A stretch of 64,000 nt of DNA from the human T2T-CHM13v2.0 reference genome, Homo sapiens, in NCBI RefSeq assembly GCF_009914755.1, contig NC_060932.1. One strand, given 5' to 3'. The position numbers and the translations under genes were made by a program. Under the pieces are notes generated by a model that had not been told where the DNA came from, made no database searches, and saw only the letters and a list, made by a program, of their open reading frames with translations. This document shows positions 1-64,000 of this stretch, piece after piece (positions within the stretch are counted from its first letter, which is position 1; every line of letters starts with the position of its first letter).

Positions 1-2080
1 TGTAGCTAGGGGTTATAGCTAACTCCAGGTGTCATAGGCCTTACCTAGCTGTAAAGCGAGGCAAGTTGTACAGTTAATTTATAGTGCCATTTTATGAAAC
101 ATTTAGGAGGCCTAGTAACTTTTACATTGTGCAACATTTCCTGCATAAATTCCCTTTCATGAATTCTTTTATGACTTACACAGACCATCTATGACACACT
201 TGGACTTTCTGACTTGTCCTAAACATCCCTCTTTTTAAATAACCAGTTGTTTTACTTTAGGACAAGAATTTACCATACAGGATCCTTTCTTATATAAAAT
301 CTCTTTTCTTTATAACCTTCTTTGCATAGCTGGGGGCATGGCTAATTCCACATGTCCCCAGGCCTTATCTAGAATCTAATGCTAACAATTTTTAAAAGCC
401 AAAGAAGCAGTTTATGATCTTAAAGTATTAAGCAAACCTATTAGCTGACCTGCATAATTTAGATGAAATGTTTATATTTTTGAAGATATTTTTATTTTAC
501 CAATAATTTTCAAAACTATTTTTAATTCCCAAAGTTTACTAAAGTCACATGAACTAAAAGGCATTACACTTTTTACTTTTCTGACAAAATATTTGATTTA
601 AACTCTTATTTTTTAAGCCAATTAATTACAGCACTTTTATATTATACACACAACACATAAGCACACAGAAAGACAGATGATAAAGGACTTATTCCCTAAG
701 CCAGGAATTGAACCCTGAATGTGGATCACCATTATGATGGCAGAGGCCAAGAGAAAGTACTGCCATGTGGTTACAAGGTCAAGCTCCGAAGGACATGAAT
801 GACCAGTTTGCTGGGCTATCCTGAACAATGGGCTTATGGGGTCCTAGGTCCATGTTCAATCCTAAGATACCCCTCTTTATAAGAGAACATTACAGAAAGA
901 CACAAAACACAACAGATTCACTACAATTTAAGGTTAGCCTCACAAACCCTTTTTCCAATTAATCAAAACTTTATAGAGGAGATAAACAGTGATTTCTGCA
1001 TTTATTCAACCGATTTGCACAAAAAGGGAGAGAGCGAGAGGGGCCAGAAGTCTGACTGGTAAGAAATTCTTAGCCGTTTGCAGGCATGCCAGGCTTCTGG
1101 GTTCCCTTTCCCTGAGCAGCTGTAGTGACCCAGCTGGCTGCACTACAGCCCTGGGGGCCAAGCCACAACACAAAGGAAAATTATCATTTTCTATTCAGGC
1201 CAGAGCAAAACATGTGTGACAAAACCTAGACATTAGCCACTCTGCTTAGCACCCAATATCAAATTGGCAAGGCTCAAACTTGCCTCCAGTTGGGCCTCAT
1301 TGTTGTTAATCCAAACTCTGACCAGGAATTTCACCTTGTGGTTTCTGGGCAAGATGCTCACCCTGAATAACAGAAAAGTTAGAAAAAAGAAAGGGAGAAA
1401 AGTATTGCCTGTGGCAGGGTGGAGAAGGCAAGGAGCCTCAGGGAGGCCAGAGAAAGGCCTGCCCATCACAGTGACACTGAATCAAAAGTTCAGGTGGCTG
1501 CTTGCCAGTTGGGAAAGGATCTTTTCCAGCAGTCTCATTAGCTCTTAAGTGTTCTCTTTTGGGGAGGAAAAATCTCCTCACGTCCCATGGTCCTCTACAT
1601 GCCTAATTCTGTCATCCATACCCATCAGCAAAGAGTGCAAGACAAGTTAATCCAAAGAGAATAGCAGTTAACATCCCACAGTGCCAAATCCATTCTTAGC
1701 CAAGAGGGACTTTAGTGAAAGGGACCTCTAACCCCCTAAATCTTAGGAAGAACTCTAACCTTCCTAAGTTGGGCCTCAGGGGACCTTTAACCAACTCTGT
1801 CTTAGGAGAGACTCTAACTCCCCTAAGTTGGGCCTGTAGCCCAATCCCATCCTTTACCCAGGTATATGCACCCCTCTTACCCAGTCAGCCCAGTCAGATA
1901 ATTTTCCTTTGGGTTGGGGGTCTCTTTAGTATCATCCCTTCAGTGGTGTGCCAGAAAGATGTTACTGGACCCCACCACATACCCAAAATTAGGCTTTGGG
2001 TTGGGGTTTTCCTCAGTATTGTTCCTTCTGTGGTCACCAGAAGGACGTTAGTATAGTTCCTTGGTGGTTCAGCGGAAGGA
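1..2080 (-). mobile_element. ERV1-class (MER4-group-like) internal/leader sequence, degenerate
   Basis: Adjoins an LTR end at 2081 (TGT on + = ...ACA on -). PBS-like TGG(C/T)-ACCAC-GAAGG(G/A)A motifs lie on the minus strand at ~1934-2075. No intact gag/pol ORF. Family assigned from memory. Confidence 0.65.
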
Positions 2081-2235
2081 TGTTACCAGAAAGGGGTCTC
2101 AGTCCAGCCCCCAAGAGAGTTTTCTTGGCTCTCACACAAGAATGAATCTGAGGTGAATCCATACAGTAAAGTGAAAGCAAGTTTATTAAGAAAGTAAAGA
2201 AATCAAAGAGTGGCTACTCCATAGACAAAGCAGCC
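2081..2235 (-). mobile_element. Truncated ERV1 LTR (U5/R part; MER41/MER51/MER61-like)
   Basis: tgttaccagaaaggggtc...ccccaagagag...gtgaaagcaagtttattaagaaagtaaag...ggctactccatag resembles the reverse complement of MER4-group LTR 3' ends. AATAAA on - at ~2182-2187. Confidence 0.65.
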
Positions 2236-3522
2236 ATATTTTCCCTTTCTTAGTAATGAACTTTGATGCACAAAAGTGTTTACTTTTGATGAAGTTCAAG
2301 TTTGTCTATTTTTGGTTTCTTATTCTTTATAATCATGTTTATGAAACCACTACTTAATCCAACCTCAAAAATATGTATACTATGTTTTCTTCTAAGAGTT
2401 TTATGGTGTAAGCTCTTAAGTGTAGGTCTCTGATCCATATTAAATTAATTTTTATACATTGTATGAAGGAGGGATCCAAATTTATTCTTTTGAATGTGGG
2501 TTTGTTGTTGTCACAGCACCATTTGTTGAAGAGTCTATCCTTTTCCTCATTGAATGGTCTTGGAAATATTGTCAAAAATCAATTTACCATAGATATATGT
2601 ATGGGTTTATTTCTAGACCCTGAATCCTATTCCACTGATCTATCCTTTTGCCAGTATCACATTGTTTGGATTACTATAGCTTTGTACTAAGTTTTGAAAT
2701 TTCAAAGAGTGAGTCCTCCTTTTTCTCTTTCAAGGTTGTTTTGGTTACATGGGGTTTCTTGCATTCCAAACAAATTTTAGAATAGGGTGTCCATTTCTTA
2801 AAGCAACAAAGGATCTGGAATTTTGATAGGAATCACATTAAATCTATAGATTGCTTTGGAAGGTGTTAATATCCTAATATTAAGTAATGCAGTATACAAA
2901 CATAGGATGTCTTTACACTTATTTGTGTCTTCTTCAATTTCTTTTAGCAATGTTTTGTAGTTTTCAGTGTATAAGTCTTTTACCTCTTTTGTTAGGTTAT
3001 TTCTAGGTATTTTATTCTTTAGGATGCTATTGTAAATGGATTCTTAACTTCATTTTTTTAGATTGTTATTGCAAGTGAATGGAGATACAATTGATTTTTG
3101 TATATTGATGTTGTATTCTGCAAATTTGCTGAACTCATTTATTAGCTCTCATGCTTTTTTGTGATTTCTTTAGGGTTTTCTCTATATAAGTTCATGTTAT
3201 CTGTGAGTATAGTTTTCTTCTTTATTCCCAATCCAAATGCATTTTGTTTATTTCTTCTGCCTAATTGCTCTGGCTTGAATTTTCAGTACAATGTTGAAAG
3301 GAAGTGGCAAGAGCAGACTTTTTCTTGATCTTAGGGAGGTAAGATTTTTAGTCTTTCACTAGTTAAGTGTGTTATTAATGGTGGATTTTTCATAGGGGCC
3401 CTTTATCAGGTTGAGAAAACATCCTTCTATTCCTAATTTGCTGAGGGCTTCTTATCATGAGAGAATGTTGGATATTTTTTCAAATGCATTTTCTGCATCT
3501 ATTGAGATGATCATATCTTCTT

Positions 3523-3629
3523 TACCTTTATTAATAATATAATTTATTATTTATTAATAATAAATACCTTTATTAATAATATAATTTATTATTTATTAAT
3601 AATAAATACCTTTATTAATATAATTTATT
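3523..3629. repeat. 42-bp AT-rich tandem duplication (~2.5 copies) inside the old L1
   Basis: tacctttattaataatataatttattatttattaataataaa starts at 3523, 3565 and (partially) 3607. Confidence 0.9.
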
Positions 3630-4475
3630 GCATTGATTGATTTTCATATGTTGAACCACACTTCATTCATGAGATAAATTCCACATATAGTGTATAGTTA
3701 TTTTAATATGCTCCTGGATTCAGTTTGCTACTATTTTATTGAGGATATTTGAATCTGTATTCATAAAGAATATTGGTCTAGAGTTTTCTTCTCCGTTTTT
3801 CTCCTCATCTTCCTCCTCTTTCTCCTTCTTCTCTTCTTTCTCTCCCTGTCTCTTTTTGCCTTCTTCCTCCTCTTATCTTTTTTGTGATTTTTTTCTTTCC
3901 TGCTTTTGCTTTGGTTTTGGTCTGGCTTTATAACCAGTGTAATACTAATAGTTATAGAATAAGTTAGGGGTATCCCCTCCTCCATCTTTCAAAAGAGTTT
4001 GAGAAGGATTTGTGTTAATCCTTCTTTATTTGTTTTGTAGAATTCACTAATGAGACTGTCTGATTCTCAGATTTTTGTTGGGAGGTTTCTTTTTTACCAG
4101 TTTAATCTGCTTGCCTGTTATAGGTCTATTGATATTTTCAGTTGCTTCATTAGTCAGTTTTGGTAGACTGTGCATTTCTAGGAATTTGTCCATTTCATTG
4201 AGGTTATATAATTGTTGACATACCATTATCCATAGTATTCTCTTAGAAACCTTTTTATATTAGTAAGATCTGTGGTAATGTCACCACTTTATTCTTGGTT
4301 TTAGTAATTCAATTCCTCTTATTTATTTATTTATTTATTTATTTATTTTTGGCCAGTCTGCCCAAAAATTTGTCAATTTTGTTGATCTTTTCAAAGAACA
4401 TACTTTTGGTTTCCTTGATGTTCTCCATTGTTTTTCTATTATCTATTTTGTTTATCTTTTCACTAATCATTTCTA

Positions 4476-4710
4476 CAGTTGAACCTTGAAAACCATTGGG
4501 TTGAACTAGGTAGGCCCACTTATATGTGGATTTTTGTCAACTAACATAGATTGAAAGTACAGCATGTGCAGGATTAAAAACACATTTCCAAGGGCTAACT
4601 TTTTGCATATGTGGGTTACACAGGGCCAACTGCCAAACTTGAGTATGCACAGACTTTTGTATATGTGGAAGTCTTGAAATGAATCCTTTGTGTATCCTGA
4701 GGGACAATTA
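4476..4710. mobile_element. MER8-like (Tigger-derived) MITE inserted in the old L1
   Basis: Starts TA|CAGTTGAACCTTGAA and ends ...GAGGGACAATTA|TA. Internal motifs (ccacttatatgtggattttt, gggccaactg, cttgagtatgc) fit the MER8/Tigger2 pattern, with TA target. Confidence 0.75.
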
Positions 4711-7387
4711 TATTTTCCTCTTCTCCTTGTTTTGGGTTTCGCTTGCTCTTTTCCTTCATTTTCTAAAAAGGTATTTAGGTTAGGCTGTTAATTTGACATC
4801 TTTCTATGGCTATAAAATTTCTTCAAAGAACTGTTTTTTTTTTTGATGTCCCATAATTTTGTTTTCTTTTTAATTTTTGTTTTCATTCACTTCAAAGTAT
4901 TTTCTAATTTTTCTTATGATTTCCTTGGCCTACTTTTATTTAGAAATGTATTGTTTAATTCCCACATAGTTGGAAACTTTCCAAATTTCCATTTGTTATT
5001 GATTTCTAATTTCATTCCATTGTTGTCAGAGAACATATTTTGTATAATTTTAATCTTTTAAATAAATTGAGTCTTGTTGTTGTATAACAGATGGTCTATC
5101 TTAGAAAATGTTCCATGTGAACTTGAAAAGAAAGTATATTTTGCTATCTGGAGGTGGAGTGTGCTATATATATTTGTTAGGTCTAGTTGGCTTATAGTAT
5201 TATTCAAGTCCAGTATTTCTGATATTCTTTCTAGTTGTCTATTTTTGAAAATGAGGTACTGAAACCTCTGACAATTATTGTTGAATCTTCTTTTCTTCCT
5301 TTAGTAGTCTCTCTATTAGTATTTGCTTCATGTATTTTGGGCCTTGACTTTTACGTCATATACATTTATAATTGTTATATCTTGGTGGATTGACCCTTTT
5401 GTCATTAAATAAAGCTTTCTTTATGTCTCATAATAATAATTGTCTTAAGATATCTTTTTTCTGATATTAGTTTCACTATCTGGCTCTCTTGACTATTTGC
5501 ATAAAATATTTTTTCCCAACCTTTTACTTTCAACCTATGTGTGTCTTTGAATCTACAGTGGGTCTCTTGTAGACATCACATAGCTGGATCATATTTTTAA
5601 TATCTATTCTGCCAATCTCTGCCTCTAATTTGGACAGTTTAATCTATTTATATTTAATATAATTATAAAGAATCACTTGCTTTTGCCATTTTGCTATTCT
5701 TTTCTATATGTCTTATCTTTTGTGTCCTGAAATTCATCTATTACTGCCTTCTTTTGTGTTAAAGAGATCTTTTTTACTGTACAATTTTAATTCTCTTGTT
5801 CTTCTTTTGCTATGTATTTTTTAGTTATTTTCTTAATAATTGCCCTGGAGAGGATGCTTAACATCTTAATTTATAACATTCTAGTGTGAATGAATGCCAA
5901 CTAAGTTTTAATAATATACAAAATCTTTGCTCCCATATAGTTCCATCCTCCCCTTTATATTTTTCACAAATCATGCCTCTAGTCATTGTGTGCCCATCAA
6001 CTTAGCTTTATAATTATTGTTTTATAAAGTCTTATTTTAAATGAGATTTTTTTTTAGATTACAAGAAAAAAATAAATACTGAATTTCATATTTACCTATA
6101 TAGTTACTTTTACTAGTGTTCTTTTTTTCATATGGATTTGAGTTATCATCTAGTATACTTTCATTTCATCTGAAGAGCTCCATTTACCATTTCTTGCAGG
6201 AAAGATCTGGTAACAAGAAACAACACAGTGTTTGCTTATCTGGGAAGGGCTTAATTTCTCCTTTATTTTTGAAGGATAGTTTTGTCAGATATGGAATTTT
6301 CTATTGATTTTTTTTTTCCTTTCAGCACTTTGAGCACATCATTTTGCTGCTTTCTGGCCTCCATGGTTTCTGATGAGAAATCAGCTATCATCATATAGAA
6401 TATCTCTTTTAAGTGATAAGTTGCTTTTCTCTTACTACTTTCAAAGTATTGTCTTTGTCTATTTTTTTCTACAATTTGATTATAATGTATCTTGGTTTAG
6501 ATCTCTTTTAGTTTATTAAGGTCTATGAATGTGTAGATTATTGCTGTTTTTCAAATTCAGGAACTTTTTGACCATTATTTTTTCAAATATTTTTCCATCC
6601 CTTTCTATCTTTCCTCTCCTAGGAATCCCATTACGCATATGTTAACACACTTGGTAATATCACATAGGGTCTTGTAGGTTCTTTTAATTTTTAAAATTAT
6701 TTTTCTGTTTCTCAGATTGAATAATCTCAGTTGACCCAAGTTATTGTCCACTGGTAATTCTTTCTGCTCGAATTTGCTGTAGAGTCTCTCTAGTGAATTT
6801 TCAATTTTAGTTATCATGATTGTCAACTCCAGAATTTTAATGATTCCTTTTTATAATTTCTGTCTATTTATTGACTATCTCTTTTTAAAGATATATTTTT
6901 CTTGTGGTTCCTTTAGTTATTTTGGCATGATTTTCTTTAGTTCTTTGAACATATTTAAAATATGTGATTTAAAGTCATTATCTAGTAAGTCCAGTGTATG
7001 GGCTCCTTCAGAGACAGTTTCTTCCTTTCTTTTTTTGTGTGTGACAGTTTCCTTCTGCCCTATCTTTTTCTGTGTATGAGCCATACTTTTTAATTTCTTT
7101 GCATGTCTCATATTTCTTTTTTTTTGGAAACTGGACATTTTGAATATTATTAGGGGCAGCTTTGGAAAACAGATTTCTGACTCTTTTGGATTTGTTTTTG
7201 CTGCTTGTCGTAGTTGTTATTGAATGTTTACTGAATTTTCTGAAATAACTTGGTGAGGTCTCTATTACGGCTGTGAGGCGTGACTGAAATCTCTATTTGT
7301 TAGTTTAGTGGTTAGCTAGTAGTTGAACAGAGATTACCTTAAACATCTGGAAAAAACATTTTTCATATTCTCCAGTCTTTACAGATG

Positions 7388-7389
<2 letters not shown>

Positions 7390-7422
<33 letters not shown>
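7390..7422. repeat. (TG)n microsatellite
   Basis: Direct read. Confidence 0.95.
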
Positions 7423-7424
<2 letters not shown>

Positions 7425-9149
7425 GTGACACATCTTCCACATTCAGCTAGGTAGTTGACAATTCTGCCCTAGACTTCACTTTCTACATGAACAGAGCTTA
7501 GTGGTCAGCCAGAGGTGAGAGCTGAGGGCTTTCTTCTTTTCTTTTCTTTTCTTTCTTTCTTTTTTTTTTTCTGAGCATGCACACAACCCTGGGCATGCAC
7601 ATGGACTTCTAGATTCCCAGGAATATGTCAGACTGTTTCAAATCTTTATTTTCCAACATATCTAATTTCCCAAACTTTCCTTTCAAGTTTCAGTTAGTCT
7701 ATTCTTTGTCCCAACTATGATCTATAACTAAAAACCACAGTAACTAATACATCTGCCCATAAATAATTTTTTTGAAAAATGAGTTAGGTGAGTTGCTACA
7801 GCCACAAGACAGGTCAAACAATCACAATTCTTTATAAATGAGATCAATTCTCTTCCCTCTTGTACAAGTACCTGTACCACAAATGCAGGCTGTTTCTCTC
7901 ACGGCCACCACTGAGCTGGAGAGTAGGGGCTGGGACCATGGTAAGCTACAATGCCACAAATCTTGCTATTCTAACTAAGAGTCAGCTGGCTTTGCCTGAG
8001 AGACTTTCATCCTGGTTGCTGAAAGTTTTTACTTAGTTTTCATAGCTCTAAAAAAGTTGTTCCTGGCATTTTTTTTGCCAGGCTTTTCATTGTTTTTATG
8101 AAGGGATGGACTTATAGATGTTCTTACTCTATCATTTTCACTGATATAACTTTTATAACTTTTCATAATCTAATAGTGAAATGTGAAGTCAAAATTTCAA
8201 AGAAATTGTTTTCCTCTTGGGATAACTGTGCTTAAGAAAATCGTCTCTTCTTAAACTATTTTTAGAGAAGAACTTAAAAGTAGTGAACCAGATTTTCTTT
8301 ACAAATAAAAACAAAAGATATATAGAATTAAAAAGTAAAATTTGGCCATAATAAAAATGGATTTACTCCATCTTAAACATTTTAAACAATCTGATTTACA
8401 AATACAATAAAAATATAGAATAACAAGGCACTGTCCACCATTTTTCACTTCTCATTCAAGTAATGATTTAAAAATTAATGAATAAAAAAATAAAGAACTC
8501 ACTGTGAATTCACAAGGTTCTCATACAAAAGTCTTAAGCCATGCTATTTTGAATGTGACTCGCAGATCCAAACTTAAAGACTATAGTCAGAGTGGAAACA
8601 ATATAAAAGCAATGTGTATTATAAAACAATATGAGAAGAAAAGATGCTGTGATGCAGACTGTTAAAAGCCATTTAGAAAACTTTTATCTTTTCCAGTCCT
8701 CTCCCTCAATCCTTCACTCTAAAGTTTTTTCTTCTTCCTCCACCAGTGATACTGAGTTGATATCAGTCACTAATACTCTAGCAAGAGTGATTCCAGAGCA
8801 CAGCCTGGTCTGGATGAGACTGTTGGTAGCTGTTTCCCAGGAATTACTAGATTCCACATAGTATCTTCAGCTTAAACAATGTACTATAGAGGTATAATTG
8901 TATTTTCCAACACCACTTTTCATTGTAGTAAATATTTTTATCTACGTGGGTTAAAAGGGCCTCTGTGGATTACCCTGAGAATTCTTTTACATATGTCTAT
9001 GTAGGCAGAGGGCTATAGAGATTTAGATAGTTCATGTGAGGAATAAAACATCCATATAACAGGCTCACAAATGAACATTTGGAACCTAACTTATTTATAA
9101 AACATGAAGCCCCCACATTTCAGACACCTTTTATGTGCCATCACAGATT

Positions 9150-9630
9150 CTTATAGAGCCAGAGGAGTAACCGGTTCTGCTGTGGCTTCAGCCAGTTTCG
9201 TGCAGGTATATTCTGATAACACTTTGCCTCATGCCCTCCATGAAGGCCTCTGCTGACATGACTGCTGAAGTAGGGTAACCTTCTGAATGCTCACCCAAAT
9301 ACAGCTTAGAAGCACTCCAACGAACGGACGTTTGATGGATTGGACACAAAAGCTCTCATGGATAGATGCTTCCTTCCTTCCTACCCTATAAAGTCCTGAA
9401 ATGTGCTTCATAAGGTTCTTCAAAATGTCTCATGGGATTTACCAAGCAGTTGCACCATAGCAACGGCCAACTCAAGGAGGTATCTTTCTATTGGTTTTCC
9501 CTTCTTTCTTGCCTCGCCCCACACCCCCACCCCCATCTCTCTCCTTTATATTTCCTGGATCACATTTTCCAAGAAAGCACATCCACTTAAGACTTTGTTT
9601 CAGGTTCTGATTTCTGGGGAATCCAATTCT
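9150..9630 (+). mobile_element. Probable old ERVL-class LTR remnant (LTR16/LTR33-like)
   Basis: The 3' part (tggatcacattttcc...gactttgtttcaggttctgatttctggggaatccaa) resembles ERVL LTR ends. Heavily diverged. Confidence 0.35.
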
Positions 9631-12600
9631 AGGAACCCTGACTTTAAAATCATCCATGAATAATATACTAAAGAATTATATTGGTATAAATTAGAGGTTT
9701 AGAATAAGATGCAAATCAAAAAATAAACAAAAACGTAGATACTACCCACATTTGTCTAGTTCAGTATGTATGAACAAACGTATTGTAGCATACATACACG
9801 TACACACAATCACCTCTTTATTTCATGTGAAAAGAAATTTTAATTCAAGAATGTGGTGTTGCTGTGTTTCTCAGGTCCAGTGCTTTTGACTGGACGATAG
9901 AAAGGAAATGTTCTCTATGGAAATTATAATATTAGTGGGGGGATTTCACAAGCTGAGATTTTTTTAGCTTGAAGGTAAGAACAAATGAGTCTTCAATCCT
10001 GGAGGTGCAGAGTACACTAACAAGTGTATGGTGCATCCTTTAAGTCTTTCCTTATGGGATCTTTGGTTATAAAATTCCAGAACAAGCTATCATCAAACAA
10101 TTGTGAACACAATCCTATCATCAGTAGGCTCAGAACTGAAAGCTTTGCTTAATGTGTCAAGTAAGAATATGATGTAGGCTCATTCTGATAGGCACTATCA
10201 CATTTTATTCACACGGCACCACATGTTCACACTGACTTATCTAAAATCCATGCACTTTAACGCTTTGGCCAGCTCTCCCTGAAGCTCACACATGCTTCAT
10301 TCATAGACTGAATGCTCCATATGCGTCTTATACGAGTCCAATGAAAGAACTAGCTAAACTGTCTCTTGTGCAATGAAAGCTCTGTCACTCCATATCATCA
10401 TTGGTCCTACTTTGGCTAAGCTTAGACACTTTGTTTCTTGTTGCTGGAGGAGAATCCTGAGAAAGCTATTGAGTGACAGCTACGGTATCAGCAGATACCA
10501 CTTGGCATCCTTAATTTGTCCAAATCATGCTCCAGTCTTGAATTTTAAATGTTGATTTCCTGTGGGGTGTTTTTTTCTTCTTCTCCTGGTTTAACGCTCT
10601 CTGAATGACAAACAGCAGACTTAAAGTACAAAGGGAACATTATCAGAAAGGTTATATGTCTCTGGTAATATAACCAGTGCTGGTTAAATATGAAGGTAAA
10701 ATAAATAACTGTCTTTATGTCTAATATTTCAAGAACTGTAAAAGCTTCCAAATAGCTTTCTTAGAACAGAATGGGCACCTAAAATTTCACCATTACTTAT
10801 GTGTTTATCAATGAATTTAGAGTCAGAAAACATACTGTTTTAGTACTAGCAATGACACTTGCTTACTGTGTCACTCTGATAAGTGACATAATTTTTTACC
10901 GTTATTTCACCATCAATAAAATATAGATAATAACACCTTCATAACTACTTTACAAAGCTATCGCAAGGAGCAAATTAGAAAATAATAGCAAACTATAAAA
11001 TATATATGAAGATAATGAGTTTCTCTTATTACCATCAGTAATTTCTCTTCATTACTAATAGCATAAATTTATGTAATATCAATAATTCACATCTTTATGT
11101 GAATTTGAAGATCTAAAAGTATATTTCAATAGGATATGCCCCAGGATTTCTGAGGCAAGTTGGTAGATATGAGTGTGCTAAATAAGAGTGGTAAAGATCC
11201 CAAAAGAATAGTGTGAAGTTCTGAAGATAAATTTACCAACTCCTTAACAAAGCTAAGATTCAGTTTTGATAATAATTTTGCCTATCCCTCCTCAATCTGT
11301 AGGAATAACTGGCAGTATGCTAAGTGGGCTGACAAAGGTGTTGCTATCAAAAGGCAGTGCAACTGGACCAGTAGGGAAAGGCTATCTAGAGCCACTCAGG
11401 TCCTACCCTCAGGGACCTGAGGAGACAAATACAGGCAGCTATGATTTTTGTACCTCATTCTTCTGTGGAGGAAAGGTAATTTCCTTACCTTATAAAACAA
11501 ACCTGGTGTACCTGAGTACTTATGCATCTTGAAGGAGTTTTGTTCACTATAGTCATGAAGGATGGTAGAGCTGATGATCTTAAATAAATAGAGACTTCCT
11601 GTGTCTATCTACTCTGGTGAAATGACTTTACTGGTTCTCAGAAACTGCATAGCACTTGGTATGTCTCTTGTGATATTAATCACATTCTGATGTCATTATT
11701 TTATTCAATTTTCCACCTCTTTCACACCATTTAAATTTCAAATTATTTTGTGGCTAGAAACAATGTCTTACTCCTGTTTATATTGTTTATAAGCAACTAT
11801 GGCACAGTGCCTTGAGAGAGTTGATGATTACTGAGGAAAAAAAAAGAAAGAATGAAAAATACAGACAAAATCATTGGTGTAAATTATTCTGATATGGTAA
11901 TACCTTTCTGCTAAGAAATTGAGGCCATGTGCATTAGTGATTTGAATAAAAATTTGAAAATGGGATTCTACCTTGTAGTCAAGCCAGCCTATTAATTGCT
12001 TTTATAAAATTATTTCCTTTCTATAATTTCAGGACAAAAATATTGACTTAGAGTTGATTCCAAACATGAATAAGTCTAAATATAAAGCCATGTATAAATT
12101 AGGAAAACTATAGAATTCCTATTTTTTAATTAAAAAGATTTTAAAGGAATAAAATGTGAAATTTTCATGTCAAAATAGAAAAAAATGATGTGGAATTCCC
12201 AACACATAAAAGATGAACATACCTTAAGGCTTTTCCTACAAAGAAAGGACACTACTCCAATAGTGCAGGGTTTGTTTGTTGTTTTATCCATGTATTTCCC
12301 TGCAGAGGAAAGGACCGTGGTTAGGTAAAGGGAAGAAGAAAAAGTCTAACAGTAAAAGTGTGGTATTTCCACATGAGGAAGAAAATCTGAAGTGAAACCA
12401 TTAGTCTACAGATGAAATTTCTATGAGAAAACTATTTTGCAGAAATGGAGAGGCCTCATGCTGTGTTCAGCACAATGGCACTACTAGTTGGGGAGGGAGC
12501 CTGTGGATGAATGTGAAGTACACAATGGCCTGCTGTGTAATTAAAGAGGATGTTAGAAAGATTGAGAAACCCCATACTGTGTCCACGAAGAATACAGATA

Positions 12601-13159
12601 CTTTTAGGGAGATGTGATAGAGTTATACAACTAGTCACCAGGTTTTCAAAATAAATTAAAGGGTACCTGTTAATCTTTAGAGGTTGATGACACTTATTTC
12701 TCTTTTCAGACTAAAAGTGCTGATTGATTGATTGCTGCTTGATCTGTTTTTGATATTACTTTGTTTTCTTTTTTCTTTCCAAAAGCCATATAAGTTTGTG
12801 AAGAATAACAATTTTTGATGGAACAGCTATGGTTATAGTTTTGAAGAATAAAGTATCTTTAAAATAATTCAATCAAAACATGTCATTAAATTTTAAAAGC
12901 CTGTGGGCAAAATACATGGCAAAAGGAAACTGTGAGGCATTAATCCAAGCCGTGGTCACCTTGAAAAATCAGTGTCCTTTGGTTGAGTTTCTTTTTCCTT
13001 CTCTTCTCTATTAAGGACAATGGAATTAATTTTATGAGCTTCCTGTATGCGCTGAAGAGAAGGAAGTGTAGACCATGTTAAGGTTTCCAGTGAATTTTAA
13101 AAGTTACTGAAGATGGGGTTTCTTTCCACCTTCATATGTTCTTTTATGACTGCTTTTAA

Positions 13160-13350
13160 ACCCTCATCCTGCATGAAACTTAGCTGGCAAGCTTTTTAAA
13201 AACTGGTTGTTCACCTTCCATGCATCCCCCCAACCCTGAGTTTCTAATTCAGTTGCTCTAAGTGGTACCAAAGAATCCTATTTTCAAACCCCTCCCCTGC
13301 ACCTGCTACCACCAGTTGATTCTGACATATAACCCAATTTGAGACCCACT
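13160..13350. mobile_element. MER5-like hAT DNA transposon remnant
   Basis: Motifs tttctaattcag...ggtacc, ccagttgattctgac, tttgagacccact. A second similar remnant lies at ~14120-14330. Confidence 0.45.
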
Positions 13351-16300
13351 TCTTACGAGCCTGAGTTTTCTAAGCATTCAATGTATACCTATTAGTTATG
13401 ATTTACCTAACTGATCTCCTGCATAAATAACTTGTAGAAAATGGATTTATTGCTCAGATTCATCAAAACTTATTTCCTGAAGTATAAGAGTAAATAGATA
13501 TGAATGGAATTCTCCTTTTTTAACTAGTAAACTAGAATTACCAAAAGGATAATTCTTTGAAGAGCAAAAACCTATTCAAGGAAGCCTGGAACAGAGAGTC
13601 AGGGAGCACCATAAAGACCAAAGGTATAAGGGAAATCTAAGAGTAAAATGATGAGACAGTCACATGTAAATAGCAGGCTCAAACGGCCAGAGATTCAATC
13701 AGGGTTGCAGGGAGGAGGATATCAAGTCAAGTAGAGAACATCCATGAAAGACCAGGATACAAACAAATGAAGAGGTCCAGAGAAATTCCTAAATGGCCTT
13801 GGGCTATCCCTAGTCCCTTTTCATGGTCCACAGGTAGAAAGGAGTTGTGTGTTTTGGGTTTCCTTAAAAGATACAAGATGATAAGATGCTTGTGATTTTG
13901 CTTTTTGCTCATATCCTTGGTACTGTACTTGGTATGAGTTGGCATTCAATAAATGTTTATTGAATGAATTAATCAATATAATGAAGGATAATTTTCAATG
14001 ACTACTAACTTAACTATCTCATCTCTATTTCATATTTCATACTTAAACATTTAGTTAACGACTTGTCTCAATTTTCCCTAAAATGCTGAACTTGACTTCC
14101 AGACTGGTAGAATTCAACCAGTGGTTCTTAAATTTGCCTATGCATTTAAGTCACCTAGAAAGCTTTGAAATACACATTAGTGTTTGAGACTAACCTCCAG
14201 ATATTCTAAATTGGTTTGAGTGGAGCCCAGGGATTGGAATATTTAAAAACCAAATGAAAACCAACCAACCAACAACAACAACAATAACAAAACCCCACTT
14301 CTCTAGGTAAATCTAATGTGCATCAGGGAATTGAATTTTCATAGGTGTTCTTAAAATTCATCATTTATTTTTTGCTGCTTGTTTCATATTAATCTAAGCT
14401 AGAGTAGTTCAAGAATTGTTACAGTTCTATTTTCTAAGTATATAGTGATGGATAAAAAAACAACTTAATGATTTGGGAGAAATAATAGCTACAATTTACA
14501 CTGCCAAGAAATGTCAGGAGTATCAGTATATGCCCAAAGATGTGTTTACTTTGTTTTAACAATTTTAGCCTCCCTGGCACACTCACCTTTTACCTCTACC
14601 TACATCCCTGTTAGTGTCAATTGCCTTGGGAACTTTCTTATTTCTTCCCATTTTATTCATGATATGAGCCCCAGTTCTCCCAATATAAACTGCTGGTTCA
14701 GTGACAAAAACCTGAATTTTCTACTTTGACCCCTGTGTCTGCTAGCATTTGGACTTGGCGATGTTGAGGTCCCAGTGTTGACACTTCCCAGTGGCTTTTG
14801 CCTATGACTGAATTCTAGCAACTCATGTTGTCTGCAGTAGGAATCCTCCATTCCAATGCCAGTCGATTATGACTGCAAACTCATGGTTAGTAACCCACTT
14901 CCCACCCCACCCTCATAAACCAGGAGATGATTAGAATACCGCATGCAAGAGACGGACCAGGCCAGTGTAAATAAAAAAACAGCATAAACTTACCTAGCCA
15001 TAAAGACCATCATGATCATGAAAACAGCATAGAATGATGAATAATTATTACCTACTAAGCTCAATGTAAAGCCTTAAAATTCAAGCTAGAGTCAAGTCTA
15101 CTGATATATATTAATAAAATACCAACCAAACACAAATCTACATTCAGCTTTTAGAGACATTTTCTGTGTAGACACTTTTCTTAAGCCCCCAAATTCTGCA
15201 GAAAATAAACATCCACTGTAAATATTTACTTCTGTGATTAAGAACAGAAGACACATGTAAATAGCACTGACACCTGCCTCGGAAAGTTGTGAGATGGGAG
15301 AAGATGGAATTTCTCTGGGTTTCACATTCTGGTACTCCTGTCAACTGTAGTTAGGACAAAATGGGTGTTTTCTCTCTTTTTTTTTCCTCTCTTTTTTCCT
15401 TTTCTTATGGCTTACTTGTGATGAGTTGTGTGTTCCTGGACAAACTGATTTTTTTTTTAATTGAGGCAAAATGTGTACTGCTCTTTCCAATACATCATAT
15501 TGACTTGTGGAAACGCATGCATAGTGCATTTAGTATATCTAAAAGATTGCTGCTATCATCAAATCTGTTACTTTCCTTGCCATTTATGGTAGGCAGTTAA
15601 TTCATCTATAGAAAATAGACTTCGTATTAACTCCTGTGGAAGCCTGTATTTTCTGTATGAGCCTTTCACCATTTAGTTATTTTTTTGCAAAAAGCAAAAT
15701 GTAACAGACATTTTGGTGTAACTGCCCATGTATTTGTCAAATCACAGAGAAAGTGGGATGAATGGAAACTTGCAATCTTGCACTTAGGTCCAAATTTGGG
15801 TATGTTTAAGTAAGCCTTAGTAGACACTGTTGCTAAAAAGGATAAAGGCTGGATAACTGTAGGCATCAAAAGAAATGGAAAGCAGGTTAGAGAATCAAGA
15901 GGCACTAGACCAATAAGTAGTCACATTTTTAAAGATTCATGTATGAGATAAAAAATGTTCTGCTTAACAGCAGTGGTGCTATTCTTGCCATGAGAGTGTC
16001 ACCAACTCCCTATGACCCTGCCTCAGGCAGGGACAGAAGATGGCTCATAAAAGGACAATGCATGAAAGCTAGAGGGGATGAAAGGAATTAGTTCTTAGAA
16101 AAGTGGATTTCCATGCCTTTTCCATGCTTTTGTAGATATGCACATAATGTTTTATTAAAGAAACCCAGATTTTGTCTCTGCTATTTATTAATATTGTAGG
16201 GGAAAGTGAAATCCATAAAATGAGTAAATTTCCAAGATGTGTTTTTAACACAATAACATTCAGATGAATCATGAGTAATCTTTTTTAACTAATTCATGCC

Positions 16301-17119
16301 CCTTTTTAAAATAAGAATTGGCAACTCGTTGCCACTGATTTGGAAAAGATTTAACATATAAGTTAAGTGGTACTTCAACCCATATTTCTAGCTTGTAGGA
16401 TGCCAGCCATCTCAGTGATAACTCAACAAATTGCAGCAACATTGCATGCATTTAACCAAGTGTAAATGAAAATAATTCTCCATAGTGTCCAAGCTCAAAT
16501 ACCCACTTAATGATTTGTTATTACAGTTTTGAGCACCAAATTTTTATTTAATTCTCCCTTTATTAAAAGGTTTGTTTTACCCTATTTTCACTGCAGCATG
16601 ATCACTATATACCAAAACATAATAAAGACATGAAAACAGACTTTTACAGTTTGAAGTCTCTAGCCAATCCTTATTTTAATGTAGCAATTCGCAGTGTATT
16701 CTGTAATATGAAACATTAAACCTGGCATTTTGTTGGAGCTATAAAATTTAAAAACTCACCTATAAACATTATTTACGAAAAGTAAGTGACAGCTGAAATT
16801 CTTTCTCAATAAGAGTTTTGGGAGGCCTAGAGCCTCTCCTCTTTCTTCTTTCTCAGTTCCAGTTTTTTGTTTTTTTTTTAATCAACTTTCCCACTTATTC
16901 TCAAATCTTTATGCTCACACTTGCTGCTTTCTCTTCATACCACACGCCAGGGTTATGACGGTGCTAGCCAGGCCACAGGCTTAGCAGGCCAAGCTGTGTG
17001 CAAAGGCAGCACCATGTTTGATTCGTGTCATTACTCCATGCCCCAGCACAGTGCCTGAAATGTAGAAGGAATTCAACCAGAGAAAGAACCTAAACTGTAC
17101 TTGTTTAATTTCTCAATTC

Positions 17120-17130
17120 AAGAAATTTTT

Positions 17131-17133
<3 letters not shown>
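17120..17133 (+). repeat. Left target-site duplication of the compound L1 insertion (AAGAAATTTTTTGG)
   Basis: Identical 14-mer at 25685-25698, directly after a ~24-nt A run. Bottom-strand site 5'-TTCTT/GA fits L1 endonuclease preference. Confidence 0.9.
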
Positions 17134-18894
<1,761 letters not shown>

Positions 18895-19052
18895 TGAAAT
18901 TACTGTATTGGCTACTACAAAAAAACATGAGTGAATAAACATACACACACACACACACACACATACACACACACACACACACAGAAAGAGAGAGGGGGGC
19001 AGGCGGCATGGGGGCATTTTAAAATATGCTACCCAAGTTAAAAGCTATTTTC
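18895..19052 (+). other. 3'-transduced flank of L1 #1, part 1 (includes a (CA)n microsatellite at ~18940-18983)
   Basis: Unique sequence after the first poly(A) and inside the 17120/25685 TSD pair. Continues at 25644-25662. Confidence 0.8.
19040..19052 (-). repeat. TSD of L1 #2 (AAAAGCTATTTTC), copy adjacent to the poly(A) tail
   Basis: Identical 13-mer at 25631-25643. Pre-insertion site TTTC/AA is an L1 EN-type site. Confidence 0.88.
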
Positions 19053-19278
19053 TTTTTTTTTTTTTTTTTTTTTATTATACTCTAAGTTTTAGGGTACATG
19101 TGCACATTGTGCAGGTTAGTTACATATGTATACATGTGCCATGCTGGTGCGCTGCACCCACTAGCTCGTCATCTAGCATTAGGTATATCTCCCAATGCTA
19201 TCCCTCCCCCCTCCCCCGACCCCACCACAGTCCCCAGAGTGTGATATTCCCCTTCCTGTGTCCATGTGATCTCATTGT

Positions 19279-23107
<3,829 letters not shown>

Positions 23108-23170
23108 TATGATGTTAGCTGGTGATTTTGCTCATTAGTTGATGCAGTTTCTTCCTAGTCTCGATGGTCT

Positions 23171-24187
23171 TTACATTTTGGCATGATTTTGCAGCGGCTG
23201 GTACCGGTTGTTCCTTTCCATGTTTAGCGCTTCCTTCAGGAGCTCTTTTAGGGCAGGCCTGGTGGTGACAAAATCTCTCAACATTTGCTTGTCTATAAAG
23301 TATTTTGTTTCTCCTTCACTTATGAAGCTTAGTTTGGCTGGATATGAAATTCTGGGTTGAAAATTCTTTTCTTTAAGAATGTTGAATATTGGCCCCCACT
23401 CTCTTCTGGCTTGTAGGGTTTCTGCCGAGAGATCCGCTGTTAGTCTGATGGGCTTTCCTTTGAGGGTAACCCGACCTTTCTCTCTGGCTGCCCTTAACAT
23501 TTTTTCCTTCATTTCAACTTTGGTGAATCTGACAATTATGTGTCTTGGAGTTGCTCTTCTCGAGGAGTATCTTTGTGGCGTTCTCTGTATTTCCTGAATC
23601 TGAACGTTGGCCTGCCTTGCTAGATTGGGGAAGTTCTCCTGGATAATATCCTGCAGAGTGTTTTCCAACTTGGTTCCATTCTCCACATCACTTTCAGGTA
23701 CACCAATCAGACGTAGATTTGGTCTTTTCACATAGTCCCATATTTCTTGGAGGCTTTGCTCATTTCTTTTTATTCTTTTTTCTCTAAACTTCCCTTCTCG
23801 CTTCATTTCATTCATTTCATCTTCCATTGCTGATACCCTTTCTTCCAGTTGATCGCATCGGCTCCTGAGGCTTCTGCATTCTTCACCTAGTTCTCGAGCC
23901 TTGGTTTTCAGCTCCATCAGCTCCTTTAAGCACTTCTCTGTATTGGTTATTCTAGTTATACATTCTTCTAAATTTTTTTCAAAGTTTTCAACTTCTTTGC
24001 CTTTGGTTTGAATGTCCTCCCGTAGCTCAGAGTAATTTGATCGTCTGAAGCCTTCTTCTCTCAGCTCGTCAAAATCATTCTCCATCCAGCTTTGTTCTGT
24101 TGCTGGTGAGGAACTGCATTCCTTTGGAGGAGGAGAGGCGCTCTGCATTTTAGAGTTTCCAGTTTTTCTGTTCTGTTTTTTCCCCAT
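23171..24187 (-). CDS. LINE-1 ORF1p (RNA-binding nucleic acid chaperone), intact 338 aa
   Basis: MGKKQNRKTGNSK...ARREWG...YPAKLS...NHAKM, full length. Confidence 0.97.
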   Translation of the reverse strand: MGKKQNRKTGNSKMQSASPPPKECSSSPATEQSWMENDFDELREEGFRRSNYSELREDIQTKGKEVENFEKNLEECITRITNTEKCLKELMELKTKARELGEECRSLRSRCDQLEERVSAMEDEMNEMKREGKFREKRIKRNEQSLQEIWDYVKRPNLRLIGVPESDVENGTKLENTLQDIIQENFPNLARQANVQIQEIQRTPQRYSSRRATPRHIIVRFTKVEMKEKMLRAAREKGRVTLKGKPIRLTADLSAETLQARREWGPIFNILKEKNFQPRISYPAKLSFISEGETKYFIDKQMLRDFVTTRPALKELLKEALNMERNNRYQPLQNHAKM

Positions 24188-25090
24188 CTTTGTGGTTTTA
24201 TCTACTTTTGGTCTTTGATGATGGTGATGTACAGATGGGTTTTCGGTGTAGATGTCCTTTCTGGTTGTTAGTTTTCCTTCTAACAGACAGGACCCTCAGC
24301 TGCAGGTCTGTTGGAATACCCTGCCGTGTGAGGTGTCAGTGTGCCCCTGCTGGGGGGTGCCTCCCAGTTAGGCTGCTCGGGGGTCAGGAGTCAGGGACCC
24401 ACTTGAGGAGGCAGTCTGCCCGTTCTCAGATCTCCAGCTGCGTGCTGGGAGAACCACTGCTCTCTTCAAAGCTGTCAGACAGGGACATTTAAGTCTGCAG
24501 AGGTTACTGCTGTCTTTTTGTTTGTCTGTGCCCTGCCCCCAGAGGTGGAGCCTACAGAGGCAGGCAGGCCTCCTTGAGCTGTGGTGGGCTCCACCCAGTT
24601 CGAGCTTCCTGGCTGCTTTGTTTACCTAAGCAAGCCTGGGCAATGGCGGGCGCCCCTCCCCCAGCCTCGTTGCCGCCTTGCAGTTTGATCTCAGACTGCT
24701 GTGCTAGCAATCAGCGAGATTCCGTGGGCGTAGGACCCTCTGAGCCAGGTGTGGGATATAGTCTCGTGGTGTGCCGTTTCTTAAGCCGGTCTGAAAAGCG
24801 CAATATTCGGGTGGGAGTGACCCGATTTTCCAGGTGCGTCCGTCACCCCTTTCTTTGACTCGGAAAGGGAACTCCCTGACCCCTTGCGCTTCCCAGGTGA
24901 GGCAATGCCTCGCCCTGCTTCGGCTCGCGCACGGTGCGCACACACACTGGCCTGCGCCCACTGTCTGGCACTCCCTAGTGAGATGAACCCGGTACCTCAG
25001 ATGGAAATGCAGAAATCACCGTCTTCTGCGTCGCTCACGCTTGGAGCTGTAGACCGGAGCTGTTCCTATTTGGCCATCTTGGCTCCTCCC
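24188..25090 (-). promoter_or_regulatory. L1 #2 5'UTR: CpG-rich internal sense promoter (YY1 site) and antisense promoter
   Basis: Complete CpG-rich 5'UTR; AAGATGGCC YY1 core near 25072-25080. Confidence 0.85.
24643..24858 (+). CDS. LINE-1 ORF0 (71 aa, antisense in the 5'UTR) of L1 #2
   Basis: ATG at 24643. MAGAPPPASLPPCSLISDCCASNQRDSVGVGPSEPG...RHPFL lies within listed ORF 24574-24858. Confidence 0.85.
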   Translation: MAGAPPPASLPPCSLISDCCASNQRDSVGVGPSEPGVGYSLVVCRFLSRSEKRNIRVGVTRFSRCVRHPFL

Positions 25091-25630
25091 TAAATAGCTG
25101 TTGTTGGCCGAGCATGGTGGCACACGCCTGTAATCTCAGCACTTTCGGAGGCCGAGGCGGGCGGATCACAAGGTCAGGAGATCCAGACTATCCAGGCTAA
25201 CACGGTGTAACCCCGTCTCTAGATCAGCCTTCGCTTGGGCAGGGTCCAGATGCGGAGATGTGAAAAACGTGATGCCACCAGGCCATCATCACATCAAGTT
25301 CCAGTCTGTCCCCCTTCCTCTTCCTCTGGGAACAGCTCCACCAATTTTATGTATGCCTTTAGAGAATCTGCCTTTACAGAACTTGAAGAGCTCTGATGGA
25401 GGAACAGAGATGCTGTGGTGGTAGTGGCCTTGGAGGTGGTGGTAGTGGCAATGGTGATGATGATGATGATGAAAGAAGAAGAAAACGGTGATGGTAAATG
25501 TCATCTGACCAATACTCGGGAGGCTGGTCCCGAGTCCCAGCTACTCGGGAGGCTGAGGCAGGAGGATTGCTTACGGCAACAGCTGTGGCGGCTGCAGCCT
25601 CGAAGGATGCTGCGCTCCAGTCCAGAGCCC
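25091..25630 (-). other. ~540-bp 5' transduction of L1 #2 (apparently spliced upstream transcript)
   Basis: Lies between the L1 5' end and its TSD (25631-25643). GC/CpG-rich start, an Alu fragment, a (CAT/CAC)n tract and an Alu left arm cut exactly at a splice acceptor. Confidence 0.82.
25106..25221 (+). mobile_element. Alu left arm (AluY/Sc-like), antisense to L1 #2, inside the 5' transduction
   Basis: ggccgagcatggtggc...gcggatcacaaggtcaggagatccagact...ccccgtctcta, then an abrupt switch to non-Alu sequence. Confidence 0.9.
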
Positions 25631-25643
25631 AAAAGCTATTTTC

Positions 25644-25686
25644 AAAAGAGATTGATAAATCCAAAAAAAAAAAAAAAAAAAAAAAA
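25644..25686 (+). other. 3'-transduced flank of L1 #1, part 2 (19 nt) plus second poly(A) tail
   Basis: aaaagagattgataaatcc followed by A24 (25663-25686) that overlaps the start of the right TSD. Confidence 0.8.
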
Positions 25687-26484
25687 GAAATTTTTTGGAA
25701 GAAATTTTTATTGTGCTCAGAATAATGATTTCCAGTGTAGATTTTAAAATCAAATCAGATTATGCTTCATGACACTTGACTGTGATTTATGTATTCACAT
25801 AGATAAATTTGAAGGAAAGATATGATAAAGATAGGGTAAGTAAAAAAATGAGCCTTTTGTAGTTCTATGCTAGCATATTTGATTTTATAATATTATCTAG
25901 CAAAATATATACCGTATACAAATAGAAGTAAAATGAGTCTAGGTAATAAATTTAAATGTATGTTATTTCCTATTGTGTACTAATGGACCATACTTATTTT
26001 CTTCCCCTGAGGGAAGGACTCTGATGTCCTACTGAGGTCAAACTCATTAAATCTCATCCGTGTAGAATGTGGAATTTAAAATATTTAAATCCATGTAGAA
26101 TTTAAAATATTTCAGAAACTCTGCTCATTCATTGTAAAACCCACCTTTTGTCAGTATTTTTTTTAGCTTACAGTATAATAATAATAGTTAACTCTATTTT
26201 ATCATTTCATGGACCACAGATATATTCTGGATAAAAGTAACTAAAGTGATCTGCAGGTATTTAAGCATGGTTGGCTCTTGAGGCTCTGTCTTCTGCCCTG
26301 AGATTATCTAATAATGCTAATGTTGACATTTTACCCCAGGTATTTATAAAGGAAAAATAAATTTACTACTCTTAAGACCCACATTTACTAGTTAAGAAAA
26401 ATCAAAAGTAAATTTAAATTGAATATCTAATTAAATAGTATCTTAATTTGTTCATCTCAGCTAGAGAGTAACAAGTATATGTAA

Positions 26485-26797
<313 letters not shown>

Positions 26798-27429
26798 TAA
26801 GTATATGTAAAGTGTTTTAAAATTTACTAAGCACTCTTTATTACATTATCCCATGTGATTCTTACAATAGCTACTTGAAGTAAAAAGGACAGAGCTCTCT
26901 TTTGTAGATTGGTGAGTGATAGAATCCGAATTTACATGTAGGTCTACAGGCTCTATACCTGGTATTCTGAGTAGAGGTAGAAAAAGTACCTGTTGAAGGA
27001 AGAGTCTGCTAGGCTACCCTGCATATCTCCCTAGAGTCTCCCAGCCTAATTTGAGACTTCTCTCATGTCTTCCTTTGGATGTGATCTCTGGTAGGCTAGC
27101 ATGGCTTTCATAGAGACTTAGGGTTTAAAACTTCATCATGTTGCAAGGCACTGACTGTTTTGCTTGTTTGAGGACTGTCTCACATAATTGAATAGGTCCT
27201 TTCTCCACTGGCAGGGGAATAATTTGGAAACTCTTTAAGGTCCTTTATGTGTGTTAAAAGTGTGGATGTGAATTGAGAGTAGCCTTTGCTCTCAAAGTTT
27301 AGGGATTAAACACAGAGAGAAAAGCTGCTCTTCTCTCTAGTATTCTTGTGAACAGTCAGCTCTATCAGTGCTTCTTTTTTTCCATATAGGGTTATCAGTC
27401 ATATATGTACCCTCCTTACTGTGAGTGTT

Positions 27430-27660
27430 TTAATAATAATGATTAGAACAAAGGTGTATGGAGTGCCTAATATGCACCAGACCCCACACAATAGCATTTT
27501 TACATGCATTATCTCATCAGTCCTTAGAACAAATGAGGTTGATATTTTTAAATACCCATTTATGGGTAAAGAACTTAAGTGTCAAATTAATTAAGTAAGT
27601 AGCCCAAGTTCACTGAGTTACTAAGTAGCCCAGCTGGGATTCAAATCTAGCTCTTCTTGG
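27430..27660 (-). mobile_element. MIR remnant
   Basis: attatctcat...cccatttat...cccaagttcac...agctgggattcaaatctag core pattern. Other MIR relics at ~10815-10990, 26810-26960, 29850-30050, 47070-47270 and 50130-50390. Confidence 0.6.
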
Positions 27661-30301
27661 CCACAAGGCTCTATTATTTTCGTGTTGCCTTTGCATTTGA
27701 CCTATTCTGAAATTAATTTTGCAGTTCTTCTATTGATCCCAAATTATTCCCATTTAGAGACCAAAAGTTGCTGCTATCAGTTATGCTTAGTCTGGAATAT
27801 ATAACTCTATTTTACAAGATGATACCAAATAATGTTTGTTTAAGTAAATGATCTTTGAAAGACTCATGCAGGCAGGAAGAATTGGGATGAATTAGGGCAC
27901 GAGAAAATATGTAAAATTGTTGGTGTTTTGCAGTCATTGTACAGCAGAGGGAAGGGGGAGAAAAATACAGAAAAAATATGATTAAATTTCTCTGGTTGAT
28001 AAACACTCCATTTTAAGTGTTTATGCTCAAATGTAAACAACATGAATAATATTGTAACCTGTAGAGCAGCCATGGTGAATGGAAGATGGAGCTCTATTGT
28101 GCAATAGTTCTGAAGCCCCACATCCAGATTAAGGGACAAACTGCACTCTGCAAGTAGCTGGTTGTCTGCAGGAGCTTCTCATTGAAAAACTGCATCAATC
28201 AAAGCAAGCTTCCTGAGCCCAAAGTGCTGAAGATATCACAATCATTAAACAGTTATGCAAATGTAAAAGCAGTATCTCACCTCATTAGTGCTAAATATGT
28301 TGTTTATTCTTTCCCCAAGTAAAATGTTTAGAAGCCTGCATAATGAGTGTCTCGTTGACAGAGGTGTGGAATTATGAAGCTGCTAAATCCAGCGCGAAGA
28401 CAGAGTGATAAAATAGATTGGATTTCGCAATAGCTGTGCTTAGAGCAAACTTGGGTGGCTGGATTCCACATTAGCACATTGTTTTGACATCATGCACTCA
28501 GAGATTTGATTTCATGGATTAGGGGGAGGTGGTTATGACATTTGGGTGGAGGAAAGAGTGTGCAGGCTGAAGTCAAAAGCTATAGGCTATGGGCAGAGAA
28601 GAAACCTGGAAGAGTTCTTAAAGCAATATCCTATTTTCTAATAAGGTACTTGCATGACAAACACCATGTAAATGGTCTAGAGGCATAATTAAAGCTGATG
28701 GTGACAGAAGGAAACAAATTAAACTTGGAAATGTTTACCTGTCTGGAGTAGTCTTTGTACAAATGTGTGATAAAGATAAATGTCTGACCTTTGAATTCTA
28801 TCCTCCAGTATATACCAGCATCTAGAAGGCAGCTTAAGGTTTGTAGTGAAATGTGCTATTGGCTACTAGTGTGTGATTCTTAATATGTCAATGGGCTGGA
28901 ATTTATTTTTCATGAGTTCATGAGTCTTCTGTGTCTTAGCTGGAATTGCCATGCTGCCATATATTTCATACAATTAGCTACCTTAGTTCATAATGCTGAT
29001 CCCAGGTTGGAAGTGCTAGTCCAACCTCAACCATGGGAATGTCGATAAGAAAAAGAGCATAACAGACTATTAGACTGTAGGCTCCCTGAGTGCAGCAGCC
29101 TTGACTGATTTTTCCCTGACTTGGCACAAGGAATAGCACCTAGTCTGTGCTTTACAAATAAGTGCTAAGTGTCTGAAAGAAAGGGGATTTTTTCAGTTCT
29201 TCTTCATGTCCACTAACCTTCTTCAAGATGCTGATTGGACTTATGGGCATTGCCTGAGAAGATTCCTTAGGAGGCTGTGTGAAAGCAAGCAAGGGTGGGA
29301 AGCACTTGTTCTGCTCAGCCAGGTTTCACCTTGTGACCTCTACCCTAGATTCTAAGGCCATCCACATAGTTGTGTGTGTCATACTCAAAGAAAGAAAAAG
29401 AAAGAAATGGTAGGTGCAATAACATCATTGATGATTTATGTTTCAAAATATAATTTTCATCTTTAAGTTACTGCTATGTTTTACTGCTGATCACCCCTTC
29501 TTACTTGATGGCTTTTTGGCGATCAGTTAAGGAGATGATTGAGGAAGACTTTGTCTTCATGGACTGTTGGATTTTGAAAGTTTTTTTAATGGAAAATTCC
29601 CTTCGTCTGGGTGCTAACTTTCTAGTCACTAGGGCAACGGATGGCCTATTTGTCCAAATGCCTTTGATGTGCACTAGAGAACATGAGTACAAGGGACCTA
29701 ACAAACATCTGGACAAGTGCATCAAAACGTGCATCAGCAAAGTTGTTATAGTAAAAAGTGGATCTGAAACAAAAAAAAAAAAAGGAAAGTGAGTTTAAAA
29801 AAAGCTGAACTTACTTTTCTTTGGATGGTGAAGAAGGTAACATGTTATACTGGGGAAAGGGTTTGGAATGAGACAAAATTGTGTTCAAATTTTGGTCTAC
29901 CATTTAATTGTTATGTAAAAAGTTTCATTAATCAAACTGAGTCTCAGCTTCTGCCTCTTTAAAATGATAATCCTTATGTTAGTCATCAGGTTGTTTTGAG
30001 AATTCAATGAACATCAAAGTCCTTAGCAAAATAACAATGATTGCCATAATTTAGTTCATTGTTGTGTCAGAGTTTTAACTGAACATTCAAACTGCTTCAG
30101 TATGCATATTTGGGTGTCTCTTTTATTTACTTATTTTCAATTTTATTAGGTGGTTCCACTGTCAAGGCCTCTGAACATGTGTCTGTGGCAAATACTATTC
30201 TAAAAATAGAAAAAATTAAGTAGGCTGTTTCATGCATTTTAATACGCTGACATTCCATGCTTTTTGCCTAATGAAGCAAATATTCATAAATGGGTTTGGG
30301 A

Positions 30302-30417
30302 GAAGAGAGAGAGAGAAAGAGAGAGAGCAAGAGCACACTCTATTCTTCATGTATGTGTGTGTGTGCATGTATATATGTGTGTATAAATATGTGTGTCTAA
30401 ATACATAAATATATATG
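30302..30417. repeat. Compound (GA)n / (TG)n / (TA)n simple repeats
   Basis: Direct read. Confidence 0.8.
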
Positions 30418-32049
30418 GTCAATCTTGATTATATTACAAACACATTCCCTATTATTGTCAGTGATTCTTTTTCTCATAATATGCATTTCTTTGTGGTTGT
30501 TTTTCATTCTGTAGAAAAAGAATAACCTTAGGCAAGTGTTTTACCTTTGTGGGTCTCAGTTTCATTATCTGAGAAGTGCAGAGAGAGTGCATGAAGCAAT
30601 CCCTTCCACTTCTAGAAGAAAAACATGTATCCCACTTTCATAAGGTCAACGATGTTTAAGTTCCTGTTAAACATGCAGATATTTGAATAATCCTTAGAAC
30701 TGATATTAAATTAATTTCCTATTTCCAAAGTTAAAGGAAGACTTTAGTTGACATAACAAGCAGAACAATCCAATACAATGCTCAGTACTCCCTAATAAAT
30801 ATTTAACAGTGCTCATTTCCTTATAAAGAATAATCTGGAAGTACAGGTACCCCTGGTTATAGAAAATTTTACAATTTAAACTAAAAAATTAAGTGACTAT
30901 TATTATTTAAACTGAATTTTTGCTATCTCAGCTGAACCCTTGTACTGAGTGATAGTAATCACATTTGTATTAGCCTAGCCCTACAAGTTGCCACAGCCAG
31001 GGTTCTCCGCATCTCTGCATATGATTTCAGCCCTCTGTATCCATCATCAGAGCCTTTTCCTTTGCTTACTAAAAATGTATAAAAGGTAATCTTTCCATAT
31101 ATGTCTACAGCTATCATGGATGACCTTCTATAACTCCAGAGATTTTGCCTAGAATTTAGATTAGGGATATAGATTTAGTTCGGCTCCTGGAAGCTGTGGG
31201 TTGGTTGCCAAATCACAAAAGAAAGGCATGCCTACTAAAAAAGCCATTGTTTAAGAACATGGGGAGTGGGTAGACAGTTTCTGCTCCCAAAATCATGGAA
31301 TTAGTGGACATTTGATTATCCTTGGATATATGCTTTATCACATAAATGTACAGTTCACGAGAACACAGATAAACACAGTCACCTTAAAAATTCAAATAAA
31401 TTCCCATTATAAACATTGAAGATAATTTGATTGCAATGGTGAATAAATCTAAAGAAATCATGTGTTGGTCAGAAGTGCAGATCAAACAAAAAAGGACAAA
31501 GGAAGGTCACCGAGGCAGATATCGGCAAAGCTCATCTAAGCACTCTCTCAAGAAAAGTAAATATTGATTCTTAGACTTTTAGTATAGTTCCATAGCAAGT
31601 CCCTCCTGATGTTCTATTAGAGGAGGTAAGAAGATATGATCTCCATTGAAGTTTATCTCCTCCTCTACTCAAACTACCATAACTACAAGATATCCTCCCT
31701 AACTTCCATTTGGCCTGAAGCATCCAGTTGCCTCAGAAGGATTATGGCAATGAGAATGCAAAGAAAAATTTTCTAGGCAATACTCAATTTTAAATGTCAA
31801 AGCATACTTTTGAAACACAAGACAAAGACTTTGATTTCCTCAGAGAACAGAGCTGGCCCTGTGCTAAACAATACCCATAGAAGAATAAATATCACCTGGG
31901 TATTTTTTTAAATACATTTAGACTAGATGAATAATCCATGGGCTATGGTTGGAGTATATGAGAGAAGAAGCAATACACCAGTGTGTATACTAGGAAAGTG
32001 TTTGCTCTCCATTCCCAGACCCAGTTTGGGAGGGCCACAGAAGTCTATT

Positions 32050-32470
32050 TGTTAAGGTAATACTTGCTGCAGCAACCAAATTTGGAGACACAATGCAATA
32101 GTATTTTATTTCTTATGAAATAGTCCAAGGAGGTGGGTCTGATTGGTGGGCAGCTTTTTTCTATGTGGTGACTCAGGTACTCAGGCTTCTTCTATTTTGG
32201 GGCTCTTCAGTTCCCTAGAGCTTTGGAATCCAGTAGCTAAAAGGGAAAACAGAAATTGAAAAATTCTTATCTGCTTCTTATAAATCCTGGCATAGAAATG
32301 AGATACATCATTTCCATTAATATTCAATTGGCAAGAATTAGTCACATACCCTCAACTAGATGTAAGGGGAACTTGGAAACTCAGCCCCCAGTTATATAGC
32401 CTCATCCCACCAATAATTCCAAACTGTGGCAAGAAAAACATGATACTTTGGTGGGCAGCTGGCATCTCTA
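32050..32470 (-). mobile_element. Old MaLR (MLT1-type) LTR remnant
   Basis: attcaattggcaagaattagtcacat...tgtaaggggaacttggaaac motif typical of MLT1. Confidence 0.5.
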
Positions 32471-33349
32471 CCACTAATGACCATGTAGGTTTGGGCCCTC
32501 AGACAAAGTCAACATGTACCCCACTTTCCATCTGTGGCTCTGGAAGGTGATATTTGGGGATATTCCCCATTCTAAATGAGGTAGTTGCAGTCAAAAAGAA
32601 ATGGCAATCTGGCTTATCTAGGGAGAGCGTTCAAAGACATCCCCTGCCCGCCACCCTCCTCCGAAGTTTCCTGTGCCTTCAGAGTGACATGCAGAGCCTG
32701 CAAAAATTTTCCTGTGTACCTACCGACCCTCCTCCAGAAAGGCACAAATGTAGTGGAAAGAATGAGACAAGGTCCTGGATAAAAGATGAAAAGAAGCCAG
32801 GGAATGCTGCCAGTAGCCATTCAAAGGGAACAAGTGGGAATGGGGCCATTTCAGCAGATGACAGCAATGTAGAAAATGATGAGCAAGGACCAGATAAGTC
32901 AACTTCCTTAGGTTTAGAAATAAGCAAAAGGAAAAAGAAAAGGAGAATAATTTTGGATCATTCTGAGTCTACCTTCAATTGAGTATGTTTACTCTGAATT
33001 GTCAGAAATGGATTCTGCTACCAGGCATAATGAGACTCAAGCTAGAAATTAAGGACAATTAAATAAAGTTACTTTTTTGAGGAACATATTCAAGATTATA
33101 GCCTGAGATTTAGTCACTACTACATGTATAATCTATTTTCTTAGTGTGGTTGCATACTCTCCAAGAAATTTTTAGTTTTTAATATTCTTACCAAGCTTCA
33201 TTGTCTACTCTGAATATATACAGTAGTCGGGATATACATAGTGTAATATTTATCATGTAAAGTTTCATGTAACACAAGTTATCATATTTATATGTTTGCA
33301 TATGTATAGTTATATTTCTCTGTGTAAAATAGTTAACTAAATAACCACA

Positions 33350-33619
33350 TTTTAAAAGATGTTTAAGTCAATTACTACCATATGTCCGGCGGTGTTCTAG
33401 ATTCTGAAGATACAGCAATGAGTTACACAGACAAAAGCCTCTGCCGTCAAGGAATTTACCCTCTATTAAATGAGGAGAATTTGCATTCTAATAAATAAGA
33501 AAGTTGACAAAGTAAGTAAAATATAAAGTTACATCATATGGTGATAAGGGCTATAGAAAAAATAAAAAGCAGAGAAGGTAAGGGGTAATGGGGTCAGGGT
33601 AGGGAGACATTGAATTTTA
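33350..33619 (-). mobile_element. L2 remnant, interrupted by the L1M element and resuming at ~39030-39260
   Basis: tactaccatatgtccggc..tgttctag..gaagatacagcaatgag...gataagggctatagaaaaaataaa is L2-like, as is the sequence after 39030. Confidence 0.55.
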
Positions 33620-34334
33620 TTTATTTTTTATCTATGTAATTTTTATTTTATTATAAATTGACAAATTATAATTGTGTATATTTACGAGGTACAAAGTGAT
33701 GTTATGATATATGAATATAAATGTGGATGATTAAATCAAACTAATTGATATATATTCATCACCTCAAATACTTTTTTTGTGGTGAGAACATTCGAAATTT
33801 ACTCTCTTAGCAATTTTTAAATATACAATACATTATTATTAACTATAGTCACCATGCTGTGCAATAGATCTGAAAAAACTCATTCTTACCTGACTGAAAC
33901 TTTGTCCCCTTTGACCCCATCTTCGGAACCCTAACCCCTGGCCTCTGGTAACCACCATTCTACTCTCTACTTTTGTGTTCAATTGTTTTGGATTTCACAT
34001 ACAAGTGAGATTGTGTGGTATTTGTCCTCCTGTGCCTGGCTTATTTCACTTAGCGTAATGGCCTCCAGGTTAATCCATGTTGTCACAAATGACAAAATTT
34101 CCTCCCTCTTTTTTAAAGTTGAATAATATTTTATTGTGTATGCATATCATATTTTTTAAACCATGCATCTGTTGATAGACACAGGCTTATTCCATATTGA
34201 TTATTGAGAATGCAGATATCTCTTCAACATACAGGTTTCAAATCCTTAGTTTTTAGAGGATCCTCTATACAGTTTTCCATAAATGGCTGTACTAATTTAC
34301 ATTCCACCAACAGTGCTCAAGAATTCCCTTGTCT

Positions 34335-35313
34335 TGATGGGATCTAATTAAACTAAAGAACTTCTGCACAGCAAAAGAAACTATCATCAGAGTGAACAGG
34401 CAAACTACAGAATGGGAGAAAATTTTTGCAATCTACCCACCTGACAAAGGTCTAATATCCAGAATTTACAAGGAAATTAAATTTACACGAAAAAATCCCA
34501 TCAAAAAGTGGACAAAGGATATGAATAGACACTTCTTAAAAGAAGGCATTTATGTGGCCAAGAAACATTTTTAAAAAGCTCAACATCACTGATCATCAGA
34601 GAAATGCAAATCAATACCATAATGAGATACCATCTCAAACCAGTCAGAATGGTGATTATTAAAAAGTCAGGAAATAATAGATGCTGGTGAGGCCGTGGAG
34701 AAATAGGAATGCTTTTACACTGTTGGCAGGAATGTAAATTATTTCAACCATTGTGGAATTGTGTATGGCAATTCCTCAAGGATCTAGAACCAGAAATACC
34801 ATTTGACCCAGCAATCCCATTACTGGGGATATACCCAAAGGAATATAAATCATTCTACTATAAAGACACATGCCCATGTATGTTTATTTCAGCACTATTT
34901 ACAATAGCAAATACATGGAACCAACCCAAATGCCCATCAGTGATATACTGGATAAAGAAAATGTGGTATATATACACCATGGAATACTATGCAGCCATTA
35001 AAAAGGATTAAGATCATGTCCTTTGCAGGCACATGGATGAAGCTGGAAGCCATCATCCTCAGCACACCAACACAGGAGCAGAAAACCAAATACTGCACGT
35101 TCTCACTCATAAGTGGGAGTTGAATAATGAGAACACATGGACACAGAGAGGGGAACAACACACACCAGGACCTGTTAGGGGATGGGGGGTGCGAGGAGGG
35201 AACTTAGAAGATGGGTCAATAGGTGCAGCAAACCACCATGGCACATGTATACCTATATAACAAACCCTGCACGTTCTGCACATGTATCCCATTTTTTTCA
35301 ATAAGAAATAAAA
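34335..35313 (+). mobile_element. 5'-truncated L1PA (L1PA8/8A-like) inserted antisense into the L1M
   Basis: ORF2 C-terminal peptides at 34392-35011 and 3'UTR. Perfect 16-bp TSD aagaattcccttgtct at 34319-34334 and 35314-35329. Confidence 0.9.
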
Positions 35314-36438
35314 AAGAATTCCCTTGTCTCCATGTCCTTACCAACACTTGTTATCTTTTGTCATTTTGATAACAGCCACTCTGACAAGTATAAGGTGATA
35401 GCTCATTGTGGTTATAATTTGCATTTCCCTAATTATTAGTGATGGTGAGCATTTTTTCATATATCTGTTGGCCATTTGTATGTCTTCTTTCTGAGAAATG
35501 TCTATTCAGGTTCTTTGCCCAAATTTTAATTGTTATTTGTTTTCTTGTTATTGAGTTGTTTAAGTGCCTTATATATTTTGGACATTAATCATTCATCAGA
35601 TATATGGCTTGCAAATATTTTCTACCATTCCTAGATTATCTCTTTATGCTATTAATTTTTTCCTTTGCTGTGCAGAAGCTTTTTTGTTTGATGTAATCAC
35701 ATTTGTTTATTTTTTTCTCATTGTTGACTGAGCTTTTGGGGTCAAATCCCAAAAAAATCATTGCCCAGACCTATGTCATGTAACATTTTCTCTATGATTT
35801 TTTCTAGTAGTTTTACAGTTTCAGGTCTTACACTTATGTTTTTAATCAATTTTGAGTTAATTTTTGCATATTGTGTAAGATAAGTGTCTAATTTCACTCT
35901 TCTACAGGTTGATATCCAATTTTCCCAGCACCTTTTATTGAAGAGACTCTCCTTTTTCCATCTTGTGTTCTTGGCACTTTTGTCAAAAATCAATTGATTG
36001 TAAATGTGTTGGTTCATTTCTGGACTCTCTATTCTGTTCCATTATTCAATGTGTCTATGTGTATGCCCATATTATGCTGTTTTAATTATTATAGCTTTGT
36101 AATATAGTTTGAAATCAAGTAGAGTGGTGCCTTCACCTTTGTATTTTTTTGTTCAAGATTGGCTTGTCTATTCAGGAGTGTGTGTGTTTGTGTATATGTG
36201 TGTGTGTGTGTGTGATTCCATCTGAAATTTAAGATTCTTTTTTCTACTTCTGAGAAAAATGACATTGATATTTTGATAGGGATTGCATTGAACCTGTAGA
36301 TTGCTTTGGGTGGTATGGAGATTTTAACAATGTTAATTATTCTAACTCATAAACATGGAATATCTTTCCATTTCTTGTGTCTTCTTTCATTTCTTTCATC
36401 AATGTTTTAGAGTTTTCAGTGGACCAGTCTTTCACTTC

Positions 36439-36829
36439 TGATGTGGTTTGGCTTTGTGTCCCACCCAAATCTCAGGTCAAGTTGTAATCCCTAGAATTAG
36501 AGGAGGGGCCTGGTGGGAGGTGATTGGATTGGGGGGTAGTTTCTAGTGGTTTAGCACCATCCCCCAGTGCTGTTTGTTTAAAAGTGTGTGGCACCTCCCT
36601 CATCTCTCTTTTCCCCCTTCCACTGGTCATGTGAAGACTTGCTTTGCTTCCCCTTTGCCTTCTACCATGGTTGTAAGTTTCTTGAGGCCTCCCCAACTGT
36701 GCTCCCTGTGCCGCCTGCAGAACTGTGAGTCAATTAAACCTTTCCTCTTCATAAATTACCCAGTCTCAGTCTCAGGTAAACCTTTCTTCTTCATAAATTA
36801 CCCAGGCAGCATGAGAACAAACTAATACA
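36439..36829 (+). mobile_element. THE1/MST-family MaLR solo LTR
   Basis: TGATGTGGTTTGGCT...GAGAACAAACTAATACA. 5-bp flanks acttc/acctc (one mismatch). Local duplication of aaacctttc(c/t)tcttcataaattacccag near its 3' end. Confidence 0.88.
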
Positions 36830-39800
36830 ACCTCATTGGTTAAACTTATTCTAAGTATTTTTTCGGTAGCTATTGTAAGTGGAATGGTTTTCTTGATTTC
36901 TGTTTCAAATAGTTTGTTGTTGTATATAAAAACACTACTAATTCTTGTCTGTTAGTTTTGTGTCCTGCAAATTTACTGTATTCATTTATTCTAGCAGTTT
37001 TATGGTGGAATCTTTAGGATTATCTACATGTAAAATCATGTCATCAGAAAACAGAGACAATTTCACTTCTTTCTTTTCTATTTGGATGTGTTTTATTTCT
37101 TTCTCTTGCCTGATTGTTCTGGCAAGGACTTCCACTACTGTGTTGAATAGAAGTGGCAAGAGTGGACATCCTTGTCATCAATGTTAAGTATAATGTTAGT
37201 TATGGGATGTCATATGTAGCTTTAAATGTGTTGAGGTACATTCCTTCTATATATAATTTGTTGAGAGTTTTTATTATGAAAAAATATTGAATTTTTTCAA
37301 ATGGTTTTTCTGTATCTAAATGAGATAATCATATCATTCTTGTCCTTCATTTTGTTAATGTGATGTATCACAGTTATTGATTTGTATATGATGAGCGATC
37401 CTTGCCTCCCCAGTATAAATCCTGCTTGATCATAGTGAATGATCCTTTTAATGTAATATTGAATTAAATTTACTAATATTTTGTTGAGTATTTTTGCATC
37501 TACATTCAACAGGGATATTGGCATGTAATTTTCTTTTCTTTTCATGTCCTTGTCTGGCTTTGATATCAAGGGAATGTGGCCTCATATAATGAGTTCGGAA
37601 GTATTCTTTCCTCGTTTATGTTTTGAAATAATTTGAGAAGGATTGATACTAGTTCTGAAATATTTGGTAGAATTATTCAGTTAAGCTATTAAGTCCTATG
37701 CTTTTCTTTGACGGAAGACTTTTTATTACATATTCAATCTCCCTGCTCATTGTTGGACTATTCAAATTTTCTATTTCTTTATACTTTAGTCTCCATAGGT
37801 TATTTCTAAAAAGCTTTCCACTTCTTCTAGGTTATCCAATTTGTTGATGTATAGTTGTTCATAGTGATCTTTTATGAACCTTTGTATTTCTGTGGTATCA
37901 ATCTTCAGGGTCACAGGGTATATTCCCTGGCTGAGCATTACTGCTATTTGCATTTTTCAGTTGGGCAAGGCTGCAGGCTGTACTTGCAGAGGTTAAGCAC
38001 TCTGAGGCTAGGCAGAGTCACTGCTCAAAATATGGGTCCAAATGCTGTGCTTTGGACAATGCATATTTGAAGCTTTCCTCCTTGCCTGAGTGGGGCTTTG
38101 AAATGGTCTCTGAGTCTGGGTCAGGCCACTGTTTGAACTCAGAGGTTGGGCAGGTCTAGCCCCTAAGCTCTGCAGAAATGCATGTAACAAGAATCTCCCT
38201 TCCTGGGTGGGGCCTTGGAATAGGGTTTGGAACTGGGCCAAGCTACTGCTGGGTCTAGGCAGGACTCATTCCTGTGCTCTACAGAAAGGAACTATAGAAG
38301 GTGTCTCCTAGCTTGGGTGGAGCTTTGGGGTGGGCTCTGAGTCTCGGCCAGGCTACTGATTAGACTCCCAGGCCAGGCACTAGCCCCTACGCTCAACAGA
38401 AATGTGTTGTGGCTGGTGTCTCCTTGCCTGGGTGGGGATCTGGTGTAGGCTCCAAGGCTGGGTATGGAGGCTGGCTGCCTAGGGCTCTAGCCAGCTTGAA
38501 CGTCCTGCTATACTTCTGGGATCCACCAGCTTGGCTTTGTGGGTGAGCTCTGCTGTTGGCTGGGATGCCATCAACAGCAGAAACACAGGGCTATCATCAA
38601 GATCCTTGAGCCTCCTTTTGGTGTTTCTATCTGATCCCAGGTGGTCTAGTCCCATTGTTACACCTAGTGTTCCCTTTGAGGTGAGATGGGGGCGAGCTCC
38701 CTGAGAAGTGTCTCTGAATACTGAGAAGCTGGATGACTACCTCCAGAGCTCTTTACTCACTATGGAAACTGTCGATTCAGGGGATCTTCGCTATGTGTCG
38801 TGTTGTCTTGAAGGAGGGAAATGATGATGTAGTCAAAGTGAAATCATTCCTCTTATCTTATGATATAATTTTATTTAGTTCTATGGTTTACACTCAGTCT
38901 TAGTCCTAAGTTTTTGGGTTTTCACAAAGTTCTTTTCATCTGAGGATAATTGCTAGCTGAAATATCTGTGGCAGAAAGTGAAGCCTGGGACCTCAGATTC
39001 AGTCATCTTGCTGATGTGACTCCTCTGATGTTGCATTTTAAACAAGGATGTGAATAAAGCTTCACTGAGAAGTCCAAAAGGAGCTGAGGGAGCAAGATGT
39101 AAGGATAAATAAGGGAAAGTACCCTGGATAGAGTGAGCATGTCTGGTGTGTTTGAGGAAGAGCACGGGGTCAGGGTAGCTCAAGCAAGGTGCATGAGGTG
39201 GGTAGCAGGAGGTCAGTTCAGAAAGATCATGTGGAGTAGAGCAAATATTGTCAGCCTTTGAAGAGAACTGAAGAGAATGAATTGGCCTTCAAATTATCTT
39301 CATCAGGCTTATGAATTTATTTAATGTGAATGTGTCTCAGAAGGTAGTCCTCCTCAAGCTGTAGCCAAAATCAGTTTTCTGAGGCTGCACAGATGTTGCA
39401 GGTATTAGATTACAGTATATTTAGCATGGTGCCACCAGCCTGTGAAGACCCTGGAAGCCTTCTGGCTCTGTTGTCAAGGTGATCCATCACTGGCTATTCC
39501 CTCTCCTGCTGAATGGCCGTGCACACAGCATATGCCAATTGGGCCACTCCCTCAATGGCCAGCCCAGTCCCTCCTCTTCAACACATAGTATAGGAAAAAA
39601 GTACAACCCACATACACACACACAACAGATGCATCATCACTCCACAAAGGCAATTGGGTAGAGCAGTCTTTGTTACCTTTTGGTACACAACTCCCACCAT
39701 ACTCTCTTGTTACTTCTTTTACTCTTCAGTGTTTCCCTTGATATTCACCTTGAACTGATTTAAACTGAATTAAAGTCCTGGTGGAAGCAAATGTAAAGGA

Positions 39801-42039
39801 AGTACATGGGTAATTTGTGACTCTACCCAGTATCCTCGCTTGGCCTGAGCACCCTGCCAAGGGTCCCAGAAATGTAGCTTTGAAATTTGCATAGAGCGTA
39901 GAACATGGACCTGAAAACAAACAGACCGAGAATTAAATATTGATTTTCCCATATAGGAGAATCACAATTTCTGTACGCAGTATTTTATTTCTAAAATGGG
40001 TGAAAATATGCTTGCTAAAAAGATCCAAAGGCAGATTCTATTTTTCAAAATTCATTTTCCTGCTTTACAGTCTTCTAATGTAAAATGCAATTTGTTTATC
40101 TCATCGATATTAATGTGTTTTATATCTTTGATCAAATTGTGTATGTTGAGATGGGTTCTTAAATTTCTATTTACTTTCTAGATTAAATCTTACCACATAA
40201 AGGATTACCTCCTTTGTGAACAAATGTGTCAAAATCAACTTGGATATGCTTGATGGTTCTGACACCTTCAGCGTTCATAAGACAACATTTTTATGTCACC
40301 AGATGTAACCCAGATGGTACATATTAATTTATATATGGATATTGAAAAAAATATATGGTTTCCATCTGATGTCTTTTAAGTATGATTTTTAAATTGATGT
40401 GAATATCATTTTTTTTTCAACTTGCACTATAATACAGTCAAAATATGGCTCCCAGGTGAATGAACAATTATCTGTTTCATTTGGCATCATTCTGTATTTC
40501 TGAGCCATGACTTCTGAATGAATGTACATCTTTTCAGACCTGATTTCAACTGGCTGAAAAGCATTTTGATAGTGTCAAGTAACTCTCATTACATTGGAAG
40601 ACAGTGCTGATAAGATAAATTTAGAACATCTTTCATCTCATTTTCAATATTAACAACTGTTTTATAGTCTTGCCAGCAGACGTAAATGTGTGATAAAGTT
40701 TAGACATTTTAATGCTTTAGTCTCTCCTGTTTTGATAAATATTAGACATAAGGTGGTACTGAAATAACATCCCAAGATCTCTAGGTTTTCAGGAAAAAAT
40801 GGTTCATCATAAGCTCATTATAAAACTATATACAAAAGAAATTGTAGGGCCAATTCAATAAACAAATCTGAGACTTTGGTCTCCTGTTATCCTTTCCTTC
40901 ATTCCAGGAAGAGTCTGAAGTATACTGTTCAAAAGTAGCAAAATGTATGAACATTTTGTAATGGTCTTTGAGTATATCTTTCAAAAGAGATCTGATAAGG
41001 ATTACTAAAGAAAAAATACTTTCTTCACATTTCTCTTCCTCTGCTTCCATCTCTTCCTTTTTCTTTTCTATATTCTTCTGCTTTAGCCTATTGTTACTTA
41101 CTGGACATCAATACCAGCATTCTCTTTGTGTATTATGCTCATGTGTGGATAAATAGTCACACTTCAGTGGCCAGAAATTTTCTCACAAATTAGAATAGAA
41201 TTAATATGCTGAGATTCCCACTTACCCAAAATAATATATGAATATCATGAGCATCGTTCAAAACATATCTTTGAACATAGAGTAGAGGTCAGTTTAGCGG
41301 CACCATCCCCCACCAACCTTCTGTTGTGAAACTTAGATAATTAATTTACATTTGGCTTTCCTTATTGTTTTGCATACAAATTAGAATGCTTAAAGCCTCC
41401 AACAAACTTGGTCACTGAGTCAAAGAAAGAAAGGAAGATGAGAAAATAGAGAAATTGCTCAGCAGAGAATATACATTCCTTAAAAGAATTATGTGTTCAG
41501 CTATGTATTCAGTATGCACAAAGCTGCCCAAACAGACCAAAGTCATCCATTCCTATAATGTTTAACATTCTCTTTTATAGTTGCATAAAAGCATAAGGAC
41601 AACCTCTTACCCTTCCTTTCTCTGTTCTCTCTCCCCAGTGGGGGAAGAAGAGAAACAAACAAACAAACAAACAAAAAAGCCAAGCAAAAAATGGAACCCA
41701 CACCCAAGAACACAATCTCCCAGAATTCCCCATAATTCACTGTGGAAGCAGAAAAGCTGCTGTAAAGAACACATGTGTTGGGAGGAGAAAGCAATGCTGT
41801 GCTGCATGCAGAAGAGAGAAGTAGATGGTTTGTCCCAATCCAATGTTGCATGTTATCACATAGGAGAGGACACCACACTTCTGAGGTGCCACTGAATCCT
41901 TCCAGGTGAAAACGATTCCTCTTAGTTTAGCCTGCTGAGGCTTTCACCACAGAACTTGGGCACAGGTCCAGAGATCAATACCAGAGTGAAAACACAGTGC
42001 TCCTCCCAACCCAGTCCCTTTGGACTCAACCACCTGGGG

Positions 42040-42633
42040 ATAGACAGATACTAAGATAGTATCCAGTAATCCTTGCCTCTTGGCATTCGTGCCCATGTGT
42101 AATACCCTCTCCTTGAGTGAGGGCTGGACATGGTGACTTGCGTCTAACCAATAGAAAATGGCAAAGGTAATGGATGTCACTTCCATGATGAGGCTACAAA
42201 ATATTATGACTTCTGTTTTGCCTCCAGACTTTTGTTTCCTTGATTTTCATGCTCTGATAAAGCAAGTTGCCATGTGGAGACACCCACATAGCAAGAAACT
42301 GGGATGGCCTCTGGCCAATAGCCAGCAAGAAACCAAGACCCTCAGCTTACAGCCTGCAAAAAAGTGAGATCCTCAGCCTAACAGCCTGTAAGAAATTGAA
42401 TCCTGCCAATACCACTGAACTTGGAAAAAGATCTTTCCTCTGTTGAGCCTTCAGACTACACCACAGCTCTGGCTGATACTTTGATTGAAGCCTTTTGGGA
42501 AACTCTGAAGCAGTGGATCCAGAGAAGATCTGCCCAAATTTCCAACCTACAAAAACTGTGAGATAATAAAGGTGTATTGTTGTAAGCCACTAAATCTGTG
42601 ATAATTTGTTTCACAATAATAGAAAACTAATAT
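42040..42633 (+). mobile_element. MLT1 (MLT1E/F-like) MaLR solo LTR
   Basis: ccttgagtgagggctggac..gtgacttgc..aatagaaaatggcaaaggt...aaactgtgagataataaa...taagccactaaat...aaaactaata. Confidence 0.8.
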
Positions 42634-44330
42634 ACCTCCCAACAGAGTCCTTCCAAAATTCCTGTTCCGCTTGTGAATGAAGTCCCAGCCATCTGACTCA
42701 CCAGTTAGCATAGCCCATTTCAGGCTGAGCTGGTACCTTATAATACGTCCACTAGCTTCTTTCCAAGAGGCAAGACTACAGAAGACGTTTTGTATTATCT
42801 GGGGGTTTCATTTTTCTACGCTCTCCTTTCCTCAAGAAAAACTGAGAATTAACTGAAGAAATTTTCTTACATCTTTAATTTGTGCCAGGGGTGTAGCCAC
42901 AGATTTGAAAGCTTCAAGTCTCAGAACAAACAAATTGCATAAAGCCCAGATGCTGCACTTTTCAAAACTACTTTACTTTATGTTCATTTTCTTTCAGGAT
43001 AAGAATCACTTTATTTAAGTTGTGTCATGAAATTAGTAATTAAAAATATTTATAAGGATTAACTAATTACCTATTATTACTGAGGTTATGTTTACACTGG
43101 TAAAACGTGCCCTTCTGTTTTAACTGGACAACATACGTATAGGATGTAACTGACAAGTTTTTCCCTCTATATTGTTTAAAATGCATTTTTTTTTTTCAAA
43201 GTAAAACTTGATTTCCAGGGTCCAACAGAAACCTCTAGAGCTATTTCTGCTGACAGCAGCAGAAAAATCATCACTGACTTTATCACTTCGGAGATGACTA
43301 CTGCAGAAACAGTAACTGAATATAAGAGGGTAAGCTAGGCACCTGGGCTGAAGTACTTGCTGCTTAATGCAGATCTTCAGTCTCTGCACCTCCTTTAATG
43401 CACTGTATTCAGATAGTATGGTCTGGCAACAAAAAAAAAGAAACAGTTTAATGGAAGTAATGAAAACTGTTTTCTACATTATTTTCTTTCCTTATCCCAC
43501 AAATTAGAAAATATACCTGGCAGTTTTGTTGACAGTTCAATAATGCACTTCATTTTGCTACTATTCTCAATGAATTTTCTCAGTTTCTTGTCTAATAAAT
43601 CAATGCCAAAATAAAACTTGGAGGTAAACAGATTTTAATTGAGTCTTTGTGATATTATGTATCTTGGAATTTGGAAGTCATAGAATTATACATAATTTTA
43701 CTGGTTTATTTTGTTTAAATAGTTGGCATTGAGTATTATAACAGCTTTTTGATGGGAAGACAAATATCTAAGACACTCTCTTTGTAGGCTGTCTATGACA
43801 TTTGAGGAAGAGTTGGGGACATTCAGGGAGAGCTTCTGCCAGAGCTTTTAATTTCTCCCAAGTAGTCTTATATGTTATTTTCTTGATCAGAATTGTGGAT
43901 GCTGAGATTCAAAATTAATAAGGCATACTAACTTGACAGTTGGTAAACTAGTTCTTTTGATGATATTTGGTTTTCATTTGTCAAAAAAAGCTGCTCATCC
44001 AACCAATAGTCAGAGACCTTCATATACATTGTCATTTGTAATACCCATAACAATTGCTATCCAAAATGAGAGACACTCTAGCCCTTGCTTGATGCTCTTC
44101 TATCATGAAAAATGAAAGGGCATAAGAAGTGTTTGTCAAATTGGTATGAAATACAAAGGGTGTTTTCATAAGGCAAACCTAGTCTTGTTAAAAGTGCTGT
44201 ACTCTCTCCCACTAGCAAAAGTCTCTCTAAAAGTGTGTTCTCATAATTCAAGGTAACAACAACAAAAGAGTTTCTCTACCTGTCACTCTCCTTCCTTTTA
44301 GTTCACTAAAACACTGCACATCCTTACTCA

Positions 44331-44720
<390 letters not shown>

Positions 44721-44836
44721 TTATTTTGAGAAATTGATAAAAATTGTAAAAGTATGTGGGAAGGCACGTAAAAAGAATCTTTTCTGGAAGAAAAAAGTAG
44801 AATAGAAATGTATGTTATATGGTAGATTTTACTATT

Positions 44837-45377
44837 GTGGTAGATTGTATGCTCCAAAAATGGACACAGTGACATCCTTCATCCTACACATACTTATAAT
44901 GTAACTGTGCCATTCCTCCCATTGAGAGATGGGTCTATGTTCCCTTCCCTCATAACTGGATAAACTCCTGGCCGTGGCAGAAGTTACAGTGTATGGCCTC
45001 CAAGGCTAGTCATAAAAGAGTATATACCTTCAGCACAGCTTTGTAGAAGAGCTTGCTTTTGGACCACAGTCTCTTTTCCATGAGGAAGCTGTATCAGATG
45101 GAGTGGACTGTGTGGAGAGAAACCAATACTGTACACTCTATGGCCCCAGCTGAGTGTGGTCCAACCATCAGTCAGCAACTACCAGATATGAATGGTGAGT
45201 CTTCAGATAATTCCAGCCCTTGGCTGTCAAGTTATCCATAGTTTTCCTCTCACCACAGCTAATAATGCTGCATAAAACAAATTCAAGCTCTCCCTGATGG
45301 GTCTCACCTACATTAGAGATTTCTGAACAAAATTAATGATTGGGGTGATATGTTTCACAGTAAATAATTAACGGACA
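44837..45377 (+). mobile_element. MLT1-type MaLR solo LTR
   Basis: tgtggtagattg..aaaaatgg...cctcccattgagagatgggtctatgttcccttccc...gccccagctgag...taattaacggaca. Confidence 0.65.
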
Positions 45378-46190
45378 AGACTTATCTCCATTTTGTATAT
45401 GGGGCAACTGAAGTTCATAGTGGATATATGATTTAACTAGTAACACAGCACTATTAAATTATAGAGACTGAGCTCAAGTTCTATTCACTTTCTCTATATA
45501 GAGTTCTTTTGAAGTTTGTTCCTGAGTAACTATTTGGTGAAATGGAAAGTCTGTCTTCAGTGGTCTTGGTTTCCTCTCAGATACACCTACAAATATTTAA
45601 CGCTTATGTCTCTATTGGGAAATTACAAGTTCATAGATAAGATGTTTCCCATGGCTTTTACAATGAAGAAAGTATTTTCAGACCACCAAGGTGATAAGAC
45701 AATTTCTGTTTTCTAGTTTCACATCATTCATGAGTTCATCTGGTTTAGATCTTCTTTTGCCCTCATTCCTCAGAATATTTGCTTAAATTATGGCAACACT
45801 CCGTTGAAAATAAAGGCTGAATACCTGATAATTATCTGCAGTGCTGCTAAAAAGAAACAGTGCAAATACAAATAGAAAGGAACTACTTGGCGTCTCATTT
45901 ACAGTCTCCTTATGCACATTGATTCCACTTATATTCTTTTCTATTACTATTAATATTACAAAATGTAACCTTATTGAACATTTACAGCTATGCCTCGTTC
46001 TTTGTCTAATCATCTCAGGTGTTATCATAGGTGAACAGGAAGTGCTACTGAAGTGTTTCCCACGGGACTTAAAGAAAGACTGAAGGGTAAATGTCATCTT
46101 AGAACTTACAAATGCAAGAATTCCACTCTTGACACTTCATCTCACTCCCTGCCTGATTGCTCACAGATGTCACACCCAGAAAACAATGTC

Positions 46191-46519
<329 letters not shown>

Positions 46520-47280
46520 AGAAAGCAATTTCTTAAAGTCATTTATTGCAAATCTTCTTCCTTTGCTTCTTATTGTCAACTAATAATTATTTAACATCCA
46601 TTTGATATATGGAATTGTAGTAAAAACAAGGGTATAACTTCCTATCAGATTTTAAGAGACAAAAAGCATGTGATAGAGACTTTTCAATTACCAAATTAAG
46701 ATAAAAATGCTGGATGGATTCTCATATATTTGCTAGTCATACCTTTATCAGAACACTGAGAAGCCCCCATTTCATTGCCCCAGAACTTTACCTTAAAGCA
46801 TTTGTTTAGAAAGATGGTTTGGAAATCCTGACCCACTTCAGGTTAATAGCACCAAGATGCTTGGTAAGATTGGTAATGTAACCAGTGGTAAGATGTGATA
46901 ACGTAACCAGAGGAAACAAGACTTTATTTGAAACTCTATCAAGGACAGCAGCTTGAGACAATTTTTTTAACTATACTATGAACATTTAAGTATCACAGTT
47001 TGTCTTTTCAGAATGCTAGTTTAAGCTAGGTACGCAAGGTGAGATTAAACGAGGAAAAAAAAAAACAACAGACAGTTGTTATTGGGGGTTTACTATATCC
47101 AAGGAATTTAAAATATATATTTCCTCATTTAATTCATACAAAAACCCAGTGAGATGGATTGTATTGCTCATTTACAGCCATGAAAACTGAAGTCTTCATA
47201 TGAAGTAACTAAACCAAATCCATTAGCTACAATGTAGCCGAGGCAAGATTCAAAACTCTCCAGCTCCAAAATCCAAGTTC

Positions 47281-47582
47281 TTTTTTTTTTTTTGAGACGG
47301 AGTCTCGCACTGTCGCCCAGGCTGGAGTGCAGTGGTGCTATTGCGGCTCACTGCAACCTGCAACCTCTGCCTCCCGGGTTCACGCCATTCTCCTGCCTCA
47401 GCCTCCCGAGTAGCTGGGACTACAGGCGCCCGCCACCACGCCTGGCTAATTTTTTTGTATTGTTAGTAGAAACGGGGTTTCACCATGTTAGCCAGGATGG
47501 TCTTGATCTCCTGACCTTGTGATCCGCTCGCCTCAGTCTCCCAAAGTGCTGGGATTACAGGCGTGAGCCACTGTGCCCGGCC
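47281..47582 (-). mobile_element. AluY/AluSc-type inserted into a MIR
   Basis: cacgccattctcc, ggcgcccgccaccacg and gttagccaggatggtc motifs. Small internal duplication ctgcaacctgcaacc. Confidence 0.93.
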
Positions 47583-49274
47583 CTGAAGTCCAAACTCTTG
47601 CTACCAGGCTATGCCTGTCTCAGTAGACGTGTACATGGGAGTAGTCTGTCAGCTAAGAATGCACATTTAAGGCAGTTTTTGTAACCTGATGCTGCCATTT
47701 GATCACGAACGTGACTGTTTACTCTCTGGATATTAGTTTCTCAATCTCTAAAATGAGGATAATTCCTGATATGGATTTTGAGATTATGTAATGCCTTACA
47801 GAGTGCTCAATAACTTGTAGCTGTTATTATTTCATGATATGAAGAATATAACTTTTCAGTCTGCTCCCAATAATTTGTGGGAGGCAAAAGAAAAAGAACA
47901 AAGTTATTTATGTTTCAGTCACCATGGCACTGCAGTTTTGCTGAAACAACACTGTTTTTTTTTTTTTTTTTGAGATTGTCTTGTCCGTTTAGTTTTTTTT
48001 TCAAAGCAACTGACAAACATGAGTCAATTCATTTTTCTCTTTTTTTCATTATTAGTTTTCATTGCCCTCCTTGTCCAGTTGCCTTTAATAATTTATCAAT
48101 TATGCCTGATCAGGCCTGCTTGGCTGGCACAGCTAAGCTATAAAGAAGAACATGAACAGATGTAAAAAATGCATTTGTTTTCTCTTTTTTGCCAAATGCC
48201 AGGCAAAGAATGGCACCGTTCTGCTTGCCTGCCCCTTTTACTGGTGAGTAGTGCAAAATGGTTCACACAACATCTGCTTTTCTAAAGACCTGCTAGCATT
48301 GCCCACGTATGTCCAGATGTTATCACAGATAAACACAAATATCTGTAGGACTGAAAGTGAACAAACTCTCCTGGGATGCCAAATTCAGTGTTGTTTTGTT
48401 CTGGGGCCTGGGAAAATGGTAAAGGAATGGTAGTATGGATCTAGTGTTTTGATTCCATTTGCAGAAGATTATTTTCCCTCTATAAATTGACTGCCATTTT
48501 AATAACACAGTACTGAAGTGAAAGATGCAGGTTAAGCCACTTAGCTGTGCCCACACCCTCGGGAAGAATGAAAAGGGATGATACATTGCAGAAAATGTCC
48601 TACTGTGAGACAATCAAACCCACATCAAGGCTTCAGAGAACAAAACAAGAATTTGCTTCTCGCCTCAGGAAAACTATGAATCCTTATTAAGGTAAGTTCA
48701 AAATATAAGGAAGTCTTTCCTGCTGTCCCCACCTCTCTTCGCCACCACTACCATCCTTCCTCAAACTGTGGACCACTCTGCCTCTCCTTTATGATTCCAC
48801 TTCTCTCTCTTGGCCTTAGATGAGTGCTCTCAGTCATTCATTTGCCTCCAAATCCCCCCTCAGTGGAGCTTGGGTGGGTGGGGTGAGGAGCTCATTTCAG
48901 CTCTTATACCTATAAGGAAAGAATGAAGAAAAGTCACCCCTCCTGGTCCAGTATCAGAGTGAAGGACATATAAGAGAAATCATCTCAACATACTTAGGTG
49001 TTTGGAGTTAATTAGCTCTATCTCTCCATGAGTGTTCTAGTTTAGTCTGGGCCACACACCTAAAAGGGGCATCTATGTCCCAGAAAAACAGGAGATAAAT
49101 CCTGTTATGCCATAATGAGAATAGAAATTATGATTTGAAGTTGTGTTGTTATTCATGCTCCTCTTCCTGAATGGATCTCTAGCCTTATCCTGTGACAGCA
49201 AGTCTAGATTGACAAATGGAAGAGCATCATCAAATAGCATTTGCATGACAGTCACTGAACATTATATTGTAGAA

Positions 49275-49535
49275 CTGGAGTCACAAACTTTTTTCTATAA
49301 AGGACCAAATATTACAGATTTTCATCTTTGCAGGACATATAATCTCTGTCACAATGACTCAATTTTGCCATTGTAGTGTGAGAGAAGCCATAGACCATGC
49401 AGAAATGAATGGGCATGGCTGTGTTCTCTAAAGCCTTATTATAAAAAACAGGTGGTGCACATGCACATGAGCACACACTCACACAGAAGGTGGCAGACTG
49501 GATTTAGCCCATAGGTCATAGTTTGCTAAACTCTG
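49275..49535. mobile_element. MER58A-like hAT-Charlie MITE
   Basis: Imperfect TIRs (ctggagtcacaaact / agtttgctaaactctg) and a perfect 8-bp TSD TTGTAGAA at 49267-49274 and 49536-49543. Confidence 0.85.
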
Positions 49536-50822
49536 TTGTAGAAAGGAGAAGTGAATATATATTAAACTAATATAAGAAACCACAGTTACTTTTGCCTAAT
49601 ATTTGTAACTATTACTCTGTGGGCCAGTGAGGAATATTTTTCTTCCCCTCTCTGGATGCTTTATTTCATGACTGGAATTTGAACATCTCACTACTCTTCT
49701 TTGATCTGTTTGCTTTATGCAATAAGCATATTTTCAAAAATGACCAAGGTATGAGCCCTGTCTTTGAACAGTGAAAAAATGTGTTATTGATATAGGACAT
49801 AGTAGAAACTAGATAAATTAGAAGAGTAAGAAAGCTTCATAGAGGAAGTGACAAAGTCCGAATCTTGAAGGTTTTACTGGGATTTACTATATTGGGTATC
49901 CCAGGCATTGTGACATTCTAGGTATAATGAGGTCTGCCAGCAAAATAAAAAAAAGACATGAAAAGGCATGAGCATGACCCATTTGGGGAAAGGTAGCATG
50001 TTCTGCAAAAGTTTACTGAAAGGTGAAACTAGGTTGTCATGGTGAGGCAAGGTTGCAGAGGAGGCAAAGTTAGGTTACAGAAGCCCTTGTATACCATGCT
50101 AAGGCACTGCAGGTTTCACCTATACTTTGCTCCCTTGATATGGAGTGGAATCATGGGCAGAGATCCCTGTTAGGTTAGCTCAGTTTAAGGGCTGAGTCCC
50201 ACTCTGCAGCTTGATTCCTCACACGGCCACTGCTGTGTGGCATTGTTCAACCTCTCTGTGCTTCAATTCTTCCATGTTTAGAAGGGGAGAATGATAATAT
50301 AATTAATGCCTACTGCATGGAGTTACTATGAGGATTAAATGAATTAATATTCATAACACCTTTGAACAGGATCTGCAACACAGTAAGGTGGTATACTGGG
50401 ATTATGCTCAGGAATCACCTGACGGGACTTTTTTTTTTCCCCTAAAACACATGACCATTTATCAATAAAAAGAAATAAAAATATTAGGGCAGTCCAGGAG
50501 AAGGTTTCTGAGCCTGAATTTTAGCACTAGGGATAAAAAAGGGGAGGTAGTTATGAGATATAATAAGGAGGTATGTTTTAAAAAAGTTTAATTGCTGATT
50601 GAATGGGCATGACATATCCTTAGAGACAACTGAACATCCCAGCAGAGACTAGTTTTAGTTTGCCATCTGGGTGAATGATAGTGAGGTTTCTGGCTTAGAG
50701 AATCCCGGTGAAGAAGCAGAATTGGGGAGAGTACTCAATATGCTATTCATTTCCTACCCACACTCCTTTATTTAGAAAACAGCCTCTCTTTCCATAGCTT
50801 CTGGAAGGGGCATTGCTTGTGC

Positions 50823-50957
50823 ATGGGGTGCTCATCTAATTTATTATCTAAATGGAGGCATGTTAGCGAGCGAGAATAAGAAGCTGTCAATAATGACTAC
50901 AAAACAGCAGGAATGAGTTAGGATTCTCCAGAGCAAAGTGGGGTACATGGTCCCCCC
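50823..50957. mobile_element. Short hAT (MER94/MER81-like) remnant
   Basis: ggggtgctcatctaatttattatctaaa ... ggtacatggtccccc resemble GGGTGACCAT-type inverted ends. Confidence 0.4.
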
Positions 50958-51059
50958 ACCTGTGAAGCACATGATCCTGTGCCAGTCTACAGTTGACTGC
51001 GAGCAAACGCCTCACCCTGACTTTTGCAATATCTTTTCTGCCTAGAATTTAAGACTAAT

Positions 51060-51480
51060 AAATTGAAAAATTCTTTGTTTAGTAAAAAAATAGTTATTGA
51101 GCGTTAACTATGTACTGGGAAAGGTCCCAAGCACTGCTGATATAGCATTTAACAAAGAAGAAAAAGCTCTACCTTGATGGAATGATATTCTAGTGGAAAA
51201 CTAGATAAAAGATAAATGTATAAATAATGTCTGAGAATGGTAGGTACTGGGGAGAAAAATAAACCAGAGTAAAATGCTAGAAAATGGTAGGGTGCTGCTT
51301 TTAGATTGGGTGGTTACAAATTTGAGGAGGTGATATAGGCAGAGATGTGAATTAAAGAGCAAAGGTGTTTGAAGGCTCTGAGATGGAAATTCGTTTGATG
51401 TGTGTGAGCAAGAGAATGACTCATGTATAGTTAAGGAGGAAACGGGTAATAGAAAATAAGAATAGGGAGGATACAGTTGA
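51060..51480 (-). mobile_element. L2 remnant
   Basis: ttattgagcgttaactatgtactgg...gcactgctgatatagc...ttctagtggaa pattern. More L2 relics at ~49740-50120, 51950-52210 and 62310-63000. Confidence 0.6.
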
Positions 51481-52238
51481 TAACTGGAGGGCAGTCCCTC
51501 AGAACGGGGACTAAATTTGGTTCCTGGCTTTCACAGAGGTACTCGGTTGGTTATATACACAGTAGACACTCTAATTCCTTTACTGTCTTCTAATCACAGC
51601 TAAGTATTGGCAAGTACATGGCTTGGAAATGGACAGGGAAATAGGTTTGGTCAAATGCGTAGTAAAGTCAAGTCTGATCTGGATCTTCTTCAGAAGTTGC
51701 CCCCACTTTTGAAAAGAACTAAATGAATCTCCTTTCTTTCTCTGGATGTCTGGAATTGCAGCCACCATGTTGTGACTTCCCATGAGGGAAGTGGCCCGAG
51801 ATTAAACAAATGTGGCAAGGAAGACTGAGTAGATGTCATGTTTGTCCTTGCCTGTCCATTTTTTTGTTGTATCCTTTTAGTAAATCACTTTTTACTTAAA
51901 TAACCTGGAGTAGGCTTCTACCCCTTCCAGCAGAGCATCTTAATTTCCCTTTTGAACATGCTGAGTTTGATGGACCCATGAGTCTCTCAAAGAGGCAATG
52001 TCTGATTTGAAGTTAAAGGTCCACATCAGAGTCAGAGATAATCATAAGAGAATCATTAACATGCCTCACCACAGAAATGGATGGAATTATCCAGTTAGGG
52101 TGTGGTACATGGAAGGAAAGAGGGCTAGGCACAGACTAGAATACTGGGCTTACTGCTACATTTGAGTGGACAGTTCTTAAAGGAGTGGGCTGAGAGAACA
52201 GGAATGAGAATCAACTGAGGGGACTTTTTTTCCCCCTA

Positions 52239-52645
<407 letters not shown>

Positions 52646-55112
52646 AAAAGACCCAAAAGGTAAAAGAAGACATCTCCTCTCTGGTTTAGTTTTTCATTTG
52701 AGGCAGAGAATTTCTCCTATTCTGTGGATTCTTATTCTAATTTGCTTTGCTAAGCACTGGAGTGGGAGGGGCTCTATCCAGAATGTTCCTGGCATAGACT
52801 CACCTCTTTGGCATGGCCAGTGAGCTCCTTCTATTCGTTTCTGGGCCTCCTGCTTATAGCACCTGTGTCTGCCTCAAATCTCTCATCTCAAGAGTTGGTA
52901 CTAGGGCATATTAGGAGGAGATGTATTTTTAAATCCCTTAGAAAATAGCACTGACAGTAATTGGCTCTTAGATCTCAGTAATGCTTACTGGTTTGATCTA
53001 TAAAAATATCTTTCCTCCCTCCACCCCTACCCATTGCCTTATTTTCTCTTCATGTTGGGAAATGATTTTTCATTTTATTTCCTACTTTGTTCTATGGAGT
53101 CCTGTACCAATTTCACAAATAGGAAAGAAAAGAAAAATCTCTATATTTGTAGAGATTTGTTTTCATGCTGCTGCTTAAATATTGATCTTTAGAAATTTAT
53201 GAAGGATTGCCTGAGGCCTCCTAGGAAGTCTAAATTGGAATTGTGATTTTTCTTCTTGTTGCTTTGTATGAGTCACCAGGAATAAATATTTTTGTTATTT
53301 TTGATGATTATTTTTAAAATAACACTAACACTTTTCTTGGGGCTTAATTCACTGCTGCAGAGGATGTCACCACTGCTTAAAAGCTCTTGGGCAGTCAATG
53401 CTCTCTGTAATTGTTTGATAGAAGTTCTGTGAAATTCCCTTTTCCAGTATGCTCAGCACACATTGTTACTACGCTTCGCTCTCCATAACAAATTTACAAA
53501 TGCCCAAGTTAATAGAAAACTCTTAAGTAAATGTTTTTTCCACGGTTGTTTTTAACACTCCTTAGAGATTCTAGAAACCTCCTGTAAGAAGGTTGTGACC
53601 TTCTGGTTCTTTGTGACTGTGTGCCCAGAAGGAAATTGACTCATATACGGAGAGGCTATGCTTCTAAGGAAAATTCTGACTTGGTAACTTCAAGTTGCTC
53701 TGTGAAACAAATAAGACCTCACACAGTATCCTTCCCTTTTTTTCTGCTTTTGTTTCTTTTGAAGGAAAATGCTAATATTGCCTCTCACTTTTTATGACAT
53801 ATACAAACTTGATGACAACTAGAAGTGATATTGCTTTTAAAAAGTGTTAAATAAAGAATATGCCTGCAGTTGCATAGGTGATGGAGGTGCTGGAATGACA
53901 AGAGCATTGAGGAGACTGTGAAAAATCAGTGGCAGTTGAAGATGTTGGAAATACTCACCATTGAGTCTGCTTTCTCAGTACCATGGAGAGAAGCCTACAC
54001 TAAGCAAAGGAGTATTGGCTATTTGGAAGGTTAAAATAGGTTACCTATAAGTTTTCAAACAATAAATTCTCCAAAGTGTTCAAGAGACTTTTTTTCTTAG
54101 TAATAAAGGAGAAAAAACCTTTTCTTTCATATAATGAGATAAGATTGATGCTTACGTAGTTTGGGCTATGGATCTCCTTTTGTTTGAAAATTTCTAATGA
54201 ATATCTGGCAGTTATGCTTACTACCTATGTAAAGAACAAACACTTCCTTATGATGTGGAGACATAATTAAACTGGAAGGTGGCAAAACTGGTACTGAAAG
54301 AAGGAGCATTCGCTGGGCAGCTGATTCTATATATTAGTGGGATTTTCAATTTCATCCTGGCTTCACTTCTACTTATTTCTGTACTCTGCAGTGGATAGAA
54401 ACTGAAAATCAACCCCTCAATCTATGTTGAAAGTAAGAAAAAAAATTAGAATAATTTTGACTATTTTTAAAATCTATCATTCATGGAACGTTAACTACAT
54501 AAAATCAAGAAACATAAAAATGCAAGAAGAAACCACCATTATTCACTGTTTTGTTTTAAGGTGTGACTCATTGTTCAATTTTCTTTTATATTACAAATAT
54601 TCTCCCTCTCCATGTCTTTGTACCATAAGAAACTTTTTAAAAATAAAAAAAACTATAATAAAAATTATAAGACACTGTAAATGAATGGTTTTAGTCATCT
54701 GAATTTTCTCTGACCCTTAGAATTAAGGAAAAAAAAAAACACACAATAGTTATGGCCAATAATAATTCCTCCTTCTTTGAGGAAATTCAACAGTTTTAGA
54801 ACCAACTTTAAACTATACAACCTGGCATATACACATTTTTAAAAACACACACACAAAATTGTTTACTAAGCAAGAAGGAGAATTCATTAAAGAGCCACGC
54901 CAGCTACAGGAAGTTTAGATTTTAAATGTAAAGAGAGGAGGCAATGGTACCTGACTTTTTACATTTTGATTTATATTGGCTTCTTTCCAGAAAACGCTTT
55001 CACTGGCTTTCAAAAAATTTTTATTTTATCTCCAACCCTTAGACGGAAACCATCTTCAACTGGAAATCAGAACACCTAGGTTTTACTTTTTATTTAGGCA
55101 AAAATGTATTTG

Positions 55113-55423
55113 GAGCCAGGCATGGTGGATCACAACTGTAATCCCAGCACTTTGGGAGGCCAAGGTGGGCAGATAATCTGTGGTCAGGAGTTCGAGATGA
55201 GCCTGGCCAACATGGCAAAACCCCATCTCTACTAAAAATATAAAAATTAGCCAGGTGTGGTCTTGCATGCCTGTGGTCTCAGGTACTTGGAAGGCTGAGG
55301 CAGGAGAATCACTTAAGCCCAGGAAACGGAGGTTGCAGTGAGCCAAGATCACACCATTGCACTGGGCGACAGAGCGAGACTCCATCAAAAATAATAATAA
55401 TGAAATAAATAAATAAATAAAAA
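55113..55423 (+). mobile_element. AluS-type with (TAA/TAAA)n tail
   Basis: Full two-arm Alu, ~200 bp upstream of L1 #3. Confidence 0.92.
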
Positions 55424-55860
55424 GCACATTTGGTCTCCACCTACTGGAAAACAGGCAGGAATTGCTGTGTGTTTCACAGACATGGACCACGAAGAGGATA
55501 AAGTGAGTTAACTTGTTAAGTGCTAAGAAATATTCTCCATAAACTCAAGCTATTATACTTACATAATATGAGTCTCTTCTCTGGAGGCGGTCTTCATGGA
55601 TTGTTTGCCAGCCTAGCCTTAAAAATGTCAGGCATCGAAGATGGCCGAATAGCAACAGCTCCGGTCTACAGCTCCCAGCGTGAGCGACGCAGAAGACGGG
55701 TGATTTCTGCATTTCCATCTGAGGTACCGGGTTCATCTCACTAGGGAGTGCCAGACAGTGGGCGCAGGCCAGTGTGTGTGCGCACCGTGTGCGAGCCGAA
55801 GCAGGGCGAGGCATTGCCTCACCTGGGAAGCGCAAGGGGTCAGGGAGTTCCCTTTCCGAG

Positions 55861-56076
55861 TCAAAGAAAGGGGTGACTGACGCACCTGGAAAATCGGGTC
55901 ACTCCCACCCGAATATTGCGCTTTTCAGACCAGCTTAAGAAACGGCGCACCACGAGACTATATCCCACACCTGGCTCAGAGGGTCCTACGCCCACGGAAT
56001 CTCGCTGATTGCTAGCACAGCAGTCTGAGATCAAACTGCAAGGCGGCAACGAGGCTGGGGGAGGGGCGCCCGCCAT
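55861..56076 (-). CDS. LINE-1 ORF0 (71 aa) of L1 #3
   Basis: MAGAPPPASLPP...HPFL lies within listed ORF 55861-56145. Confidence 0.85.
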   Translation of the reverse strand: MAGAPPPASLPPCSLISDCCASNQRDSVGVGPSEPGVGYSLVVRRFLSWSEKRNIRVGVTRFSRCVSHPFL

Positions 56077-56531
56077 TGCCCAGGCTTGCTTAGGTAAACA
56101 AAGCAGCCAGGAAGCTCGAACTGGGTGGAGCCCACCACAGCTCAAGGAGGCCTGCCTGCCTCTGTAGGCTCCACCTCTGGGGGCAGGGCACAGACAAACA
56201 AAAAGACAGCAGTAACCTCTGCAGACTTAAATGTCCCTGTCTGACAGCTTTGAAGAGAGCAGTGGTTCTCCCAGCACGCAGCTGGAGATCTGAGAACGGG
56301 CAGACTGCCTCCTCAAGTGGGTCCCTGACCCCTGACCCCCGAGCAGCCTAACTGGGAGGCACCCCCCAGCAGGGGCACACTGACACCTCACACGGCAGGG
56401 TATTCCAACAGACCTGCAGCTGAGGGTCCTGTCTGTTAGAAGGAAAACTAACAACCAGAAAGGACATCTACACCGAAAACCCATCTGTACATCACCATCA
56501 TCAAAGACCAAAAGTAGATAAAACCACAAAG

Positions 56532-57548
56532 ATGGGGAAAAAACAGAACAGAAAAACTGGAAACTCTAAAACACAGAGCGCCTCTCCTCCTCCAAAGGAA
56601 CGCAGTTCCTCACCAGCAACAGAACAAAGCTGGATGGAGAATGATTTTGACGAGCTGAGAGAAGAAGGCTTCAGACGATCAAATTACTCTGAGCTACGGG
56701 AGGACATTCAAACCAAAGGCAAAGAAGTTGAAAACTTTGAAAAAAATTTAGAAGAATGTATAACTAGAATAACCAATACAGAGAAGTGCTTAAAGGAGCT
56801 GATGGAGCTGAAAACCAAGGCTCGAGAACTACTTGAAGAATGCAGAAGCCTCAGGAGCCGATGCGATCAACTGGAAGAAAGGGTATCAGCAATGGAAGAT
56901 GAAATGAATGAAATGAAGCGAGAAGGGAAGTTTAGAGAAAAAAGAATAAAAAGAAATGAGCAAAGCCTCCAAGAAATATGGGACTATGTGAAAAGACCAA
57001 ATCTACGTCTGATTGGTGTACCTGAAAGTGATGTGGAGAATGGAACCAAGTTGGAAAACACTCTGCAGGATATTATCCAGGAGAACTTCCCCAATCTAGC
57101 AAGGCAGGCCAACGTTCAGATTCAGGAAATACAGAGAACGCCACAAAGATACTCCTCAAGAAGAGCAACTCCAAGACACATAATTGTCAGATTCACCAAA
57201 GTTGAAATGAAGGAAAAAATGTTAAGGGCAGCCAGAGAGAAAGGTCGGGTTACCCTCAAAGGAAAGCCCATCAGACTAACAGCGGATCTCTCGGCAGAAA
57301 CCCTACAAGCCAGAAGAGAGTGGGGGCCAATATTCAACATTCTTAAAGAAAAGAATTTTCCACCCAGAATTTCATATCCAGCCAAACTAAGCTTCATAAG
57401 TGAAGGAGAAATAAAATACTTTATAGACAAGCAAATGCTGAGAGATTTTGTCACCACCAGGCCTGCCCTAAAAGAGCTCCTGAAGGAAGCGCTAAACATG
57501 GAAAGGAACAATCGGTACCAGCCGCTGCAAAATCATGCCAAAATGTAA
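56532..57548 (+). CDS. LINE-1 ORF1p, intact 338 aa
   Basis: Full-length ORF1 with ARREWG and YPAKLS motifs. Confidence 0.97.
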   Translation: MGKKQNRKTGNSKTQSASPPPKERSSSPATEQSWMENDFDELREEGFRRSNYSELREDIQTKGKEVENFEKNLEECITRITNTEKCLKELMELKTKARELLEECRSLRSRCDQLEERVSAMEDEMNEMKREGKFREKRIKRNEQSLQEIWDYVKRPNLRLIGVPESDVENGTKLENTLQDIIQENFPNLARQANVQIQEIQRTPQRYSSRRATPRHIIVRFTKVEMKEKMLRAAREKGRVTLKGKPIRLTADLSAETLQARREWGPIFNILKEKNFPPRISYPAKLSFISEGEIKYFIDKQMLRDFVTTRPALKELLKEALNMERNNRYQPLQNHAKM

Positions 57549-57587
57549 AGACCATCGAGACTAGGAAGAAACTGCATCAACTAATGA

Positions 57588-61439
<3,852 letters not shown>

Positions 61440-61676
61440 ACAATGAGATCACTTGGACACAGGAAGGGGAATATCACACTCTGGGGACTGTGGTGGGGTG
61501 GGGGGAGGGGGGAGGGATAGCATTGGGAGATATACCTAATGCTAGATGACACGTTAGTGGGTGCAGCGCACCAGCATGGCACATGTATACATATGTAACT
61601 AACCTGCACAATGTGCACATGTACCCTAAAACTTAGAGTATAATAAAAAAAAAAAAATTTAAAAAAAAAAAAAAAA

Positions 61677-61790
61677 TGCAAGTTTAGTTAACATTTTCAG
61701 CCAGCATGCTAAACCTTGTGATGAAGTCATAGGGTCTTATACTCACGATTTGATAACATAATAGAACTATTAAAAGAAGTCTGATTCATT
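61677..61790 (+). other. 114-bp 3' transduction of L1 #3
   Basis: Unique sequence between two poly(A) tracts and inside the TSD. ATTAAA at 61769-61774, ~16 nt before the second tail. Confidence 0.9.
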
Positions 61791-64000
61791 AAAAAAAAAA
61801 AAAATGTCAGGCATCACAAACAGGGAAACCTATAAATGAGAAATTTGGCTGCAGTCAGTCCCAGGGGACTCTCTGGCACTGGTGCTGTGGGGACTCACAG
61901 TTTAATCAGTTAAATCTGCATCAGGAAGTCAGCTCCCCTTCTGCTGCACCCGCTGGTGTCACAGAGGTCCTGAGCATCAAGCCAACACCTCCTGCTGAGT
62001 AGCAAAACGCTTGTGCCACCTGCCATCCTGGGGAAAACAGCCATGCTGCTGGAGAGTGTAATCAATGGAGAGAGAGCCCGGTCACTTCTGCCATCTTGCT
62101 CTCCTCCCACCTGGGAATAGAAGTGACAACTATTGAGCCATCAGAATGAAAATCTTTACTAGCCCTGCAGTGATCCAGGTACATAGAGTGACCTGCAACA
62201 CTACAGTTTTAGGAAGGATATTGATTGTCTTATCTAACAGGAAAATGTGAACCCAGTTTATATTTTAGGTTAACTCTGTCTCAGGCTTTCTCACTTTGGT
62301 TCTTTCACACATATTCAACAAACATCCATTGTCTGTAATGTTCCAGGCACTGTTCTAGGTCATATGAAAAATCAGAATTGAACAGACATAGCCACTTACT
62401 CTCAAAGAGTTTACTATTCAGTAAAAGGAAAGAAGATAAGTGCAATATAAAGTTATAATGATACAAGACAGGTGTGTCTATTTGCATATATATTTATATA
62501 AAAATGAATAAAATCTTGAGGCTATTTTTATTTAATAACGTCTCAGGATACTATAAGAGGTGAGGAGAAGGGCCAATGGATTGAGATTCACTAATGACTC
62601 AAGGTATGATAATTACTATTCTCTGTTGTTTTTAAAAAAACTTTTCTTCATGTAATGATCTACGGGCATTTTTGTACTACCTGGGGATACCAAAATGACC
62701 AAAACTGACAAAAACTCATGCCCTCATGAAGCTTTCATACTAGATGGGCACAAAGCAGAGGGCAAGAAAGTGTCCAAGGGATCTGGAGGGGCAGCAGAGA
62801 ATCACAGCACAACCTGGCAAATCCTTATAAGAATTTGACTTTGTCCTTGAGTGAAATAGAAGTCATTGGTCTTCCTCATTATTTCCTAGTAAAGAAACAA
62901 ATATCAAGACTAAAAGGGCAGAGACTGGAATTCAAAAGTGATGTGACCCTGGAAAATTATTTTGAAGAATCTCAAATGTTCAGGCCTCTAAAAATTTTGA
63001 TTGAATGTAGGGCTGACAGAAGTCATGGAGAGGGAACTTTAAGTAAAACTTCTGATAGATTTGTTGATGCCATCAGTACTTAGAATTATAATCATTTATA
63101 GAGCATTGTTGGAAAATTGTTGTGAACAATAATCTTTTAAAAAATATATTTATGCAAATTATACATATCACCAAAATACATGCATAGCTCCATATAGTTT
63201 TACAACAGATGACATTTATAGTTATTGCTCCCCATAACCTCCAAGAATAAACTATTAGACATACGCAGTCATCCATATATACTAATATTTTTCTAGGTTA
63301 AAGATGACGTATAATAATGTTTAGAGAGATACCAGGGTACCGCCTCCTGGATTAAGATGAGTCATCAATATTTTGCTGAACTGCCTTTTGAAGGCTTATA
63401 ATGAGCTTTGAAACCACTTAGGACATATCACCTGCAAGCTGGTGAGCAAGGGTTATAGGAAAGAAGGGTGTCCTCCTATGGAGAATCAAGAAATGAGAAC
63501 ATTTTGGACTTTCTGTAGTCCTCCTTCCTTCATCTTCATCTAGATGATTCTGCCTCATCCTTTAGTTTTCTGCCTGTAGTTCCTCCCTGTGGAAGCCTTT
63601 CCTGACACAGGCTCTCCCTTCAGATGATGCTTGGCCTTCATTTTACCATGCCTGCAGCACTGTGAAGTCATTGAGTGAATGGCTCTTTCCCACCAGACTG
63701 CAAAGGCTGTGGGGTGGCAGGAAGACTGGCTTCTTGCTGCATATGGTTTCCACCTGCCATTCTAGTGGTGCTACCTATCAACTTTGTGACGGGCCAGAAA
63801 ACTTCTTGTACAGGCACTTCACTGCTTTCTAGGAAAGGCAGGTCCTTGTAATTGAATGGCTGTAGTTTACTCCAGGGTAGGAGTGAACATGTAAGTCTGA
63901 GAGAGAGCCACTGGCATTCTCCTAAATGATGTTGTTTAAGGAAGGTGGCAGAGGTTGAGGAGGCCAGTGGGGGAAAGAAAGAAACCAGCAAATGTGAGCG

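What the first reader, a model, noticed from the sequence alone, without database searches (positions are those of the whole stretch)
25091..25630. ~540-bp 5' transduction: L1 #2 appears to be copied from a chimeric mRNA that began at an upstream cellular promoter
Seen: the inner TSD is 540 bp beyond the L1 5' end. On the minus strand this segment opens with a GC/CpG-rich stretch (GGGCTCTGGACTGGAGCGCAGCATCCTTCGAGGCTGCAGCCGCC), unlike the AT-rich surroundings and like a first exon. It continues with Alu-derived, low-complexity and unique blocks. Established: L1 5' transductions are much rarer than 3' ones and need an upstream promoter. Inference: this is a cDNA record of a germline or early-embryo host/lncRNA-L1 fusion transcript, and it tags the source element. 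The first G may be cap-derived. I do not recognise the donor gene.
Basis: partly seen in the sequence, partly recalled or inferred. Interest (0 to 1): 0.8.

Follow-up and report, generated by a model that had tools for sequence, protein, structure and literature searches.

The report
Spliced host exons fused to L1
A full-length L1 retrotransposon on chromosome 8 carries, inside the same insertion scars, a 540-base copy of five spliced exons from a chromosome 15 transcript; this kind of host-RNA/L1 hybrid was described only recently, and this copy is not in the published list.

Summary
One exact 13-bp target-site duplication (19040-19052 and 25631-25643; 2 matches in the window, 0.02 expected) encloses a poly(A) tail, a full-length minus-strand L1 (19084-25090) and a 540-bp leader (25091-25630).

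The leader is not a contiguous flank. It is one untemplated G plus five exons of a chr15 transcript (C15:30991186 down to 30935791, 55 kb). All four internal joins sit at GT..AG sites. Exon 1 starts at the edge of a CpG-island-like promoter.

Exon 5 is an antisense-Alu exon. It meets the L1 5' end exactly at its own splice donor (TTTAG|GTATTT on chr15). In this genome no L1 follows that exon, and no L1 5' half lies in the next 250 kb. The junction is unique genome-wide.

So a cellular promoter and a chimeric RNA are supported. A source L1 tagged by the leader is not.

The most likely route is a donor-to-L1 join made by splicing (in cis to a lost intronic L1, or in trans), then one L1-mediated insertion event (TPRT). 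The main rival is a reverse-transcriptase jump from the L1 RNA 5' end.

Law and Burns (Cell Genomics 2026) describe 17 such insertions. This locus is not among them. It is a new member of a known kind.

The parts
19040..19052 (.). Target-site duplication, copy next to the L1 poly(A)
   Evidence: Exact 13-mer AAAAGCTATTTTC. Only 2 matches in the window, 0.02 expected (D17).
19053..19083 (-). L1 poly(A) tail, 31 nt, uninterrupted (reads as a T run on the + strand)
   Evidence: Sequence read.
19084..25090 (-). Full-length L1 body (about 6.0 kb). ORF1 is open (24187..23171, 338 aa). ORF2 is in two pieces (23107..22493, 204 aa; 22311..19279, 1010 aa). L1PA2-like by a recalled 3'UTR diagnostic.
   Evidence: ORFs; the 5'UTR is 99% identical to 39 of 39 other scored copies, none on C15. 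Searches give both ends. The base at 25090 (a G on the minus strand) could come from exon 5 or from the L1.
25091..25218 (-). Leader exon 5 (128 nt): antisense left arm of an Alu plus its flank. It ends at the exon's splice donor and abuts the L1 5' end.
   Evidence: Matches C15:30935791-30935918 with 126 of 128 identical. Acceptor is TTTTTAGTAG|AGACGG and donor is TTTAG|GTATTT on chr15. Other Alus in the genome match at 93% or less.
25219..25283 (-). Leader exon 4 (65 nt)
   Evidence: Matches C15:30976681-30976745 with 65 of 65 identical. Flanked by ..ACACAG| and |GTAAGA on chr15.
25284..25352 (-). Leader exon 3 (69 nt)
   Evidence: Matches C15:30988748-30988816 with 68 of 69 identical. Flanked by ..TTTCCAG| and |GTAAAT.
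25353..25504 (-). Leader exon 2 (152 nt), with triplet and 21-nt repeats
   Evidence: Matches C15:30990393-30990544 with 152 of 152 identical. Flanked by ..TTTATAG| and |GTAAGT.
25505..25629 (-). Leader exon 1 (125 nt), G+C-rich, holding a short Alu-derived piece
   Evidence: Matches C15:30991062-30991186 with 124 of 125 identical. Donor is GGTCAG|GTAAAG. It starts at the 3' edge of a CpG-island-like stretch.
25630..25630 (-). One G not templated at the donor locus (chr15 has T). Likely copied from the RNA cap.
   Evidence: Table S5 of PMC13174262 lists untemplated 5' letters (G, C, T, GGG, GGT, TGGG) in its cases too.
25631..25643 (.). Target-site duplication, copy at the leader's 5' end

Best explanation
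One L1-driven target-primed reverse transcription event inserted a cDNA of a hybrid RNA into chr8. The hybrid RNA was: cap, then five spliced exons of a chr15q13 transcript, then a full-length L1 RNA with its poly(A). The chr15 transcript starts at a CpG-island-type promoter. It lies about 71 kb upstream of, and on the same strand as, the first long coding exon of a formin gene (FMN1 by recall only). Shown: single TSD, endonuclease-like nick site, poly(A), spliced colinear origin, start at a promoter-like site, untemplated 5' G, and a join that falls exactly on the exon-5 splice donor. Inferred: the exon-5/L1 join was made at the RNA level by the spliceosome. The donor of exon 5, which faces a long intron, was joined to an AG formed at the very 5' edge of an L1. 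That L1 either lay in the downstream intron (an allele since lost or never fixed) or was on another pre-RNA (trans-splicing). The hybrid RNA still encoded ORF1p and ORF2p and was mobilised in cis. I put about 0.95 on the single-event host-exon/L1 chimera and about 0.55 on splicing as the joining step.
For: TSD, poly(A) and nick site. Five colinear chr15 blocks with GT..AG at all four internal joins and 535 of 539 identity. The promoter-like stretch from -500 to +100 of exon 1 has G+C of 63-69% and CpG obs/exp of 0.66-0.77. The join falls at TTTAG|GTATTT. A donor at least this good (GT plus 6 or more of 9 consensus letters) occurs at 0.9% of positions, and the AGGTA core at 0.09%, in 250 kb of chr15. 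The L1 is full length with ORF1 still open, as cis mobilisation of a coding hybrid RNA predicts. The published class shows the same anatomy (PMC13174262, sections 13 and 20 and all 17 rows of Table S5 read). In that class six exon pieces end at donors. PALLD and CREM join at L1-internal acceptors. TPK1 joins at ATGGCC, where my window's L1 reads ...GCCAAG|ATGGCC, so an AG precedes that point. The downstream introns are long (median 48 kb). Here exon 5 lies about 71 kb upstream of the first long open exon of the formin gene.
Against: No L1 follows exon 5 in this genome. None of the 14 L1 matches in the 250 kb downstream reaches L1 positions 1-2912. So cis-splicing needs an allele that is not here. 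An L1 RNA started at its own promoter has no branch site or AG upstream, so splicing to L1 base 2-3 needs a read-through L1 pre-RNA with an AG exactly at the boundary. Several published cases also join within a few bases of the L1 start, some with 2-12 unmapped bases. That pattern is what an end-of-template jump would give.
Confidence: 0.55

Rival explanations
1. Template jump. A normal, promoter-initiated full-length L1 RNA was copied to its capped 5' end at the chr8 nick. ORF2p then jumped to the 3' end of a second RNA and copied it to its cap. The second RNA was a chr15 transcript already spliced through exons 1-5 and ending at the exon-5 3'-OH, for example a free 5'-exon left after the first splicing step at a long intron.
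For: The L1 part begins at its natural terminus. There is a 1-2 nt G overlap at the join (chr15 TTTAGGT versus chr8 TTTAGGG). No source L1 is needed, which fits. Table S5 of PMC13174262 has several joins at L1 bases 1-10, four with short unmapped bases, plus an RPL21 mRNA-poly(A)/L1 chimera.
Against: It needs a rare RNA species ending exactly at an exon's 3' end. The authors of PMC13174262 disfavour template switching because of the splice junction. Joins at true L1-internal acceptors (PALLD, CREM, and TPK1 by my reading of where its L1 part starts) show that real splicing into L1 occurs. U6/L1 chimeras, the classical case, have been reassigned to RNA ligation (PMC6789731; abstract only seen in the listing).
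Confidence: 0.22
2. Classical read-through 5' transduction. A since-lost L1 sat directly after ...CAGCTATTTAG on chr15. Transcripts from the exon-1 promoter spliced exons 1-5 and then ran straight into it.
For: The leader ends with chr15 sequence up to the last base before the L1. Polymorphic source elements can be absent from one genome.
Against: The insertion point would coincide to within 1 nt with a splice donor. Chance is about 0.1-0.9% per position, times 3 possible registers. The 26 nt upstream hold no TTTT/A-like nick site at TSD distance on the other strand (read). No L1 is there in this genome.
Confidence: 0.08
3. RNA ligation before reverse transcription (RtcB-type, as proposed for U6/L1). 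A chr15 RNA fragment was ligated to an L1 RNA.
For: There is a precedent for RNA-level joining of cellular RNAs to L1 RNA (PMC6789731; abstract seen in the listing).
Against: From recall, that ligase joins 2',3'-cyclic phosphate ends to 5'-OH ends. An exon 3' end after splicing step 1 has a 3'-OH, and a full-length L1 RNA has a cap. Nothing in the sequence calls for it.
Confidence: 0.03
4. Two unrelated events or a chance repeat. A partial retrocopy and an L1 merely lie side by side.
For: None found.
Against: There is a single exact TSD around both parts. There is no poly(A) or second TSD between leader and L1. No remainder of the chr15 RNA lies beyond the L1 tail.
Confidence: 0.02

Closest known systems
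[quoted passage not shown]
   Same: One TSD around both parts, an endonuclease-type nick site and a poly(A). First exon(s) lie in sense orientation. The exon chain ends at a splice donor. The L1 is near full length and joined within its first bases. There are untemplated 5' letters. No source L1 lies in the donor gene. A long intron follows the last included exon.
   Different: This locus is absent from all 17 rows: no chr8 L1 and no 15q13 exons. Its TSD string is in none of the 6 held supplement files. The leader is longer (540 nt, five exons) than any spliced leader on a full-length L1 in that table (76-221 nt). The only longer row is a whole RPL21 mRNA on a 450-bp L1 piece. The last exon here is an exonised Alu.
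SVA_F1 (MAST2 exon 1 spliced into SVA) and SVA exon trapping
   Same: A host first exon is spliced onto a retrotransposon RNA and the hybrid is retrotransposed by L1 proteins (PMC4859970, passages read).
   Different: There the acceptor lies inside the element and the hybrid founded a subfamily. Here the join is at the element's 5' edge, the element is an autonomous L1, and no progeny exist in this genome.
Classical L1 5' transduction (read-through from a promoter upstream of the source L1)
   Same: Extra non-L1 sequence lies between the 5' TSD and the L1 5' end. Transcription started at a cellular promoter.
   Different: The extra sequence is spliced from 55 kb of chr15 and is not next to any L1 there.
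L1 template-switch chimeras (U6/L1 and chimeric retrogenes)
   Same: Two RNAs are recorded in one insertion with one TSD.
   Different: From recall, those usually carry a 5'-truncated L1 joined at arbitrary positions. Here the L1 is full length and the partner ends at an exon boundary.

Membership tests
L1-mediated TPRT insertion | Target-site duplication flanking the whole insert | tested here: met
   13-bp exact repeat. 2 matches in the window against 0.02 expected.
L1-mediated TPRT insertion | Poly(A) tail at the 3' end and a T-rich/A nick site | tested here: met
   31-nt A tail. The + strand reads ATTTTC/AAAA at the nick. The consensus TTTT/AA is recalled.
Classical L1 5' transduction | Leader is the contiguous genomic flank directly upstream of the source L1 | tested here: not met
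   The leader is five spliced blocks over 55 kb. No L1 follows the last block on chr15 or lies within 250 kb downstream.
Classical L1 5' transduction | Sibling or source elements share the leader | tested here: not met
   Exons 1-4 are found only at chr8 and chr15. The junction 32-mer is unique at up to 3 mismatches. This covers one genome only.
mRNA/lncRNA-LINE-1 chimera (Law and Burns class) | 5' piece maps to the first exon(s) of a transcript, in sense with the L1 | tested here: met
   Sense orientation. Starts at a CpG-island-like site with an untemplated G. That the chain is an annotated transcript could not be checked, because no annotation of chr15 was on hand.
mRNA/lncRNA-LINE-1 chimera (Law and Burns class) | Exon piece ends at a splice donor next to the L1 | tested here: met
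   TTTAG|GTATTT on chr15. Chance is about 0.1-0.9% per position.
mRNA/lncRNA-LINE-1 chimera (Law and Burns class) | Near full-length, protein-coding L1 | tested here: met
   6.0-kb body from the L1 5' terminus. ORF1 is open. ORF2 is now in two pieces, which is compatible with later decay.
mRNA/lncRNA-LINE-1 chimera (Law and Burns class) | Both parts arrive together in the species alignment | not testable with these tools
   No ape genomes or multi-species alignment were on hand.
Template-switch chimeric retrogene (U6/L1 type) | L1 part 5'-truncated at an arbitrary point, with the partner RNA's natural 3' end at the join | tested here: not met
   The L1 starts at its terminus. The partner ends at an exon boundary, not at a mature RNA 3' end.

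The most novel reading that the evidence does not exclude
The join was not made by splicing. ORF2p, on reaching the capped 5' end of an ordinary L1 RNA, jumped onto the 3'-OH of a free 5'-exon splicing intermediate (exons 1-5 waiting at a long intron). If so, these chimeras would be fossils of contact between L1 integration complexes and active or discarded spliceosomes. That would fit the recurrent joins of exon donors to L1 bases 1-10, and possibly the frequent U6 chimeras.
Probability: 0.2. Interest if true: 0.75.

Novelty: new member of a known kind. Interest (0 to 1): 0.4.

Why it matters
It adds a clean and probably young case to a class first catalogued in 2025-26. There are only 4 differences in 539 bases from the donor exons, and the poly(A) is 31 nt and uninterrupted. 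It has the longest spliced leader on a full-length L1 relative to that catalogue. It also shows that a catalogue based on species alignments can miss cases whose L1-proximal piece is an Alu exon.

The exact donor-to-L1-terminus join sharpens an open question: are such hybrids made by cis-splicing, by trans-splicing, or by a reverse-transcriptase jump? Such events can hand L1 a new 5' leader and move exons around the genome. For this copy no further consequence is visible. It lies in a gene-free window, left no progeny, and its ORF2 is broken.

Tried and rejected
1. Source L1 next to the last block on chr15: absent.

2. Source L1 further downstream: blastn of the whole L1 against C15:30685792-30935791 gave 14 matches. 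All were 3' or middle pieces at 65-96% identity, and none reached L1 positions 1-2912.

3. Pattern search for L1 5' ends preceded by A: 135 matches. The list was cut before C15. My pattern differed by one base from the window's copy, so it did not even return the window. The call was uninformative for the source question.

4. Nearest relatives of the L1 by its 5'UTR: 39 of 39 other scored copies are 99% identical, none is on C15, and none stands out. The source cannot be named by sequence.

5. Sibling search: none.

6. Rfam: only the expected weak 7SL/Alu match and sub-threshold noise.

8. Papers: searches turned up the Law and Burns work and reviews. No paper was found that names this chr8 locus or an FMN1-L1 chimera. 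In one search, FMN1 occurred in 0 of the 15 listed papers. The one paper holding LINE-1, template switching and splicing intermediate together is a review of RNA editing, and I did not open it.

9. Table S4 (Alu/L1 chimeras) of PMC13174262 was searched for numbers beginning 9150-9155 (my guessed hg38 position; 0 hits) and for the TSD string (0 hits). I saw only 4 of its chr8 rows, so absence from that table rests on the TSD search.

Full report
**The observation**

The window's second L1 lies on the minus strand. Its poly(A) reads as a 31-nt T run at 19053-19083. Its 5' end (GGGAGGAGCC on the minus strand) ends at 25090. The 13-mer AAAAGCTATTTTC occurs exactly twice in the 64-kb window, at 19040-19052 and 25631-25643. 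The chance expectation is 0.02, and 0 of 100 shuffles gave two matches (D17). One copy abuts the poly(A). The other lies 540 bp beyond the L1 5' end. The pre-insertion + strand reads ATTTTC/AAAA at the nick, close to the L1 endonuclease preference (recalled). So a single target-primed reverse transcription event delivered the L1 plus a 540-bp leader (25091-25630).

**What the leader is**

The window's own genome is held. It is a human T2T assembly, and the window is C8:92628001-92692000. The leader, read on the minus strand, maps to the minus strand of C15 in five colinear blocks. In script, with the flanks, these are:

| Part | Length | Place on C15 |
|---|---|---|
| Untemplated G | 1 nt | none (chr15 has T) |
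| Exon 1 | 125 nt | 30991062-30991186 |
| Exon 2 | 152 nt | 30990393-30990544 |
| Exon 3 | 69 nt | 30988748-30988816 |
| Exon 4 | 65 nt | 30976681-30976745 |
| Exon 5 | 128 nt | 30935791-30935918 |

- Every internal join has AG upstream and GT downstream on chr15. The leader is therefore a spliced RNA from a 55-kb stretch, not a genomic flank.
- Identity is 535 of 539. The four differences are at window 25584, 25314, 25208 and 25115. Two are CpG transitions.
- The 600 bp around the exon-1 start have G+C of 63-69% and CpG obs/exp of 0.66-0.77, against 0.1-0.3 further away. This is a CpG-island-type promoter.
- The extra 5' G fits a copied cap. It could also be a T-to-G change.

Exon 5 is the antisense left arm of a full-length Alu that sits on chr15 with its own direct repeats. 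The exon's acceptor is TTTTTAGTAG|AGACGG. The exon runs 15-16 nt into the Alu's flank. The chr8 copy matches this Alu at 126 of 128, while other Alus match at 93% or less. So the Alu piece came with the RNA.

An FH2 exon (C15:30696269-30696418) and two long open frames lie downstream on the same strand. The open frames are 469 aa at 30864353-30862947 and 255 aa ending in an FH2-type start at 30765837-30765073. The leader's exons therefore lie about 71 kb and more upstream of a formin gene. I recall FMN1 at 15q13, but no call gave that name.

**The join to the L1**

- On chr15 the leader's last bases continue as ...CAGCTATTTAG|GTATTTATTTTGG. On chr8 they continue as ...CAGCTATTTAGGGAGGAGCC. The match therefore ends, within a 2-nt G overlap, exactly at a splice-donor-like site.
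- In 250 kb of chr15, GT sites matching the donor consensus at least as well make up 0.9% of positions. The AGGTA core makes up 0.09%.
- No L1 follows exon 5 on chr15.
- A blastn of the whole L1 against C15:30685792-30935791 gave 14 matches, all old or 3' pieces. None covers L1 positions 1-2912. The next ~125 kb could not be fetched.
- The junction 32-mer is unique in the genome at up to 3 mismatches. Exons 1-4 occur only on chr8 and chr15. There is no sibling and no source with this leader in this genome.
- The L1 5'UTR is 99% identical to all 39 other copies scored. None is on C15 and none stands out. The source cannot be found by sequence.

**The L1 itself**

ORF1 (338 aa) is open. ORF2 is in two pieces of 204 and 1010 aa, over a span of 3829 nt. 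The 3'UTR carries GAG at the trinucleotide I recall as separating L1PA2 from the human-specific Ta forms. With 0.74% leader divergence and a clean 31-nt tail, this points to an insertion around the time of, or after, the human-chimpanzee split. With four events the range is wide.

**Mechanism**

Shown: one TPRT event copied a hybrid of a capped, five-exon chr15 RNA and a full-length L1 RNA.

Inferred: how the two were joined. I favour splicing (about 0.55). The join is at a donor that faces a long intron. Real splicing into L1 is documented for the same class. Under this view an AG must sit exactly at the L1 edge, for example a flank A plus the L1's first G. The L1 must also be part of a longer pre-RNA, either in the downstream intron (an allele not in this genome) or in trans.

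The main rival (about 0.22) is an end-of-template jump of ORF2p from the capped L1 5' end onto an RNA that ended at the exon-5 3'-OH. It explains the exact L1 terminus and needs no source L1. It does require a rare RNA species.

A lost L1 sitting precisely at the exon/intron border (classical read-through, about 0.08) needs a coincidence with the donor and lacks a good nick site. RNA ligation and two separate events are unlikely.

**What is known**

- Law and Burns (Cell Genomics 2026, PMC13174262; bioRxiv 2025) describe 17 hg38 L1 insertions with mRNA or lncRNA pieces at the 5' end.
- Fifteen of these are in sense orientation, and most L1s are near full length.
- Six end at splice donors.
- Some join within the first 10 bases of L1 without any L1 splice site.
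- Fifteen donor genes hold no intronic L1.
- The downstream introns are long.
- The authors favour cis- or trans-splicing and disfavour template switching (sections 13 and 20).

I read all 17 rows of their Table S5. None is on chr8 and none maps to 15q13. The TSD string is in none of the six held supplement files. Their spliced leaders on full-length L1s are 76-221 nt. This one is 540 nt with five exons.

SVA_F1 (MAST2 exon 1 spliced into SVA) is the older parallel for a non-autonomous element (PMC4859970, passages).

**Verdict**

The feature is real. This is a new, uncatalogued member of a recently described kind. It is of moderate interest, mainly as clean evidence on how exon donors become joined to the L1 5' terminus.

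Noticed in passing
window 17114-18906 and 18939-18985: A + strand L1 3' fragment with its own A-rich tail (about 18853-18895) lies tail-to-tail with the minus-strand L1. The two are separated by a (CA)n run and about 55 bp of unique sequence.
   Followed up: no
window 55652-61686: A third L1, on the + strand. It starts at ...ATCGAAGATGGCCGAATAGC, so it lacks roughly the first ten bases. It ends in an interrupted A tail near 61650-61680.
   Followed up: partly
window 24258-24826: The RefSeq 'enhancer' named in the hub's note lies wholly inside the 5'UTR of the minus-strand L1, not in the leader.
   Followed up: no
window 25662-25687: A 26-nt A run sits 19 bp beyond the outer TSD copy on the + strand. 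It may be the tail of an older element that the L1 insertion landed beside.
   Followed up: no
L003 1484-1822 (C15:30935774-30936112): The chr15 Alu that supplies exon 5 is full length and keeps 22-nt direct repeats that differ at one base (AAATACCTAAATAGCTGTTGTT / AAATACCTAAGTAGCTGTTGTT). The exon's donor lies inside the left repeat copy, so the donor was pre-existing flank sequence and was not brought by the Alu.
   Followed up: partly
window 25415-25470 (leader exon 2): A 21-nt tandem duplication and a triplet run (D6) are identical on chr8 and chr15. They are therefore old features of the exon, not insertion artefacts.
   Followed up: partly
Table S5 of PMC13174262: In the TPK1 row the L1 part starts at ATGGCC. 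In my window's L1 this string follows ...GCCAAG, so that join would sit right after an AG within the first 15 L1 bases. This suggests real acceptors at the extreme L1 5' end. The table itself does not say this. It is my reading.
   Followed up: no
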